64,000 nt of DNA from a virus. The DNA lies in IMG/VR virus record IMGVR_UViG_3300037149_000100; one strand, given 5' to 3'. How positions within the stretch are numbered: the stretch's first letter is position 1; each line of letters begins with the position of its first letter. Shown in pieces: positions 1-64,000 of the stretch. Made by a program: the position numbers and the translations under genes. The notes beneath the pieces are model-generated. The model did no database searches. It had not been told where the DNA came from and was given only the letters and a program-made list of their open reading frames with translations.

Positions 1-2
1 TG

Positions 3-482
3 GCTGGCAACGCCAACCTCGCCATCGTTGCACTAGTCGTGAAATACACCAACTGCGACCCCAAGACCGGCAAATACGGTCTGGACCGGGACGGTCGGAA
101 GATCGTGGACACTGAGTGGGAGTTGGGCCATGTTAGTCTCAGCCGCACCAACTACACCGCTATTAACCGTATGATGGAAGACGAAGATGGTGCCACTGGC
201 ACCCCTGAGACGGTCTATGACTTTGACATCATTATGACTCATAACGAGGCCACTGGCATTGGTTACACCCTCACCCGTGCATCCCGCACTCCCCGTTACC
301 GCAAGGATCCAGAGATGGTTAAGGCTATCGAAGCAGAGGCCACTGAGAAGGGGCTCCTGGACGGCAAGTTGCTCACCGGACGGCTTGGCCGCAAGATCAA
401 CGCTATCGAGTGGAAGGCCCTGCTCTCCGGCCTCACCGGAGCCAATGATGATGATGATGCTTCGGACAATAGTGACCTGTAA
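3..482 (+). CDS. 5'-truncated protein with acidic C-terminal tail, possibly ssDNA-binding protein
   Basis: Frame open from window edge; ends DDDDASDNSDL; lies just before resolvase and recA. Confidence 0.35.
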   Translation, partial: AGNANLAIVALVVKYTNCDPKTGKYGLDRDGRKIVDTEWELGHVSLSRTNYTAINRMMEDEDGATGTPETVYDFDIIMTHNEATGIGYTLTRASRTPRYRKDPEMVKAIEAEATEKGLLDGKLLTGRLGRKINAIEWKALLSGLTGANDDDDASDNSDL

Positions 483-502
483 GTAGCCCAAGAACTTGAC
501 AC

Positions 503-530
503 TCGGGGAGCCCCAGGGCTCCCCGTTTTT
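503..530 (+). terminator. Rho-independent terminator
   Basis: CGGGGAGCCC-CA-GGGCTCCCCG followed by TTTTT. Confidence 0.75.
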
Positions 531-566
531 GCCTCCCTATGGGGGAGTAGATGGAAAAGAGAAGTA

Positions 567-1391
567 GTGGCCCCACGTAAGCCGAAGAAAACGTTCGCTG
601 AAAAAATAACCTTCCCCTCCAAGGAGCCGGAGATAACACATTGGATGGTGCTGGGGCTGGACCCATCCTTGAGCCGCACTGGCTATGCACTTAGCCTGGA
701 TGGGCAGTGGATTGAAATCGGGTCACTGAAACCTGATGATTCATCCCTTCCGATTTGGGTTAGATCAAAAATGATCGCCGGAACAATAACTGAGCGACTT
801 TATGAAGCTATCCAACCCACCCTCAAGCAGGCTCCCAAGGAGCTTGAATCTGGGGGTTATGGGTATGGGTTGTTGGTGTGCATGGAGGTTCCAACCCCTA
901 GAAATGACTTCCTTAATATCGTCTCAAAGGCCATTCATGCCGATCTTCTCCCTCGACTTCCTTCCCTGTTTTCCTCTGTTCACGTTCTCCAAATTAATGC
1001 AGCTACGATGAGATCCAATATGGGGCTCACAGCAACCGGAGATAACAAGTGGGAGAATGTTCGCAAGAGTCAAGAGTTCGCGGACTCCAAGGTATACCCA
1101 GGCATCGATTCGGATTCATGTGATGCAATCCTATTCTCGAAATATGGTCATATGATAGCTGACCTCCTCTCTCCAGAGATGTTGGTAGGTGAGTCCCCAA
1201 TGCTGCTAAGCCTCTGTGATAACACCCCAGTAGTGAAGGGTAAGGGTAAGAGAGCCAAAATCGTGACCAAGGGGATCCTCCATAATCCTGCATATTGGTA
1301 CACCTACACCCCAACCGAATACAGTATTAGCTTAAAAGACGCGACCGTTCCTCCGAAGAAGCGGCTGCAAAAAATCATCATAACCTTCTAA
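567..1391 (+). CDS. RuvC-like Holliday junction resolvase
   Basis: VLGLDPSLSRTGYA, VCME and DSDSCDAI RNase H-fold acidic motifs; next to recA. Confidence 0.75.
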   Translation: MAPRKPKKTFAEKITFPSKEPEITHWMVLGLDPSLSRTGYALSLDGQWIEIGSLKPDDSSLPIWVRSKMIAGTITERLYEAIQPTLKQAPKELESGGYGYGLLVCMEVPTPRNDFLNIVSKAIHADLLPRLPSLFSSVHVLQINAATMRSNMGLTATGDNKWENVRKSQEFADSKVYPGIDSDSCDAILFSKYGHMIADLLSPEMLVGESPMLLSLCDNTPVVKGKGKRAKIVTKGILHNPAYWYTYTPTEYSISLKDATVPPKKRLQKIIITF

Positions 1392-1399
1392 GGAGCAAT

Positions 1400-2644
1400 A
1401 TGGCTGTTAAGCGTATTAAACACAACAAAGAGGCAGGGGATTTCCCTGACCTTAAATCCGCATTTCTGGAAGCCCTGGAAGGTTTTGGAGAAGACCCCAC
1501 AATCCAGAAGATGGAGGTGCAGGAAACGTTTGTCCCAATGGGGTCTATCATCCTGGACCACGTGCTTCAGTTGAAGGGCATCCCCGGTGGAGGTCGAGTC
1601 ATCCAGATTCATGGTAAGGAGCATGGAGGTAAGTCCACTCTGTGTTATAATATCGTCAAGTCCTACCAACGTCTGACTGGAAAGGCGGCGGCAATTTTTG
1701 ATTTTGAAGGGACCAGCACTCCTGAGTATTTCAAGTCTAACGGGGTCAACACTGATCGTGATGCTCTAGTCGTCTTCAAGAACAACTCTGTTGAGGCTGC
1801 GGTTCAGAAGTCAATCGTATTGATGAAGGCTGGAGTTAAAGTGTTCATCTATGACTCTGTTCCCCGCATGAAGTCCATGGTCGATGAGAAGGAGATCATG
1901 AACGGTAAGGCTTTTAAGAACACTGTTGGTCAACATGCAAAAACCATGAACATGTTCTTTGACCTCCTCCTCCCTTATGCCCAACACTACGACTGCGTTC
2001 TGATTATGGTGAACCAGATTCGGGCCAGGATTGACGGGAGTCGAGAGGGTCAGTCGGCTGCGAAGTACTCCACCATCACCAATCTCAACTACATCCTCCC
2101 TGGCGGGTATGCAATGCGCTTCATTCCCAGTCTGACTATCGAAGTCAATGTGGCTAAGGCCCTTCGTGCGGGTGGGGGTGAGTCCGATTGGGACATTGAA
2201 CCCGGTGAGAACAAAGGTAATCATTATGTTGCAACTCGCATTGCCGTTCGTGTCCTGAAAAACAAGGTCACGATGGGTGGATACAGGGCTGGTGAACTCT
2301 ACCTACGTTCTGGTCTTGGGTTGGATGACAACATTAGTATCCGAGAGCTAGCCTTCCGCTATAAGCTGATTGCTTACGTGGGGAAGAAGTGGATAGTGGG
2401 ATTGGAATCTGATCCTATCGCCGTCTATGATTCCAAGGATTCGGCAATTCGGGATATGGTGATAGAGCAAAACCCTGTAGTCCTCAGCAAACTACGAGAA
2501 TTAGTTGTGACGGCTATCGAGAGCGATGAAGGTGGGTTCCTGATTCAGCCTTCGGAAGAGGATCTGGCTTCTTCTGATGAGGATTTCTATCAGAAAATCA
2601 CCACTAAGGTTGCATTTGATGATGATGAGCAGGATCTGTCATGA
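1400..2644 (+). CDS. recA: RecA/UvsX recombinase
   Basis: GRVIQIHGKEHGGKST (Walker A), FIYDSV (Walker B), VNQIRARI, PGGYAMRF, KNKV. Confidence 0.93.
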   Translation: MAVKRIKHNKEAGDFPDLKSAFLEALEGFGEDPTIQKMEVQETFVPMGSIILDHVLQLKGIPGGGRVIQIHGKEHGGKSTLCYNIVKSYQRLTGKAAAIFDFEGTSTPEYFKSNGVNTDRDALVVFKNNSVEAAVQKSIVLMKAGVKVFIYDSVPRMKSMVDEKEIMNGKAFKNTVGQHAKTMNMFFDLLLPYAQHYDCVLIMVNQIRARIDGSREGQSAAKYSTITNLNYILPGGYAMRFIPSLTIEVNVAKALRAGGGESDWDIEPGENKGNHYVATRIAVRVLKNKVTMGGYRAGELYLRSGLGLDDNISIRELAFRYKLIAYVGKKWIVGLESDPIAVYDSKDSAIRDMVIEQNPVVLSKLRELVVTAIESDEGGFLIQPSEEDLASSDEDFYQKITTKVAFDDDEQDLS

Positions 2645-3183
2645 TCATCGACTCCAACAACCTCATTCTCAAAGCCTTTTGGTTCCTAGCCCTCCTGGGC
2701 TCTACCCTATTCATGGCCACACACCTTTCCTACAGCCCCAGTGCCCTTCATTATGGATTGTGGGCTGGCGGGATTGTCTTGGGTGGCTACCTGACAGGGC
2801 TTCTGGGTGTCCTGACTTACACCGTGGCTCATTCCGGAGGGGTCGATCAGGCCCTTCGAGAAATGGATACGCTGGAAAAGTTTGTGGATGCGTTGGCTGA
2901 ACCCTTCCCATGGGCCGATAAGGCTTTTTGGTTCACCGGGCTCTACCTCACCTCCCTCCTTTGGGACTGGCCACTTCTACACGGGGCTCTGCTGTGTGTC
3001 TCTGCTTCACTCCTAGCCACTACCGTTATCTGCATCATTCGCAATTTTCATCTCATCAGAGCCTTCCTTCGTCTCACGATAAAAGAAGTGATGATTGAAA
3101 GTGCGATCAGGGATTTAGTCTCCCATATCTGGTCTTCTAAAGCGGGCAAGGAATGCGATAAAGAGGGCGAAGAGGAATCATGA
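2641..3183 (+). CDS. hypothetical membrane protein
   Basis: About four hydrophobic segments; ATGA coupling to recA. Confidence 0.6.
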   Translation: MIIDSNNLILKAFWFLALLGSTLFMATHLSYSPSALHYGLWAGGIVLGGYLTGLLGVLTYTVAHSGGVDQALREMDTLEKFVDALAEPFPWADKAFWFTGLYLTSLLWDWPLLHGALLCVSASLLATTVICIIRNFHLIRAFLRLTIKEVMIESAIRDLVSHIWSSKAGKECDKEGEEES

Positions 3184-4412
3184 AGTTTCGACTGGTAGGT
3201 AAGGATTTTCAGTCTTGGAAGACCTTCGATTTGAAAGTCAACGGGTTTACCATCATCGTTGGCAGTTCAAATCGAGGGAAGTCCGCCATTGTTAGATCTC
3301 TGCGTGGTATTCTGAGAAATCAGGTTCAGGATGCCTTCATTCGTCATGGTCAAAAAGCAGTAGAACTTAAACTCGAAGTAGAGGATGGGCCTACGGCGGT
3401 TCTGACTAGAGGGAAGACGTTAACCTATAGGGTTAATGGCGAAGACTTTGCCAAACTCAATGGTGATGTGCCCCAGCTAATCAAAGACCTGAAACTGGGG
3501 GAGATCACCATCGGTTCCGCCAAGCTGGACCCCACATTCGCAGGGCAGTTTGACAGCCAGTTCATGATGAACCTGTCTCCCAGCGAATTAAACTCTGTAT
3601 TCGGTCTGTTCAGCAATACCGAGCAGTTGAATCAGGGCAAGAAGGCCATTAACCTCAACAATACTGAAATCAACTCCCAGGCCAAGATGCTGGCTCTGGA
3701 AGTTCAGGTGGGTCATACCAAAATAGCCGCCATTGAGGAGATTAAGCTCCATTATCTTGCCCTCGCCCCTCAGCATGTTGAGGCTACCCATAATGTGGAA
3801 GCGGCTCAGACAGTGCAGACTCTATTGAATCAGAGAGCAGTGCAATGGAGCAGGGTTGTAAGTCTAGAAAGCATCAACCGAATTACCCCACCCTCCACCT
3901 TGAAGGTAGCGAAGTCACACAAGGTTCATGACCTCCTGCTTCATCGAACTCAGGTAACAACCCGTACCAAGGCCCTCCGCCAAGCCTCTCAGGTGGCTCT
4001 ACCTTCGACCGAATTGGTCTCTCGCTACCTTCGCCTAGGGAAGAGCCTCCGACAGGTCCAGAAGCTCCAGGAACGTATTACGGTGGGCTCTGGGGTGCTG
4101 GTTTCGGCCCGTGAGGTCAAATGGGGTCTGATGGTAAGACGATGGGGATTGTGGAACAGCTACTTCCCCCTGCGAAAACGACTTGAAGCTGCCCCCTCTG
4201 TTGTCTCAGTGAGTATGAGCAAGCTGAACGAGGACTTGAAGACCCTAAAGCTTCTCTCCACTCATCCTAAGATTAGAGCCATAGTTGCGACTCATAGTGG
4301 GGCACTGCTGAATAATCTCAGTGAACTTGCAATTCTGCACCAGCAACTTCATGAACTCACAAAAGATGTCATCTCATGCCCGAAATGCGGGTATCAATTT
4401 ATCAAGGAGTAG
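3180..4412 (+). CDS. SbcC/Rad50-like ATPase, N-terminal half ending at the zinc hook
   Basis: DFQSW, Walker A GSSNRGKS, Q-loop, coiled coil, terminal CPKCG; no signature or Walker B motif. Confidence 0.8.
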   Translation: MKFRLVGKDFQSWKTFDLKVNGFTIIVGSSNRGKSAIVRSLRGILRNQVQDAFIRHGQKAVELKLEVEDGPTAVLTRGKTLTYRVNGEDFAKLNGDVPQLIKDLKLGEITIGSAKLDPTFAGQFDSQFMMNLSPSELNSVFGLFSNTEQLNQGKKAINLNNTEINSQAKMLALEVQVGHTKIAAIEEIKLHYLALAPQHVEATHNVEAAQTVQTLLNQRAVQWSRVVSLESINRITPPSTLKVAKSHKVHDLLLHRTQVTTRTKALRQASQVALPSTELVSRYLRLGKSLRQVQKLQERITVGSGVLVSAREVKWGLMVRRWGLWNSYFPLRKRLEAAPSVVSVSMSKLNEDLKTLKLLSTHPKIRAIVATHSGALLNNLSELAILHQQLHELTKDVISCPKCGYQFIKE

Positions 4413-4414
4413 TC

Positions 4415-4696
4415 GTGGCCATAGCCGAAGAAATCCAAGACCTGAACAAACGGATATCCAGCTTGGAGAAGAAGCAGGAAGAAGTCAAGCGCACCCTGGC
4501 CGTTGAGGAGCACAAGCTCTCAGAGCTGGAGGCTCAACTCAAGGAAGAGGGCTACGATGTTTCCAAGATGTCTGATGAGCAGATCGAAGCCCTCATGGAC
4601 AAACTCTCTGAAGAAATCAGCACTGAAATGGAAAGACTCAAGGGAATCATCGCAGAGGCCGAAAAGCAATATGAGAAGTTCCAAGAACTTCGCTGA
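4415..4696 (+). CDS. small coiled-coil protein
   Basis: GTG start after AAGGAG; heptad E/K-rich sequence. Confidence 0.6.
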   Translation: MAIAEEIQDLNKRISSLEKKQEEVKRTLAVEEHKLSELEAQLKEEGYDVSKMSDEQIEALMDKLSEEISTEMERLKGIIAEAEKQYEKFQELR

Positions 4697-4900
4697 GGTA
4701 ATCTATGTGGCCTGAGTCACTCCCCCCTGCACCTTTTTACCCTCTCGTTCTCCCCATGAGGAGAGTAGAGCCGGTAGTGCGGATTCAGCCGCAAGCTCCT
4801 GATAAACGTGCCTTTAGGTTCTCAAACGATCAGGTCGGAACCCTCATTGATGCTTACGCCTAACCGAATCGGCTAGCCGTTCCATAGTGAGGAGAGTCCC

Positions 4901-5530
4901 ATGGAGTTTAAACTTGAACCCCAAGCCCTTATCCCCTGGAAGTTGATGGATACTAATCACTTACGTCAGGATTTGGCCTTGCTAGATATTGATTACATGA
5001 CTTTGGCTTTTGATGAGGGTTTTGAATGGTGCGATGTATCGTTACCTCAAGACAAGGCGCTCAAACTAGTTCGGTTTCTTGACACCCCCAGTCTGAGTCA
5101 CAGGATAGCCTACTTGTTTGGACTGGTGGATACGGAGCGGCTTCAATCCGAGTGTTTTCGGAATTGTATTGGGGCAGTCGTTACGGACGAAGACCTTCGT
5201 ATCCTAGGCTCTGGATTCAACCGTAAGCCCCCTTACTTCACTCATTGCAATACAATGGGGTGCAACCCGGAACGTATCTGTCGGGCCACTTTTCAACCTG
5301 AATTGGTGGCCCTGAGTAAACTAGAAGGCCCCACTCCCACCCCTGCCATCATGTTCTCCAGTGTGACTCCAAACTTAGCCAGTATCAATTTGTGTGAGCT
5401 TCACGGAGTATCAATCATTGTATACTTGGCCACCAGGAAGTTTTCAAAACTGGACACACCAGTCATTAGTTTCAAGACAGTGAAGTCCGGAATACTTTTT
5501 CTTAAGGCCACCCTAGGAGCAGACGAATGA
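4901..5530 (+). CDS. dCMP-deaminase-fold protein, probably catalytically inactive
   Basis: IGAVVTDEDLRILGSGFN motif present; HAE appears as QPE and PCxxC as PNLAS. Confidence 0.5.
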   Translation: MEFKLEPQALIPWKLMDTNHLRQDLALLDIDYMTLAFDEGFEWCDVSLPQDKALKLVRFLDTPSLSHRIAYLFGLVDTERLQSECFRNCIGAVVTDEDLRILGSGFNRKPPYFTHCNTMGCNPERICRATFQPELVALSKLEGPTPTPAIMFSSVTPNLASINLCELHGVSIIVYLATRKFSKLDTPVISFKTVKSGILFLKATLGADE

Positions 5531-5808
5531 AGTTGGTTATTGATCTACGCAGGAAACGAGTCAAGATTGAGTTCGAGGCGACCCAGGATGAAATAGGGCA
5601 ACCAGAGACTCCGGTCAACGTCGAAGTTAAAACCAACAAAAGACAGAATAAACAGATTCTGGATCAAATCCCTGACATCACCGGCAAGCTGCTGTATTAC
5701 TTGACTATGACTAATGTGGTGCTTCTGAACTCCACCTACGCTGAGATGGAACAGATGATCATCAGGGCCTTAGAAAGCGAGAAGTGCAATGATAAGCGAC
5801 CCGTTTGA
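5527..5808 (+). CDS. hypothetical protein
   Basis: Translationally coupled ORF in operon. Confidence 0.55.
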   Translation: MKLVIDLRRKRVKIEFEATQDEIGQPETPVNVEVKTNKRQNKQILDQIPDITGKLLYYLTMTNVVLLNSTYAEMEQMIIRALESEKCNDKRPV

Positions 5809-6151
5809 GCAAGAACACACGGCCATACTCAATCTTCTGGACCATCTTCACTTAGGGTTCAACTCTTCAGTCCTTTTGGGGGACCTGATTGACCATCTGA
5901 GTAACCATTTCATTGATGAAGAGCGGATGATGAAAATTTGCAATTACCCGGAACGGGAACGGCATATCAACGAGCACCTTCTCATCCAAGATTTCGTCCT
6001 GCCTCTCATTCCTCGTCTCCTAGTGGGTAATAGTTCACAAGAGGAACTTGACCTGATGAGGGAGAGAATGGCTCTACATATTTCTTCAGACGATGCCAAG
6101 TTCATTCATTACGCTAACACCTACGCCCCGGAGATGTTCAAACCCTTATGA
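5789..6151 (+). CDS. bacteriohemerythrin-family protein
   Basis: EH...HFIDEERMM...YPERERHINEH...HISSDD di-iron ligand pattern. Confidence 0.85.
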   Translation: MISDPFEQEHTAILNLLDHLHLGFNSSVLLGDLIDHLSNHFIDEERMMKICNYPERERHINEHLLIQDFVLPLIPRLLVGNSSQEELDLMRERMALHISSDDAKFIHYANTYAPEMFKPL

Positions 6152-7164
6152 AACTGCGAAGGATAGATGACGAGGTAAACATTGTGTGGATTACGGATAT
6201 CCACCTTTCTGATCGTCCTCCCGGAAGGCGTTCTGACGCCTATAGGGAACAGATTTTTGCCAAGCTTCGTCAGGTCCGTCAGATCTGCGAGGACAACCAT
6301 GCGATATGTCTGGTTGGTGGGGATGTGTTTCATATCAAAGCACCTAAGTCTCAGGCGAATAGCCTGTCTCTAATCAGAGAGACTATCGAAGTGTTCAGTG
6401 AGTTCCCCGGTGGCTGCGTGTATGGCTGTGTGGGGAACCATGACATCCAGTTTGACCGAATGGACACCCTTCCTCATCAACCATTGGGTATCCTGATGGA
6501 GGCAGGGGTTTATCGGTCGTTGAACGAAGAACCTCTGATCATTGAGACCAGGGAGGAAGCGATGCTGGACCCTTCCTTCGTCATTCAAGTGGATACGTGG
6601 GACTATGCGGAACCAGCCGACACCTATGAAGCCCTGAAGCGATCCACGGCTCGTCCAGAGGGCATTGATTACCGTTTGGGTATCGTTCATGCATCTGGGT
6701 GCAGCGGTGACACGAAGATATTTGGTGAGCAAGTCAGCATGATTGGCTATAACCAACTCCGCAAGCTGGATTATGATATCCTGCTCTGGGGGCACGACCA
6801 CACCAGGACTGAGACGGAACGCTGTGGCAACGTGACTCATATCAACCTGGGCAGCATCGCTCGTGCGGCCCTGTCCCAAGATGAGGCGGATCGTCCGGTC
6901 AGTGCGGTGCTACTCAAATTCACCACCGAAGGAGCTAAGATTAAGGAGATTCCGCTTAGTGTGGTCCCTCTTGAGCAGGCATTCCGAGTGGAAGACAAGC
7001 GAGTAATAGATGTGAAGGACAGCACCAGCATGAAGGCATTTTTCTCAGAGTTATCAGAATCGGTGGACGAGATTCAATCCTCAGACCCGATCACTGTGAT
7101 TGAAGCTCTATGTAAAACGGATGCCAAACTGTGCGCTCACGTAAAGGAGAAGTGCAACCTATGA
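6148..7164 (+). CDS. SbcD/Mre11-like metallophosphoesterase nuclease
   Basis: TDIH, GGDVFH, GNHD, GHDH, NLGS motifs. Confidence 0.88.
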   Translation: MKLRRIDDEVNIVWITDIHLSDRPPGRRSDAYREQIFAKLRQVRQICEDNHAICLVGGDVFHIKAPKSQANSLSLIRETIEVFSEFPGGCVYGCVGNHDIQFDRMDTLPHQPLGILMEAGVYRSLNEEPLIIETREEAMLDPSFVIQVDTWDYAEPADTYEALKRSTARPEGIDYRLGIVHASGCSGDTKIFGEQVSMIGYNQLRKLDYDILLWGHDHTRTETERCGNVTHINLGSIARAALSQDEADRPVSAVLLKFTTEGAKIKEIPLSVVPLEQAFRVEDKRVIDVKDSTSMKAFFSELSESVDEIQSSDPITVIEALCKTDAKLCAHVKEKCNL

Positions 7165-7982
7165 AATCCGTCGAAGAGATTTGGCAATCCGAAGCATCCA
7201 TGGAGGAAGCCTATAAGGATATTCTCCGTATTTCGAAGTTTGATCGTACGGCTGACGCGAGCAAGTTGGTCAATCGGGTAGTGGACAACGAGGTCATGAT
7301 GACCATGAGTGGCACTCCCCTTTACTATGACAAACGGATTTGGATCCTTCAGCACATTCAAGACTTCAACCTAGCTAGCCAGCTTTTGCTTAACTGTCAG
7401 GAAGGGTCAGTCCGCTTTGATATTCCGAAGTTGGACAATGACACTCAAGCATGGCAAAGAGAGGGTAACTTTGAAGCCTCACCCTTCGATAAGAAGGCTA
7501 AGTTCATGGGTGGAGAAGATGAGAAATCTAAGAAGTTTAACACTATTCTTGCTGGAGTTCGTAATCTTAAGATTCTATCAGCGGGGTTGGTAGGTTTCAA
7601 TAGTTTTCGAGTCAGCCCCATCGGCTCTACTCCAGCCCTGGCTGACCTGAATAATCTCTCGAATCTCTCCCTCATGGGATTGAACAACTACGTGGGTCCG
7701 GATGTGAAAGTATGGGCACTAAACCACAAAGCCATCGAAGAGTTTATTCATCTTCGACATCTGGAGGATGGAAGTTTCATGGCGGATGGGTTGGCATACC
7801 CCATCTTCTCTAAGTCCGGTGGGGACATTGCACCCCGTACGATTACGAGTCGATGGATGGCCTATCAAGCTTTAAGCGAACGATTCCGTATCTATGTGGT
7901 CCCCAAATACGATTCTATTCTTACGGTTGGGGATGATCTGCCAGAGGGCTTGAAGGAGTTTGTGAATGAGTTTAAGGGATGA
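7161..7982 (+). CDS. hypothetical protein
   Basis: ATGA-coupled ORF with AAGGAG RBS. Confidence 0.6.
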   Translation: MKSVEEIWQSEASMEEAYKDILRISKFDRTADASKLVNRVVDNEVMMTMSGTPLYYDKRIWILQHIQDFNLASQLLLNCQEGSVRFDIPKLDNDTQAWQREGNFEASPFDKKAKFMGGEDEKSKKFNTILAGVRNLKILSAGLVGFNSFRVSPIGSTPALADLNNLSNLSLMGLNNYVGPDVKVWALNHKAIEEFIHLRHLEDGSFMADGLAYPIFSKSGGDIAPRTITSRWMAYQALSERFRIYVVPKYDSILTVGDDLPEGLKEFVNEFKG

Positions 7983-8217
7983 TTTGAAGGCTAAGCTCCG
8001 AGCCCCCGCCAAGGGTGGGTGGAAGGAACTGATCCAGAATAAGCCTGGGGTTCAGCAGTGTGTCATTGAGATCATAGGTGATACATTGGGGCAGGGTGCG
8101 GTGAATGCGAAGGGGGAAGCCCCTGACAATCTAGTTGCGTTCTTAGATCGCATTCTCCAGAAAAAACAACACATAAACGATTTGGATTTGCTTTTACTTT
8201 TGGATGAGGTTGAATGA
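7966..8217 (+). CDS. hypothetical protein
   Basis: ORF with AAGGAG RBS. Confidence 0.55.
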   Translation: MSLRDDLKAKLRAPAKGGWKELIQNKPGVQQCVIEIIGDTLGQGAVNAKGEAPDNLVAFLDRILQKKQHINDLDLLLLLDEVE

Positions 8218-8840
8218 TGAAAATTGTAGAACCAAGTGTAACCCTTTTGCACCACACTCCTGATGCGGAGAAAGTTATCGAACGAGCCGGAAGGGTTTGT
8301 TGGAAATCAGAGGGGAATATCACTGAAGACTCTCACGTAGCCTTCATCAAAATGATCATGGACCCAAGCCGAAAGCATGAATCTGTATTGGAACATGCCT
8401 CCGCTGGGTTCAGCATTGTGTGTGACCGTGGCATCTCCCATGAGATCGTCAGGCATCGTATCGCTTCATACTCGCAAGCCTCTACTAGATACTGCTGCTA
8501 TGCGAAGGACAAGTTTGGCGGTGAAATTTCGGTTATTCGTCCGAGTGGGATTAAAGAAGGCACAAATGAGGGTGTTGTGTGGTATGAGGGTTGCTACCAT
8601 GCTGAGCGGGCATACCTAAAACTCATTGAACTGGGGGTACTCCCTCAGAACGCTCGTTCGGTCCTTCCGACATGCCTCGCAACTGAGATCGTATGGACAG
8701 CAAACCTCCGTGAGTGGATGCATATCCTCTCCCTCAGGTCGGCAAAAGCTGCCCATCCAGACATTCGAGTTATTATGGAGATGATCAAACCTCATTTGGT
8801 AAGTATTGCTCCGACAATCTTTGCGAATTACGTTTCGTAA
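8214..8840 (+). CDS. thyX: flavin-dependent thymidylate synthase
   Basis: HESVLEH, RHRIASYSQASTRY, ARSVLP, NLREW, AHPDIR. Confidence 0.95.
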   Translation: MMKIVEPSVTLLHHTPDAEKVIERAGRVCWKSEGNITEDSHVAFIKMIMDPSRKHESVLEHASAGFSIVCDRGISHEIVRHRIASYSQASTRYCCYAKDKFGGEISVIRPSGIKEGTNEGVVWYEGCYHAERAYLKLIELGVLPQNARSVLPTCLATEIVWTANLREWMHILSLRSAKAAHPDIRVIMEMIKPHLVSIAPTIFANYVS

Positions 8841-8883
8841 AGTCTGGAATACTGGTACCTCTTCTGTATGAAGGGGATCCCCA

Positions 8884-9426
8884 ATGGGCACTTATTTTAT
8901 CGTAGAGGCATCGCATTTATTTCGTGCCGGTGAGATTCATTCTTCTCAGCTTTATGTTATAGACGTAGTCAGCTATATCGCACGAGAGATACTGAATGAA
9001 CCGATTACTGAGACTTGGGTGCTATTTGGCTCAACCAAGGAGCAGCAGGCTGACAAGTATATCCAGGCGGTAGAGCGGACGGGTGTGAAAGTCATCCGCA
9101 TGGCCCCGATTGATTCACGGATCATTCCAGGGAATATTTTCTATAAACCTTCTACTTATTTGCATGACATTTTTGCCACTTTGCCAACTGGATCACAGGT
9201 GGTGCTAGTGGGGTTTCATAATACTCGATTTGAGGACTTGCTTCGTAAGTATCAGGAGCAGTTCCGAATCAGTATTTGCGCGTTCACTACCAAGTCCAAA
9301 ACAAACAATGATATGAAAATCCCCGACCAATTTCTGCCCTTAGTCGAACGAGCGGTCAGTCTAGATGATCATATCTCTGGCATTAAAAGCGAGTATAAAC
9401 GGTCCAAGCAGGTTGAAGTCCAGTAA
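8884..9426 (+). CDS. possible NYN/PIN-like protein
   Basis: Alternating beta/alpha pattern resembling NYN domains; acidic residues poorly conserved. Confidence 0.3.
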   Translation: MGTYFIVEASHLFRAGEIHSSQLYVIDVVSYIAREILNEPITETWVLFGSTKEQQADKYIQAVERTGVKVIRMAPIDSRIIPGNIFYKPSTYLHDIFATLPTGSQVVLVGFHNTRFEDLLRKYQEQFRISICAFTTKSKTNNDMKIPDQFLPLVERAVSLDDHISGIKSEYKRSKQVEVQ

Positions 9427-9471
9427 TAATCAAGTAAGGATCAAACTTTTTGACACTATGTAGAGGATCCG

Positions 9472-10092
9472 ATGAAATACAGCACTGTTACAGAGGAGCA
9501 ATTGGACGTACTCCAGCAAGGACTAGACTTACTGGCCCACGTTAACCATGACCTCGTACCCACTACGTTGTATTTATATGGCCTGTTAAAGCCAGGGAGC
9601 CCCATCCTTGCGAGTATCCAGGAAGCGGTCGGGGAAGATAACGCTGGAGAGATAAATGAGAGTGAGCTTAATATTGAAACCGCTGCTGTGGCTATTAGGC
9701 TTAGTAGTGATATTCTACAGTTTATTCTAGGCTCTGGCTATCGGGCAAACGATGAAGATTTCCAGTATATGATGAATGGAGAGCTACACGAGAGTAGTTT
9801 ATCCTACGTTTCATCCAAGCCAACCCTACTCCTGTCCGAATTTGAAAAGGTAGCACTTGCAGATGACGGATATTGGTTGAAGGACTTTTTGCAAGCTGAG
9901 GGGGCTGGACGAGAGCAACAGAACCCTTCTGTAGTGACCCGCACCGAACCAGCTACAAAAGAACCGCATGGTGGGGCAGAGAATGTGCTGCATGAGCAGT
10001 ATCCTCACCAGTCATCACTCAAGCCCATAGTGGGTCGGCTCACCTCTGAGATGGTTGAGCAGTTGATTTGGAAGAATCGTCTAAAAACCTAA
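9472..10092 (+). CDS. hypothetical protein
   Basis: ORF with GAGG RBS. Confidence 0.6.
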   Translation: MKYSTVTEEQLDVLQQGLDLLAHVNHDLVPTTLYLYGLLKPGSPILASIQEAVGEDNAGEINESELNIETAAVAIRLSSDILQFILGSGYRANDEDFQYMMNGELHESSLSYVSSKPTLLLSEFEKVALADDGYWLKDFLQAEGAGREQQNPSVVTRTEPATKEPHGGAENVLHEQYPHQSSLKPIVGRLTSEMVEQLIWKNRLKT

Positions 10093-10103
10093 AGGAGACA
10101 CAG

Positions 10104-10466
10104 ATGAGAGTGATGGATGCCCCACCCGCTGCCCAGTCACCAGTTGAGATTCAACTTGTTGTGTCATCCGAATATGAACAGGCTGTCTGGAAGCCTGACT
10201 ACATCAAGGTGCTGCTTTGGTTTGAGACCGAACAGCCCCGAACCCTCGCTGCTAAAATATTGCAAGCTCCACCTTTTGAGATAGTAGGTCCAGTTTTAGA
10301 ATATGTTGCTATACTTAAACCCGCCAAGAAAGTGTTCGATATGACCTGGGCTTTCCTGGAGGATTTCGAAACTCTCAAGGACAGGGGCGCGGTTCCTTCA
10401 GATGCCAAACTAGGCAGTTTTGACTTTATCGAGGAAGACAAACGTTTCCTGGCTTGGGTGATGTAA
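10104..10466 (+). CDS. hypothetical protein
   Basis: ATG after AAGGAG. Confidence 0.55.
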   Translation: MRVMDAPPAAQSPVEIQLVVSSEYEQAVWKPDYIKVLLWFETEQPRTLAAKILQAPPFEIVGPVLEYVAILKPAKKVFDMTWAFLEDFETLKDRGAVPSDAKLGSFDFIEEDKRFLAWVM

Positions 10467-10518
10467 AAAACGTATCTGAATCAGCCTCCCACCGAGTATA
10501 ATATGGTAGGAGGCTCTG

Positions 10519-10716
10519 ATGAGTGATAGTTCTACAAATACGGGTGGCGGGTGTGTCACGGTCGGTGGGCTCGTTGCGGTGATATTGAGTGCTGCTCTGA
10601 ACCATTCATTCTGGTGGGGGTTGCTCCACTTTTTCTTCGGATGGTTCTATGTTTTGTACGCTTTGATTTGCCGGTCTCATGAGATCATGCCTGCCCTTCG
10701 AAGCATGTTCTCATGA
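10519..10716 (+). CDS. small membrane protein
   Basis: Two hydrophobic segments; AGGAGG RBS; follows promoter motif. Confidence 0.6.
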   Translation: MSDSSTNTGGGCVTVGGLVAVILSAALNHSFWWGLLHFFFGWFYVLYALICRSHEIMPALRSMFS

Positions 10717-10925
10717 ACGAACCCACTGAAACTGAGCTTGAGCAATTGAGGATTGAGATTAGCCAAATGTCTCATTATCAGATGGCACGTAGGTATAGGT
10801 ATGCTCCTTCGGGTGATCCGATGTTCCGCTTCGACCTTCCGTTGAACCGTTTGTTTATGGAGCGATTCAAGCAGTTGGGTGGGTGGACTCCGGAGATTTC
10901 AAAACAAGTTGGATGGGATTATTAA
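10713..10925 (+). CDS. hypothetical protein
   Basis: ATGA-coupled ORF. Confidence 0.55.
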   Translation: MNEPTETELEQLRIEISQMSHYQMARRYRYAPSGDPMFRFDLPLNRLFMERFKQLGGWTPEISKQVGWDY

Positions 10926-10926
10926 T

Positions 10927-13116
10927 ATGGCAGAAGATAACAGACCATTTGAGGAAGCTGGCAAGGGCCTCATCATCAGCACCAATAACGAGCTGATTAA
11001 CGCTCGCCACGCATATTATGCCCAAGCCCGCCCGATCATGACCGATGCGGAGTATGATCGGATGGAGCAGCAGCTATATGATATGGTGAAGGGGCTTCCC
11101 CAGTTCCGCTCCCTCGCCACCATTCTGACCACCGTTGGCTCTGACATGGTGAACAGCGGGGGTCGGATCAAGCACCGGACCCCCATGTTGAGTCTGGATA
11201 AGACCTACGATTTCGCAGAGCTTACCAGTTGGCTCGAACAGTTCCCCGGTCAACAATTCGTGATTGAACCGAAGGTTGATGGCTGCTCGTGCTCCACAAT
11301 CTATATCAATCGCAAACTCATCAAAGCGGTAACCCGTGGTGACGGGCTGTTCGGTGAGGATGTGACGAAGCAGATGGCTGCAAGTGGCGCGGTTCCACTG
11401 ACCTTACCGGAAGAGTTCTACCCAGAGACCCCCGTGGAAATCAGGGGAGAGGTGTTCATTGCCGTTTCCCAGTTTGACAAGTTAAACAAGGAATTGGAAG
11501 CTGAGGGTGAGAAGCCGTATGCCTCGCCTCGCAATCTTGCTGCCGGTTCGATGAAGCTGTTGGACCTTGAAGCAGTTCGGCGGCGGGGCCTACGCATGTT
11601 CGTATGGGAGGTGAACGGCATCCCTCAAGACTACCTGAGCAAACGCTCCGCCTCCCTGGACTACTGTCATCAGGCCATCCAATACGTGACCCGCACGAAC
11701 CCCTGCTTCCCTCAATCCATCCTGAGCGTCTGCTGTGATCCGCAGGGAGTGGTGGATGCGATTGATAATCAAATCCGCAAAGAGCGGGAGATTGTCTGGC
11801 TAGGTGGCTTGGGTATGCATACCGATGGGGTGGTCATTAAGCTGGTTAGCCCACAGGCCCGCAAGGAAGCGGGTTTGGGCACACGAACACCGCACTGGGG
11901 TCTCGCATGGAAATACCCCTCTGAGAAGAAGGGAACGGTCCTGAAGGATGTGGTATGGCAGACCGGTCGAACCGGAAGCCTCACTCCCGTTGGTATCCTC
12001 GATCCCATCAATATTGGTGGAGCGATGGTCAGCAGGGTAAATCTGAATAATTATTCTTTCATAACCGAATTGGGAATTGGTATCGGTGATGAAGTTTTGA
12101 TAAAGCGTGGAGGGGAGGTGATCCCTGTGTGCAGTGGGATTAGCCTAAAATCCCCCACTTCCATTCTCATTCCTGAACCAACTGTGTGTGCTTGCGGAGC
12201 ACCAATCATTAGTGGAATTAACCCCAAATCCGGTGTGCTGACTCACTGGTGCGATAACTTTGAATGCTCCGAGCAATTGAAGGCTAAGCTCTGCTATGTG
12301 GCGGATCGCTCTGTTCTGGAGATTGATGAACTCGGCCCTGAACTATCCACCAAGCTGGTTGAAGAAGATTTTGTCACCACCTTCTCCGACCTGATGGAGT
12401 TCTCTAACAGCATCATCACTGGTCTGGAGAAGAGCAAGTCTGAAGCAGTCTCTCTCAAACTTACTGGTTTGGGTTTTAGTGCTGCCCAGATCATCAAGAT
12501 GTGCAAATCTCTAGAAACTGTGAAGACCCGTGAGTGGGACCGATGGTTGGCAAGCCTTGAAATTCCAGGTATTGGCAGGGTAATGAGTAAGGGACTGGCC
12601 ACTCTGTGCCGACTCCAACCGGATGATATGCCTCGTCTCAGGGATATCCTCACCAAAGCTTTGAATGGTGAGAAGATTGACGGTATCGGAGATGTGAAGA
12701 AAACTGAGGTGCTGTCCTATTTTGCCACGCATGGTCAATATTTCGATGAAGAGGTCCAGGCGCTCTACGATGCGGGGGTCAGGCCCAAGGCTTTGATTCA
12801 GGCAGCCGTAGCGGGCGAGCAGCCCTTGGCTGGCTATGTGGTTTGCATCACCGGGGAGTTCTACAGTTTCGGTGAGCGAGAACATCTGCAAAAATGCCTC
12901 GCTAGCATTGGGGCTACCATCAAGACCGGAGTGAGCAAGAAGCTGACCCATCTGATTGCCGGTGCTGAAGCGGGGCGCTCTAAGTTGGCTAAGGCGAAAG
13001 AGTTGAACATCCCGCTGCTCAGAGAAGATTGGCTGCGATTGGCATTTACGGATAATCACCTCCCACTGAAACCTAAGGGATTTGAAGCTGAAGATGCGGA
13101 CGATGGATTCATCTGA
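10927..13116 (+). CDS. ligA: NAD-dependent DNA ligase
   Basis: MTDAEYD, HRTPMLSL, EPKVDG, TRGDG, EIRGE, PRNLAAGS, DGVVIK, GRTG, Zn finger, C-terminal BRCT (VSKKLTHLIAG). Confidence 0.96.
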   Translation: MAEDNRPFEEAGKGLIISTNNELINARHAYYAQARPIMTDAEYDRMEQQLYDMVKGLPQFRSLATILTTVGSDMVNSGGRIKHRTPMLSLDKTYDFAELTSWLEQFPGQQFVIEPKVDGCSCSTIYINRKLIKAVTRGDGLFGEDVTKQMAASGAVPLTLPEEFYPETPVEIRGEVFIAVSQFDKLNKELEAEGEKPYASPRNLAAGSMKLLDLEAVRRRGLRMFVWEVNGIPQDYLSKRSASLDYCHQAIQYVTRTNPCFPQSILSVCCDPQGVVDAIDNQIRKEREIVWLGGLGMHTDGVVIKLVSPQARKEAGLGTRTPHWGLAWKYPSEKKGTVLKDVVWQTGRTGSLTPVGILDPINIGGAMVSRVNLNNYSFITELGIGIGDEVLIKRGGEVIPVCSGISLKSPTSILIPEPTVCACGAPIISGINPKSGVLTHWCDNFECSEQLKAKLCYVADRSVLEIDELGPELSTKLVEEDFVTTFSDLMEFSNSIITGLEKSKSEAVSLKLTGLGFSAAQIIKMCKSLETVKTREWDRWLASLEIPGIGRVMSKGLATLCRLQPDDMPRLRDILTKALNGEKIDGIGDVKKTEVLSYFATHGQYFDEEVQALYDAGVRPKALIQAAVAGEQPLAGYVVCITGEFYSFGEREHLQKCLASIGATIKTGVSKKLTHLIAGAEAGRSKLAKAKELNIPLLREDWLRLAFTDNHLPLKPKGFEAEDADDGFI

Positions 13117-13141
13117 GTATTAGAAAGGAGGAGATGAGAAA

Positions 13142-13507
13142 ATGGGATGGGGGGAGTGCATCGTGAACTATTTTCAAGAAAAGGCGAATGGGGCTGACAT
13201 TGAGTTCACGCTTAACCGACTAAGCTCTTATCACAGGGGGGAATGGACGGTGAGCAACGGGGTTAGTTTCAAGCTTCACCCAAATCGCATGGCATATGCT
13301 TGGGTTGTCAGAGATGGCACTCGAATGGATATGTGGGAAACCAATTCAGGTTATTTGGTTTCGGATCCTCTGCTCAAGCAGTGGCTCTATGAGGGAGTGG
13401 CTCTGTTAGACCAAGAGCTAAAAGAACAAAGTCAGAGATGGGCTGCCGAACGAGCCCAAACAGAAAAAGAATTCGCAGCAATTTACCAACAACAGGAGTC
13501 TAAATGA
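13142..13507 (+). CDS. hypothetical protein
   Basis: Strong RBS downstream of promoter motif. Confidence 0.55.
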   Translation: MGWGECIVNYFQEKANGADIEFTLNRLSSYHRGEWTVSNGVSFKLHPNRMAYAWVVRDGTRMDMWETNSGYLVSDPLLKQWLYEGVALLDQELKEQSQRWAAERAQTEKEFAAIYQQQESK

Positions 13508-13740
13508 TTATCACGCAAACCGTAGCCGATAGGCTGAAGAACAATCTCATGTTCGACAAGACCAACATCATGGGTGCCCAGGGGGCGATTCAAATTCTGT
13601 TCCGCAATGAGGACCAGCAATCAGTTGAAACCCTCTACTCTCTCCTCCGCAGTATCTCTGAGGGTGCGGATCGGTTGGTTGGGTTGGAAGTTCCCGATAC
13701 AGAATTTTCTGGATCGATGGACTACAAAGACCAAAATTGA
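13504..13740 (+). CDS. hypothetical protein
   Basis: Coupled ORF with AGGAG RBS. Confidence 0.5.
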   Translation: MIITQTVADRLKNNLMFDKTNIMGAQGAIQILFRNEDQQSVETLYSLLRSISEGADRLVGLEVPDTEFSGSMDYKDQN

Positions 13741-13833
13741 GTAATACGTAGTAGGCACACGCCTTGCCGGTGTGGTGGTTCCCCTCCCTCCCACCCCCGG
13801 TAGTTTGAAGGACTTGATGATTGGTCCTTGTTC

Positions 13834-13866
13834 AAGCCCCCACCAAACAGTGGGGGTTCTTTTTTT
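13834..13866 (+). terminator. Rho-independent terminator
   Basis: GCCCCCAC...GTGGGGGT followed by a long T tract. Confidence 0.8.
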
Positions 13867-13867
13867 G

Positions 13868-13897
13868 TTGACAAGAAGATTCGATTCTGGCTATACT
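13868..13897 (+). promoter_or_regulatory. sigma70-like promoter
   Basis: TTGACA-N18-TATACT. Confidence 0.55.
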
Positions 13898-13952
13898 TAG
13901 TTCTTACGGTGCGTCTCGCACAAAACTGAGTATTACATAACAGGAGGAGCAC

Positions 13953-14762
13953 ATGGGACAACCCATCAAGGGCACGATCAGCAATATCATCTTCATCAAA
14001 GGGACCGGGAAGGATAATAGGGCTGCATATCAGGTTGGCACCGAGAGGGTGCCAGCGGCAGTCATTACTCGGCTATTGTCGGCAGTTGAAGGGGTGTCGG
14101 GCTTTCCTTTAGACCGCCACTTCTACCTAGGACTGAAGCGATACCCCGCTTTTATGGATGAGCTAGATGCCCAGGATATCTCTCCTGCCATCGCTATCGC
14201 AGACCTCCAGAAACTTCAAGAGGGGACTAGTGCATTGTATTCGAGTAACCCCATCAACGCCTCTGGGGCTCGTAATGAGGCAGAAATGGAAAACATCATT
14301 GAGATGTTGACGGGGGTGAAGGTTCGACACTACGTAAAGAGTAACCCTAGGACGCATCTGCGATATGGCGCTGACCCTGAATGTGTGCATCACTTTCCCG
14401 CACTCCAGAGAGGGCCTCAGAAGCATAAAGTGATTCCGGACCAAACTATGTGGGTTCCAGCCCTCCGTCACACCTACTTTGTGGAGGATAGAACCCAGAC
14501 GGTTGGAGGTTCGGTTGACGCAAAGATATATAAGCTCCCCTCCCAGTATTTGAAAAATGGAGACATGTCGAAGGACCAAACTCTGGTGCTTGTGGCTGAT
14601 GCCCCTGGCATCCCTGACTACGAAAAAGAAGCTATTGAGAGGGAGTTTCGTGATGCTGGTGCATTAGCGGGACGGAATTACCTGCTTTTCTGGTCTAAGG
14701 TGGATTTCGCAAAGGCATTTTCCAAGCCCATGAGTGAATGGCCAAAGACCCAGGGAGAGTAA
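13953..14762 (+). CDS. putative PD-(D/E)xK endonuclease
   Basis: IPD...FVEDRTQTVGGSVDAKI resembles the E-x-K-x-Q...GSVDEK nuclease motif; abuts a methyltransferase gene. Confidence 0.55.
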   Translation: MGQPIKGTISNIIFIKGTGKDNRAAYQVGTERVPAAVITRLLSAVEGVSGFPLDRHFYLGLKRYPAFMDELDAQDISPAIAIADLQKLQEGTSALYSSNPINASGARNEAEMENIIEMLTGVKVRHYVKSNPRTHLRYGADPECVHHFPALQRGPQKHKVIPDQTMWVPALRHTYFVEDRTQTVGGSVDAKIYKLPSQYLKNGDMSKDQTLVLVADAPGIPDYEKEAIEREFRDAGALAGRNYLLFWSKVDFAKAFSKPMSEWPKTQGE

Positions 14763-14766
14763 TGTA

Positions 14767-15501
14767 GTGTTGGAATTAAATAGAATCTATTGCGAGAATT
14801 GTTTGGACACGATGCTCAAGCTTCCGAAAGAATGTATAGATTTGGTAGTGACGAGCCCCCCTTATGATGATTTACGATGCTACAATGGCTATAGCTTTGA
14901 TTTTGAGGTAGTCGCTAAGGAGTTGTGTCGTATCCTGAAGCCTGGGGGGGTTATCGTTTGGATAGTGGGAGACTCGGTTCAGAAAGGTTCTGAGTCTCTT
15001 ACGTCTTTCAAACAGGCTCTGTTCTTCAAGGGCCTAGGGCTAAATATCCATGACACAATGATTTATGAGAAGAACAGCCCCGCTTATCCAGCCAGAGCAT
15101 GTGGCAACCGCTATACACAGATATTCGAATACATGTTCATCGTTACAAAGGGGAAGCCCAAGACGGTCAATTTGATTTGTGATAAACCAAACAAGTGGGC
15201 TGGATGGAAGGATTTTTCAGGGAAACTGAAGAACCCCGTCCCTGATTTTTCTCCCCGCTGGAACATTTGGCGCTATGTGACGAGCTTCAATGGGGTGAAG
15301 CACCCCGCTCCCTTTCCTGAAAGTCTTTGTAGGGATCACATTATCACATGGTCTAATCCAGACGATATTGTGTATGACCCTTTCATGGGGAGTGGAACCA
15401 CAGCAAAGATGGCCCTGTTGGAGAAAAGAAAGTTTATCGGAAGCGAAATTTCAGAGGCATACTGTCTGATAGCTGAGGAACGAATTAAGAGTCTCCTATA
15501 G
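14767..15501 (+). CDS. beta-class N4-C/N6-A DNA methyltransferase
   Basis: VVTSPPY precedes HPAPFP and DPFMGSGTT. Confidence 0.92.
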   Translation: MLELNRIYCENCLDTMLKLPKECIDLVVTSPPYDDLRCYNGYSFDFEVVAKELCRILKPGGVIVWIVGDSVQKGSESLTSFKQALFFKGLGLNIHDTMIYEKNSPAYPARACGNRYTQIFEYMFIVTKGKPKTVNLICDKPNKWAGWKDFSGKLKNPVPDFSPRWNIWRYVTSFNGVKHPAPFPESLCRDHIITWSNPDDIVYDPFMGSGTTAKMALLEKRKFIGSEISEAYCLIAEERIKSLL

Positions 15502-15546
15502 ACAAACTGACCCAATTGAGAGTATAATAGAGAGAAGGAGATTCCG

Positions 15547-17365
15547 ATGTCTGACCCAAGTCTGGTCGCACTGCCCCCTGAGGAAAAGCTGAAGGCCATC
15601 GCTGAACGTCTCCGTGACAAGGTTGCGGATTGGGGGGAGTGGGGTGGCGAGATGTACTGCTACGATGATGGGGAAGCTGCCCGTGATGAAGGTAAGGCCC
15701 TGGCCTACGAACAGGCTGCAGACGACCTGGAATGGATACTTCGTGCGTTCGGATTGGAGAAATCATGAAACACAAGACCAAGACCATCAATTACCTCTCG
15801 TTCCGCGACATGGTGGCTCGGCTTGTCCCCAGGACGGCAGATGCTGGCCCCGCTGACGGGTTCCCGGTGGTGTTCTGCTTCCCTGGCATCGTGGAGGGCC
15901 TACCGGAATACATGATGGGCACCTACCTGATCGTGTCCTCCATGGTGGCCCAGCATCCGGACATTGCCATAACCCGCCCTGACGTTCTTGCCCCCAACAC
16001 CGGTCCCACTGCAATCCGAGAGAATGGCCAGATCGTGGCCGTCAGGGGGTTCCAACGGTTTTAGAGAGATTCTCAAGGTGCATCCTGCACGAACCGAGTA
16101 TTAATAACCAAAAGGAGAAGCCTGAATGCCTACTGGATACACCGCAATGATTTTCGAAGGGGCGACTGCCAAACAGTTCGCCGCTAGATGCATGAGGGCA
16201 TTCGGAGTCGCAGCCCACATGCGAGATGACGACTGGGATAAGGAAGTTCCCCGCCAACTTCTTGAAGACGAAAGCACTTGGCATAAGGAGGGACTCGAAA
16301 AGGCCAAGGCTGAACTGGAAGCATGGCATCTGATGCCTATGATGGATAAAATCATTTGGGCTCAGACTACAATCGATGATCGGATTGCTCGTTATGAAGC
16401 TGAGATTGCTGAAAATGAGATGAACAATTTGAAGTTGAAGAAGACCTTCGTTCTGATTTCCCACATGGCAGTTCCGGAGGAACTCAACAATTTTAAGAGC
16501 TTCATGCTGGAACAGCTTAGCACCAGCATGGAGGACTCATCCTACTACAGGGAGGAAATCCAGAAGTTTAAAGAGAAGACCCCTGAAAGTTTCATAGCAG
16601 ATCATTCGGAACAATTGGGGTGGGTGGTGAAGAATCATCAGAAACGTTTGGAAGAAGGCAGGGAGTGTCTGGTGAAAAATAATCGTATTCTTGCTCTGAT
16701 GTGGGCTGCGATTGACAGCATCCCTGAATAGTGGTAAAATAAGACAAGGGGTAAGAATGAGCACCGGACTGAGCAGATTTTTCATTGAGTCCAGCAAGGA
16801 TATTCCTGGCTGGACGGAGGAGCATAATACGGCCCTGGTCGATCTGATGAACAACCATGATTCAGTATTTTGGGAGGCGTGGATATGGGGGTTTCGAACA
16901 GGCTACCGTAAAGGGGTAGTCCTGGTATCTATCGCCCCGGAGGATCTCCCTGGCCCGTTGAAGTCCAGGGTCGTACCGGTGAGTCGCCAGACTGAGTTCG
17001 TCACGGTCTGCAAATCTCGTGTGGCCGGTGAGACCCCTCGCAAGAAAACGATGGCTCTGGTGGATGAGTTGCCTGATGCCAAATACATCACGGCTGTGCT
17101 CTATCATAAGGATGTGCTGGCTGAAGATTCAGACCGCTCCACTGAGTGTGATTGGGAGGTCGTGGCTGTTCTGTGTCAGGTGGACGAGGAAGAGCCCATG
17201 ACCCCCGCTACGATGATGAGCAATCATTTCAAAGCGGATGGTGGAACCGCCACCCTGATGAGTCCTGAAACGTTTGAAGCAGAGCTTCGAAAAGCTTACA
17301 ACTACTGGAAGAACAGGGCTATGGGAATCACAAAAGAGGAGTGGAACGAAGACAATGGAAATTAG
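15547..17365 (+). CDS. four hypothetical proteins (15547-15768, 15765-16064, 16126-16731, 16757-17365)
   Basis: Co-oriented ORFs with RBSs; no recognised motif. Confidence 0.55.
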
Positions 17366-17825
17366 TGTGATTTACATCGATCAAGATGGTGTGCTAGCTC
17401 ATTTTGATAAATGGAAAGATGCCCAGCCGGGGATCACTAGGGAGACCCTGTGGGATGAGGTGAAGAAAATCCCCCATTTTTATTCCACCCTAGAGGTAAT
17501 GCCAGAGGCACACCGGCTCATGAGCTACCTCCAGAGCCTTCACATCCCTTTGGCCATCCTGACGGGCATTCCACGCAGAGCTACGGTGCCAGATGCAGAA
17601 CAGGACAAAGCCGAATGGATACTCAAGAATTTTGGCCATATCGAGTTTCACATTGGTCCGTTCGCCCAGGATAAACAGAACTGGTCAGGTCCCGGTATGG
17701 TTTTGATAGATGACAAGCCGATCAACATCCAGCAGTGGGAACAGAAGGGAGGGAAGGGGTTCCTCTACGAGGGATTCCTGGTCCTCTACGACGAAATGCA
17801 GGAATACCTTAAAGAGAGCATTTAG
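17355..17825 (+). CDS. HAD-family 5'(3')-nucleotidase (NT5C-like)
   Basis: YIDQDGVLAHF, ILTG, K, LIDDKP motifs. Confidence 0.85.
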   Translation: MEISVIYIDQDGVLAHFDKWKDAQPGITRETLWDEVKKIPHFYSTLEVMPEAHRLMSYLQSLHIPLAILTGIPRRATVPDAEQDKAEWILKNFGHIEFHIGPFAQDKQNWSGPGMVLIDDKPINIQQWEQKGGKGFLYEGFLVLYDEMQEYLKESI

Positions 17826-17884
17826 TCATTTTGGACAGGCAAAAACGCTGTAAAAGACAGCCCCTTAGCTATTAAGGAGATCCG

Positions 17885-19763
17885 ATGGACGAAGCACAAA
17901 GAAGGGCAATTGAGTGGTATTCCCATTACCATAATTCACTTAAAGAAGGAGAAAAATTGGGCTCTCAGGAAGTTAAACATGCTTACCGAATTGATGATGA
18001 CACTCCCGCTGAGGTGTGGTATAATGATACCACGGTCCTAGAGCCGTGGAACCCATCCGAAGCAGACATTCAGATGCTTCATGCATGTGGGTTCGACTGG
18101 CTCTAACCTCACCCAAAGGAGCTTCTCATGCATCATCCCATTCTTCTTATCTCCGGCTCCGCCCTCATCGGATGGCTGATCCCCGAGTTTTTCCTCGCAA
18201 TCTCTCACAGAAAGTTGACTGTGCCCGCACTGTGCAACATCATTTCCGCCGTGGGCTGTGGCCTTATTGTCGCTGCTATCGTCTGCCACTAAAGGAGCTT
18301 CGCATGGTCCCTATCCTCACTGTCAACACTCTCGTGTTCCTGTTTCTTGCCGTCATTTGGCAGCGGAGCGGTGGGTTCAACCTCTTCATGAAGTTCCTTT
18401 TCTGGGGGCTGACTCTGGTCAACGGTGTGACCCTGGCCCATGTGCTGGGATTCGTGGTGAAGGGGTGAGCATGGCTGAGCGTCCAACCATCGCTGTGGAT
18501 CTGGAGACCTGGAACATCCTTCTGGAGGAACGGGATTCCTGCTATCAGGCCCTTAAGGATATCATCCGACACCAGTGCTACGTGGCCGGAACAATGGCCG
18601 TGCATAGTTCCGTTCTGGCTATAGCTCGTCCGGTCGTCCAGAAGATCGAGCAGAGGGCGGATGTGTCATGATGCTCAGAGTCGTCAATCCCCATGACAGC
18701 CAGCATTTCCGAGACCGGCTGTTCACCCGGTTTGGCATCCTCCTGACCGCTTCTGACATGTGGCCTCTCCGAGACCAGCTTTGTACACTCAAGCCGGTCA
18801 AGATAGAAGATGGGGTTGCCACTTATCTGATGCGGCTTCAGGGCCGAGTCGTGTATGTGCTCTATGGTATCAAGCAGCAGAGGTTTATTACCGCTACTCA
18901 ACTGAATCACACCGAAACCATGGAGGCTGCGAGACTCAAATGAAAGCGAAATCCTACCAAGACTGGAAGATCCTGGGCTACCACGTTCGGAGGGGCGAGA
19001 AGGCCACCGGAGTAGACAGAGACGGCATTCCTACCTTCACCATCGATCAGACGGACCTGATTGAGGATGAGCTGGACTACCGGGACTGGCACGGTCTGGA
19101 TTAATTCTATACAAATCCCTCCAAAATCGGGTATAATAGGATAGGAGGGTCTATGACCAAGACCGAAACCCTGGCCAAGCTGCTCACTGAGGTGGGCCTG
19201 AAGGAAGTGACGGACCAACACCGTACCAAGAAATACCGGGTCTTCACTTCCATGGAGGAAGGTAAGTTCTATTTCGTCGGAACCCATGGGGCTCTGCGGA
19301 AGGGAGCAAAGTCCACTGACAGCATTTCGCTGGATGCCGATGTCTACATCGACAAAATCAAGCGCATTCTCAAGAAACGAAAGGAAGATTCCGAATGAAA
19401 TTCTATCCCAACTCTTTTCTAGTCAAGAAACAAGGGCTCTCTGAGGAAGAAGTAAAGCTCATCGTGCTGAAGCATGAAGAGCGGGAAAAGGTCTTTGAGC
19501 AGATGGAGCGAATAGAGGATCCTCGTATGCTCCACTCTTTTGCCTCCCTGGTGGAACTGATTGAGTTTGAACTCCAGAAGCTTTGGAAGTTCCCCCAGGA
19601 TGCCCAACAGCACTGCTGGTGGTTCCGGGTGCCCCACTGTCGCTGCCCTAAGCTGGACAATGCTGAGCGGGTCGGCACCGGCCAGCGAGTCATCAACGGA
19701 GACTGCCCGGTGCATGGGTTCGAAGAGGAAGTTTCCCGCTTGCCGAATAAGCCCTTGTGCTAG
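17885..19763 (+). CDS. run of small hypothetical proteins (e.g. 17885-18106, 18668-18943, 19153-19398, 19395-19763)
   Basis: Short co-oriented ORFs with RBSs and coupled junctions. Confidence 0.5.
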
Positions 19764-19800
19764 AATCGCCAAATAGGGTATAATAAGGTGAGGAGTTAAA

Positions 19801-20937
19801 ATGCTTGAAGTTCAGAAGTTCCTTAAGAACGGCGGAACTCTTGAGATGCTCAAGGCAGACTACGGCATTAGTGCTCGTGTGAACGAGAGGCTGGGGGTAA
19901 CTTGCCTCAATTACTCTCAAATCATGTCTCCAATGGGTCAGAAGATCGTCAGAGAGTGTCGTGCATTGGTGCTGGAGAGCACCACCTGGGAGGTGAAGTC
20001 ATGCTCCTTCGAACGCTTCTTCAACTTCGGTGAGGGGCACATCCCCAAGGACTTTGACTGGGACAACTTCCAGACGCTGGAGAAGCTGGATGGGTCGCTG
20101 ATTCACTTCTGGTTCCATGACACTGAAGGCTGGCAGTGCGGCACCCGTTCGGTTCCGGATGCGGATACCGGCATGGATGACTCCGGTCTCACATTCAAGC
20201 AGTTGGTCATCCAGACCATCAATGAGATGGGATCGTGTTGGGCTCACTGGACCGACAGCCTCATTCCAGGCTACACTTTTACCTTTGAATTGACCTCGCC
20301 AGAAAATATGATTGTGTGTGATTACCGGGGTCAGCGTAAGCTCACTCTGATTGGTATCCGCAACCTCGAAACCCTCAAGGAGGTGGATGTCCACCAGTGG
20401 CATCAGCCAGGGTATATTGCCCCCTGGCCGGTCGTGAAGCGTTACCCTGGCTTCACCCTGGATGCGGTGCAAGAAGCTGTACAGAAGCGTGACCCGCATG
20501 ACTTCGAGGGTTATGTGCTGGTGGATAAGAACTTTAACAGGGTGAAGATCAAGTCCTCCGCTTACGTGTTCATGTCCAGTCGTCGTGATTCCCTTGGGAA
20601 GTCGAACAAGGCACGGATCGAACTGATCCAAAATGATGCGGTGGATGATGTGCTGTCTAGCCTGCCTGAGTTCGTTCAGGGGAAAATCCTGGGTCTCCAA
20701 CGGAAGCTCAAGACCCTGGTCCAGACCTGTGATGCCCTCTATCAGGCTGTAAAGGATGAGGATACCGATAAGGACTTCGCCCTGAAGGTCCAGCACGGGG
20801 GCTACAGCAGTGTCATGTTCGCTCTGCGGCGTGGCAAGGCTGTGGATTCGTGGGAGCATTTCAAGCGGATGAGCCCCAAGCGAGTATTAGAGTATCTGGA
20901 TGAAGAAGACGACGAAGAGGAGACGGTATGCGAATAA
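19801..20937 (+). CDS. T4 Rnl1-family RNA ligase
   Basis: RECRALVL, RFFNFGE, EKLDGSL, TFEL, EGYV, RVKIKS nucleotidyltransferase motifs. Confidence 0.92.
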   Translation: MLEVQKFLKNGGTLEMLKADYGISARVNERLGVTCLNYSQIMSPMGQKIVRECRALVLESTTWEVKSCSFERFFNFGEGHIPKDFDWDNFQTLEKLDGSLIHFWFHDTEGWQCGTRSVPDADTGMDDSGLTFKQLVIQTINEMGSCWAHWTDSLIPGYTFTFELTSPENMIVCDYRGQRKLTLIGIRNLETLKEVDVHQWHQPGYIAPWPVVKRYPGFTLDAVQEAVQKRDPHDFEGYVLVDKNFNRVKIKSSAYVFMSSRRDSLGKSNKARIELIQNDAVDDVLSSLPEFVQGKILGLQRKLKTLVQTCDALYQAVKDEDTDKDFALKVQHGGYSSVMFALRRGKAVDSWEHFKRMSPKRVLEYLDEEDDEEETVCE

Positions 20938-21142
20938 TTGGTGGGGAGCCCCTCCCAAACGGGACGAAGGTTAGCTTCTGCCTATCCGATGTGGTGACTG
21001 GCACCGGTATGATTCGGGGTATCCACACGATGCCTCAGCCGGTCCTGGGCTACGGCTACATCGTGGAGTGGGACTTTCTGTCCTGTGCGCCTTACGCATA
21101 CCCCTGCATCTCCGTCTTCGATAGCGGCATCACGGTGATGGA

Positions 21143-21574
21143 ATGATTGAAGATGGAGAGCGAAGACCCGGCGTGTTCTACAAGGATGGCAGGCCCCATC
21201 ATTACGAATGCCAGGACTGCAAGAAGCCTGACCCTGTGCATTTCATGGTCAAGGACAGCATATGGGAAGAGGCGGGTATGGGTAAGGGTATTATTTGCCC
21301 CGAATGCTTCGAGATCAGACTGGGACGGAGGCTGGGGATTCAGGATTTCAAGGATGTCCCATCCAACGACATGTTCTTCTATGGGTACCAGATGGCCAAA
21401 TCGCTCTATTACAATCCCCCGTTCATCGCCATCGCCACTTCTATCAAGCGATCAACCCACCCAGGAGAGGAAGTCCTGGAAACTGGGCTGACCTTTCCCG
21501 ATTACCCCTCATGCGAATTCATCGAAGCACATTTCACGATCCTCGACTCCGAGGACAAAAAGGAAAAAGAATGA
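21143..21574 (+). CDS. Cys-rich hypothetical protein
   Basis: CQDC...FMVKDSIW...CPECFEIRLGRRL. Confidence 0.55.
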   Translation: MIEDGERRPGVFYKDGRPHHYECQDCKKPDPVHFMVKDSIWEEAGMGKGIICPECFEIRLGRRLGIQDFKDVPSNDMFFYGYQMAKSLYYNPPFIAIATSIKRSTHPGEEVLETGLTFPDYPSCEFIEAHFTILDSEDKKEKE

Positions 21575-21819
21575 AATATCTGTTTGTTTGCCTCGCCTTG
21601 GTTGCCCTGACTGCCTGTACGGATGCCCAGAGGGCCAAATATACCTCCATCGGTTCCGCTCACCACATCCAGCTTTACTCTGGGGGTAAGCTGATAGGTG
21701 AGTGGGACAGCACCGGAGCCGTCACCAATGAGGGCCAGTCTGATGGATTTGTCTTTGTGGACAAGAAAACCCGTGTGAACACGGAAATAGCCGGAGAGGT
21801 CATCATCACCCAGGAGTAA
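21571..21819 (+). CDS. putative lipoprotein
   Basis: MKYLFVCLALVALTA-C lipobox-like signal. Confidence 0.65.
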   Translation: MKYLFVCLALVALTACTDAQRAKYTSIGSAHHIQLYSGGKLIGEWDSTGAVTNEGQSDGFVFVDKKTRVNTEIAGEVIITQE

Positions 21820-21859
21820 ACCGGGACTATCTGTTTCTCAACTGAAGGCAGGGATAGAA

Positions 21860-24694
21860 ATGAAGGAAGGTGCGTGGATTAATGGTAAGACGGGGAAATT
21901 TGCCTGGATTACCGAACATGCGAGTTGGGTGAAAGACCCTGAGAATGCCCGATCGATTGGCGTTCCTGAAAGCGTAATCGAGAAAATCCAGTCTCTCCGT
22001 TCAGACTTCAACGGCAAGGGTCGTGAAGAGATCCTCGCTACCGTCATGCAGGCCGGGTTCATTCGGATGCGGGGGCATGGCTCATTCTGGACGTTTGAGT
22101 TTACCATGCCCTCAGAAGAAGCGTTGTGGGCTTGCATGTCCTTCCTACAGGACTTCGCTGGCCCATTCACTCAATGCCGGTTTAACAACCTGAGGACCGG
22201 TGAGACCATAGACACCCTCTTTCAAGAATTCGAGAAGACGATGCAGCAAGATCCTACACAGATTTTGAGGATTGCGAAGGTTGTGACCTATCCCCGAATG
22301 GCTTCGTTTTTGGAGCATGTGGGAGATGAGGTCAAGGTTGCCTCCGGCTACCCCAGATTGATGCAAATTATGAAAGGGTTGATACCCACCGTGCATACGT
22401 TTGGCATCATGTCTGTGGATAACCCTCAAAACCAAGCCCTCTCCGAAGAGGAGAATCAAAAGCGAAGAAATCAATTTAAGGCTGACCTCAAACGTGGGTA
22501 TTATGGCTACGTTCAGCACAATGGCATGTATGACCGCCCCGAAAAGGCGTTCTTTATCATGAATGTCAGATTGTCTGAACTGACCCAATGGTGCGGAGAG
22601 ACTCAGTTCGACCAGGAGAGCTACATTTATGGTCAAGTGAACCACGACGAACATGAAGTCGTAATGACGCTGTATTATGGTGCAACACCGGGTCCACAGC
22701 GAAAGGTTGTGTTGAGAGTGGAGAATGGGGTTGAAAACTACTACTCAGAGTACAAGGGACGTAAGTTCGTCATCCCCTTCTTTGATGAAACTGAAGCTCC
22801 TGAATCCGAAGAGTCCAATCTCCCCACTGGGGTCCCATTTGATAAGAATGATGTGGATACTCCGAAGAACGCTTCACAGTTAAACCTCATTCTAGCCAAT
22901 GCAGAAGGTCTTCGAAAGGATGCGCTGGGCCTAACAGTCGGAATGGGCAATTGGAACAAACGAGGAATGCTTCTCCAGGCTGTGAGGCAGTTGGAGCCTA
23001 AGCCTAGGCCCAAAGTAGGGATGGACTCTAAGTATGAGCTTGCCCTAATTCTCAAGTATGTGCGAATGAATCTTAGCAGTTTCCGGAGTATGCTGACCCG
23101 ACCGGATGCGGCTAAAGCAATTCATGACAAACTTAAGAAGGAATGCCCTAGGGGTGAGTTGGCTGATCTGATGGCCCCGATAATCATGGAACGGGCTCAA
23201 GGTGTAATTCAGGAGACCAAACTCAAACAAGCTCTGGAGGGAATGTTTAATTCCCAGCCGGGAATGAACGAGGAGTTGGATTACAAACGGACCCTGGAGG
23301 ATGAGAAGGGAGGGGCCACGAACGTCATGAAGGCCAGCCTGAAGACCGCTGTGCTGATCCCCCACACCCTGTCTAGTTTCAAAGATGATCAGACGAATCA
23401 GAAGGCAGCAGAACTGTTTTCCGATTACTCGGCCAGATTCGACACCGGTAAGGCCATCGCTCTGACCCGCAGGGATCTGATGCGATCAGACTATGACATG
23501 GCCACAGCGGCTCCTAGGCCCCCTAGAGTGCCCTCCACCATCCCCCCTTCAGCCCCACCGAAACCAAAGAAGCCGGAGCCGGGGGCACAGCTTTTCAGTG
23601 ATGAGGAGTTACGTTTTCCCACCGGTATGATTCAACAAGCCGCTCCCTCCCCCCTACGAGTGAAAGTGACTTCCCCCCAGGTGGATCCCAAGTTCTTCCG
23701 GTTCTGGATGGAGCAATTATACAATTCTGGTGCGTACCGACCCCTCACGCAAGGAGCCGTGCAGCAGGGCATCAGGGCGTCAGATGTGTTGGAATTGCCA
23801 TTCTACAACGTCAAGATCAAGGATGTGGCACAGATTGGCCAGAACCTCCCAGACTACGATTTCCTCATTCAACGAGTGGGCAACACCGGGAAGGTGCTGA
23901 CTCGAACGGCTCATAAGGTAGCAGCCTTGTTCCATGATCGTGGTTGGATTTTGCCAACTGGAGAGTTCTTACCCGTTAAGGGTGCGGTTAATCTGGATAT
24001 TCGTGAGTTTAATCAAGATGAAGAACATCATGATATGATTGCCGAACGCTACTTTGAAGGTGGGACCGAAGAAGCATATGATAATGAGTGGATACGTATC
24101 GGCGTGTATGGTACGGAAGGTTATGCGGATCTGGGTGGCTGTAACGATAAGCAGTTTAACACAATGTGGAGTCATTTCAACGAAACAAAGCCTAAGTTCA
24201 TTATTTTCGGCTATTTGGTTGAGGGTCGGTTAGACCTTGAGGACTTCTTGAAATGCAAAAATCTTGCAGGTATAGAGAGAGCGGTTAGACGCACTTACAG
24301 AACCGCCTCTGGGCAGCCTACTATGGGTTTCAACGTCAACGACTCTGCCGCTCCATTCACCGATTGGATACTTCGGGGTGAGAAGGAAATTGAGACTAGA
24401 AACTCCGACTCACTCAGACCTCACATTGGAGAACGAGTCGGTATCATCCGCACAGGGGTTGGCCCCGCTACCCTGGTTGGTTATTGCACCCTAGGTGAGC
24501 CCATTATCTATCGGGACAATCGAGACTTCCGTCAGGATCAGTCGCAGCATATGGTTCCAGAGGGTCCGATGTGGGACTTGTTCCCCGGAATGATCAAGTA
24601 TGGTTATCCTATTCTGGATGTGGAGCCGTGTGAACCCAAAGCAATTACCTCTCAAGGCCGAGTGTGGAGACGACTAGCAAGAATTGAAAATTGA
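21860..24694 (+). CDS. 944-aa multi-module protein with C-terminal ASCH-like domain
   Basis: APFTDWILRGEKEIETR ASCH motif near C-terminus; Pro-rich linker; several unrelated segments. Confidence 0.65.
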   Translation: MKEGAWINGKTGKFAWITEHASWVKDPENARSIGVPESVIEKIQSLRSDFNGKGREEILATVMQAGFIRMRGHGSFWTFEFTMPSEEALWACMSFLQDFAGPFTQCRFNNLRTGETIDTLFQEFEKTMQQDPTQILRIAKVVTYPRMASFLEHVGDEVKVASGYPRLMQIMKGLIPTVHTFGIMSVDNPQNQALSEEENQKRRNQFKADLKRGYYGYVQHNGMYDRPEKAFFIMNVRLSELTQWCGETQFDQESYIYGQVNHDEHEVVMTLYYGATPGPQRKVVLRVENGVENYYSEYKGRKFVIPFFDETEAPESEESNLPTGVPFDKNDVDTPKNASQLNLILANAEGLRKDALGLTVGMGNWNKRGMLLQAVRQLEPKPRPKVGMDSKYELALILKYVRMNLSSFRSMLTRPDAAKAIHDKLKKECPRGELADLMAPIIMERAQGVIQETKLKQALEGMFNSQPGMNEELDYKRTLEDEKGGATNVMKASLKTAVLIPHTLSSFKDDQTNQKAAELFSDYSARFDTGKAIALTRRDLMRSDYDMATAAPRPPRVPSTIPPSAPPKPKKPEPGAQLFSDEELRFPTGMIQQAAPSPLRVKVTSPQVDPKFFRFWMEQLYNSGAYRPLTQGAVQQGIRASDVLELPFYNVKIKDVAQIGQNLPDYDFLIQRVGNTGKVLTRTAHKVAALFHDRGWILPTGEFLPVKGAVNLDIREFNQDEEHHDMIAERYFEGGTEEAYDNEWIRIGVYGTEGYADLGGCNDKQFNTMWSHFNETKPKFIIFGYLVEGRLDLEDFLKCKNLAGIERAVRRTYRTASGQPTMGFNVNDSAAPFTDWILRGEKEIETRNSDSLRPHIGERVGIIRTGVGPATLVGYCTLGEPIIYRDNRDFRQDQSQHMVPEGPMWDLFPGMIKYGYPILDVEPCEPKAITSQGRVWRRLARIEN

Positions 24695-24788
24695 TCTTGA
24701 CGGGCCGGTGCCGATTGAGTATTATAGATAAGAAGGTTCCGTTGTTTTTACAGAAACGGAACCTTTGACTGAGCAGCCGTGCTGCTTC

Positions 24789-27232
24789 TGTCCATTCCTT
24801 CACCCCTTCCAGGAGCGCCCATGTGCGAATACCAGGGACACGAATTTGGAGCCCGCTACCCCGACTCCATGTGCATTGACGGCTATCTCTGGGACGCAGA
24901 CAACTGCGACGACCAGGGCAACCTCTACGAGCCCATGGACGCCATCCCCTGCCCGATGTGCAGCCCGAAAGCCGCCATCGGCTGGTGGACGGAACGGTTC
25001 GATAGCCCCTCCAGGCGCAAAGCCCGCAAGGCTGCCCGTTTCCTGGTCGCGGACATTCGCCGGAATCGCGGCGTCGAAACCCTCAGCAACCCTGCCGAAT
25101 AGGCGAATGTCCAGGCGCAGCCCTGGACCAAGGAGAAAATCATGACCCCTGAACAGTTTGAAAAAGCCCTGGAGGATGCCGTCAAGGGCGGGAGGGTAAC
25201 CGTCACCATCAGCGAAAGCTGCCCCGAGGATGGCTGCAACGGGACACTCCACCGCATCTCCGAGAACCTCCAATGCTGTGACCAGTGCAACACCGTTTTC
25301 GGCGCCTAGCCACGCATGTCCAGAAAGGATAACCAACCATGGACCCATTCACCCTCGATGACCTACTGAAAATGCACCCGCATCAGGTCGTGGAAATTCT
25401 GAACCGCTACCGGGAGGCGTTGGAGGAAGTGAAAGCCTCCGTCTGCGGCGAAGCGGTGTCCAAGTGGGGCATCGACCCCCAGACCACAAAATCCCGCATC
25501 CGCATCGCCAATACCTGCGATGTCGCCCTTCTCAACCTGCCGAAAGGCTGATGTCCATGAGGACAAACCCATGACTAAGAAGGATGGACTGCCATCCGTG
25601 GCAAAAACCAAGTTCGAATTCGGATTCCGGCTGATCGGTATCCCCAAGATGTGCGCCAACTGCGCCCACCGGGATTACGCCTGCTGTGGATTGAGCCCTC
25701 AGGACTTCACCATCGGCAAGCTCGACAACCACGTTTGCGACCGATGGAAGCGCAGCCACCTGAATTAACCATCCTGTCCAGAAAGGTGAACCATGCCCAA
25801 GTGGCCGCCCTGTCCCACTCCAGTGTCTCCGCCCAGCCGGGGAGTCATCATCAAAACCTGCACCCACTACGTCATCGAGCGAAAAACGGCAGGACCAGAA
25901 TGGGAGCCCTGGGCTTTCCCAAAGAATGACCGGCTGAACGCGCTGGAGACGCTGGAGTGGTGCCGCAAGGAACAACCCGGAGGCACCTTTCGGTTGATCT
26001 TCGAAACCCGTGAACACATCGCAGCCGAATGAGGCTGTCTAGGATCCCTATGTCACAAACATGCAAACCAATCCGCCGATGGAAGTTGAAAGCTATGCGG
26101 CACTTGGGGAAAACCAACCCCCAATTAACCCGTTCTGGGGCGAAGCGGGTTTGCCCCTGGCAGAACCTATCCCCCCGTAACCTTCGCCTGTATCGATAAC
26201 CGTTGCCCAGGTTGCGGGCTGTAGTTGTCCACTATTCGCCCGGAGGGCAGATGAAAACCGTCATCGTTGAAGGCAAACGATACCCCGTCATTGAGGACCT
26301 GGGGTTCCAGCATGGGCGATGCTGCACCGCCGTTGAAGCCCAGACGCCAGATGGTCCCAGGATCGCCACCAAGGGCTCCCTCATCGGGTCGAAGTGGCAG
26401 TGGGCTGGACCCGCCCCCGTCTTGCCTCGCGGTCCCATTGCGGGGCAGTAGGCGCATGTCCATCTGGAGGAACCATGACCAGCAAGGAAATGCTCAAAGC
26501 CACGTTGCCCAAGGACTGCATCTGGGAGAACATCGCGCCGCTTGGCCGTATTCCAAATTGGAGGATCATCCCAAAGCCGAAAGGGTGGGGTGAGTGATGG
26601 GCGCTTTCGACGATTCCTACCACATGACCTGGACCAAGGCAGATCGCCGCCGGATCAAGCGGGACCGCGCCAAGTCGCCCTTCGCATGGGTGCAGGCCCT
26701 CCCGCTGCCCTGGGAACGGTGAGCCATGAACAGAGACGAGCTTGAGGCAAGTATTGCAGCGAGAAATCCGGAAGCATGGCGTCCATCTCAAATATCATCC
26801 AAAGTGTCTCAGGAAATGGACGAGTTAATCCGGTGCCGCGCCATTCAGGGAATGGACGAGTTGATGTACTGCCGAGCCATCCTGTATCATGCAGGGGACT
26901 TCTCCACCAGCATCCATGGCGGCATTGAAGCCCTAGTGGCAGAGCGGAATGCCCTCCGTGCCAAAGTGCAGAGCCAGCGTGACCGGATCAATGACCTTGA
27001 ATCTTGGCGTCCAACCCCCCACCCCGCCGGGACGCCCTTGAAGCCGATGCCTGATCCGAAGCGCAGCGAGTGGCAAGCCGACCCCCTCAAATGGATGTTC
27101 GCCATGTCGGAATGGGGCGAATCTGCCAGCGCCAGGATTGCAGACCTGGAAGCGATCTTGGCAACCAGCGTAATGTGCCCCAAGTGCGCCGAAGTCATCC
27201 TGCCCCACCAACAGATCCGTTGATCCTGTCCA
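24789..27232 (+). repeat. array of small GC-rich genes punctuated by intergenic TGTCCA
   Basis: TGTCCA at 24789, 25108, 25317, 25552, 25775, 26226, 26457, 27227 and TGTCTA at 26036; ORFs 24821-25102, 25142-25309, 25339-25551, 25571-25768, 25793-26032, 26251-26451, 26475-26597, 26726-27223. Confidence 0.8.
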
Positions 27233-27292
27233 GGATCCCCCTGGACTTAACCACTCCCGAATCATCAGTTCGAAAAAAAAGAAAAAATAAAG

Positions 27293-27323
27293 CTATACAG
27301 AATTCCCAACTTCCGAGTATCAT
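27293..27323 (+). promoter_or_regulatory. phage promoter motif CTATAC-N16-G(A/G)GTAT
   Basis: Same spacing at 19107, 27293, 51249 and 58606; the downstream box alone precedes many genes. Confidence 0.7.
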
Positions 27324-27338
27324 CATTGTAGGGCAGGA

Positions 27339-27529
27339 ATGAAAAACAACCTTCCGGTCCTAATCATGGAGTCAGCCTTCAATGTTCAATCTATTCGCCA
27401 TTGCCAATCATACCCCACAGGGGTGGGCAAAGGTTTATAGTTTTTCCGCTGATCGCCTCCCCATGACTTAACACTCACGCAAATCCGAATCGGAACCCCC
27501 GTGAGTCCTTCCAAGAACCACGGGGGTTC
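27339..27529 (+). promoter_or_regulatory. putative leader peptide (27339-27440) and attenuator hairpin (27493-27529)
   Basis: 33-aa ORF right after promoter; 11-bp GC hairpin; leader segment can pair with the hairpin 5' arm. Confidence 0.45.
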
Positions 27530-27685
27530 GGCTTTATGGAGCCAACCCGAAAATCCTTGACAATTTCATAAAGCAAATTTAGTAACCCACCCTCCGCTTT
27601 AGGGCGAGGGGTGAAGGGTTCGGGGAGGGCTCCAGAAACTCCTCACTTGAAAAAATGGGCTACACACCTCTTAATTGAGGTGTGT

Positions 27686-28315
27686 ATGTTCAAGTCATGT
27701 ATTCATTGTTCGAAAGAGTTCCAGGCCAAGGACAACAGAAAGAAGTTCTGCTCTCAGTCCTGTTCAGCTTCTCACGCGCAATTAGGGAAGCCGAGCCACA
27801 ACCAAAAGAAGCCACGAAACCTGTGCTACTGTGGTAGCCCAATCGAAAACCCAGTCAGCGTGTTCTGTAGTGACCAGTGCCGCCAATCCCAAAAGATGGG
27901 AGGTATCACCGAATGGGTACAGGGCGGTCCAGCCCCGCTAGGGCCAGAATCAATCACCCGCTGGGTTAAGAAGTTGCGAGGAAGTGCCTGTGAAGAATGC
28001 GGGTGGGACCAACAAAACCCGGTATCAGGTAGGAGCCAGACCCAGGTGGACCACATAGATGGGGACAGCACCAACCTGATGTACACCAACCTCAAAGTGC
28101 TCTGCCCCAACTGTCACTCCATGACCCCCACATTCGGGAGCTTAAACCGAGGAAAAGGGACAAGGACTAAACGGTTCTCCAACCTCGTGCTACTTCCACG
28201 CATCTGCCCCACTTGTGGTGACTCGTTCACTCCAATCAGCAAAAGGCACACAAGCTGTTCTCGTAAGTGCCGGGGTAAGGCAACGTATCAAAAACAAATA
28301 TCTCGGAGTAGTTAA
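27686..28315 (+). CDS. HNH endonuclease with Zn-ribbon repeats
   Basis: CEECG...QVDHIDGDSTN...NLKVLCPNCH; multiple CxxC/FCS motifs. Confidence 0.9.
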   Translation: MFKSCIHCSKEFQAKDNRKKFCSQSCSASHAQLGKPSHNQKKPRNLCYCGSPIENPVSVFCSDQCRQSQKMGGITEWVQGGPAPLGPESITRWVKKLRGSACEECGWDQQNPVSGRSQTQVDHIDGDSTNLMYTNLKVLCPNCHSMTPTFGSLNRGKGTRTKRFSNLVLLPRICPTCGDSFTPISKRHTSCSRKCRGKATYQKQISRSS

Positions 28316-28375
28316 ACGGTAGAACCCAGTCCTGACATGGCTGTGACGGCAGTTCAACTCTGCCCTCTGAGACCA
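28302..28375 (+). tRNA. tRNA-Val(GAC)
   Basis: Cloverleaf; loop CTGACAT; CCA; overlaps HNH stop. Confidence 0.8.
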
Positions 28376-28385
28376 TCAAAAATTT

Positions 28386-28448
28386 TAGACACTAACAGCA
28401 ACCCAAAATTTCACCTTTGGCTGTGAAAAGCAAAATGTGTCGTGTCTA
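28386..28448 (+). ncRNA. TAACAGCAA-clamp RNA copy 1 (anticodon-like hairpin only)
   Basis: TAGACAC/GTGTCTA outer stem, TAACAGCAA, hairpin TTTCAC-CTTTGGCT-GTGAAA. Confidence 0.6.
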
Positions 28449-28449
28449 C

Positions 28450-28536
28450 GCTCTCGTAGCTGAAAGGATCAGCACCGGTCTACGAAACCGGGTACGTAAC
28501 AGTCATACGCAGGTTCGAATCCTGTCGGGAGTACCA
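28450..28536 (+). tRNA. tRNA-Arg(ACG), long variable region
   Basis: CCGGT-CTACGAA-ACCGG; T arm; CCA. Confidence 0.88.
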
Positions 28537-28646
28537 TTCGCTGAAGGCCATTGGTGAATTAGGAGAATCCCCTCCTAGCTGATGGTGTTGTTGTGAGACT
28601 TGGGAAAGTCCAGGGGTGCCGATACACTCTCTTCAGTGAACCTATC

Positions 28647-28707
28647 TCACTCGTAGCTCAGTTGGTAGAGCTTCAGTTTGTCGGGAGTTCGAGTCTCTCC
28701 GAGTGCG
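28647..28707 (+). ncRNA. tRNA-like RNA lacking the anticodon arm
   Basis: CACTCG/CGAGTG stem; canonical D arm and T arm joined by only 11 nt. Confidence 0.65.
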
Positions 28708-28831
28708 TTCCAAGAGTCAAGTCGTGAGACTTCGCGGTGTCTGTGAGCAGGATAAGGTCGCAGCGGGACAATGGAAGGGACGGATCGATATGCCGTCACC
28801 GGAACCTAACCGGTAACTTTTTCGTAAACAT

Positions 28832-28918
28832 GCAACAGCAACAAAGTTGGAGAGTTGTGGCAGGCCGTAACCCTGTTGGATTAATCCTGAGAGAGTTCGA
28901 ATCTCTCCTGTTGCACCA
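28832..28918 (+). tRNA. tRNA-Tyr(GTA)
   Basis: GCAGG-CCGTAAC-CCTGT; long variable arm; CCA. Confidence 0.8.
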
Positions 28919-28921
28919 AAT

Positions 28922-29008
28922 GTCGGTCGCGCCTCACTGGACGGGGCACCAGTCTGTAAAACTGGCGGGAGCAATCCCTACTGGGTTCGATTCCCAGGGT
29001 CGGCACCA
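28922..29008 (+). tRNA. tRNA-Tyr(GTA)
   Basis: CCAGT-CTGTAAA-ACTGG; long variable arm; CCA. Confidence 0.85.
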
Positions 29009-29009
29009 T

Positions 29010-29085
29010 GGCCCCATAGCTTAAACGGATAGAGCTTAGCCCTGCGAAGGCTACGGTTCCGGTTCAATTCCGGATGGGACTACCA
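29010..29085 (+). tRNA. tRNA-Arg(GCG)
   Basis: TAGCC-CTGCGAA-GGCTA; CCA. Confidence 0.85.
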
Positions 29086-29152
29086 AGTCTTGGTTGACAA
29101 AAAAGGTCATGATAAACATCGAACTTCTTCTTCCTCCTTTGTAGGAGAGAGC

Positions 29153-30208
29153 ATGAAAGTTCTGTTTATTCTGAAGCACAGGGACACTTACTGGGGGGAC
29201 TACTCCTCAACTACCACTTTGTCGTCTGGGCTATCTAATTCGGCCCAGTTCGTCTGCGATGCGTTGAATCTTTCAGGTGAGATCACCGCTAAGCTGGTGC
29301 AAGTAGAGGACAACAATCAAATTGACAAGGAAGTCACCCTATTCCGGCCTGATGTCTGCATTATCGAGGCTTACTGGGTTGTTCCGGAGAAGTTTGGGGT
29401 TCTGATTCCCCTTCACCCCCAGGTCAAATGGGTTGTTCACAACCATAGCGAGATTCCTTTCCTGGCCCAAGAGGGCATTGCAATTGATTGGAGCATTCGT
29501 TATCTTCAATACCCGAATGTCTTCGTCAGTGGCAACTCCCCACGGTCCTACCAGGACATGATTAATTTCCTGGTTCCAGTATATGGATTTGATGCCATCA
29601 AACGGGTTCTGTTCCTGCCCAACATCTACCCATCTGTCCATCGTCGTCACTGCATCCCAAAGAAGCGGAACCACACCTTGGATATCAGTTGCTTCGGGGC
29701 CATCCGGCCCTTGAAGAACCACCTTCTCCAGGCTATGACTGCTATCGACTATGCGAACCAACGGCATTACAACTTGCGTTTCCACATTAATGGGAGTAGA
29801 ATTGAGGGGGGCTCAGCCTCAAACTCAATTCTCAAGAATCTGCAACTGTTGTTCCAGCACACACCCAACTGCGAATTAGTTGAACATCCTTGGTATCCAC
29901 ATGACGAGTTTCTGGGTATTATGGAACAGATGGATGTTTCGATGCAAGTCAGCTTCAGCGAGACGTTTAACATCATCTCAGCGGATGCGGCGACTGTCGG
30001 AGTCCCTATCGTCACTTCTTCTGAAGTGCTTTGGGCACCATGGTTCACCAGAGCCACCCCTACCTCCGCTCGTAGCATCCGGAAACGGCTGGACTTCATG
30101 CTGAAGTATGGCCCTCTCCCCGCAGTCGAGTGGTTGGTCCAGAACAGTCTGAATACTTACAGCAAAGAATCGCTGAAACAGTGGCTGTTTGACTTGAAGA
30201 AACTGTAA
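29153..30208 (+). CDS. GT-B-fold glycosyltransferase
   Basis: CFGAIRPLKNH, QVSFSETFNIISADAATVGVPIVTS (GT4-like E-x7-D motif). Confidence 0.8.
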   Translation: MKVLFILKHRDTYWGDYSSTTTLSSGLSNSAQFVCDALNLSGEITAKLVQVEDNNQIDKEVTLFRPDVCIIEAYWVVPEKFGVLIPLHPQVKWVVHNHSEIPFLAQEGIAIDWSIRYLQYPNVFVSGNSPRSYQDMINFLVPVYGFDAIKRVLFLPNIYPSVHRRHCIPKKRNHTLDISCFGAIRPLKNHLLQAMTAIDYANQRHYNLRFHINGSRIEGGSASNSILKNLQLLFQHTPNCELVEHPWYPHDEFLGIMEQMDVSMQVSFSETFNIISADAATVGVPIVTSSEVLWAPWFTRATPTSARSIRKRLDFMLKYGPLPAVEWLVQNSLNTYSKESLKQWLFDLKKL

Positions 30209-30279
30209 TACAAGCTGGTGCCTGCGTGACCGTCCCAGTCATAAGAGCAAAGGTCGTTAAAATTGCCACCAGTTTCCTT

Positions 30280-30367
30280 GGAAGATCGGCAAAGTTGGAG
30301 AGTTGCACTAGTTTGCTAAACTAGAGGCGTTCGCGTCTAGAGGGTTCGATTCCCTTATCTTCCGCCA
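30280..30367 (+). tRNA. tRNA-Ser(GCT)
   Basis: CTAGT-TTGCTAA-ACTAG; long arm; GCCA. Confidence 0.88.
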
Positions 30368-30368
30368 T

Positions 30369-30484
30369 AAGACCCTAACAGCAATTAAAATTCCCTGTTA
30401 AGGAGGTGGTAGCAGGTCCGACTCCTGCCGAACTGACATATCAGTTCGTAGCTCATCGGTCAGAGCACCTAGAAATTGGGTCTT
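30369..30484 (+). ncRNA. circularly permuted tRNA-Asn(GTT)-like RNA in TAACAGCAA clamp (copy 2)
   Basis: Order: AAGACCC, TAACAGCAA, anticodon loop CTGTTAA, T arm, closed acceptor stem CGAACTGA-CATA-TCAGTTCG, D arm, GGGTCTT. Confidence 0.8.
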
Positions 30485-30662
30485 GATTTATCTGGGTTCA
30501 GCAATGTGCTGTGGGGCCACCCCCACGGTTCCGGAGACGTTAGCTGACGAAAGCTGAGGGACGCTTCCCTTGGGCCAACCCCTTCGTGATCAATCGGCTG
30601 GTACTACGTGAGAGTCGTAGCTTGCCACCCCCGATGGTGGGCTGTAGCAGATCACGATTCAC

Positions 30663-30740
30663 GCTCCTATGGCGCAATTGGCGAGACGCCTATGACTCAG
30701 ACTCATAGTTCTGTCGGTTCGACTCCGACTAGGAGCACCA
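30663..30740 (+). tRNA. tRNA-Leu(CAG), short variable region
   Basis: TATGA-CTCAGAC-TCATA; ACCA. Confidence 0.85.
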
Positions 30741-30741
30741 A

Positions 30742-30834
30742 AAGACCCTAACAGCAATTAACCCTTTTGCCTTGTACAGCAAACGAAGCGTGGTTCGACT
30801 CCACGGATGGCGTGGGCCTAGTTAAACGGGTCTT
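30742..30834 (+). ncRNA. TAACAGCAA-clamp RNA copy 3 (anticodon-like arm plus T arm)
   Basis: AAGACCC/GGGTCTT; TTTGC-CTTGTACA-GCAAA; CGTGG-TTCGACT-CCACG. Confidence 0.7.
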
Positions 30835-30852
30835 GACTTTTTGCATCACCAT

Positions 30853-30929
30853 AGTCTCATCGTCTAGTGGCCAAGGACGCTTGCCTCTCACGCAAGAAAT
30901 CACGGGTTCGACTCCCGTTGGGACTACCA
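30853..30929 (+). tRNA. tRNA-Glu(CTC)
   Basis: CTTGC-CTCTCAC-GCAAG; CCA. Confidence 0.9.
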
Positions 30930-31044
30930 AAGACTCTAACAGCAATCCAAAATTCCCTGTTAAGGACGAGGTAGTGGGTCCGACTCCCACTGAGGCAGCA
31001 CATAGCCTCATAGCTCATCGGTAGAGCGCGTATAAACGAGTCTT
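30930..31044 (+). ncRNA. circularly permuted tRNA-Asn(GTT)-like RNA in TAACAGCAA clamp (copy 4)
   Basis: AAGACTC/GAGTCTT; CTGTTAA loop, T arm, closed acceptor TGAGGC-AGCACATA-GCCTCA, D arm. Confidence 0.8.
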
Positions 31045-31050
31045 GACCAT

Positions 31051-31124
31051 GGTCCCATGGTGTAATGGAAACATACCTGCCTGTCACGTAGGAGAAGCGA
31101 GGTCAGTACTCGTTGGGACCGCCA
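31051..31124 (+). tRNA. tRNA-Asp(GTC)
   Basis: CCTGC-CTGTCAC-GTAGG; atypical T loop; GCCA. Confidence 0.8.
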
Positions 31125-31374
31125 AAATTCAACTATTGAATCCTCTGTAGCGGGGAGTACGCAGCCCGTTACGGTGTGGATGTTCTGGAAGAACGCTTCG
31201 AAGATGGTGAGGCAGCGATCATCAACGACCCCGATCCTCAGTGGGTCGCGTGGTATGACAACCGGTTGTTCTCCAACCTCTACCTAGAGTGGAATCGGCA
31301 ACACCCGGAACTCCCTCCCATCGATCCTGATGAGGAGCCAGATGAACCGGATGAACCAGAAGATTAAAAACCAT

Positions 31375-31460
31375 GCGACTGTACCCGAATTGGTATAGGG
31401 GCCAGCTTGAGGTGCTGGTGGTGCAAGCCATTGTGGGTTCGAGTCCCACCAGTCGTACCA
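31375..31460 (+). tRNA. tRNA-Leu(GAG)
   Basis: CCAGC-TTGAGGT-GCTGG; long arm; ACCA. Confidence 0.9.
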
Positions 31461-31756
31461 TTCTGGCACTAACCAGTAGGGCCTGTTCGATGGGTTCGAA
31501 ACCGGAGATCAGTGGCTCAGCTTACTACCCTTTGATGTTTGCTGAGTGAAACCTACTGGGAGTATAAAGCCTTTGCCGCCAACGTAGCGGATAATACCGA
31601 AAGTATTTTGTGCTCTTTCGGGCCAGATAATCAAAGCCCACGGAAGATGATGGGGTTAAAGTCTCCTTCCACTACCAACATGTGGATGCTCATGACGAGC
31701 GCCGTGGTGCCAATCGTTACCCCTAGAGTTTTGGAGATTTAGGGGTAACTCAGCCT

Positions 31757-31830
31757 GTGGCTATAGTTCAATGGTAGAACGGAAGATTGTGATTCTTCTC
31801 ATGAGGGTTCGATTCTCTCTAGTCACCCCA
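31757..31830 (+). tRNA. tRNA-His(GTG)
   Basis: GAAGA-TTGTGAT-TCTTC; C73; no encoded G-1. Confidence 0.9.
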
Positions 31831-31831
31831 T

Positions 31832-31929
31832 TCACTAGACCAGGACAAGGTTGTCCCTTCTCGCCGGAGAGGTCTGAGGTTCGATTCCTCTTAAAGACGG
31901 TCAAGTGGTTCGATTCCACAGTCTAGTGA
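31832..31929 (+). ncRNA. structured RNA with two T-arm hairpins
   Basis: TCACTAGAC/GTCTAGTGA outer stem; GAGG-TTCGATT-CCTC and GTGG-TTCGATT-CCAC. Confidence 0.6.
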
Positions 31930-31939
31930 TTCATTCAAT

Positions 31940-32026
31940 GCCCGTAGCGCCACACGGTCGAGGCAGACGCCTGATAAGCGTCCTACGTAACAGTTCAAGC
32001 AGGTTCGACTCCTGCTGCGGGTACCA
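31940..32026 (+). tRNA. tRNA-Ile(GAT), long variable region
   Basis: GACGC-CTGATAA-GCGTC; ACCA. Confidence 0.85.
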
Positions 32027-32027
32027 A

Positions 32028-32185
32028 TCTTAGGGCGGCGTGGGATATAGACACGCAATCAGGCACTGATCCTGTCTGATACTTGAGGTGCTAACTGGAG
32101 GCGAACGTGAACAAATCCAGGACAACATGTGTGAGTGGCCATACCGCATGTTAGAAGCTGTGGGAGTCATGCCCCATCTCTAAGA
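32028..32185 (+). ncRNA. expanded tRNA-like RNA
   Basis: TCTTAGGG/CTCTAAGA outer stem, D-like GCGTG/CACGC, three internal hairpins, T-like TGGG/CCCA. Confidence 0.5.
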
Positions 32186-32327
32186 CTTTTCTTCGCCAAA
32201 ACGCAGTATTAGATTGCAGGTAGCAACATCACCTGGAACCGCCCGATCCAACAGTGCCGAATTATAGTAACATTCTGACAAACAATCGGCCAATCGGGCG
32301 AGTTTATTTGACAATCAGTAAATCCAG

Positions 32328-32400
32328 TGCGGGACAGACCGGCCCTAGTTCAGGCCCATAACCTGATACGCAGGAGGTTCAATTCCTCCTCCCGCTTCCA
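32328..32400 (+). tRNA. tRNA-Met(CAT), initiator-like with degenerate D arm
   Basis: TCAGG-CCCATAA-CCTGA; 1:72 mismatch; CCA. Confidence 0.7.
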
Positions 32401-32421
32401 TAATCATTTCAACACTTACAT

Positions 32422-32498
32422 GCCAGCCAAGCCAACTCGGGTGAGGCGCGAGATTCATATCCTCGATACGACCAGTTCGAAACTGGTGGCTGGTACCA
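32422..32498 (+). tRNA. tRNA-Met/Ile2(CAT)
   Basis: Loop TTCATAT; ACCA. Confidence 0.78.
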
Positions 32499-32500
32499 TT

Positions 32501-32582
32501 GGGTTAGAAGCAGAACGGTGCTGCACCAGCCTCTTAAGCTGGCTCTTCGGACTTGCGGGTTCAAATCCCGTCTAACCCACCA
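32501..32582 (+). tRNA. tRNA-Lys(CTT), extended variable arm
   Basis: CCAGC-CTCTTAA-GCTGG; ACCA. Confidence 0.88.
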
Positions 32583-32682
32583 AAGCAGTAGCGGTGTTCA
32601 GCGGTTCTAGAGCCAATGAAGAATTCGGGGATAAATGCCTCTCCGTCTACAGCCTACCAGGGTTCTAGAACCCTGGTCTTAT

Positions 32683-32760
32683 GGGTCGATAGCTCAGGTC
32701 GGTTAGAGCGAAGGACTGAAAATCCTTAGATCCCTGTTCGAGATCAGGGTCGGCCCACCA
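32683..32760 (+). tRNA. tRNA-Phe(GAA)
   Basis: AAGGA-CTGAAAA-TCCTT; ACCA. Confidence 0.88.
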
Positions 32761-32771
32761 TAAAACAAAAT

Positions 32772-32855
32772 GCTCCTATAGGCGAACTGGTCTAGCCACT
32801 GGATTTAGGTTCCAGGCCCTCGGGCGTCTCGGTTCGACTCCGAGTAGGAGCACCA
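32772..32855 (+). tRNA. tRNA-Leu(TAG)
   Basis: CTGGA-TTTAGGT-TCCAG; long arm; ACCA. Confidence 0.88.
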
Positions 32856-32891
32856 AAAAGTTGCTACCACACTCTCTAAAGAGGTGGGGCA

Positions 32892-33317
32892 TTGAACATT
32901 AAACAAGTCATCAAAGCAATTGGAAGACTCAACGAACGGGTAGCCGTATGGGGCACCAAGTGGTTTGGTTCCATGGTGGTGTTCTACCTGTTCTTCATCT
33001 GGGGCATGTTAGGCTTGATGCCGTTCATTCCCAAGAGCTTCCAAGACATCATCCTACTGGTCAGTTCTGCCTGGATTCAGTTGTGGGCGTTACCTCTTTT
33101 GGCGGTCGGCACCGCAGTGCTGAATCGCACCTCGGAGGCACGGGCCTCCCAGGACCACGAGACCATCAAGAGCGAGTTCGAAGAAGTGAAGAACATGCAC
33201 AAAGAAAATAGTGAGCTTCTCCGACTACTTAACGAGGAGACTGACGCTGACCGAGAGATGGATGCACGGATAAAACGCATCGAAACGATGTTGCTGGAGC
33301 AGAAGCATCAGAAGTAA
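32892..33317 (+). CDS. DUF1003-like membrane protein
   Basis: Two TM segments then coiled coil (VSSAWIQLWALPLL...SEARASQDH). Confidence 0.55.
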   Translation: MNIKQVIKAIGRLNERVAVWGTKWFGSMVVFYLFFIWGMLGLMPFIPKSFQDIILLVSSAWIQLWALPLLAVGTAVLNRTSEARASQDHETIKSEFEEVKNMHKENSELLRLLNEETDADREMDARIKRIETMLLEQKHQK

Positions 33318-33319
33318 AT

Positions 33320-33395
33320 GGGTCCAAGGTGTTGAGGCGTGGCACACTGGTTTCGCACTCCAGAAGATCGAGTTGAACTCTCGATGGATCCACCA
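33320..33395 (+). tRNA. tRNA-Ala(CGC)
   Basis: G3:U70; loop TTCGCAC; ACCA. Confidence 0.82.
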
Positions 33396-33430
33396 AATTG
33401 ACTTTTCAAACCCTTAACTGAGGGGATTCA

Positions 33431-33907
33431 ATGTATCCAAGCCAAGCCACCAGGATGCTCTTTCGGTTGAAAAACCTACGTCTGCTACCTAAAGAGCTAG
33501 CCAGCAGGGCAAATGCCCAATGGCAAAAGCACGGAGACGCAATTTGGGAAGGATGTGGAACCCCAGAGGGCGATGGTATCTCAGCTTGGCTAGGTGATTT
33601 TGATGCCATGGGTGATGCTGATGAAGAGTTTCAGCGCAGTCGTGATATCTTAATGGCTGGAAAAGTATTATATCGAATCAGAGTGCAACAGAAAGAGATG
33701 AATTGGTCTGGGTTCAGTTTCCTCACCTACGGAAGATTCTGTCACTATGTTGGGCCACTCCCTCTGGCCTCACTGGAAAAGGTGCCCCTCGATAAGTATG
33801 AGGATTGGTATGAGGTCTGTCCCAAGTGTTTGAAAGACACTGAGTTTCCAGATGAAGAAGATGGCTGTAAATGTAACCCTACCCCATTTGAAGAAGAACA
33901 TTACTAA
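33431..33907 (+). CDS. hypothetical protein
   Basis: ORF with GAGGGG RBS. Confidence 0.55.
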   Translation: MYPSQATRMLFRLKNLRLLPKELASRANAQWQKHGDAIWEGCGTPEGDGISAWLGDFDAMGDADEEFQRSRDILMAGKVLYRIRVQQKEMNWSGFSFLTYGRFCHYVGPLPLASLEKVPLDKYEDWYEVCPKCLKDTEFPDEEDGCKCNPTPFEEEHY

Positions 33908-33909
33908 CA

Positions 33910-33941
33910 CCACGTGAGCCCTACCGTGGTAAAACAAAGGG
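33910..33941 (+). ncRNA. compact H-type pseudoknot, copy 1
   Basis: CCACG-TGAG-CCCT-AC-CGTGG-TAAAACAA-AGGG. Confidence 0.6.
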
Positions 33942-34057
33942 TGGGTGATTGAAACTCGGCTGTCAAGCCAAGCTGCTCAGACATGGCGGAACTTTCAATC
34001 TCACGGCAGTCCCTAAAACTGCTCAATTCGAGTATTAAACCTTTAGGAGTAGAAAAA

Positions 34058-34468
34058 ATGAAAATTGGTGATATCGTAACACTCAAAACCGGTGGTCCTC
34101 AGATGGGCATCGAATCTCTCTACAGCGCAGAGCCGGTGAATCGTTGGATCTGTGTGTGGTTCAAGGAAGGAATTGGCCATCAGAGGCTGGTTCATACGGA
34201 AGATGAGTTGACTTTGGTTGGAGCGGAAATCAAGGCTGCGGTTGAGACGAAACTGGAAGAGGCCAAGGCAGTGGTCGAGATTGCGGAAACCAAGGCTGCG
34301 GCTGAAGTTGCCAAGGTTGAAGTTCAAGCCAAGGCCGTTGAAGTCAAGGTTGAGGCGGAAGTCGCCAAGGCTGAAGTCCAGGCTGAGGCGGTTAAAACTG
34401 AAGTCGAAACCAAGGTTGAGACTGAAGTTGCCAAGGTTGAACCCAAGGCTCCCAAGGCTCAAAAATAA
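34058..34468 (+). CDS. YodC/DUF2158-like domain with A/E/V/K low-complexity tail
   Basis: KIGDIVTLKTGGPQMGI...CVWF; EVAKVE repeats. Confidence 0.7.
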   Translation: MKIGDIVTLKTGGPQMGIESLYSAEPVNRWICVWFKEGIGHQRLVHTEDELTLVGAEIKAAVETKLEEAKAVVEIAETKAAAEVAKVEVQAKAVEVKVEAEVAKAEVQAEAVKTEVETKVETEVAKVEPKAPKAQK

Positions 34469-34556
34469 TAAAAATTGTTGGACACCCTGGTTGCAAATAC
34501 AGGGCGAATGTGATAGGGCGGTATCTATAAGTCGTGCCCTGTCCAACATCCATCAG

Positions 34557-34630
34557 TGCGGAGTAGCTCAGTGAAAGAGCACCGGGCTTAGTTCCGGAGG
34601 TCGGTGGTTCAAGTCCATCCTCCGCAACCA
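34557..34630 (+). tRNA. fMet-like tRNA body with aberrant 6-nt anticodon loop (undetermined)
   Basis: TGCGGAG/CTCCGCA-ACCA; CCGGG-CTTAGT-TCCGG. Confidence 0.6.
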
Positions 34631-34687
34631 ATGCGTAACAGCCCCAGGTAGTGGGGGAGCCGGTTCTTAGCGCAACACCGGTATCAT

Positions 34688-34755
34688 ACGACACGCACAG
34701 GGTGCAGATTGGACTCCAAATCCGATCTTGCGGAGTTCGAGCCTCCGGTGTCGTG
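34688..34755 (+). tRNA. tRNA-Trp(CCA), truncated D arm
   Basis: TTGGA-CTCCAAA-TCCGA; T arm; no encoded CCA. Confidence 0.65.
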
Positions 34756-34761
34756 CATAAA

Positions 34762-34841
34762 GGGGCATAGGGCTACTTGGGGTGGCCGCTTCCATGGCAT
34801 GGAAGATATTCAGACGAGTTCAATTCTCGTATGCTCCACCA
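34762..34841 (+). tRNA. tRNA-Ala(GGC)
   Basis: G3:U70; CTTCC-ATGGCAT-GGAAG; ACCA. Confidence 0.85.
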
Positions 34842-34951
34842 TTTCAACACTTAAGACACACACAGCATTCAAATGGATAACGCCTTCGGGCCATTTGGTT
34901 CAAACCCAAAAATGCATCTTGATTTTCTGTTCCAAGGTTAGAGGTGCTTGC

Positions 34952-35686
34952 ATGAGATTCCTAACCTTAATCACTCTTTTGTTTTGCCTAGCCTTTCCAA
35001 TGAGGGCTCAATCAGATCCGGATTGGCTGTCCGTATACGGACTCGGCAACAGCACCTCCACTCTCAGCAGCACCTCTAGCCCCTCTGGGGATTCAATCCA
35101 AACTCACGGAGCTGGATGGGCCGCTCAGATTCAATGGAAGGAAGGTTGGAATCCTGATCAGGCTATTCAATGGCCCTTCTTCGAGTTCCGCTCTTATGCT
35201 CAAGGGCTCAACTCCACCACCGCAAATTGGGAAAGCTGGAGCATTGGTGATCGTTTCTACCCCAATTGGAATGCGTTAAAATACGAAAAGATTCGAATCG
35301 GATTCGTCGGAGCGGTAGGCCGTTTAGTTGGAACCAACACCGTTCAGGCCACAACTTCTACAGCCGGTGGGGTCACTACCACAACTACTGCAACTTCCTC
35401 AAATTCAGTTTATGGGGGACAAGGGCGGGTAGCTCTCCGAATGGATCGAATTGAACGTAACGACCCAGCGAGTGGAAGCTGGGCTGAGTTTGGTATGATG
35501 TGGGATCCAATCATCGGTGAGGACAACGTATATCTTACGGGTCATTACATCATCTTCGGGCGTAAGAACCTTCAGGTATTTCTTGAACCCACAACCAATT
35601 TCCATATGGGAAGTGGTGCAAAACAGAAAGATCAATTCAGTTTGTATTACGGAGTGAAGTTCAGTCTAGGTTCTTTGCTTCAATAA
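34952..35686 (+). CDS. secreted / possible outer-membrane beta-barrel protein
   Basis: Signal peptide (MRFLTLITLLFCLAFPMRA); aromatic alternating strands; C-terminal YYGVKF. Confidence 0.55.
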   Translation: MRFLTLITLLFCLAFPMRAQSDPDWLSVYGLGNSTSTLSSTSSPSGDSIQTHGAGWAAQIQWKEGWNPDQAIQWPFFEFRSYAQGLNSTTANWESWSIGDRFYPNWNALKYEKIRIGFVGAVGRLVGTNTVQATTSTAGGVTTTTTATSSNSVYGGQGRVALRMDRIERNDPASGSWAEFGMMWDPIIGEDNVYLTGHYIIFGRKNLQVFLEPTTNFHMGSGAKQKDQFSLYYGVKFSLGSLLQ

Positions 35687-35690
35687 CTAA

Positions 35691-35770
35691 GGGGATGTAG
35701 CTCAGTCTGGTTCCAGAGCGTCAGGCCGTTAACCTGAAGCGCATCGGTTCAAATCCGATCATCCTCGCCA
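35691..35770 (+). tRNA. tRNA-Asn(GTT)
   Basis: TCAGG-CCGTTAA-CCTGA; GCCA. Confidence 0.85.
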
Positions 35771-35774
35771 GTAT

Positions 35775-35852
35775 TCCCTCTTAGCTCAGTCTGGTAGATG
35801 CGCGAAGCTGTTAACTTCGATGTCGTCCGTTCAAATCGGACAGGGGGTGCCA
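35775..35852 (+). tRNA. tRNA-Asn(GTT)
   Basis: CGAAG-CTGTTAA-CTTCG; GCCA. Confidence 0.88.
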
Positions 35853-35854
35853 AT

Positions 35855-35939
35855 CGGAATGTGGGTCAGGGGTTGACCACCTGTTTTGGGTACAGGGCTG
35901 TAATGGCACACGCAGGTTCGAATCCTGTCATTCCGACCA
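35855..35939 (+). tRNA. tRNA-Pro(TGG), long variable region
   Basis: CCTGT-TTTGGGT-ACAGG; C1:G72; ACCA. Confidence 0.85.
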
Positions 35940-35945
35940 TAGACC

Positions 35946-35977
35946 CCACGTGAGCCTCACCGTGGTTAAATAAGAGG
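35946..35977 (+). ncRNA. compact H-type pseudoknot, copy 2
   Basis: CCACG-TGAG-CCTC-AC-CGTGG-TTAAATAA-GAGG. Confidence 0.6.
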
Positions 35978-36066
35978 ATGATGGACTTGGCAGAATTAAC
36001 GTTTCACCAGCTTGCAATGGAGATTCTGTCAAGCGGCCCCTCGTCTCGTTCAATGCGAGACACTAT

Positions 36067-36140
36067 GCCGCTTTAGTATATTGGTATTACTCATCTTTGG
36101 TAAGGATGTGAAACCGGTTCGATTCCGGTAAGCGGCTCCA
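36067..36140 (+). tRNA. tRNA-Thr(GGT)
   Basis: CATCT-TTGGTAA-GGATG; CCA. Confidence 0.88.
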
Positions 36141-36272
36141 GTCTATCTAGTAACTCAACAGAACAGAGTCCCCGGTGGTAACCAAGAGGGGTTCGATTCC
36201 CCAGCTATGCAGGAATGAGCCTTGGTGAGGTGTGGGGAGATGAGGAATCGACACCCTCTTAGATAGACCTTA

Positions 36273-36343
36273 CGGAGTGTAAGTGAGCGGTTTACGGCAG
36301 TCCTCGGACGACTGAGACGGGAGTTCGACTCTCCCCACTCCGA
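36273..36343 (+). tRNA. tRNA-Pro(CGG)
   Basis: CAGTC-CTCGGAC-GACTG; CGGAGTG/CACTCCG. Confidence 0.82.
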
Positions 36344-36366
36344 CATTTTTCGACTACGCTGACCAA

Positions 36367-36440
36367 CGGTAGGTAGCATAAGTGGTAATGCGCCCCTCTG
36401 ATCAAGGGAAATGGTGTCCCGAAAGCATCCCTACCGGCCA
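36367..36440 (+). tRNA. tRNA-Ile(GAT)-like with non-canonical T loop
   Basis: CGGTAGG/CCTACCG-GCCA; loop CTGATCA; T loop CCCGAAA. Confidence 0.6.
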
Positions 36441-36555
36441 ATTTCGAGTAATAAGCTATATGACCCTTCTGTGGAGAGCAACAATGCTTTGGGATTGACC
36501 TGACACACCTTTTGATTACGATATGCGGCGGCGTACCGTATCACAAGGAGAACCT

Positions 36556-36804
36556 ATGTCAAAACCACGCACAAGACTCTTCAATCACACCGTTCCTCTC
36601 GTAACGGTTCAAGGCACAGACGTTAGTCTGAAGCCTGATCTCCTCCTCGTAATCGAGGGTGGTCGGATCCGAACCGCTCGAAGAAACCCGGTTGCCCCAA
36701 TCAACCGCATCATCAGTCTGCTAGGAGATCTTCTGGAAGAACTGAAGGATGACAGGTACGCGGAAGAAATAAGAAAGAGTGGCAAGACTCTGAAGAAAAA
36801 ATAA
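36556..36804 (+). CDS. hypothetical protein
   Basis: ATG after AAGGAG. Confidence 0.5.
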   Translation: MSKPRTRLFNHTVPLVTVQGTDVSLKPDLLLVIEGGRIRTARRNPVAPINRIISLLGDLLEELKDDRYAEEIRKSGKTLKKK

Positions 36805-36866
36805 GTTCAGGGTGGAAGCGAGTAAGTGTTGGCCCGAGCAAACTTTAACCAAAGTCGGGCCTCATA

Positions 36867-36943
36867 CGGTGCGTAGCACAGTCTGGGAGCGCACATCCTT
36901 GGGGTGGATGAGGTCGGAGGTTCAAATCCTCTCGCACCGACCA
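36867..36943 (+). tRNA. tRNA-Pro(GGG)
   Basis: CATCC-TTGGGGT-GGATG; ACCA. Confidence 0.92.
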
Positions 36944-37454
36944 ACTTCTGAACTCTAACATAGAGGTCAGGATGAGAGGTTTTCTGAAAATACTCAGGAC
37001 TCTGAAGAAGCATGAGATGGGTAAGGAAGCAATTCGCTCCTTATCTCCGAAGCCCTGAATGAGCCCTGGCCGTTGGGTGAGAAGCTGATGTGTGGACTGG
37101 ACATCACGAAGAAAGAGTTCCCTTACATCAGACGGAACATCAAAGGATACCTGGATTACATTTATCCGAGTGGTAATTACCCTGAGATATTCAATCGAAT
37201 CTTCAGACCATGCAGCGTATGTGGGAAAGAAGATATATGTTTCATATATCGGAACGAGTTATTCTGCTCTGAGAAGTGTGAGAATCAGGCTGAATATTTC
37301 AAAATTGCTGAAATGATTGAAACGTATGCTCCAGCGATGTCAGAGAAGCGAAAGAAGTGGGTTCAGGGCCTACTGTTTCGAAACGCGATGCTGGAGAATT
37401 GGACGGATGAACAATACAAAGAGTTCATCCAGGAATATGAACACAAATAATAAT

Positions 37455-37538
37455 TGGGATGTCGCATAACGGTATTGCAGCAGATTCTGATTCTGCCGTC
37501 GAAAGACACTCTAGGTTCGAATCCTAGCATCCCATCCA
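37455..37538 (+). tRNA. tRNA-Gln(CTG), long variable arm
   Basis: GCAGA-TTCTGAT-TCTGC; GTC-GAAA-GAC extra arm; CCA. Confidence 0.88.
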
Positions 37539-37562
37539 ATCAGAATTGAGTATCATACATAT

Positions 37563-37651
37563 GGAAGGTCGCCGGAGTCGGAGAGCCGGAACAGCCTGGA
37601 AAGCTGTGGGCGTTATGCGTCCAGAGGGTTCGATTCCCTTACCTTCCGCCA
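37563..37651 (+). tRNA. tRNA-Ser(GGA)
   Basis: ACAGC-CTGGAAA-GCTGT; long arm; GCCA. Confidence 0.88.
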
Positions 37652-37666
37652 TTTTAAGGAGGCCCC

Positions 37667-38032
37667 ATGGCCACGAAGTTAAAAACAATTGATGACTTGA
37701 AAGCCGACAGGGCAGTCGTTAAGGCAGAGCTAGACAAGATTGATGAGCAAATCACTGAGCGTCTGAAGAAGACGCTGGTTCAGTGTACTGACAATAATCA
37801 TGGCAAAGGTTGCGGCATGGGAATGGAGATCGGTCAACTCGAATACATCCAGACCCACTGGTACACCCGACCTTCGGGTTGTATGGATGGGGACTACTGG
37901 ACTCCGGGGGATGGTGAGTTTATTTGTCCTCATTGCACTCATCGGAATCGGCTGTATGACCGGCCTGAAATCGAGAAGCTGAGGTGCTTATTTAAAAGTG
38001 TGAAGGATGAGTATGACAAGCAAACGTTTTGA
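37667..38032 (+). CDS. Cys-rich hypothetical protein
   Basis: AAGGAGG RBS; CPHC motif. Confidence 0.55.
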   Translation: MATKLKTIDDLKADRAVVKAELDKIDEQITERLKKTLVQCTDNNHGKGCGMGMEIGQLEYIQTHWYTRPSGCMDGDYWTPGDGEFICPHCTHRNRLYDRPEIEKLRCLFKSVKDEYDKQTF

Positions 38033-38207
38033 CTCTCAGAGAGCTTTCCGGGTCGGTTTCAAAGGGGACTACCCTATGTGGACCGTAGAGGCTGCATCAG
38101 CAGAGGATGCGATCAGACAGATTGTTAAGTCAAGTAATTCAGACGGACTAAACAATTTAAGAGAAGAAGACTTGGAAGCTAAGTAATACACATATAGGAG
38201 GTGTCCC

Positions 38208-38868
38208 GTGGACATCATGGTAGAAATAAGAGCCGCTGAGGGAGGGGAAGATGCTGTCCTCCTCGTGCGGGATCAACTGAAGGCATATCTTCGTCGTGTG
38301 GAGCGGAGGGGACTTTAGTGCAGAATTATTGGAAGTGACGACTGGGTTTGCATCCTTCCTCGTTAGAGGTGAGGGAGCGGAGGAGTTCTTCAACGAAACT
38401 GGGGGTCATCGGTGGCAACATGTGAGTCCCACCGATAAAAACAAACGTGTTCACACCTCCACTGTTACGGTTGCAGCTTTAGCGATGCGAGCTACCTCGA
38501 CCCACATGAACCCCAACGATGTGGAAATACAAACCACCAGAGGCTCTGGCCCAGGTGGGCAGAACCGAAACAAAGTGGAGAGTTGTGTCCTGGCGATTCA
38601 CAAGCCAACCGGACTTTCGGTGCGGATTGATGGTCGGTCTCAATTGAATAATAAGAGGATGGCATTGCAAATCCTAGCCACCAAGCTGGAAGACCAGCAC
38701 ACCGAGCAGGAACAGAAACGGGTCAGCAGGGATCGCAAGGATCAAGTCGGCACCGGCCAGCGTGGCGATAAAATCCGTACCTATAGGGTCAGAGACAACA
38801 TCGTCATTGACCATCGAACTGGTCAGAAATACCAGCTTTCTCGCTGGCTAGACGGAGTGAGAGAGTAA
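38208..38868 (+). CDS. class I peptide chain release factor homolog, split by a +1 frameshift at CTT-TAG (38313-38318)
   Basis: Frame 0 gives VEIRAAEGGEDA...YLRRVERRGL*; +1 frame gives ETGGHRWQHVSPTD...RVHTSTVTVA...GSGPGGQNRNK...GQRGDKIRTY. Confidence 0.9.
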
Positions 38869-38875
38869 GTAGTAA

Positions 38876-38947
38876 GCGGGTGTAGTTCAGTGGTAGAACG
38901 TTAGCTTCCCAAGCTAGATGTCGTGGGTTCAAGCCCCATCACCCGCT
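38876..38947 (+). tRNA. tRNA-Gly(CCC)
   Basis: TTAGC-TTCCCAA-GCTAG; GCGGGTG/CACCCGC-T. Confidence 0.92.
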
Positions 38948-39561
38948 CAAATATGTAATTGTTGCAGTTTCTTGATGAAGTTCAGAAGCCTCTGAAGGAC
39001 TTGCTCTTTTTGCTCTGCGGTTAATTTGGATGCTTCATCATTAAGCATCTGATCGGTGATATCCGTATCCCCACCGGTTTGAGCCAAGCAAAGCCAGAAG
39101 AATGCATCCGGCGCACTCTGCACCACTCCCGTGCCGGTCGCATACATCACGCCCAGGCACCCCATTGAGTAAGCCTCTCCCTGCTCTGCTGCGGCACTGA
39201 ACCATTGGACTGATTGCAGAAGGTCCACCGGCCCTCCAAGCCCTAGGAACAGCATTGCCCCCAGCTTAGCCTGGGCCTCCATCTGGCCCTTCTGAGCGGC
39301 TCTGAGGAGCCACTGACGAGCTTCCGGAAGATTCTTCTCTACCTCCGAACCCAACAACAGCATGACCCCCAACTGAGCCATACTGTCTGCATTGCCAGTC
39401 TTGGCCTGCTTTAGAGCTTCGGCTAGCCTCGCTGCCTTGACATCCTTTTCGACTGGAATTTGCTGTAAGGTAACATACGGTTGCGGGGTAGTGGGTGTGG
39501 CAGACTGACCGGCCCATAGGGATGCGGCGATAGTAAACGAGATGAGCCATTTGAGATTCAT
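38947..39561 (-). CDS. secreted Sel1-repeat protein
   Basis: Signal peptide; three AA..G...A...LG.M...G.G repeats. Confidence 0.85.
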   Translation of the reverse strand: MNLKWLISFTIAASLWAGQSATPTTPQPYVTLQQIPVEKDVKAARLAEALKQAKTGNADSMAQLGVMLLLGSEVEKNLPEARQWLLRAAQKGQMEAQAKLGAMLFLGLGGPVDLLQSVQWFSAAAEQGEAYSMGCLGVMYATGTGVVQSAPDAFFWLCLAQTGGDTDITDQMLNDEASKLTAEQKEQVLQRLLNFIKKLQQLHI

Positions 39562-40167
39562 GTTGGTCTCCTTGGGGAGGTTTCTCAAGTAACCCATAGT
39601 TAGTATTTTCTCAGCACAAAGCAATCTTTGCATTTCAGAGTATTATACTCACAGGAGCTAACATGTCTAAATCGGATACAATCGAACTGCTCAAGACCGC
39701 CAAGGCGGTTCGTATTGGCTACATAGGCGCGGATAGTGCGGTCTATCTGACCCCGGAATTCGCTGCCCAATTGGCCGAAGCGTTGGAGACACCCGAACCC
39801 ATAACCACTGAAACCAAGGGAACGCAGGAATTCCTGGACTACCTAGAGGCCAAGAGTCTGGGCCGGACGGTTGGCAAACCAGTTTGTTGCCAAACCTATA
39901 CCGCCCAGTCTTAAGAGGTAACAATGAGTTGGTTTAGTCATAAGGAACCGGATCAGGTTATGCTGGTTATGCACGATGGGGCACATGTTCTGGTTGCTTC
40001 AGAATGGTTTTGCGATTTACTCTACGCCTCCCCGTATGGCCCTGGAACAGATCTGGGACGATGCGAACTTCTGGTCGGTGGAGCTGTGGATGGGGTGAGC
40101 TATGTGAAGGGATGGAAGCCAGCTTCCCCAAACACTGAAGTTTATTACTGCCGTCTTATTTAACAAT

Positions 40168-40246
40168 GGTCTCGTAGCTTAGCCTTGGACAAAGCACCCC
40201 TCTCCTAAAGGGGAGACCGTGGATTCAAATTCCACCGAGACCACCA
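40168..40246 (+). tRNA. tRNA-Arg(CCT)
   Basis: CCCCT-CTCCTAA-AGGGG; ACCA. Confidence 0.88.
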
Positions 40247-41019
40247 TTTGAGGATTAGAACACATGCCCCTGATACCCGGTCTCCCTCCGTTCCAACGCC
40301 GCCCCAACTTTTCTGGTGGCCGAAGGCATGTCAGCCCTGAAGCTGCCGAACGGGCCGCAGCAAGATTGGCTCAGATGGAAGCAGAGGACAGGTGGTTGAG
40401 TCGGTGGGTTCCTCGGATCTGTTACCTCGTGGTTGGCTTGCTCATAATTGTCGTCGTCGTTGCTGAACATTACCACAACTGAGTATTAGGTTTTGAGGAG
40501 GGTGGAGGATGCTTGAATGGCTTCAGCGTATTTTCATTGGGCATGTTCATTCTTACGAAGTCTACGCTAAGCGAGAGAGGGCCTCCCACGATGGGGATCC
40601 CTGTACGAGTGGTGGAACTGTTTTCACTATGAGATGCAAACACTGCGGCAAGATGAAGCAATTTGACGTTTTCTAAAAGGATTGGCATGGCCATTTTATT
40701 CTACTTAGGGTTTCTGTGTATCACCATCTACCTCTCTGCGATTTGGATTGAGGCCCTCAGATGGCATGGTGGAGTTTGCCGTTGCAGCACCCCCTGGTCC
40801 AGAACTGAGACCCATATGGCAGGCAGGGGCCTATCCTATTTCTGCACCAACTGCCACGCCTCCATCTTGATTTTCCACCCGGTTGATAGAAAGTTCAAGG
40901 GCAAGTATGTGGACTGGCAGAAGATCATCAGGGATGATATCGAGCGAGAGCAAGGGACAATCCCACTTCCAGTATTGAAGTAAACAAAGTCCTCTCAGTG
41001 AGGCAACCTATAAAAGGAG

Positions 41020-42009
41020 ATGCTAGTGAATAGCGACAAAGACGATATCAGCGAAGTCATCGGGACGGATATGAACAAGAATATGCTCAAAAGACCCCAT
41101 AGGGAAGAGGTGAATGACTCTCCTGAAGGAGAGAAGAAGGACAAGCCGGTCGATGTGTCCAGTTGGGCCAACAGCGGCGTCACCTTCTTTGGTGTGGCAA
41201 AGACCTTTGCCACCCTACCCCCCAACTGCTATGAACCCAATATGAGTCAGCAAGGCCCCTACCTGGAAGAGATTCCGCTCAAGACGGACAACCTGCTGGT
41301 GCTGCCGGATGATGCATCGAACGAGATCATCTCGGACTTTGCTGAGTTCTGGACGCTGAAGCCGCAATTCCAGGCCCGTGGGTTCCTCCACAAGCGGGGC
41401 ATTCTGATGTGGGGGCCTCCCGGTTCCGGCAAGACCAGCACTGTCCAGCAGATCATTCAGAAGGTCATCCATGACCTGGGTGGTATCGTGCTGATGGTCC
41501 AGAATCCCAGTGTGGCCGTGGAGTGCCTGAAGATGGTTCGAAAGATCGAACCTGATCGTCCTATCATCACCGTCATGGAGGATCTGGACAGCCTGATCTC
41601 CAAGTACGATGAATCTGGGTTCCTCTCTATGCTGGACGGCGAAGCTCAGGTGGACAACATTCTCAGCCTCGCCACCACCAACTATCCGGAGCGGCTAGAC
41701 CCTCGCTTCATCGACCGGCCCAGCCGCTTCGATGTGGTCCGGAAGATCGACTACCCGTCCGATGAGGCCAGGGAGTTCTACCTGCGCCACAAGGAGCCCA
41801 GCCTGACCGAAGAGGAATTGGCTGCCTGGGTCGGTATGTCAAAGGGCCTGACCATTCCCCATCTGAAGGAAATGATCATCAGTGTCAAGTGCTACAACCG
41901 TGACCTGGATGAAACGGTCAAGCGTCTGAAGAAGATGCACACGAAGAAGTTCAAGGACGGCCAGGGTCTGGGCTTTGCTAGTGCGGAAGACAAGACAGCA
42001 TCACGTTAG
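41020..42009 (+). CDS. AAA+ ATPase
   Basis: KRGILMWGPPGSGKT, VMEDLD, TTNYPERLDPRFIDRPSRFD. Confidence 0.9.
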   Translation: MLVNSDKDDISEVIGTDMNKNMLKRPHREEVNDSPEGEKKDKPVDVSSWANSGVTFFGVAKTFATLPPNCYEPNMSQQGPYLEEIPLKTDNLLVLPDDASNEIISDFAEFWTLKPQFQARGFLHKRGILMWGPPGSGKTSTVQQIIQKVIHDLGGIVLMVQNPSVAVECLKMVRKIEPDRPIITVMEDLDSLISKYDESGFLSMLDGEAQVDNILSLATTNYPERLDPRFIDRPSRFDVVRKIDYPSDEAREFYLRHKEPSLTEEELAAWVGMSKGLTIPHLKEMIISVKCYNRDLDETVKRLKKMHTKKFKDGQGLGFASAEDKTASR

Positions 42010-43181
42010 GGTAGTATGCGAGAGATCATCAAATATACACCAGAAATGGCAGCAGAAGTGCGTCAGAGTCTACAGGAGTGCATTGCCCAATTCGTGGGCT
42101 CCAGGATAACTCCAATGACTCTGACGACTCTTGAAGCTATGATCAAACAAAATGTTGAGAGGGTGTGGGATCCAGTCAAGCACTATGGCCAGCACGTAAA
42201 TCTCAAGATCGAATGTGATCCGGACGACCCATCAAAGGTGCTCATATCCCCGAAGGATATGTACACGACAGTGATTCTTACCGGACAGTTTGATCGGTCG
42301 TATGATGAGATTCTGTTCCTCACCAAAGTGGTTGAGGACTATGAACATCACACCACATACGAATATGAGAACCCTGCTGGGCGCTACCTGTTCACGGTGT
42401 ACCATCTCAAGATCATGGATCGTCTGACCGGAGAGGTGTATATCCTACATGAACCTGAGTCTTGGTTCTTCCCCGTGGAGATCAAATGACCTTACCGTGG
42501 CGAATCCAAGCAACTCCCGAATAGGTGAGTATTATAAGGTAGGAGTTGGTATGACGAAAACCATTTGTAGCAATTGTCAGACTACTGAACAAAAGTGCCG
42601 GTTGACAATGAAGGTTAGGGAAGAACTGTTGAGGTTTATGCATCAACGTAAGTTGGCTATGGACGTAGACCGCCTACTCTATGAGTATCTGGATGCATAC
42701 CCATTCGGTTCTGTTGAAGGGTTCGGCCAGTTTGTCAGAGGGGAAAAATTAGTCGTTCTTCCCAGAAGGCCGGTGCCGACTCGTGTCAAACTCACCCCAG
42801 GCCCAAGCCTAGCCGATGTGCTGGATGAATTGAGAGGAAATCATGAGCGAGAATAAGGATTACAACATCAAGATCCCCCTCACGTTGAGGAAGAGCACCA
42901 AGGGCACCTATGTGTTTGCCAATGAGGAGTTCGGTTTCAGTGGCATCTACGTACCAAAGGGGCTGTTTCCTGAAGGTGCGGTTCCAAACTCAATCACCAT
43001 GACTCTCACTCCCAATGAATGAACGCTGCCCCATCTGTGGTGAACACACCGTCGAACCTCACATCAAAGCGTGGGAGGGTGGGTTTGCCGCAGAAGTGGC
43101 GTATATCTGCACTACATGTGGGATTGTCGGATGGTGGGCCTATGGTTCTTATGATCCGAATATGCCTTTTGGGAATGTCTG

Positions 43182-44081
43182 ATGAGCGAATTTGACGATC
43201 TGCTAGACCATCTGGAAGGGGCCGATGATGAGTCCTTTGCAGAGTGCTGGTCTGTGTCGATGTCTGATGAACGGGTTGCTGAAAGCTTCGCCCAGCACAC
43301 ACCGGAAGAGCAGGAAGAAATTCGAACCTACATCCATCAATGGTGGGTGGATCACAATAAAGCTCAATTCGCCATCCTTATTGTGGATGAGGCTACCAGG
43401 GAAGTGATTGAGAAATACCGGTCCATGTTTGAAGACATTCCAGGGTGGTCAGAATGAACGAGTGGGATGAACTGCTGGAGCATATCGAAGAGCATAAGGA
43501 TGATCCGGTCCCCGAGAGCGAACCTGAACCTGTGCCCCAGGATGATATGTATTGGGCTGAACTGAGTAAAGACCCACATGCCTATGCGATTCGCTTAATG
43601 CAGACCGCTTGGGATCTTCGATTACCTAGAGAAGTGCAGAGTAGGGCAAAGGTGCGGTTGTTCCATCTTTGTTGGGGGGAGCATGAGCGGATGGGATGAT
43701 CTGTTTGAGCATCTGGAAGAAAACCCAAGTTGCCCTGATGTGGTAGTCAGCAGGGGCGATGTCGAGAATGTGGTCGTCCAGTTGATCGTGGAGAACGAAG
43801 AGCGTCAGGACACCTACATCTCCGTGGACGATCTGGTTCATCGACGGCTGGGATTCCAGAACGTAGTGACCCAGCAGGCTACATGGTTTGGCATCTCCAC
43901 AATCCGAGAGATGCGACCATGTTTCATATCAAATCTCATGTGTACCCAACGGGGCCGACAAAAGATAGCCGCATGGATCTCAGCCGGTCGGGTTCCGAAT
44001 ATGAATGAAGAGGACCGCAATCAAATCATTGATCGAATTGGAGAGCCGTTCAGTGCGTTGTTTGAGCCCGATCCTGAGTAA
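43182..44081 (+). CDS. three tandem proteins sharing an N-terminal (E/G)(W/F)D(D/E)L(L/F)(D/E)H(L/I)E motif (43182-43457, 43454-43699, 43683-44081)
   Basis: MSEFDDLLDHLE / MNEWDELLEHIE / MSGWDDLFEHLE. Confidence 0.7.
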
Positions 44082-44567
44082 TAATTTAACATAGGAGTGT
44101 GTATGCCGCATGATGTGAATGGAGAACTAATCTCTGACAACGATATCGTCTGGGTGAAATGTAAGGTGAGTGGAGTATCAACTTCCGAAGAGGCTTGCAA
44201 TGTCACAGTGCAGCCTGTCCTTCCGCCCTGTGGGTCCACCTACAACCCCATCATTGTCCTCAACACCCAGCAGGTAATGAAAAATCCTGGCTGGATTGAT
44301 CCATGGGATGAAGAGCACTAAGATGGAAGTTTGGGAATGCCCCGCTGTGATTGCAGCGGGTAAGATAGCGGCGGAGCATTTGAAGTTTCACAGAAAGATG
44401 ATGAGCGGTGGTATGGCAAAATACAAGGTCGAATGCTTCAGCAGAGGAGCCTGCATTTTTACCGAGACCGTAGAAGCGACCGACGAACATGAAGCCAAGC
44501 ACATGGTGAACAAGATGGCCCTGGACCAGGGGCTCTTCCCAGTGCATTTTGAAGCGGTAGAGGAAAA

Positions 44568-45347
44568 ATGACCAGTATCATCAATGAGGATGCACTCACC
44601 TATCTGCCCTCTATGCCTGCTCAGAGTGTAGATGTGGTTATCACCTCCCCCCGTTATAATTTTGGGAAGAATTACCCTGGAGTTTCAGATAAAACTTCAA
44701 TGGATGACTATTTTCAAGAGATGAGAGAATTGGGTAAAGGGCTTTTGCATGTAATCAAAGAGGAGGGGGTGGTTTTTCTTAATGTAGGTTGTAGAGCGGC
44801 TAATCCATTACATGATGTGAATGTAGCTCAGTGTTTCTTGGATGTTGGGTGGGTTCTTCAAGAACGTATCATATGGCAGAAAGCTGATGAAGAGGGGAAT
44901 GGCCACTTTACTCCTATAAACTCTAATGTTTATCTTAATAATTTGTGGGAGAGTATCTTCCTCTTCTCTAAGAAGGGAAGAGTGGGGCTTGACAGACTGG
45001 CTATAGGAGTGCCCTATAAGGATCAAACCAACATAACTCGATGGAAAAGTGGGAAAACAGTCCATTGTCGTGGGGATATCTGGAAGATCCATTATGAGAC
45101 GATCCAAAGCAGAGATAAGGATAGAGCGGGGCATGAGGCGACTTTCCCTAGGGAATTAGTTATTCGTTGCCTTCGTCTAATGGAGAAAGGCAGGACAGGT
45201 CTTACAATTCTGGATCCTTGTTGTGGGATTGGAACAGTCCCTTGTGTTGCTGAAGAACAAGGGCACATCGGAATTGGCATAGAACTAAGCCCGTGTATTG
45301 CACTAGCCGCTAGGACTAACTTACAGATTAGCCAATCATGCCCATAA
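44568..45347 (+). CDS. beta-class DNA methyltransferase (SPRY variant of SPPY)
   Basis: VITSPRYN, HEATFP, LDPCCGIGT, GIELS. Confidence 0.85.
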   Translation: MTSIINEDALTYLPSMPAQSVDVVITSPRYNFGKNYPGVSDKTSMDDYFQEMRELGKGLLHVIKEEGVVFLNVGCRAANPLHDVNVAQCFLDVGWVLQERIIWQKADEEGNGHFTPINSNVYLNNLWESIFLFSKKGRVGLDRLAIGVPYKDQTNITRWKSGKTVHCRGDIWKIHYETIQSRDKDRAGHEATFPRELVIRCLRLMEKGRTGLTILDPCCGIGTVPCVAEEQGHIGIGIELSPCIALAARTNLQISQSCP

Positions 45348-45535
45348 TTTACGACCCTAATCCAAGTTACCACTACCCTTTCTACTGTTACATCCACATG
45401 CTTCCGGATTGGACACCTTTCTATAAGAAGATGTCAAAATCCCGTAAGGGAGTCCCCAAATCAGAAGAGACTCGAAAAAAGATGTCTGAAGCCCGTAAAC
45501 GAAGAGTATTAAATAACAAAGGAGAAACAAGATGA
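45338..45535 (+). pseudogene. NUMOD3-containing homing endonuclease remnant
   Basis: YCYIH...PFY directly joined to KSEETRKKMSEARK; nuclease core missing. Confidence 0.5.
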
Positions 45536-45797
45536 GCAAGAACGTTATCTGGCCAATCGGCCTCAAGAAGCCCTCGAAGGGGGCGCACTCAGAGCGCCAG
45601 ACATCCCATCGTGAAGGCTGGTTCCAACTGATGGTGCAGACCGCCAATGGTTGGGTCGGTGGGCCGAAGTTCCAAACCCCATGGGTGCCTACCTGCATCC
45701 CCGCTGACAAGGTGTTCAACCAAGCGGAAATGATGAAGCGTAGTTAAAATTGTATTTCTAAGGGGAATTCCCTTATTTGCTTAAAGGAGCAAAACAA

Positions 45798-46382
45798 ATG
45801 AACAAACTTCTCAAGAATGCCCTGGTCGCTGCTTCAATCCTACTGCTAGGGACTGGTGCGGCTCAGGCTCAGACGACTCAATTCGGAGTCCAGGGAACCA
45901 TCTCCTTCCCTCAGTCTGATCTTGGCACTCTGGTCAATAACAATGCAGGGGCCGGGGTGGGAATCAATGCTCGTGTGGATCTGGGCAAGGGGAACTCCAT
46001 CGTTCCTCGCTTGGACTACACCAGATATTCGAACACCACGGATGGTGTTGATGTCACTGCGGATGTGACCTATGTGGGAGTGGACTACAACTATTATTTC
46101 TCCCAGAAGTGTGGAGTAGGCCCTTACGTGGGACTCGGTGCGGGTTTCGCTAGCGTTCACATTGACGCCTCTGACGCCTGGGACTCCTTGTCGGTCAATG
46201 GGTCAGCCCCCTACTATGACTTCAATGCTGGCTATGCGTTCACCCGGCACTCCTCTGTTGAAGTTCGATTGATCAAGGCTACGATTAGCAACTTCACTGG
46301 GAACTTTGATGGCTACAGTGCCTATTCGACTGAGAACTTCTCTGGTCAGACTCTGGATGTGTCCTATATCTACCGTTTCTAA
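45798..46382 (+). CDS. 8-stranded outer-membrane beta-barrel (OmpA/Ail/Lom-like)
   Basis: Signal peptide AAQA; amphipathic strands; terminal YIYRF. Confidence 0.85.
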   Translation: MNKLLKNALVAASILLLGTGAAQAQTTQFGVQGTISFPQSDLGTLVNNNAGAGVGINARVDLGKGNSIVPRLDYTRYSNTTDGVDVTADVTYVGVDYNYYFSQKCGVGPYVGLGAGFASVHIDASDAWDSLSVNGSAPYYDFNAGYAFTRHSSVEVRLIKATISNFTGNFDGYSAYSTENFSGQTLDVSYIYRF

Positions 46383-46400
46383 GCCTTAGCTCAGGCTCTG

Positions 46401-46432
46401 ACCCCAGCATGAAAGTGCTGGGGTTTTTGTTT
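46401..46432 (+). terminator. Rho-independent terminator
   Basis: ACCCCAGCA-TGAAAG-TGCTGGGGT then TTTT. Confidence 0.8.
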
Positions 46433-46594
46433 CGATGAGGTAAAAATTATTCTCGGTTTTTTCTTCTCGATTCGAATCAACCCTGAGTATTATGTAAACG
46501 GAACATAACATAGGCTGGCTCGGTGCCTTCGAACCGGACACTCCATGGACATCCTGTCCAACAGATCCGAACGGATCAACTCAAGGGAGATTAA

Positions 46595-47308
46595 ATGAAC
46601 AAGCTCTACACTCTACTCATCGCTGCGGCGATGCTTCTTTCCATCCCGGCTGCGGCTCAGACCGTCCAGGAGGGTACGGGATTCAACGGCTCGGCCACCC
46701 AGACCAACGGTGCCGTGACCCAGGGGGTCGTATCCTACGGCCTGCCCAGCAGCACCTGGACCGGTGAAACCCTCAACGGCGTCTACGTTGGCTCCTATGG
46801 TGTGGGTGGGTCCCAGGCCGGATACGTGGGCTTCTCCTCCCAGATGACCTCCACCAGCGCAGACGACGAGACCGGCAACGGTTCCGGCTACACCAGCGGC
46901 ACCACCGTGGCCCAGGGCAACCTGATCCAGGGGGCCAACACGGTTGGCTCGCAGGCTAACGGCTCTACTGCCGGTAACGCCAACGTCTACCTGACCTCCG
47001 ACACTGGCCAGAACAGCTACTACATGAATGGCAGCGGCAGCCTGACCACTGGCACCTCGGCCCTGATCGGCAACTTCACCGTGGCAGCCAATGGTGGTCT
47101 CTCTCCCACTAACGGAGCGTTCGCTTCGTCCGCGACCACGGGTGAATTCAACTTCTCCGTGTCCGGTCTCACACCGAACATCGGCTGGCTCGGGAACGGC
47201 TCGACCGTGCAGACTGGTTATTCCCAGGTGTCCAACCTCGGAAACGGCTTCTCCGCCACCAGCACCGCTACCGTCACCTCTACGGCTTGCCCTGTCGTGA
47301 GCAAGTAA
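46595..47308 (+). CDS. secreted Gly/Ser/Thr-rich protein
   Basis: Signal peptide; very low-charge G/S/T/N composition. Confidence 0.65.
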   Translation: MNKLYTLLIAAAMLLSIPAAAQTVQEGTGFNGSATQTNGAVTQGVVSYGLPSSTWTGETLNGVYVGSYGVGGSQAGYVGFSSQMTSTSADDETGNGSGYTSGTTVAQGNLIQGANTVGSQANGSTAGNANVYLTSDTGQNSYYMNGSGSLTTGTSALIGNFTVAANGGLSPTNGAFASSATTGEFNFSVSGLTPNIGWLGNGSTVQTGYSQVSNLGNGFSATSTATVTSTACPVVSK

Positions 47309-47370
47309 GCTAGGCTTTTGCACTACCGGGGAGGGGTTCTACCCTCCCCCCTTTCCCAGGAGATACATCA

Positions 47371-48603
47371 ATGAAACGATTCCTTTCTCTGGCTCTGGCA
47401 GTGTGCATCGGTCCCCTGGCGTTCGCCCAGATCACCACGCCACACACTCCGCTCCAGCCTATCAGCACCAATGGTGCGACCGCCACCTCCACCAACACTG
47501 TGGGTGCCAGCATCAACCAGAACTTTGAGGGCAGTGACCCCACGACCGGTCGCCTCTTCGTCAATCCAGTGCAGCCCTATCAGGCTCCTGTCGCCACCTA
47601 CCTCGGTCCTTGGGCCACTGGGGCAAACATCCTGGATGACCTCCGGACCCTTCCGGAGACCATCACCGTCGAGCAGGCCAGACTCATGTATAACGGGGGG
47701 GTGAGCGCACGGATCAATAAAATGGCCGATGGCTCATACCAATTTCGTTCCGTGCGGCTGCTCCGTCAACTCCCGCTTCGTCCCGTTCTGAACGATGGGA
47801 AGCCTGTCCTCTCGCAGGATGGCCGCTCCTACCTGATGGAGCCGGATGAGTCCCGCTACAAGCGCATGGGCTACATCTTCCTTCAGGGCAACGCCAAGGC
47901 TACAACCTTGGATGTGATCAGCAAGGCTGTGTTGGTCGGCCTGGACAACGGAGCCAACGAACTCTTCCTCATCAAGAAGGTCTCGAACACCCAGACCAGC
48001 AGCACCGGTTGGGGTATCGGCATCGGCTACGTCAGCGGTGGACTCAACGGCAACGAGATGAATCAGTCTCAGGCCGCTTCGGGTGGGACGGGGTTCAACC
48101 ATGCGACCGCCAAGCCCCAGTATACGGAAGGACTGATCGTCCTGGCCCTTCAGGAAACTGATGCGCCTCCTGCTGTTATTCCCCCCCTGCCGGTTATCGA
48201 GCAGCCCAAACCCATCGTGGTCCCGGCTCCCGTAGTTCTGGCTCCGGTTCCCGCTCCTGTCGTAGTCCCCAAGCTGACCAAGCTGACCCTGGATGAGAAG
48301 ATGGTCCACTTTGCCAATGGCAAGGCCACACTGACTCATGAGGGACAGGTCGTGATCGACAAGTTGGCTGCGGATCTGAACGGCAAGTCTGGCTACACCC
48401 TCTTGGTGGATGGCTACACCAGTTCGGTCGGCTCTCCGGCTCTCAATGAGAAGCTGAGCAAAGAACGTGCTGCGGTTGTGAGTGAGGCCCTGGTCAAGGC
48501 CGGTGTGCCCCGTGAATCGATCCAGATGAACGGCAAGACCAGCAAGGATCATGCGGCCAACCGCCGAGTGGATATCACGGTCGCCACGGCTACGATTCAG
48601 TAA
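47371..48603 (+). CDS. secreted protein with C-terminal OmpA-like peptidoglycan-binding domain
   Basis: Pro/Val linker; HFANGKATL...VDGYTS...NEKLSKERA...NRRVDI. Confidence 0.88.
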   Translation: MKRFLSLALAVCIGPLAFAQITTPHTPLQPISTNGATATSTNTVGASINQNFEGSDPTTGRLFVNPVQPYQAPVATYLGPWATGANILDDLRTLPETITVEQARLMYNGGVSARINKMADGSYQFRSVRLLRQLPLRPVLNDGKPVLSQDGRSYLMEPDESRYKRMGYIFLQGNAKATTLDVISKAVLVGLDNGANELFLIKKVSNTQTSSTGWGIGIGYVSGGLNGNEMNQSQAASGGTGFNHATAKPQYTEGLIVLALQETDAPPAVIPPLPVIEQPKPIVVPAPVVLAPVPAPVVVPKLTKLTLDEKMVHFANGKATLTHEGQVVIDKLAADLNGKSGYTLLVDGYTSSVGSPALNEKLSKERAAVVSEALVKAGVPRESIQMNGKTSKDHAANRRVDITVATATIQ

Positions 48604-48910
48604 AAGATTCCTTCATCCGATACCGGTGTCCTTAATTGGATGCCGGTATTAGTTTTGAAAGGAGAAGAATTGTGAGAGTCAAGAGCATGAATCTCCCCGT
48701 TCCCCGCCGTATTCATCCGATGATTCGCAAGCATATGAAGCGGGTCTCTGATTGGCTCCGCAAGGTAGGCTACCGGGCCTACCATTTTGAAAAGCGGGTC
48801 AACCGATATTCCTGAATAGAAGTTTTCGAAAGTTTCTGTCTACAGATTCCCCAAGCAGAGAGTATTACATCATATGGATAAGTTCACGTAGATTTTCTTA
48901 TCAGGACCAA

Positions 48911-48984
48911 GCAGCCGTAATTCATCGGTAGAATGGTTTGCTCTAACCAGACTTAGGCGGGTTCGACTCCTGTCGGCTGCACCA
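48911..48984 (+). tRNA. amber suppressor tRNA (CTA)
   Basis: GCAGCCG/CGGCTGC-ACCA; GTTTG-CTCTAAC-CAGAC; canonical T arm. Confidence 0.88.
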
Positions 48985-49096
48985 TTGTATCAAAATTCCA
49001 AGGAGGACTCGATGTCTTAGACTCGCCCACCCTAACCTGTGGTATGCCCCACTGAACCAAATCGCATCAAGCCATTTCGTCATAAGGAGACATATC

Positions 49097-49765
49097 ATGG
49101 CAACCATCATCGACATCAACGAAACCAAACAGCCTCATGCCCCCCGGTTCACTGAAGAACAGAAAGAAGCGTGGCAGAAGGCGAAAGCCCTTCTCAAGAG
49201 CGGAATGACCAACACCCGTGCGCTTCACATCGCCATGTCCGAACTCCGCAAAGAGAACGGTCGGAAGCACAAGGGTCCAATCGAGACTGAGCCCAAGCGT
49301 GACGGCAAGCTGACCGAATATAAGGCTAAGCTGGTGAGCAGCCAGATGGCCGCACGGGTCGCCCAGTGGAAGGCTTATCTCCGTGATCCTGGGAGCCAGA
49401 AGCTCTTCATCATCGTCCGGAACGACCTCGAAACTTCCCAGAAGGCAGTGCAGGCCAGCCATGCGGCTGCGGAATTTTCCAAGCGCCACCCCCTCGCCCC
49501 TTGGGTCAACGGAACGATGGTCCTGCTGATCCCCGATCAGACCAGTCAGACCTTCCAGCGTTACCTGGAGGCCCCACACAGGCCAGTCAGCCCCACTTAC
49601 CAGCATGATCCTTTCGAGGCATTTTGCCATGACCGCTTCTGGCCGTTCGAGTTCCAGACCGAATGGAGGGAGCCGGATCAGGGTAACCGCATCACCGCTG
49701 TGGCCGTCCTCTCCTGCTTCAACAATGAACTTTGCAGCAAGCAGCATGGAGTGAAGCTCCTCTAA
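49097..49765 (+). CDS. Pth2-like peptidyl-tRNA hydrolase with N-terminal extension
   Basis: KLFIIVRNDL...AVQASHAA...WREPDQGNRITAVAV. Confidence 0.75.
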   Translation: MATIIDINETKQPHAPRFTEEQKEAWQKAKALLKSGMTNTRALHIAMSELRKENGRKHKGPIETEPKRDGKLTEYKAKLVSSQMAARVAQWKAYLRDPGSQKLFIIVRNDLETSQKAVQASHAAAEFSKRHPLAPWVNGTMVLLIPDQTSQTFQRYLEAPHRPVSPTYQHDPFEAFCHDRFWPFEFQTEWREPDQGNRITAVAVLSCFNNELCSKQHGVKLL

Positions 49766-49784
49766 TCTGCGTGAATCAACTGAG

Positions 49785-49808
49785 CCCCGCTTCGGCGGGG
49801 CCTTTTTG
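49785..49808 (+). terminator. Rho-independent terminator
   Basis: GCCCCGC-TTCG-GCGGGGC then CTTTTT. Confidence 0.85.
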
Positions 49809-52086
49809 TGGGTATTAGTTAGGGTGAGGTATGAAGATGCAGAAGCTACGCAGAATGGATGCACGGTTGGAAGTAGATGTGACGGATGGTCAGCCTGACA
49901 TAGAGGTTCTAAGAGAAATGGCCCAACGGCTGGCGATTAACCTACTCTGTGAGGATGACACAACATGCGCGGGTGTAGGGAGTGACAAATACTGCATAAC
50001 CTATAACATCCGACATTACGATGTCCCAGATGGGACTCCTATATTCAATGTGGATGAGGCAGCAGACCATCTTGAACTTACAACTCCTCCAATCATTCAG
50101 CGAGTAGAAGTTCCAACTCCAGTCCCATCCCTTTCTTTTTGGGACTTCCTAGCAGGTAGGAGATAAAATGATGATAACAGCTTACAAAAATTCAGGACAC
50201 GCTCTAGTCGAAGATGCCTTAGCAATCATTTTGATAACTCTTATTCTTGCGTGGACTTGGGGGCTATGAGTATGCGAATCGTCAGTGCGGCTGTGTGTTA
50301 TCAAGGTGTGATCTTCAGTCTTCCGGCCCCGAATCGGCACCATCATATCCTTCATGCAATGTATCAGATGGGGCTGCCTAACAGTAGCCATAGGGAGCAG
50401 GGATTCCTTACGGATGAGGGGCACTACATTGATCGACTCGGAGCATTGGAGGTCGCTCAGGCTGCTGACCAGATCATTTCAAATGAGACGACCTGGGTTC
50501 CTGCCATAGGTTTGTTTACGGAGGATTTATGGTAACAGCCCCACCCTGCCCACTCTGCCAGCAGCCTCTAAAGCGAGTCACTCAAGGCCCATATTCCCCT
50601 CTGAACAGCGATCAATTTGATGCGGTGAAGGCGGGGGATTGGTTCTGCGAGTGTAGCAGTAACAGTAGGGGTCATGCCCCCTACGCCTACTTTTGGAGCA
50701 GGGAAGTAATTGTCATAGCTCCCGACTATCAGATTTAAGTTAAGGGAGGGTTTATGGACAACCCACATTTCACCTCAGATGATGTTCGTCGCCGCTTAGC
50801 TACGATCCGAGAAGACTTGGATCATGCTTACAAGATTGGAGCCAGGATTGCATCCCACGAACTTAGAGGGTATGAGCAAGCCCTCCAATGGGTATTAAGT
50901 TGCATGGAGAGTAAAGATGTTCCTACAGATCCCGAGGCGAATGGTAGGTAACTACTACGTTTGGCAAACCAGCACTTACGGCCAGGAGTTTCTGGACGGG
51001 TCGGCTCCGGCTGACATATACAAGATGAGACCGATGCCCTGCACCCCTGCGGGTGACTTGCAGGCCAGCTTCGGCACAGCCCTGGAAGCTGACCTGATGC
51101 TTTCCGCCCTAGAGAAGCTAAGTGATGAGGACAGGGAGATTGCATTCCAAATTTCCCGTACGGGTAGATAAATTATTCAAGACTGCAAATAAAGGAGTTA
51201 CAAATTTGCTCTGAAAAATCTTCCCGATCAGTATCTTTGCAAAAAGTTCTATACAAAACACCTCGAAACAGGGTATACTAGATACATGGGGGAAGAGAAC
51301 ATGACCAAGACGAAGAAAGAAGCGATGGATCAGGTCGAAGCGAACGCCCTGATGTCGTGGAAGATCGCTGCTCAGAACGCCATCCGCGATCTCGCGGGGA
51401 ACAACAAGGAATTCGTCGCTGATGATGTGTGGGGCCTGCTCCAGCGGCGTGGTGTCCCTGCTCCTCGTGAGCCTCGTGCGCTCGGCCCGATGATGAAGCT
51501 GGCGGCGGTCGCTGGAGTCATCGAGTGGACGGGTGTTCACAAGCAGTCCCGTCAGTCCCTGAACCATCAGCGTCCGGTGGTGATCTGGAAGTCCCACATC
51601 TACCGTGCCAAGCCGGTTCCGAAGGCCACCGTCACGGTCAAGCGGGGCGGGTTCCTCTCCTGGGTGAAGGCCATCTTCACCGGCAGGGATCGGGTGATCG
51701 CATGAGCGAGACTCCTTACAAGGATATGGAGTTCAAGGATCTCGTGACCGAACAGACCGGCAGAGCCCTCATGCAGTTGGGTGCGGGTTGCACCCTCAAG
51801 TCCATCATGTGGGAGGCCATGTCTACCGCTCTGAGTTGGAAGCAGGAGCGTGACAAGGCTCTGAAGGAACAGGAACAGGAGAAGAAGGCATGAGCATCAC
51901 CTTCGAAGAGAAATTCAATGGGGGCAACCCCTGGCACCTCGTCTACTTGGATGGTCGTCAGGTCGGCGTGATCAAGTCTGAGGGTGGTGGGTTCAAATAC
52001 CACCCTCATGGGGCCACTGCAATGAATGCTGGAGATGTCTTTCCCACTCTGGCGGAGTGCAAGCGAAGTCTCAGCGAATAACCCAT

Positions 52087-52265
52087 ACCCGGTTCGTCTA
52101 AATGGTAGGACACTCGCATTTAGGTAGTATGTTTGTGTAGGATTGCCTTGAGTAAGCAGTGTAAAGCAAACCTACCCGATACCGCATCAGCTAGTCGGGG
52201 CTACTCACCTCAGAGGATCTGATGAGGAACGAGTTATATGGGTTCGAATCCTGCACCGGGTACCA
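52087..52265 (+). ncRNA. tRNA-like RNA with a 113-nt structured insertion in place of the anticodon loop
   Basis: ACCCGGT/ACCGGGT-ACCA, D arm, T arm, CTCG/CGAG stem enclosing 52117-52229. Confidence 0.75.
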
Positions 52266-52270
52266 ATCAG

Positions 52271-52304
52271 CACCCAGACTATTTGTTCTGGGTGTTTTCT
52301 TTTT
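52271..52304 (+). terminator. Rho-independent terminator
   Basis: CACCCAGA...TCTGGGTG then T tract. Confidence 0.75.
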
Positions 52305-52351
52305 GACCAGAATGAGTAATAGGTAGAGAGAGATATCAAAGGAGCAATACG

Positions 52352-53323
52352 ATGCCTTATGCGGCTATGACTAACTATGTTAGTTCTAACACCACAATGA
52401 TGACTGGAGGGGTTCAGACCCTCGTCTGGCAGGACACCACTCCTACGGATACGGACTATGATGCTGAGGGTAGCGAAGGCTACACCAAGATGGCGCAGAG
52501 CGTGGACATGGAAATGAAGATGAAGTCCAACGCTGCCTATACGGTGAGTCGAACCCCCTACAGTGTGGACCTTATATTCAGCTTCGTCAAATCGAAATTT
52601 TCCAAGCTAGAACAGCGTGAAATCGAACAGCGGCTCCGGAACCTACGGTTGGTCATCCAATCGTGCGGACAGACCGGACAGACCGCCCTAGCCGACCAGA
52701 TGCTCATCGAGCAAGCGACTGCGATTCGTCAGCAGGAAGTGGCAGCAGCCGGGTATGACACGTTCGTCACGCTCAAGGATGTGATGCGGTTCAAAGATAA
52801 GACCAAGACTCAAATCGACTGGGCTCTGTTGGAGAAATTCCCTCGGCCAATCCCACAAGGAATCCGAAACAAGATCGCCACCGTCAAGAAGAAGAACTTG
52901 TTTGATGAACTGATGGTCCTGTTTCACAACCCCACCAAAGAGCAGCTTAGCTCTACCAAGGAGAAGATTATCTCCAAGGATCCAATTCTGTTCGGACGGT
53001 TCGCCTATGCGCCTGAAGTCCTTTACTTCATCTGTGACTGGGAGGATGAAGTGTGCCATCTGACGATGAAAGAATTCGTCAAGCAGCTTTCTCAGGCCGA
53101 CCCTGAGTTTGAAACCCAGACGGTGAAGCCGATCAGCCGCAAGGAAGCGGAAGCGATCAAGGAACGGGCGATGGAGAAGGCTACGGTTCTCAACCGCACC
53201 AATCGTTCCTCTTACAAGGAACTTGCGGCCCTGGACGATTTGAGCAATCAAAAGTTCAGTTGGAAGCTCGTGAAGACAGTATTAAAGACTTTGTGGAAGA
53301 CCAGAAAGAACGGGGCAGACTGA
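52352..53323 (+). CDS. hypothetical phage protein
   Basis: KDPILFG...LYFICDWEDE; AAGGAG RBS. Confidence 0.6.
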   Translation: MPYAAMTNYVSSNTTMMTGGVQTLVWQDTTPTDTDYDAEGSEGYTKMAQSVDMEMKMKSNAAYTVSRTPYSVDLIFSFVKSKFSKLEQREIEQRLRNLRLVIQSCGQTGQTALADQMLIEQATAIRQQEVAAAGYDTFVTLKDVMRFKDKTKTQIDWALLEKFPRPIPQGIRNKIATVKKKNLFDELMVLFHNPTKEQLSSTKEKIISKDPILFGRFAYAPEVLYFICDWEDEVCHLTMKEFVKQLSQADPEFETQTVKPISRKEAEAIKERAMEKATVLNRTNRSSYKELAALDDLSNQKFSWKLVKTVLKTLWKTRKNGAD

Positions 53324-53662
53324 TGGCAGAAGAACCCAATAATCAGTGTAGCGAAGAAGTAGTTCTTGCTCCAATGCTTAGGTACCGTGACCCGGAGGGG
53401 GAGCAAACCTGTGCGTGTAATTTCCAGGGAGACTCCTGCCTCTACTTCGAACTTTGCAATCCCGGCACGATGTTCGCAAGGTGTGCGCTTTTGGGAGGCC
53501 CCAGACTCACACAGAGACCTTCCGGCTGTCACAGTTTCGTTCCAAGAACGGCTTGCCCACTCAAAAACCTTCCAACTCAGCCTGAATCGGTCTGGAACAA
53601 CCAGATTGCGGATGACACGGATATGAATATTTACTAGCCAGCCCACTAATAGGAGAAATGGA

Positions 53663-55579
53663 ATGGCTTTGGATTTTGCACTGCTAGCTAAAAGGCGGCA
53701 GGACTTGCAGGACATGAAAACTCAGCTTAAATCTGAGTTTTTCGGCATGGATGATATCATTGATCGGGTTACGGCCTCGATTTACACATGGTACATCTTC
53801 CCAGAACTCATCACCCGACCTGTCATCGTCAATCTGTGGGGCATGACCGGAGTGGGCAAGACTTGCCTAGTCAGACGTATCAGTCAGATCCTCCACTTCT
53901 TTGATCGCTATGTGGAAATCCAGATGGACAGCACCAGCAGCGGCAGCGGATTCTATTCGAGCAGTATTGCTACGATCCTCCGCAATTCCAGCATCGAAGA
54001 GAGCACCCCTGGCATCCTTCTGCTGGATGAGATTCAGCGATTCAAAACGGTGGGTGGTCACGGTGAGGATGCACCGGTAGAGCGGTTCCAGGATGTCTGG
54101 ATGCTACTCTCCGATGGTAAGTTTGCCGCTGACAGCAGCTTGTTCCGTGAGGTTGAGGAGATGCTCAACTATCAAATGTGGAATGGCAATGGGGGAAAGT
54201 CGGACGATGAGGATGATGAACCTGAAGAGGGGAAACCCGCTAAGAAGAAAAGAGCCAAGGCTGTGGTGAAGAAGTTCTTCATCAATCCGTGGGAAGCCCA
54301 GAACTTGAAGAAGATTCTGAAGCTCACTCAGCCCGTTCAGGAGATCATGACCTGGAACCTCGCCAGGGTGCAGTCCGAACTGATCAACATCCGCACCCGA
54401 ACCAATACGTGGGAGACGGATTATTCGAAATTGCTGATCTTCGTCTCCGGAAACCTGGACGAAGCGTTTAGCGGGGCCGAGGCGACTGAGGATTGTGATA
54501 CGGATGCGGACATCTATCATAAACGTACCCGGAAGATCAGTCAGTCCGATATCAAGGAAGCATTGCGGAGGCGGTTCAAGCCTGAGCAGATTGCTCGTCT
54601 GGGCAACAACCACATCATTTACCCCAGCCTATCTAAGTCCTCCTATGAGGCTCTGATTCTTCGCACTTGCAACAACTACGTGTCGGAGATGGAGCAGTTG
54701 AGCGGGTTGAAGTTTGAGTTGGACCCTGGCATCTACAAAGAAATCTACGAGAACTCTGTCTATCCGACTCAGGGAACCCGGCCTGTCTTCAGTTCGGTTC
54801 ATAAGATCTTCAGCGGAGCCCTCAGTAACATTGCCCTATGGGGTCTGGAGAACCAGTTCCAGAGCATTCGCATCATCATGATGCCAGTGGAACAGAAGCT
54901 GGTTGGCATCTGTGGGGACCAGCGGATTGAGATTCCGATTGACCTGGATATGCGATCTACCCGTAAGCTCAACACCCTGGATTTCAATACGATGGTTGCG
55001 GTTCATGAAGCCGGTCACGCCTTGGTCTACGCATTCTTGAACCGGCAGGCCCCGGCTGAAGTGAAGATCAATCTGGCCAGCTACCAAGGAGGCTATAACA
55101 CCTTGGAGTGGGGGAGCGGGTTCCCAACGAAGATTCAGGTTAAACATAGCCTCGCTACCTATTTTGGTGGGGCGGCTGCGGAAGAGATTGTTTTTGGTTC
55201 GAATCGTCGGAGCACTGGTTGCTCTCACGACATCAAGATGGCTACGTCCGTGGCGGCTCAGTATGTCCGTCAACACGGTTTCGATGGAACGATCAGTCTC
55301 ATCACCGGAGAAAACGGCCTGGACACGGACTACAACACCGCTGTGGATGCTACGAATGATGCGATTGAGAACCTCTGTCAGGAAGGACTCAAGCAGGCCA
55401 ATTCGGTCATCGTTGAGCACCAGGAGGCTTTCAAACTGATCGTTAACGCTCTGCTGGACAGCAAGTGCTTGACCCCCCAGGATTTCAAACAGCTTGTGGG
55501 CCATCTGCTCGAAATCAACCTCACCGAACCCAGCAGCAACCATAACACCGCTTGGCTCAGCTACAGCCAGAAAGCCTAG
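53663..55579 (+). CDS. AAA ATPase fused to M41-type metallopeptidase (soluble FtsH-like)
   Basis: GMTGVGKT, LLLDEIQ, VAVHEAGH, GGAAAEE...STGCSHD; no TM segments. Confidence 0.85.
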   Translation: MALDFALLAKRRQDLQDMKTQLKSEFFGMDDIIDRVTASIYTWYIFPELITRPVIVNLWGMTGVGKTCLVRRISQILHFFDRYVEIQMDSTSSGSGFYSSSIATILRNSSIEESTPGILLLDEIQRFKTVGGHGEDAPVERFQDVWMLLSDGKFAADSSLFREVEEMLNYQMWNGNGGKSDDEDDEPEEGKPAKKKRAKAVVKKFFINPWEAQNLKKILKLTQPVQEIMTWNLARVQSELINIRTRTNTWETDYSKLLIFVSGNLDEAFSGAEATEDCDTDADIYHKRTRKISQSDIKEALRRRFKPEQIARLGNNHIIYPSLSKSSYEALILRTCNNYVSEMEQLSGLKFELDPGIYKEIYENSVYPTQGTRPVFSSVHKIFSGALSNIALWGLENQFQSIRIIMMPVEQKLVGICGDQRIEIPIDLDMRSTRKLNTLDFNTMVAVHEAGHALVYAFLNRQAPAEVKINLASYQGGYNTLEWGSGFPTKIQVKHSLATYFGGAAAEEIVFGSNRRSTGCSHDIKMATSVAAQYVRQHGFDGTISLITGENGLDTDYNTAVDATNDAIENLCQEGLKQANSVIVEHQEAFKLIVNALLDSKCLTPQDFKQLVGHLLEINLTEPSSNHNTAWLSYSQKA

Positions 55580-56135
55580 GAGACCCTGTGTTCACCTTGC
55601 TAATCTTTATTCTTTGCTTCATTGGATGGGTGCTGAACATCTTCAAGTTGGCCACTGACAATGATACGGTGGGGGTCTGCTTCACTGGAGGTAAGGATGA
55701 GGTGAAATCCTGGTTGGATGAGAGCTACCCAGGCTGGACTCAGTAATAAGTTGTTAGGCCACACTAGTGGGTTGCTTGGAGGACAGATGATTTATTCGAA
55801 ATCGCAAATCGCGGATGCGATTCATACGTATGTGAATATGCGAAAATCCTACATCGCATGGAAGCGACAGGTGGAGCATGATAAGGTGCTCCGTAGTGAA
55901 CCTGCGTTCATGGAGTGCAAGACGGAACTTAAGAACAAGGAAGCAGAGCTTCAACAGATGGCCATGAATCTGGGAATGGATGAGTGGGATGCAACTCAAG
56001 GGGCCGCAGCTTTAGGATTTCTGGATGGATTTTTGGCTGGTCTGGGCTGTCTTCCGGCTTACCGGGCTCAACGGACTCTCGGGGAAACACCTCAATCGAT
56101 CAATCCGATGGGCGATGATTATTATGAAGAGGATT

Positions 56136-56456
56136 ATGTATAACAAATACCAACGACTCCAAATGGAACTGGAACAGACCGGCACGGGCCGGATGAAATG
56201 CTTCGGATCTAGTATGACACCGATATTACCTTCCGGGGGAGTGATGACTACCTATCGGAAGCAGGATGATTACGAGGTAGGGGATATCGTGTTTTGTCGA
56301 GTCCATGGAAGATTTATAGATGCTCATTTGATTACCAAAAAGGCCGAGTGCGGCTTTCTGATCAGCAACAACCACGGTCACGACAATGGCTGGACGAAAC
56401 AGGTCTTCGGCAAGGTGGTTCAGGTTGAGTGGAACGGTGGGGGCAGGACTTTTTGA
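56136..56456 (+). CDS. S24/S26 peptidase-like protein
   Basis: GSSMTPIL...VGDIV...H...VFGKVV. Confidence 0.55.
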   Translation: MYNKYQRLQMELEQTGTGRMKCFGSSMTPILPSGGVMTTYRKQDDYEVGDIVFCRVHGRFIDAHLITKKAECGFLISNNHGHDNGWTKQVFGKVVQVEWNGGGRTF

Positions 56457-57021
56457 GGTGGGTATGGCCAAAATAAATATCAATGATACGGTTCGGTTCA
56501 GGCTGACTCCGCACGGTGAAGCCATCTGGCAAGCCTATCGGAGTCAGCGTGGAATCCCGTTCACCCCATTCAACGCAGCAGATTCTTGTGGCAGAACAGA
56601 GATGCAATTATGGGAAATGATGCACATCTTCGGTCCTGCCCTCTACATGGGGTCAGAGCAGATCATCGTAGACAATGAGGTTATCGTATGAAAATCAGAA
56701 TCAACGTCGAAGAAATCAGGGCCATGAACAAACGGAGGGCTGAGATCAATGCCCTGGAGTTCAAGGATATCGAATGGTTAGAAGATGGGAAGCCCATCCA
56801 GATCGACCCATCCGTTACGGAGGACTGGGATTTTACCGGCATGGGAAACTATAGCTTCGTGGAGTATGTGATCGATTCCGATCCTGAACATCCACGAATG
56901 TCTGTGATGTACCTCTGGAAAGAGGAAGAAGATGAGAAGAAATAGAAAAGATTTCCTATCTATTTGAGGTGGATTTGGGGTATCATACTTAAAGCCCCTT
57001 AGTGGCTGAGGAGAGACACAC

Positions 57022-58233
57022 ATGACCATCAATCAGATCAGCACCTCTCGTGGACCTCTGGAAGAGGTTCGGAATGAGAAAGGGCGGTCTATCACCGCGA
57101 TCAGCATCACCAATTTGCTCGGCCTCACCCTCGCTGTCTTTCAGGCCCGCTTGGGCCTGCATCTCAAGACCGAAGAGAAGCAGAAGGTCGTGCCGCTGAG
57201 CGACCTGCGTGAACTGATGTTCAAGGTGTACGAGAGCGATGTCCCGTATGAGAAGCGGCCCATCCTGCGGTTCCTTCAGCAGGAAGCTTGGGATGAGATC
57301 CAGTTCATGCCTCAGCCGGATCGTCCCCCTTCGGCGGAATACAAGCCTGCGGCTGAGCGAATGCCCAACCCCATGCCGGTGATCTCGCTGGCCCCTATTG
57401 GCCCCGATGAGATCAATACGGTGAACGGACGAGACCTTCATCTCTCCCTTCAGGAGTCCCAGCCCTATGAATCGTGGATCACCGAAGCCATCACTCTCAG
57501 TCGGATGAAGGGGCGGAGCGGGTGGGTGGAGAACGAAGACTACGCCGTCTTCGAATCCAAGATGTTCCCCAGCAACAAGAAGATCAGGGAGTATGCGCTC
57601 TCCTTGGATATGGCCAAGGAACTGGCCATGATGAGCACGGGTATGAGGGGTGAGCAGGTTCGCCGCTACTTCATCGCTCAGGAAAAGAAGCTCAACCAAA
57701 TCGGTGGAGTCATGCAGACTCTCAAGGGAATGGGGGCCACGATCATCGAAGCGGTCAGCAACATCTTCGGATCCCGCATGGACCAGAGCGACAAGATGCA
57801 GCAACTGATGTACAGCCAGCAGGTTGAGCACAGCAATCAGATGAACCTGCTGCTCCAGGGTCAGCGGGATCTGAGCAATCTGATCTGCGAACTGATCCCC
57901 CTCATCCCCGACAAGCCTTCCGAAGACGAGGCTCCCGCTCCTGAACCGGTGCGGCCCAGGATCAAGCCCGACACCTACGTTCAGACCTATCTGGGGCAGG
58001 ATGTCTCCAGGCTTCTGAATCTCCCGGTCAAGAACTCCTCTCTGGGCCGAAGTGCGCTCGGACTGGCGGGTGATATGGGGTGGATGGAACCTTACGGGGA
58101 GCATTACTGGAAGACGACCCCAATGGGTCGGGCCAATAGTTATGTCTCCCATGGTACGCCTAACGCTCACTTCACTCAGAAGGGTCTGGACACCCTGCGG
58201 GAAGTGGTGGAGAAGAAGAACACCAAGGTCTAG
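57022..58233 (+). CDS. AntA/AntB-type antirepressor-domain protein
   Basis: TVNGRDLH...ENEDY...EYALSLDMAKELAMM...GEQVRRYFIAQEK. Confidence 0.85.
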   Translation: MTINQISTSRGPLEEVRNEKGRSITAISITNLLGLTLAVFQARLGLHLKTEEKQKVVPLSDLRELMFKVYESDVPYEKRPILRFLQQEAWDEIQFMPQPDRPPSAEYKPAAERMPNPMPVISLAPIGPDEINTVNGRDLHLSLQESQPYESWITEAITLSRMKGRSGWVENEDYAVFESKMFPSNKKIREYALSLDMAKELAMMSTGMRGEQVRRYFIAQEKKLNQIGGVMQTLKGMGATIIEAVSNIFGSRMDQSDKMQQLMYSQQVEHSNQMNLLLQGQRDLSNLICELIPLIPDKPSEDEAPAPEPVRPRIKPDTYVQTYLGQDVSRLLNLPVKNSSLGRSALGLAGDMGWMEPYGEHYWKTTPMGRANSYVSHGTPNAHFTQKGLDTLREVVEKKNTKV

Positions 58234-58577
58234 CTCTTATCAGGACACCTAGTTGCTACCCATGGAAACAAATCTTCCATGGGTATTTTGTATACCATCT
58301 CACCATAATACCATGTGTAATTCCAATCCTTGAAGATTGCTTCCTCGCCTTCAGGCCAAGGCCGATGCAGCACATCTCTCGCATAAGCCAACGCAGGCCC
58401 CGCATCCTTGGCGATTGCCTCCTCACCCTCTGGCCAACGGTGATGTAACACCTTCTGAGCATACCAAAAAGCTGTGCTGGGATTACGGCTGATAGCTTCT
58501 AGTAGCCTTTTGCTAACTAGGTTATTTTTGCCTAGTGCCTGGATCACATTGGAACGTAAGGATTTGGTCTGGCTCAT
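58230..58577 (-). CDS. short tandem-repeat protein
   Basis: Two copies of YA..VL...WPEGEEAI.KD. Confidence 0.65.
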   Translation of the reverse strand: MSQTKSLRSNVIQALGKNNLVSKRLLEAISRNPSTAFWYAQKVLHHRWPEGEEAIAKDAGPALAYARDVLHRPWPEGEEAIFKDWNYTWYYGEMVYKIPMEDLFPWVATRCPDKS

Positions 58578-59841
58578 ACGAAAGAGTCAGAAAGCTTGAA
58601 TTTTGCTATACGAATCAGTTCGGATGTGGGTATAATAAATAGAGGAGGTCCGCATGGACATGGATGGAGTTGACGCAATCCATCAAGGAGATGGTCTGAA
58701 GCCACGAACCGTGGATAAGATTCTGGCGTGGGCGGATTTTGTGAGGACTGACTTCACTTGTCAACTACTCCCGAGTGAAATGGCACACCGGGATATTTTT
58801 GTGCTGACTGATGAAGTCAAAATCCTACGGAGCAGGGTTGCAGAATTGGAAGTTGATATTCGCCGCACCAAATCGGCATACGATTACGTTTGCTGGCTCA
58901 CAAAGCAAGATAGTAATGCAATTTACGACAAAATCGTCAACGGAGAGGGTTAGAAATGAAGCAAATCTACCCCATCTACCTGGACGAACGGATCACACGA
59001 GATCTGTGTGACCAACATTGCCGTGCGGAGTTCGATAGGGAGACCCGTTTCCACCCCAGAACTTGCCGGGTACGCTACGATTTCACGGCTCGTCTGCTCC
59101 GAACCGGAGAAGTGGAACTGTGGGTCACTTATGACTATGACGATGGGTTCCGCATGGCTGCGGGTAATGTCCTGCGACAAACTCTTCAACCTTTCACTAA
59201 GGAGCAAATCGCTCAGATCGTGGATAAGGAGAAGTTCCGACTGGCTAAAATCGCTTACGACGAACGTAAGCGTAAGCAAGAAGAACGTGCAATTCGTAAA
59301 CTCATGGGGAAGATGTTCCCTACCAAAAGGAGAGCCCGTGAAATACATCCGCTACGACAGTCTTGACATCATCATGTTCGGGGATCACGTGCCCCACAGC
59401 ACCATTCATCAATGCCTGAGTTGCCGTTCTGACCTCATTAGCGCAGGGTTTGTCAACCCTCAGACCTGGGAATGCTACGGTGAGTCCGTCAGCCTGAAAC
59501 GCGCCTCGCTCAAGGAGGACACGGACATCTTGCGAATCCAGAACCATATTCATGACATCCCCCACCCCAAAGCTGACTATCAGCGAGGGTATGATGCGGG
59601 ATTCGACGCTGCGACCGGAGCGGATGACCCCAATCCGATGTGCTGAGATGGGGCTAGCGGATAAGTGGATGCCCTTGATAGAGCATATTGTCTCTCACTA
59701 TAAATTCGGAACGTTGAATAAGGTTTCGGTGAGACCAGAGCGGGATCCTCAGCTACAAAGGCTCGAAGCTGACCGCGAAGAACTTCATCGGTGAGGAAAA
59801 GCATCAATTGATGCGGCGAGAAGAACCAGAGGAACGTAAGT

Positions 59842-60087
59842 ATGACCAATGAGTGGGATGAATTGTTTGACCATCTGGAGCAGAACCCCGTAGAGAAGGA
59901 AGAGACGGAGGATCCGATAGAAGATTGCGATTCAGAATGCTTCGAGGGGACAGAGGTCGCAACCCCCAGTCCCATCCGCCCACGACCCAGAGGCTATAGG
60001 GGAGAAACAATTGAGGATTATTGGGGAGAACGAGCCGAACAGTTCAGAAGAGAGTATCAGAACGGAGGTGTCATTAGCTTCGGTTAG
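59842..60087 (+). CDS. fourth EWDEL-motif protein; stop lies inside the terminal CRISPR repeat
   Basis: MTNEWDELFDHLE; TAG at 60085-60087. Confidence 0.6.
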   Translation: MTNEWDELFDHLEQNPVEKEETEDPIEDCDSECFEGTEVATPSPIRPRPRGYRGETIEDYWGERAEQFRREYQNGGVISFG

Positions 60088-60824
60088 AAGCTCACACAGT
60101 TAGGCCAGATGTCCCGGTGGCGGCAGCGGATCGGCGAGGAGTGTCATTAGCTTCGGTTAGAAGCTCACACAGTTAGAAGTCGCTCTTCAGCAGTACGGAG
60201 TGGACGTTGTGTCATTAGCTTCGGTTAGAAGCTCACACAGTTAGATGCTGCGGAGCAGTGGGGACTCGGGGAAGATTTGCGTGTCATTAGCTTCGGTTAG
60301 AAGCTCACACAGTTAGCGGTCGGAGAGCTTCTGGAGCCTATGGAGGTTTCCGGGTGTCATTAGCTTCGGTTAGAAGCTCACACAGTTAGATGCTGCGGAG
60401 CAGCGGGGATTCGGGAAAAATCTGCGTGTCATTAGCTTCGGTTAGAAGCTCACACAGTTAGCGGCGATGCTGTTGGCCATGGCGGTGACCGGAGCCCTGG
60501 TGTCATTAGCTTCGGTTAGAAGCTCACACAGTTAGCTGATTAGCAGCCCCATTCATGAGCGCGTAACTCCAGTGTCATTAGCTTCGGTTAGAAGCTCACA
60601 CAGTTAGCAGTTCGATGAGGCCATACAGAATAAGCGATTCACGTGTCATTAGCTTCGGTTAGAAGCTCACACAGTTAGGAGGTGGCTGAAATCCTAAAGA
60701 ATCTGGAGATTAACCCGTGTCATTAGCTTCGGTTAGAAGCTCACACAGTTAGTTGGGAACCTGAGCGGTGTAATGTTCGCGTCTCTGAGTGTCATTAGCT
60801 TCGGTTAGAAGCTCACACAGTTAG
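60068..60824 (-). CRISPR. CRISPR array: 11 identical 36-bp repeats, 10 spacers of 32-38 bp
   Basis: Repeat on - strand CTAACTGTGTGAGCTTCTAACCGAAGCTAATGACAC with AGCTTC/GAAGCT hairpin; starts at 60068, 60141, 60209, 60281, 60354, 60426, 60500, 60572, 60643, 60717, 60789. Orientation inferred from the cas gene and leader. Confidence 0.98.
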
Positions 60825-61022
60825 GGGTTGACTCACAAATAGCGGCAATCATGGAGTTTATGATAGCGATTTCGAGCAGTCTAGTCATTTCTTTGGAAAC
60901 TTCTGGAATGGCCCTCATTCGCACAGCCTAAATAGCTGATACGTATGATTCGAGCGACTCCCAGGCCCCCCTCACCTAACCTCTCGCCAAATTGTCAAAG
61001 ATCCTCACCCTACATAATACTC
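60825..61022 (-). promoter_or_regulatory. CRISPR leader
   Basis: ~195-bp non-coding gap between cas stop and array; phage GAGTATTAT box overlaps the cas stop codon. Confidence 0.65.
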
Positions 61023-63804
61023 AGAACGGCATCTTCTCGATCTCGACCCGTTGCTTGAGCAGATCTCGCCGCAGATTACGCTCCGTCTTGTCAATCCACT
61101 CCACCCCATCCAGATACCATGTGGGTCCGGTTCCGGTCAGATGTGTCCTGGCCGCTTCGAGCGATCCGAATTGATAGAGGAGGCAGCCCTTCATTCGCTT
61201 CGCTCCCTCGTCCGAACCCTTCAGATAGACCTGATGCAGATCCGTATGTCGGGAAAAGAATCGGTGGCCGATGTTCTTCGCTGCGTTGATGTCAGACGGC
61301 ACCGATTCGATTTGGCCATCCGGCGTGAGGAAGAACAAATCCCGACCCTTCCGGTACCCAATCCGACCACTCTCATGATGCACCTGAGAGGTCTGAGCCT
61401 CAGAGACGGTTACGACTCCGATCCCATACCACTGAGCCGCATTAATGATCGCATCCTTAACTCGTTTTGGAGACCAGAAAGCAGTGAGGAAGTTCTCATC
61501 CCGCTGATTCAGAGTCTTGCCATACCCCTCAAGGTCTTCTAGCACGATCAGGCAGCAATCATTCTGATGAGCGATACGGACGATCTTCGAAGCAAGTTGC
61601 TTGAGGAAGTTATCCTTGCAGCCATTGTAATCCAGCTTCTGCTGTTCCAAACAGATGGGAATGCGAGAGTTATCCGTACCCAGATAGCTGAGGGATCGGG
61701 TGACCCGTTTCCGCTGTTCAAGGATGTTGAGCCACTTGAAATCCTGATCGAACTTCTGATCAGCCATTTGGTTCTGGGACAGATACGACCGCCTCCGATT
61801 CCGCAACGCTCCGAACTGGAGTGTCACATACTTGAACAGAATATTGATGAGGAAGCTGAAATCCTTCTTGACAGACTCCAAGTTGTTTTCGTATCGCTTC
61901 ATCATCTGATCCATCTGATACAAAGGATCCGGATCCTTGCTGAACTGTTCGAAGATCTGACTCCTTCGCTGACCCGCCACCTTGTAGTCAGCGAAGAACC
62001 GCTGAACCGTATGAATCATATCAACCAGATGAGAGTCAGCCTTCAGACCTTTGCCCTTCGAACTGGATTTGACCTGACCGATCAGATGACCCAGGTTCTT
62101 ATATGCGTAGAACAATTCCGTGTAATCCGGGTCATCAGCAATCTCCATCTCTCCACTGTTCAGAATTTGAGACGGATTCGCCACACCTGTGATGGTTGAT
62201 TCGGTGACGGCCCAGGCGAAAGGACTGCGGATACCCAGGTCCACTGACATCACCTTATAGGTCTTACCCTGAATCAGATTGAACCGTTCAACCGTCTTCT
62301 CCGTATCCTTCGACAGATCTGAACCCGTAGCCGCTGCGGAAAGGTAATACTGCAAGGCAATGTGTTCCTCAGAGGCTCTCATCCCCTCTACGGACATACT
62401 GAGCCGCAGGAAGAACGCTCCGTTCCGATAAACCAGAACCGGTTCCTTGCAAATAGCCGAACGCTCCGTTCCCTTGCGAACAAAGTTCAGGTAGGTGGAT
62501 TCACCTTCTGGATTAGACCAGATTTGGAGATCCTGAAGATAAGAAGTGGGCTTCAGAGTTGAACGATGCCCTCGGAGTCCCTTGGTGTTCATCGCTATGG
62601 TATAAACTTCAAAGTTGAAGTTCTCTTTCCGGTCCCCAACCTTGACATACAGCCGCTCCACCTTTCGACCGTTCCGCATCAACACATCCTTGTCGTTATC
62701 CCAAATCACTCGATCAGGAAGCTCAGAGCCCGTAGCACTGATCAGATGCTTGGTGTAATTCCCACCCAGCAGGTAATAGAACCGATGGTAGTCAGCCTCA
62801 CCGACAAACGCATAAGCGGCAGTCTTCCGATGAGCCCGATGGGACATGATGGCTTCGAGCAGATGGAGATGTTTGAGGATCAGGGGCTTGGGGATCAGAT
62901 CATCCTCAGAGGTCTCCAACGTGTTCCACAGTTCCGGCATTTCAGCTAGCAATTCGTAGAACTTAATATCCAGGCTAAAGTCAATATGCTTCTGCCCCAC
63001 ATCCTTTCGATTCGATTTCAGATAGAAATGCTCGGTCGGAATCGTGCGTTGCTGAAGAGCCGGGATGATACAATCCCTCAGATAGTGATGAACCCGCTCA
63101 TCGAAATGACCGATCAGGTTCAGACCGATACAGGTATCAAAGAACCGCAACAGGCTCTGCCGAATCCGAACCGGAACCTCAGCTTTCATCTGCTGGATTT
63201 GAACCTCTTCCGCCGCATAGGACTCTTCGGTCATCCGCTTCATTTCGATCCAACTCTTCAGATCAGACATCACATCCTTAGTGATGGCTTTCCGTTCTGG
63301 GGCGAACAGCGTAGCGGTGAAAGGAGGGCGGGAGAAGAAGCCGATATGCTTCAACGTATTGGAGACCCGAAACAAGAATTGACTGTTGTGGCTCTTCGGA
63401 TCCGCCACATATTCGGTCAGAACGGCCCAATCCTCGGCGGTCATCTGATCCGTCTGGATTGCCCCTTCGAACAACTTCGTATACATATGATTGCCTTGCT
63501 GACAGTTCAGCAGGCCCAACCACAAAGCCTTCAGGCAATTGCTGAATTGCTCGTAACTGATGGTCCGGTCGGTCCGCTCGTAGAGAGCCTTACGCTGAGC
63601 CGTCAGATCCACCCTTTCACATCCGAGTTCTCGGCTGGTCTGATTCTGGGTCTTCTGCTCCACCCAATCCAGCCCCCAGCAGGGGACTTCATTGTAAAGT
63701 GCATGATATGTCTTGAAGCACCGCTCATACCGATCCCAGAACTGGTCCTTCCGCAGATCGGTCTTCAGTTCGATCACTCTTACTCCACTCAACTCCTTTG
63801 TCAT
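61021..63804 (-). CDS. cas12: type V CRISPR effector (Cas12 family, ~927 aa)
   Basis: RuvC-I VMSVDLGIR, RuvC-II IVLEDL, RuvC-III SDINAAKNIG; adjacent to array; AAAGGAG RBS before ATG at 63804. Confidence 0.93.
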   Translation of the reverse strand: MTKELSGVRVIELKTDLRKDQFWDRYERCFKTYHALYNEVPCWGLDWVEQKTQNQTSRELGCERVDLTAQRKALYERTDRTISYEQFSNCLKALWLGLLNCQQGNHMYTKLFEGAIQTDQMTAEDWAVLTEYVADPKSHNSQFLFRVSNTLKHIGFFSRPPFTATLFAPERKAITKDVMSDLKSWIEMKRMTEESYAAEEVQIQQMKAEVPVRIRQSLLRFFDTCIGLNLIGHFDERVHHYLRDCIIPALQQRTIPTEHFYLKSNRKDVGQKHIDFSLDIKFYELLAEMPELWNTLETSEDDLIPKPLILKHLHLLEAIMSHRAHRKTAAYAFVGEADYHRFYYLLGGNYTKHLISATGSELPDRVIWDNDKDVLMRNGRKVERLYVKVGDRKENFNFEVYTIAMNTKGLRGHRSTLKPTSYLQDLQIWSNPEGESTYLNFVRKGTERSAICKEPVLVYRNGAFFLRLSMSVEGMRASEEHIALQYYLSAAATGSDLSKDTEKTVERFNLIQGKTYKVMSVDLGIRSPFAWAVTESTITGVANPSQILNSGEMEIADDPDYTELFYAYKNLGHLIGQVKSSSKGKGLKADSHLVDMIHTVQRFFADYKVAGQRRSQIFEQFSKDPDPLYQMDQMMKRYENNLESVKKDFSFLINILFKYVTLQFGALRNRRRSYLSQNQMADQKFDQDFKWLNILEQRKRVTRSLSYLGTDNSRIPICLEQQKLDYNGCKDNFLKQLASKIVRIAHQNDCCLIVLEDLEGYGKTLNQRDENFLTAFWSPKRVKDAIINAAQWYGIGVVTVSEAQTSQVHHESGRIGYRKGRDLFFLTPDGQIESVPSDINAAKNIGHRFFSRHTDLHQVYLKGSDEGAKRMKGCLLYQFGSLEAARTHLTGTGPTWYLDGVEWIDKTERNLRRDLLKQRVEIEKMPF

Positions 63805-63930
63805 GTCTGGCTCTCCTTTGAGCGTGTGCTGCGATGAGCATCTATAGGGATGATACCGCATCTTGCAAGAGTTTGGATACAAAAATTTCTGAGACATTTC
63901 AAGAAAGTAAAAGTCTAACAATAGTTTATT

Positions 63931-63972
63931 AAAAGGCCGGTGCCGACTCTACGGAGAAGACACCGGCCTTTT
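63931..63972. terminator. inverted repeat / bidirectional terminator-like hairpin
   Basis: AAAAGGCCGGTG...CACCGGCCTTTT. Confidence 0.6.
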
Positions 63973-64000
63973 AATATGAACCTTCGCAGGCCGGTGCCGA

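Follow-up and report, generated by a model that had tools for sequence, protein, structure and literature searches.

A predicted type V CRISPR-Cas interference module with a compact Cas12 effector on a large phage-like genome

Effector gene, array and leader

The window, which is the whole 64,000-nt stretch of DNA analysed here, carries a cas12-like gene, a leader, and a CRISPR array, all on the minus strand (Table 1). The effector has one split RuvC domain, and its catalytic residues are those of the type V (Cas12) superfamily, D, E, and D. These are D522 in VDLG (RuvC-I), E756 in LED (RuvC-II), and D838 in SDINAA (RuvC-III). They are invariant in an alignment of five family sequences and at least 90% conserved in 150 relatives. 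All three RuvC catalytic motifs are intact, as a preliminary description of this DNA had read them. RuvC and TNB profiles match residues 730-850. The same description had noted the loss of the TnpB Cys zinc finger, and residues 796-836, the position of the CxxC zinc finger in TnpB and Cas12f, contain no cysteine. TnpB itself, typically a protein of about 400 aa that has a TNB domain with a zinc finger and lies in a transposon context, was set aside: the NCBIfam TnpB model gave 53 bits against a cut-off of 100 and in the C-terminal part only, the TNB region is free of cysteines, and the gene is associated with an array.

Table 1. Features of the cas12 locus in the window
Feature	Position	Strand	Basis or remark
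Ribosome-binding site AAAGGAGAG, including GGAG	63811..63819	minus	6 nt upstream of cas12 ATG; sequence reading
cas12-like effector gene, 927 aa	61021..63804	minus	ATG at 63804, stop at 61021-61023
Leader, 196 nt, cas12 stop codon to first (newest-end) repeat	60825..61020	minus	Spacer comparison, degenerate repeats
Conserved leader box TCTTTGACAATTTGGCGAGAGG with TTGACA -35-like hexamer right after the stop	60980..61001	minus	Leader alignment
Second promoter-like site, ATGACT-17 nt-TATCAT, about 35 nt upstream of first repeat	60860..60888	minus	Consensus scan
CRISPR array, 11 identical 36-nt repeats and 10 spacers	60068..60824	minus	Spacers of 32-38 nt
Spacer 6, variant of spacer 8 with five third-codon differences	60390..60425	minus	31/36 to the spacer 8 protospacer
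Spacer 8 (counted from leader)	60245..60280	minus	36/36 match in a Holophagaceae genome, 5' flank ATG

The spacers are 32-38 nt long. The polarity of the leader was taken from a comparison of the spacers in the window, L003, L029, and G001, a 96-kb virus record that overlaps the window from 42843 and extends 70 kb beyond it. At the end away from cas12, L003 and L029 have old spacers in common with the window; the spacers nearest the gene are different. The array of G001 has degenerate repeats at the end far from cas12. The leader and the 11 perfect repeats of the preliminary description are present, but its direction has to be corrected, as the array is read on the minus strand together with cas12. 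An array downstream of the gene and on the same strand is common to the window, L022, L026, and L027.

The leader box differs at one position in L022, whose effector is 68% identical, and is conserved through TCTTTGACAATTTGGC in L024, whose effector is 43% identical. It may serve as a promoter. The leader also contains repeated GCTCGA motifs. The second promoter-like site is a weak candidate; such sites are no more frequent in this region than in shuffled sequence.

The repeat, CTAACTGTGTGAGCTTCTAACCGAAGCTAATGACAC in the crRNA sense, forms a hairpin of two helices whose end coincides with the final base of the repeat, with all hairpin cells paired. Compensatory changes were found in 8 of the 10 hairpin pairs across four loci, which none of 500 shuffles reached. 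With the hairpin in this position, the mature crRNA would carry a repeat-derived handle on its 5' side and the guide on its 3' side. The cas12 gene, the leader, and the array would be transcribed together, and no tracrRNA would be needed. This natural guide architecture could be derived from sequence alone, so that the effector can be tested directly as a nuclease.

A second RNA, either a tracrRNA or a scout RNA, could also be required and come from the leader or the approximately 400-nt gap upstream of cas12. The leader box, kept across effectors 43-68% identical, and the GCTCGA motifs would fit this. In Cas12c and Cas12d, the scout RNA base-pairs with the repeat over a few positions only. 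No repeat match of at least 14 nt was found within about 10 kb on either side of the array, by a screen that would miss such short pairing, and the earlier statement that no anti-repeat is visible holds over that distance. However, the repeat has its own covarying hairpin beside the guide, the leader box reads as a -35 element, and the structures of the three closest solved effectors, Cas12o1, Cas12X, and Cas12h1, were all solved with crRNA alone. A second RNA is thus very unlikely, and the effector is probably a crRNA-only type V nuclease.

Fold and relation to known Cas12 families

The AlphaFold model of the effector reached pLDDT 90.8 and pTM 0.85 when built with a 61-sequence alignment; a five-sequence alignment gave pLDDT 65. 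The predicted model has the bilobed Cas12 fold with WED, REC, RuvC, and Nuc. Full-length Foldseek matches were Cas12o1/Cas12X, Cas12X2, Cas12h1, and Cas12b (TM 0.55-0.67, E 1e-19 to 1e-26), at a structural identity of about 14% to the closest solved folds. The model is a confident one, and Cas12o1/Cas12X, Cas12h1, and Cas12b are its closest solved folds (TM about 0.6).

Cas12o1 (also Cas12j19, Cas12-2, and Cas12X; PDB 8xca, 8wru, and 8zqb) is the best structural match over the full length (TM 0.60-0.66) and also the best sequence match among solved structures. Its length is 908 aa, its repeat 36 nt, and its PAM ATG (PMC13717751), compared with 927 aa here, the same repeat length, and inferred ATG/GTG flanks that agree with that PAM. 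Cas12o1 is guided by crRNA only, and the lack of an anti-repeat suggests the same for the window. The identity is about 14%, and the clade is a separate one. The family profile matches Cas12o1/Cas12X with 97 bits in the C-terminal 210 residues only, whereas it gives at least 340 bits on true family members. The effector was thus not assigned to Cas12o.

Cas12h1 (type V-H; PDB 8y9l) is likewise compact, with 870 aa and TM 0.62/0.67. It is crRNA-only and has a purine-rich PAM, and the window appears to resemble it in both. Cas12h was the best PADLOC model for the C-terminal part of the effector. That match covers residues 729-882 with 56 bits, the family profile gave 48 bits against Cas12h1, and identity is about 14%, so membership in Cas12h was rejected. 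A resemblance to a Cas12h/Cas12i-like group had been proposed; the Cas12h half stands with TM about 0.6, and the Cas12i half does not, with TM about 0.4.

CasPhi (Cas12j) and CasLambda are like the window locus in being phage-borne, with an effector and an array, no adaptation genes, and no tracrRNA. However, these proteins are much smaller and differently arranged in fold. With Foldseek TM 0.20-0.28 and no sequence match at E <=1, the effector is neither of them.

In the tree, the effector falls in a clade of 29 representative proteins, none of which has been functionally named. The clade is fully supported and stands apart from P0098, a Cas12o1-like row. The suggestion of a distinct lineage is borne out as to the separate clade, but the effector is not an orphan.

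Another published group, Cas-delta, has to be considered. Its three members, 867-936 aa long, are about 30% identical to one another (Yang et al., Nucleic Acids Res 2025; PMC12721324). Their repeats are about 36 bp, Cas1/2/4 and tracrRNA are absent, the PAM is 5'-RYR, tested as ATG, and the closest fold reported is Cas12b (PMC12721324). Cas-delta is known only from metagenomes, and the paper mentions neither a phage context nor a link to Cas3 (PMC12721324). The window has the same descriptive features, with 927 aa, a 36-nt repeat, ATG/GTG flanks, and no adaptation genes or anti-repeat found. Such features do not prove common descent.

The effector could accordingly be a member of Cas-delta or of the Cas12o/Cas12X group, and the lineage would then not be new. 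Size, repeat length, missing tracrRNA and Cas1/2/4, and the ATG-type motif all fit Cas-delta and Cas12o1, and a broad 150-sequence profile links the relatives of the window protein to Cas12X over the full length (E 1e-145, 490 bits). This reading is nevertheless considered improbable in view of the short match of the family's own profile, the low structural identity, and the fully supported separate clade. In addition, the 20 published residues of Cas-delta-1 were matched at best by <=5/20 among 153 relatives. The Cas-delta-1 RuvC positions D491/E695/D783 fit neither the window protein nor any of these relatives; the RuvC spacing is 204/88 in Cas-delta-1 versus 233-246/80-85 in the window's closest clade. 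By profile and tree, no high-identity match was found to the characterised Cas12 proteins compared. The effector appears to represent a distinct Cas12 lineage; Cas-delta was compared by its descriptive features, which agree, and by the published residues and RuvC positions of Cas-delta-1, which do not. It would add a compact and probably tracr-free lineage with an ATG/GTG motif that is not T-rich.

Protospacers and possible role

Protospacers were matched by 5 of about 45 distinct spacers, all in one Holophagaceae genome, CAVQVX010000001.1. The matches and their 5' flanks were 36/36 (ATG), 33/36 (ATG), 32/36 (GTG), 32/37 (ATG), and 20/20 at the flank-proximal end only (ATG). Four of the five spacers are therefore imperfectly matched, one of them over the flank-proximal 20 nt. 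We estimate the chance of five ATG/GTG flanks at about (1/32)^5, assuming equal base use. Mismatches lie mainly at third-codon positions, and second copies of two targets have the flanks AGG and ATA. An adjacent array with variable spacers and a flank motif on the 5' side of the protospacer are as in type V systems.

Spacer 8 corresponds to codons QIFPESPLLRS of a 381-aa ORF adjoining a D5-type primase-helicase gene. Besides this ORF, which lies on the primase side of an integrase island, the five spacers target ParA-like genes, the gene of an IetA-like ATPase, and one gene without a name. The ParA-like genes are present in two copies. The protospacers in the integrase-primase island and the ParA-like genes bear out the earlier proposal of a use against competing elements. 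Judged by its gene content, the island may be a satellite. Spacers gave zero matches to the phage itself and to the sister loci, and did not match diverged primase homologues (about 30% identical) in other Holophagaceae genomes. A codon-degenerate pattern of the duplicated spacer found nothing in IMG/VR and only another array copy in JGI metagenomes. Window spacer 5 agrees with L032 at 29/38 bases next to a GCC flank, which was judged too weak to count as a match.

It is likely that the locus is a working type V interference module that a large phage uses against other mobile elements of its host. The predicted mode of action is like that of Cas12o1 and Cas-delta. The effector would bind the crRNA, recognise double-stranded DNA with 5'-ATG or 5'-GTG beside the protospacer, form an R-loop, and cut through the single RuvC site D522/E756/D838. 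The phage would direct it at the integrase and primase-helicase island, ParA-bearing elements, and the IetA-like ATPase gene, and competitors or host-borne interference would be removed.

The main role could instead be counter-defence or host manipulation, by cutting or silencing host defence genes. Among the G001 spacers, one matches the gene of a 690-aa AAA ATPase that is recognised by the IetA defence models of PADLOC (E 4e-26). Directly beside the integrase-primase island lies a fragment of a type I restriction R subunit, so that the island may itself be defence-carrying or satellite-like. However, the defence function of the target is predicted, and the best-defined targets are genes for the replication and partition of integrated elements, including the two copies of ParA-like genes. 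Counter-defence as the main role is possible though doubtful; it does not exclude a role against competitors.

The lytic phage ICP1 uses its own type I-F CRISPR-Cas against the PLE island of Vibrio cholerae. PLE is a small chromosomal island that bears an integrase and has its own replication proteins. The ICP1 system is of class 1 and complete, including Cas1 and a Cas2-3 fusion, whereas the window has a single class 2 effector and adaptation genes were not found. The conflict suggested here would run parallel to that of ICP1 and PLE, in Acidobacteria, whose phages are little studied. It would also be a rare instance of a phage class 2 system being tied to real targets, here mobile elements and a possible defence gene of a Holophagaceae genome.

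Carrier phage, spacer turnover and Cas3 neighbours

The carrier appears to be a large phage with the acidobacterial jumbo phage Tunturi_5 among its relatives. A 1278-aa ORF of G001 aligns over 98% of its length with the tail fibre of Tunturi_5, at 46% identity, and PHROG matches include a UvsX-like recombinase, an NAD ligase, a gp63-like RNA ligase, and Ant. The completeness of G001 by CheckV is 33%. Capsid and terminase genes were not found in G001 by terminase and gp23 profile searches, the gp23 search having no positive control. The array had zero matches in 50,697 GenBank phages. The type V locus is a real one, and the genome that bears it is phage-like. The host is likely to be a member of the Holophagaceae.

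Adaptation genes were looked for in the flanks, taken from G001 and L001. No Cas1, Cas2, or Cas4 profile matched in the 96 kb of G001, including the 70 kb past the window, and no such domain was found among the genes called over 10 kb upstream in L001. For part of window positions 1-42842, twenty ORFs of medium to large size matched no Cas profile in PHROGs or Pfam. A PADLOC batch scan covering 91 ORFs of the window listed methyltransferase families only and carries no weight for Cas1/2/4. Within this scope, the noted absence of cas1, cas2, and cas4 stands. The suggested reliance on host Cas1/2 is unsupported: Cas1 was not found in the genome of the one candidate host, and none of 133 Holophagaceae genomes contains a similar repeat.

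Spacers do turn over, as G001 has a 100% identical effector and nine spacers that are all different from those of the window. They are renewed, yet neither the 134 kb of phage sequence nor the genome of the candidate host yielded acquisition genes.

The sister loci add another gene. A full Cas3 gene (HD nuclease and helicase) lies directly upstream of cas12 in five of the seven loci with upstream sequence (L024, L025, L026, and two further loci without DNA). The window protein nests among these Cas3-adjoining members in the tree, and tblastn found no Cas3-like sequence in the 134 kb of window and G001. This arrangement, a type I-C-like Cas3 directly upstream of cas12 in the sister loci, recalls the Cas12-Cas3 "class 1-2 hybrid" of Altae-Tran et al. 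(Science 2023; PMC10910872), in which the partner was named a Cas12m, a protein not known to cut DNA. The window family is not Cas12m, since the 150-sequence profile gave 57 bits to the Cas12m structure versus 490 to Cas12X, and it keeps the RuvC triad. The window locus was not placed in the hybrid class, having no Cas3 beside cas12.

The Cas3 genes, the place of the window protein among their neighbours, and the pairing of Cas3 with a non-cutting Cas12m would fit a Cas12 that is mainly an RNA-guided binder. The ancestral form would have recruited Cas3, and the window lineage would block transcription or replication instead of cutting. This seems hardly probable. The D/E/D residues are aligned in all full-length rows of the 29-row clade, Cas3-adjoining members included, as well as being invariant in the five-sequence alignment. 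Cutting or nicking of DNA is described for Cas12o1 and Cas12h1, the characterised proteins closest to it (PMC13717751, PMC11830025), Cas12h1 being reported as mainly a nickase (PMC11830025).

A cutting Cas12 remains the preferred reading, and it raises the matter of what Cas3 does beside a nuclease-intact effector and how spacers are renewed with no visible Cas1. Speculatively, and with little likelihood, the family may be a phage-borne partnership in which Cas12, with its catalytic site intact, locates the target and a type I-C-like Cas3 degrades it, Cas3 having been lost in the window lineage, and in which spacers with strict ATG/GTG flanks are renewed without Cas1-Cas2 of phage or host. If true, such renewal would mean an unknown acquisition route. 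The Cas3 of the sister loci was assigned to the type I-C-like Cas3c by PADLOC, with 323-351 bits.

Effector protein and its relatives

The locus is a functional-looking and probably crRNA-only type V system with a distinct Cas12 lineage, carried on a jumbo-phage relative. The 927-aa RuvC effector and the 11-repeat array reported in the preliminary description were confirmed, and its interpretation, a minimal phage type V system with a divergent Cas12, was largely right in kind. The mechanism and motif seem to resemble those of Cas12o1 and Cas-delta. Natural targets have now been identified for the system.

The effector gene is on the minus strand. Its likely start codon is an ATG six bases past AAAGGAGAG, which gives the 927-aa product. 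The RuvC residues cited earlier were found as D522 (VDLG), E756 (LED), and D838 (SDINAA). All three are invariant in a five-sequence family alignment and at least 90% conserved in 150 relatives. The TnpB-type zinc finger had been described as replaced, and residues ~796-836, where TnpB and Cas12f have their zinc finger, contain no cysteine. Matches to profile libraries were weak and limited to the C-terminal third. These were Pfam C2c1_RuvC-like (30 bits), NCBIfam TnpB (53 bits, cut-off 100), and PADLOC Cas12h (56 bits).

A word-indexed search for relatives returned four only. When 1.84 billion representatives were searched exhaustively by profile, 551 matches had E ≤0.001. A 59-row tree places the window's protein in a fully supported clade of 29 representative rows. 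Ten clade members were looked up and all were singleton metagenome proteins; the label is 'hypothetical' for one and 'IS605 OrfB family transposase' for another, the others being unnamed. None has a functional name. No homologue was found in 50,697 GenBank phages (Tunturi_5 included) or 72,556 plasmids, which returned TnpB fragments only, or in 133 Holophagaceae genomes.

The AlphaFold model of the effector, built from a 61-sequence alignment, has a pLDDT of 90.8 and a pTM of 0.85. Foldseek TM-scores were 0.60-0.66 to Cas12o1, Cas12-2, and Cas12X/Cas12X2, 0.62/0.67 to Cas12h1, 0.55-0.59 to Cas12b, about 0.4 to Cas12i, and 0.2-0.3 to CasLambda and CasPhi. Identity to the best structural matches is ~14%. 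Cas12o1 (908 aa, 36-nt repeat, ATG PAM) is described as guided by crRNA only (PMC13717751). However, the family's own profile reached only 97 bits against it, confined to the C-terminal 210 residues. Cas-delta proteins have 867-936 aa, ~36-bp repeats, and an RYR PAM, and lack adaptation genes and a tracrRNA (PMC12721324). Among the 153 proteins here, the best agreement with 20 published residues of Cas-delta-1 was at most 5 of 20, and the RuvC spacing is 204/88 in Cas-delta-1 whereas it is 233-246/80-85 in the window's closest clade. By analogy, the effector would work like Cas12o1 and Cas-delta; it may still be a member of Cas-delta, which was compared through these published residues and the RuvC spacing of Cas-delta-1.

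Array, leader and guide architecture

In the array, ten spacers of 32-38 nt lie between 11 identical 36-nt repeats (coordinates of all features are tabulated at the end of this section). It is on the same strand as the cas12 gene, by six lines of evidence. First, in all homologous loci that hold an array (L022, L026, and L027), it is 3' of the gene and on the gene's strand. Second, window spacers 5, 8, and 9 are common to L003 and L029, two records with an identical effector, and spacer 10 is also in L003; these shared spacers sit at the cas12-distal end, and the cas12-proximal end differs. Third, the array of G001, a 96-kb virus record whose effector is also identical, has decayed repeat copies at its far end. 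Fourth, a leader box, TCTTTGACAATTTGGCGAGAGG, is directly past the cas12 stop codon; it has one base different in L022 (68% effector identity) and is kept through TCTTTGACAATTTGGC in L024 (43%). Fifth, the repeat in the gene-strand sense, CTAACTGTGTGAGCTTCTAACCGAAGCTAATGACAC, forms a hairpin with an inner helix of 6 bp and an outer helix of 4 bp, the latter closing at the final base of the repeat. Every position of this hairpin is paired in each of four loci, with compensatory changes in 8 of 10 pairs (outer helix GTGT/ACAC, GTGC/GCAC, and GTCT/AGAC), and shuffles and slid registers all fall well short. Sixth, a consistent flanking motif of the protospacers arises in the gene-strand orientation only. 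No anti-repeat of at least 14 nt was found within ~10 kb on either side of the locus. Record L001 supplies 10 kb of sequence upstream of the gene.

The leaders of the window, L022, and L024 contain a TTGACA box and repeated GCTCGA motifs. At its cas12-distal end, the window's array stops at a deletion junction relative to G001; at this point G001 carries 767 additional bases, with a small minus-strand ORF, a terminator-like hairpin, and two decayed copies of the repeat.

Coordinates of features in the window and in related records
Feature	Position	Remark
cas12 effector gene	window 63921 to 61021	minus strand, longest frame; likely start 63804
CRISPR array	window 60068-60824	3' of cas12
Leaders	window 60825-61020; L022:2998-3195; L024:10357-10552	
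Deletion junction	window 60040-60070; L016:1716-2482	L016 is part of G001
Hairpins with T runs	window 63931-64000; L016:2320-2360	window copy on minus strand
N6/N4 DNA methyltransferase genes	window 14734-15498; 44568-45344	
Run of very large ORFs	G001 54-90 kb (L017:14518 to L019:9905)	841-2266 aa
Type I-C-like Cas3 (HD nuclease and helicase)	L024:5253-7514; L025:7564-9858; L026:7709-9961	directly upstream of cas12
Integrase-primase island	L041:16095-17243 to L042:3983	Holophagaceae genome G002
690-aa AAA ATPase gene	L042:12284-14356	Holophagaceae genome G002

Natural targets and spacer turnover

Window spacers 6 and 8 differ at five third-codon positions only. When each third base was set to N, the resulting pattern hit a single site in 185,579 species genomes, in a 5.7-Mb contig (CAVQVX010000001.1) of an uncultured Holophagaceae bacterium, where the protospacer of spacer 8 codes for QIFPESPLLRS within a 381-aa ORF. 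Four further matches, from G001 spacers, are in the same genome.

Protospacers in the Holophagaceae genome
Spacer	Identity	Target	5' flank
Window spacer 8	36/36	381-aa primase-side ORF	ATG
G001 spacer 7	20/20, flank-proximal part only	same 381-aa primase-side ORF	ATG
G001 spacer 5	33/36	unnamed gene, two copies	ATG (second copy AGG)
G001 spacer 4	32/36	690-aa AAA ATPase (PADLOC IetA, E 4e-26)	GTG
G001 spacer 2	32/37	ParA-like ATPase, two copies	ATG (second copy ATA)

These matches support a 5' ATG/GTG motif, the direction of the crRNA, and an acidobacterial host. The mismatches are mostly at third-codon positions, which fits a true host closely related to the bacterium of this genome. The suggested use against competing elements is also supported, with protospacers in resident mobile elements and possibly in a defence gene as well. 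The 381-aa ORF is followed by a D5_N/DUF5906 primase-helicase gene, and an integrase gene is ~3 kb upstream. Among 133 Holophagaceae genomes, 22 have homologues of the ORF, most of them fused to the helicase. The small island also has several small ORFs, and the C-terminal part of a type I restriction R-subunit adjoins it as a fragment; the island's gene content suggests a possible satellite-like element, one that may have split hsdR. The 690-aa IetA-like ATPase may be a host defence gene.

Adaptation genes had been noted as absent, and Cas1, Cas2, and Cas4 profiles were without match in G001, a record that makes up 96 of the 134 kb of phage sequence analysed. Cas1 was not found in the candidate host genome either, and no repeat similar to the window's was found in any of the 133 Holophagaceae genomes searched. 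The identical effector is paired with wholly different arrays in separate records, and therefore the spacers turn over. A distant adaptation module is possible because the phage genome is incomplete.

Cas3 in sister loci and phage context

Upstream sequence is available for seven loci, and in five of these (proteins P0004, P0005, P0006, P0008, and P0015) a ~750-aa gene immediately precedes cas12. It encodes a complete Cas3: PADLOC Cas3c scored 323-351 bits with nearly the whole model covered, an HD-nuclease model matches residues 20-208, and the matches to solved Cas3 structures reach 1e-29. Mutual identity is 47-53% among the three copies for which DNA is available. Cas12 of the sister loci keeps the RuvC triad despite the adjoining Cas3. 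The window's protein nests among Cas3-bearing loci in the tree and no Cas3 was found in the window plus G001, which suggests that Cas3 was lost in its lineage. A pairing of Cas12 and Cas3 has been reported with a Cas12m (PMC10910872). This family is not Cas12m, and the RuvC triad is kept.

The window is phage-like in its genes, which include those for a UvsX-like recombinase, an NAD-dependent ligase, a gp63-like RNA ligase, an Ant-like protein, and two DNA methylases. From position 42843 the window is shared with G001, which extends 70 kb beyond it. CheckV puts the completeness of G001 at 33%, from which the full phage genome is estimated at ~290 kb. Capsid and terminase searches of G001 were negative or uninformative. 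One of its very large ORFs has 46% identity, over 98% of the ORF length, to the tail fibre of Tunturi_5, a 309-kb Tunturiibacter phage with an acidobacterial host. 'Jumbo-phage relative' is the most suitable description of the element, which may be incomplete.

Another large ORF of G001 matches a Tunturi_5 gene annotated as regulator of chromosome condensation. The two methyltransferases suggest self-protection of the phage against restriction. Hairpins of near-identical sequence, GGCCGGTGCCGA/TCGGCACCGGCC, each with a run of T after it, are found repeatedly at the ends of genes and may be a terminator motif shared across the phage.

Follow-up and report, generated by a model that had tools for sequence, protein, structure and literature searches.

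The window analysed here is the whole stretch of 64,000 nucleotides from the IMG/VR virus record IMGVR_UViG_3300037149_000100. It carries a CRISPR array, a leader and the gene of a single type V effector, all on the minus strand:

60068-60824, minus strand: CRISPR array of 11 identical 36-nt repeats and 10 spacers of 32-38 nt, in minus-strand reading
60245-60280, minus strand: spacer 3 (guide for allele 1), 36 nt; its reverse complement is the coding strand of the target, a predicted primase-polymerase gene
60317-60353, minus strand: spacer 4, between the variant spacers 3 and 5
60390-60425, minus strand: spacer 5 (guide for allele 2), 36 nt, same site as spacer 3
60753-60788, minus strand: spacer 10, leader-proximal, matching the terminase large-subunit gene of a temperate phage
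60825-61020, minus strand: leader of about 200 bp, between the cas12 stop codon and the first transcribed repeat
61021-63804, minus strand: divergent Cas12 effector of 927 aa, identified by Pfam, PADLOC and PDB sequence matches

The repeat, GTGTCATTAGCTTCGGTTAGAAGCTCACACAGTTAG, is identical in all 11 copies, and no further copy with up to 8 mismatches was seen in the window outside the array. Regular identical repeats, a RuvC-like neighbour and spacers matching foreign DNA by a 5′ PAM characterize the locus as an array with an adjacent type V effector. In Pfam, the 927-aa protein matches C2c1_RuvC-like above the cut-off and Cas12f TNB just below it. PADLOC ranks Cas12h first (6e-16) and also matches Cas12b, and the PDB sequence search returns Cas12j19/Cas12X (4e-13) and Cas12h1 (7e-4). 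All of these matches are confined to the RuvC region, the Cas12h profile aligning residues 729-882 or so only, and the protein is therefore regarded as a divergent Cas12. An assignment as Cas12h over the whole length fails, with only this part aligned and a PDB E-value for Cas12h1 that is weaker than the one for Cas12j19/Cas12X.

Further genes in the window gave PHROG matches to UvsX/RecA-like, NAD-dependent ligase and Ant-type families, and the record nearest to it, an IMG/VR virus contig, shares its Cas12 and repeat. Judged by its gene content, the window appears to belong to a large phage carrying a minimal type V CRISPR system. A search for cas1 (PF01867) in G001, the sister record of 96 kb, and in the host metagenome-assembled genome (MAG) G002 gave no match, the phage genome being incomplete; such an absence fits published huge-phage CRISPR loci (PMC7162821). 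Since the host MAG, a contig of 5.7 Mb, contains neither a Cas1 match nor the phage repeat, it cannot supply adaptation machinery or a matching array. The sister record was the only source of further Cas12 relatives in IMG/VR.

The comparison with two sister arrays allowed us to orient the locus. The metagenome contig Ga0302320_10081782 (L001) agrees with the window in cas12, with 97.7% identity over 3.5 kb, and in the flank on the cas12 side. Its array consists of two private spacers followed by spacer 2, spacer 3, spacer 6 and the flank; window spacers 1, 4, 5 and 7-10 are missing, and spacer 3 directly adjoins spacer 6. The three common spacers are 100% identical (0/106 changes) despite a divergence of 2.3% in the flanks, which indicates that spacers in this lineage do not drift quickly. 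The second sister, G001 (IMGVR_UViG_3300037054_000366, array L026 at G001:C1:22483-23167), shares Cas12, repeat and leader, and its nine spacers are all different. The leader flank recurs unchanged in L001 and G001, next to different spacers. Degenerate repeats are found at the far end of the L001 array and the extra spacers 7-10 of the window are cas12-proximal, which together place the leader at 60825-61020 and call for a minus-strand reading. The same reading follows from the strand of cas12 and from a PAM consensus that appears solely on the 5′ side. Here, the repeat ends in a hairpin directly before the spacer, and a weak sigma-70-like site is located within the leader on the minus strand (60888-60860). 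A plus-strand reading of the array was ruled out, as the flanks show no consensus on that side.

Under this polarity spacer 3 is older than spacer 5, and the leader-proximal spacer 10 is the newest. The L001 array is about 900 bp longer at the trailer end, where it has the degenerate repeats and the two private spacers; the window has thus lost the old end of the array. Spacer 6 is common to the window and L001, whereas spacers 4 and 5 are absent from L001. The simplest history is an acquisition in the order 3, 4, 5, 6 with a later loss of two units in L001.

The subject of the present study is the pair of spacers 3 and 5. Their sole differences are at positions 15, 21, 27, 30 and 33 (T/C, C/T, G/A, G/A and T/C), all five being transitions in one codon phase. 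Both spacers encode the same peptide in plus frame 0 (MLRSSGDSGKIC) and in minus frame 1 (QIFPESPLLRS), and their translations differ in the other four frames. A preliminary description of this DNA had reported two 36-nt spacers with five differences in a single codon phase, every change being silent in both candidate frames, and our recount and translations bear this out. The probability that five differences in 36 positions all fall into one codon phase is P = 0.0063. Within the window there is no third copy of the site (0 expected by chance), and self-targeting is not supported.

For the identification of the target, a site pattern in which every third position was left free was scanned in IMG/VR, in JGI metagenome contigs and in 185,579 species genomes. 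The species genomes delivered one match, allele 1 in the Holophagaceae MAG CAVQVX010000001.1 (G002); the JGI contigs delivered the sister array L001 only, and in IMG/VR no match was found. Spacer 3 corresponds in 36/36 positions to G002:C1:152267-152302, inside an ORF of 371 aa with a Shine-Dalgarno sequence. Allele 1 is present exactly, with the 5′ flank ATG, in four assemblies from four samples (L002, the Holophagaceae MAG, as well as L013, L022 and L023), each with no mismatch to spacer 3 and five to spacer 5. The target ORF runs opposite to the plus strand of the window, and the real peptide is T-W-QIFPESPLLRS-M. The real frame is thus the minus frame, which puts the five spacer differences on third codon positions, and the plus-frame peptide is ruled out because the gene runs the other way. 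One of the two frames proposed earlier is therefore real and the other is not, and the expected coding target with synonymous changes was found. The spacers have equal boundaries, and their differences are limited to synonymous positions of the real target frame. For all five differences to fall into this verified third-position phase we obtained P = 0.0021, in agreement with the argument that random decay would not respect codon phase.

The 371-aa protein matches the N-terminal primase-polymerase part of PHROG DNA polymerase/primase families. It has no Pfam match, and its profile found nothing in the structure database. The following gene encodes a D5_N and DUF5906 helicase, distant homologs of the target protein carry PF09250, and DxD and sGHGxH motifs are present in the alignment. 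The segment WQIFPESPLLR is kept down to 61-64% protein identity. On the basis of these similarities, the target is predicted to be a primase-polymerase replication gene.

The target gene belongs to an integrative element bounded by perfect 48-nt direct repeats (G002 147716-147763 and 169362-169409), the second of which is the 3′ part of tRNA-Gly(GCC). The element itself (G002 147764-169361) comprises about 21.6 kb and is located in the tRNA-Gly gene of a member of the Holophagaceae (Acidobacteriota). An integrase lies at one end, 3 kb upstream of the target gene. The cargo includes a resolvase, HU and an HTH_17 protein, together with a response regulator and a PAS/GAF kinase, a C-terminal fragment of a type I R-subunit and an AAA protein of 690 aa that matches IetA in PADLOC. 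No genes for capsid or packaging proteins were recognised on the element. The assembly L022 (ENA contig_19414, 21,576 bp) is a circular permutation of the whole element. At its junction (5590-5700) the att core of 48 nt and roughly 25 nt of flanking sequence are missing; this is not a canonical attP and suggests an episomal derivative or a tandem form of the element. In L023 the element core was found at another chromosomal place, again beside the 48-nt tRNA-Gly fragment. The stand-alone T1RH-like_C fragment (1e-123) was observed in L012 (2648-3784), L013 (3052-3384) and L023 (12699-13136). In each case it comes after the D5 helicase gene, in the opposite orientation, and hence travels with the element core.

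The sister phage directs spacers against the same element. In addition to window spacer 3, it is targeted by G001 spacers 3, 5 and 6, with matches of the G001 spacers at G002 164479, 167850 and, partially, 153009. Altogether four of the nine G001 spacers match the Holophagaceae genome G002 with 2-5 mismatches, mostly in one codon phase. The 238-aa ORF targeted by G001 spacer 5 has a paralog at 3.77 Mb.

Six protospacers from the window and from G001 were available for the analysis of the PAM (in minus-strand reading):

Window spacer 3: predicted primase-polymerase gene, 5′ flank ATG
G001 spacer 3: other site in the predicted primase-polymerase gene, first 20 nt only, 5′ flank ATG
G001 spacer 5: 238-aa ORF, 5′ flank ATG
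G001 spacer 6: IetA-like AAA gene, 5′ flank GTG
G001 spacer 8: start of a 111-aa ORF present twice in G002, 5′ flank ATG
Window spacer 10: terminase gene of a temperate phage, 5′ flank ATA

All six are preceded by 5′-RTR, a motif with a background frequency of 4.4% (P about 7e-9), and the opposite flank shows no consensus. Some guides match the sense strand of their target and others the antisense strand, which is what DNA targeting would lead one to expect. In the case of spacers 3 and 5, the TG of the PAM is part of an invariant Trp codon (W41). The preliminary description had supposed that the site is defined by a PAM and that the flanks would disclose it; both suppositions held, with RTR as the motif and the Trp codon as the source of its TG. 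In guide coordinates, the differences between spacers 3 and 5 are found at positions 4, 7 and 10, which are PAM-proximal, and at 16 and 22. Cas12h1 is described to use a 5′-RTR PAM and a 5-nt seed, and a mismatch at position 4 lowers its cleavage (PMC11830025). As the differences lie partly in the seed, neither guide should cover the other allele; by analogy to Cas12h1, each should fail on the other haplotype.

Spacer 10 matches IMGVR_UViG_3300050035_000286 (L032 147-182) in 35/36 positions, and proteins of this contig match PHROG families of terminases, portal and head proteins and integrases. The one base that differs, at guide position 25, falls on a third codon position and is silent. Spacer 4 had no match in the target loci and none in viral contigs; exact 22-mers of spacers 4 and 9 are absent from IMG/VR. 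A blastn comparison of the array with GenBank phages gave nothing, and among plasmids there were weak, chance-level matches alone (E at least 0.06). Natural copies of the G001 spacer 5 target in L012 (15650), L022 (4143) and L029 (1501) show the PAM sequences ATG, ACG and AGG; these differences may represent PAM escape variation.

A conserved gene with strain diversity at the targeted site had been postulated beforehand, and the same site is indeed naturally polymorphic in relatives. Members of the 90% cluster (L014-L021), with 85-88% nucleotide identity, have 4-6 mismatches to spacer 3 and 7-9 to spacer 5, their changes at the site being mostly third-position ones plus an exchange of Ser to Thr. 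The homologs L034 and L036 (61-63% protein identity) show seven mismatches to either spacer, and a synonymous ACT Thr codon turns their PAM into TTG. L035 (64% protein identity) has three mismatches to spacer 3 and eight to spacer 5; its gene (509-1621) is identical to allele 1 over 41 nt, comprising a 10-nt flank and guide positions 1-31. Gene nucleotides 60-180 are the most conserved stretch, with 83-87% compared to about 60% elsewhere, which suggests either a constraint at the nucleotide level or a recombination patch. The last codon of the site is Ser in the group of 98-100% identity, Thr in the group of 85-90%, and Asp or Gln in the 61-64% homologs.

Allele 2 was searched for in several collections. 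The exact protospacer of spacer 5 is absent from all three pattern scans, and 133 Holophagaceae genomes contain no site with up to three mismatches to it. The allele was also absent from the accessible members of the 90% protein cluster and the 61-64% homologs (P0012 and P0004 left out) and from short protein fragments, and no protein between 99% and 85-90% identity with Ser at the last codon was found. The database comparison of both spacers, as recommended in the preliminary description, thus yielded exact counterparts for spacer 3 in four assemblies and none for spacer 5. Its diagnostic bases do occur, scattered, in natural relatives at the same positions: G4 and T7 in L034/L036, T10 in L020/L021, and A16 in L019 and L020/L021. 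These are four of the five; G22 is in no natural allele found.

Taken together, we assign a probability of about 0.78 to the reading that spacers 3 and 5 were acquired separately, at one PAM-flanked 36-bp site and from two natural haplotypes. The earlier proposal of independent acquisitions from two alleles is supported by the third-position phase, the PAM and the exact allele 1; with respect to the second allele, the support consists of four of the five bases, the exact sequence being unfound. The site lies in the most conserved stretch of the primase-polymerase gene, which belongs to a family of integrative or episomal elements of about 21.6 kb in tRNA-Gly of Holophagaceae; according to the proposed mechanism, both haplotypes would encode T-W-QIFPESPLLRS-M. 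The guides, having the sense of the coding strand, would pair with the template DNA strand next to a 5′-RTR PAM (here ATG or GTG), whose TG comes from the invariant Trp codon. The haplotype of spacer 5 is expected to exist in nature. DNA cleavage by this Cas12 and its sensitivity in the seed are presumed by analogy to a distant relative, and a phage carrying both guides would gain wider coverage of a polymorphic element population.

It might be argued that spacer 5 is an in-array duplicate of spacer 3 which accumulated five point mutations without a second acquisition. The two units share repeat, spacer, repeat and CGG with 95% identity over 111 nt (family D2), and an exact allele 2 was not observed in nature among the collections searched. 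We regard this explanation as very improbable: mutations within the array would have had to hit third codon positions five times (P about 0.002), each time as a transition, and to reproduce at four of five positions the bases of natural alleles. The mutations would also have spared 11 of 11 repeats, in a lineage whose spacers in common with L001 show 0/106 changes over a 2.3% difference in the flanks. Moreover, spacers 4 and 6 are unrelated, so that no tandem duplication of two units is visible.

The sister array L001, with its spacers 2-3-6 and without 4-5, leads to a different question: whether spacers 3 and 5 come from different phage strains and were brought together by an assembly chimera across the 36-nt repeats or by array recombination. 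The lineage shows great variation in its arrays, short-read assemblers have difficulty in crossing repeats of 36 nt, and spacer 5 was seen in this window alone. However, a deletion of two units in L001 explains the arrangement equally well and fits an addition at the leader end, because spacer 6 is common to both arrays; in addition, the window sequence shows no sign of a join. A chimera or a recombination event is accordingly rated as unlikely, and it would leave the conclusion of two acquisitions unchanged.

Finally, the conservation of the site bears on the source of spacer 5, which could be a more distant member of the primase-polymerase family on another element or plasmid that shares the motif. 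Nowhere in the gene is conservation stronger than at the motif and its DNA: L035, only 64% identical, agrees with spacer 3 in 31/31 positions at the site, and the 61-63% homologs L034 and L036 share G4 and T7 with spacer 5. Against such a source stands that spacer 5 encodes ...LLRSM, with a Ser that is otherwise present in the 98-100% group only. We consider this origin quite unlikely, and even then spacer 5 would still be an independent acquisition at a homologous PAM-defined site.

The two-acquisition reading can be compared with several known systems. One close parallel is ICP1, a lytic phage whose type I-F CRISPR-Cas system is directed against the PLE of Vibrio cholerae (Seed et al. 2013, cited in PMC7162821; PMC9040626, PMC8844924). 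Both cases have a phage-borne array with spacers matching a chromosomally integrated mobile island of the host, and in both, isolates (here sister phages) carry different spacers against the same island. The present system differs from ICP1 in having a single type V effector instead of type I-F, in that adaptation genes were not seen (cas1 search of G001 and G002), in its host, an uncultured member of the Holophagaceae, in an island whose role as a satellite or as an inhibitor of the phage is hypothetical, and in an array that also targets a temperate phage (spacer 10).

Arrays of huge phages are compact and lie beside a lone type V effector without Cas1, Cas2 and Cas4 (Al-Shayeb et al. 2020, PMC7162821), and the DNA they target is that of competing phages or is borne by the host (PMC7162821). 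The locus described here likewise combines a compact array, with spacers against phage and host-borne DNA, and a lone type V effector. This effector is not CasPhi and resembles Cas12j19/Cas12X and Cas12h in the RuvC region only, and the PAM indicated by its protospacers is purine-T-purine and not T-rich. Also in contrast to the huge-phage arrays, the target is the predicted replication gene of an integrative element, addressed by two allele-specific guides. Similarities to Cas12h1 (PMC11830025) comprise a single effector of similar size (870 aa for Cas12h1 and 927 aa here), the 5′-RTR PAM, a repeat hairpin next to the spacer and the best PADLOC profile match; the likeness is limited to about 150 RuvC/Nuc residues (6e-16 for the profile, 7e-4 for the PDB chain), and unlike Cas12h1 the present system is phage-borne. 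CRISPR population studies include variant spacers for one protospacer, and repeated independent acquisition at one PAM-defined protospacer has been reported for the type I-C system of Legionella (PMC5071653). In Legionella, an identical sequence was acquired, whereas here two synonymous haplotypes are represented in one phage-borne array. Phage CRISPR systems directed against a host island, type V arrays of huge phages and repeated acquisition at one protospacer are thus known precedents. What is added here is a host family, a delimited element, a natural PAM and two allele-specific guides in one small array.

As a tentative interpretation, the element may be a Holophagaceae anti-phage island or a satellite which blocks or exploits this huge-phage lineage, with the array acting as counter-defence and the spacer pair reflecting an ongoing chase; at present, we think this possible but doubtful. 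In such a chase, the island would escape by silent changes in the seed, and the phage would re-acquire at the same Trp-anchored PAM. Hints of an anti-phage role are the IetA-like AAA ATPase and the type I restriction endonuclease fragment on the island. Further hints at this interpretation are the targeting of three or four element genes by two sister phages and the PAM-variant alleles, ACG/AGG at the G001 spacer 5 target and TTG in L034/L036. If the interpretation is true, the arms race of ICP1 and PLE would have a type V analogue in soil or peat Acidobacteriota, as a second and independent case; should the island turn out to be directed against the phage, counter-defence by a phage CRISPR system would be known from a second example, a rare finding.

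The results link an uncultured huge phage to the host family Holophagaceae and to a delimited integrative element as its probable adversary, and they provide a PAM from natural data (5′-RTR) together with the guide orientation for an uncharacterised phage Cas12. They also indicate how a very small phage array may cope with target diversity, namely by two guides in the most conserved stretch of a presumably essential replication gene with a Trp-locked PAM, and from the analogy to Cas12h1 it can be predicted that each guide would cleave its own haplotype only. The spacer pair may thus document, in nature, how a virus follows the changing forms of a competing genetic element. With regard to the trailer end of the array, an 81-aa ORF on the plus strand (59842-60087) enters the terminal repeat (60068-60103) by 20 nt, and its stop codon TAG is that of the repeat.
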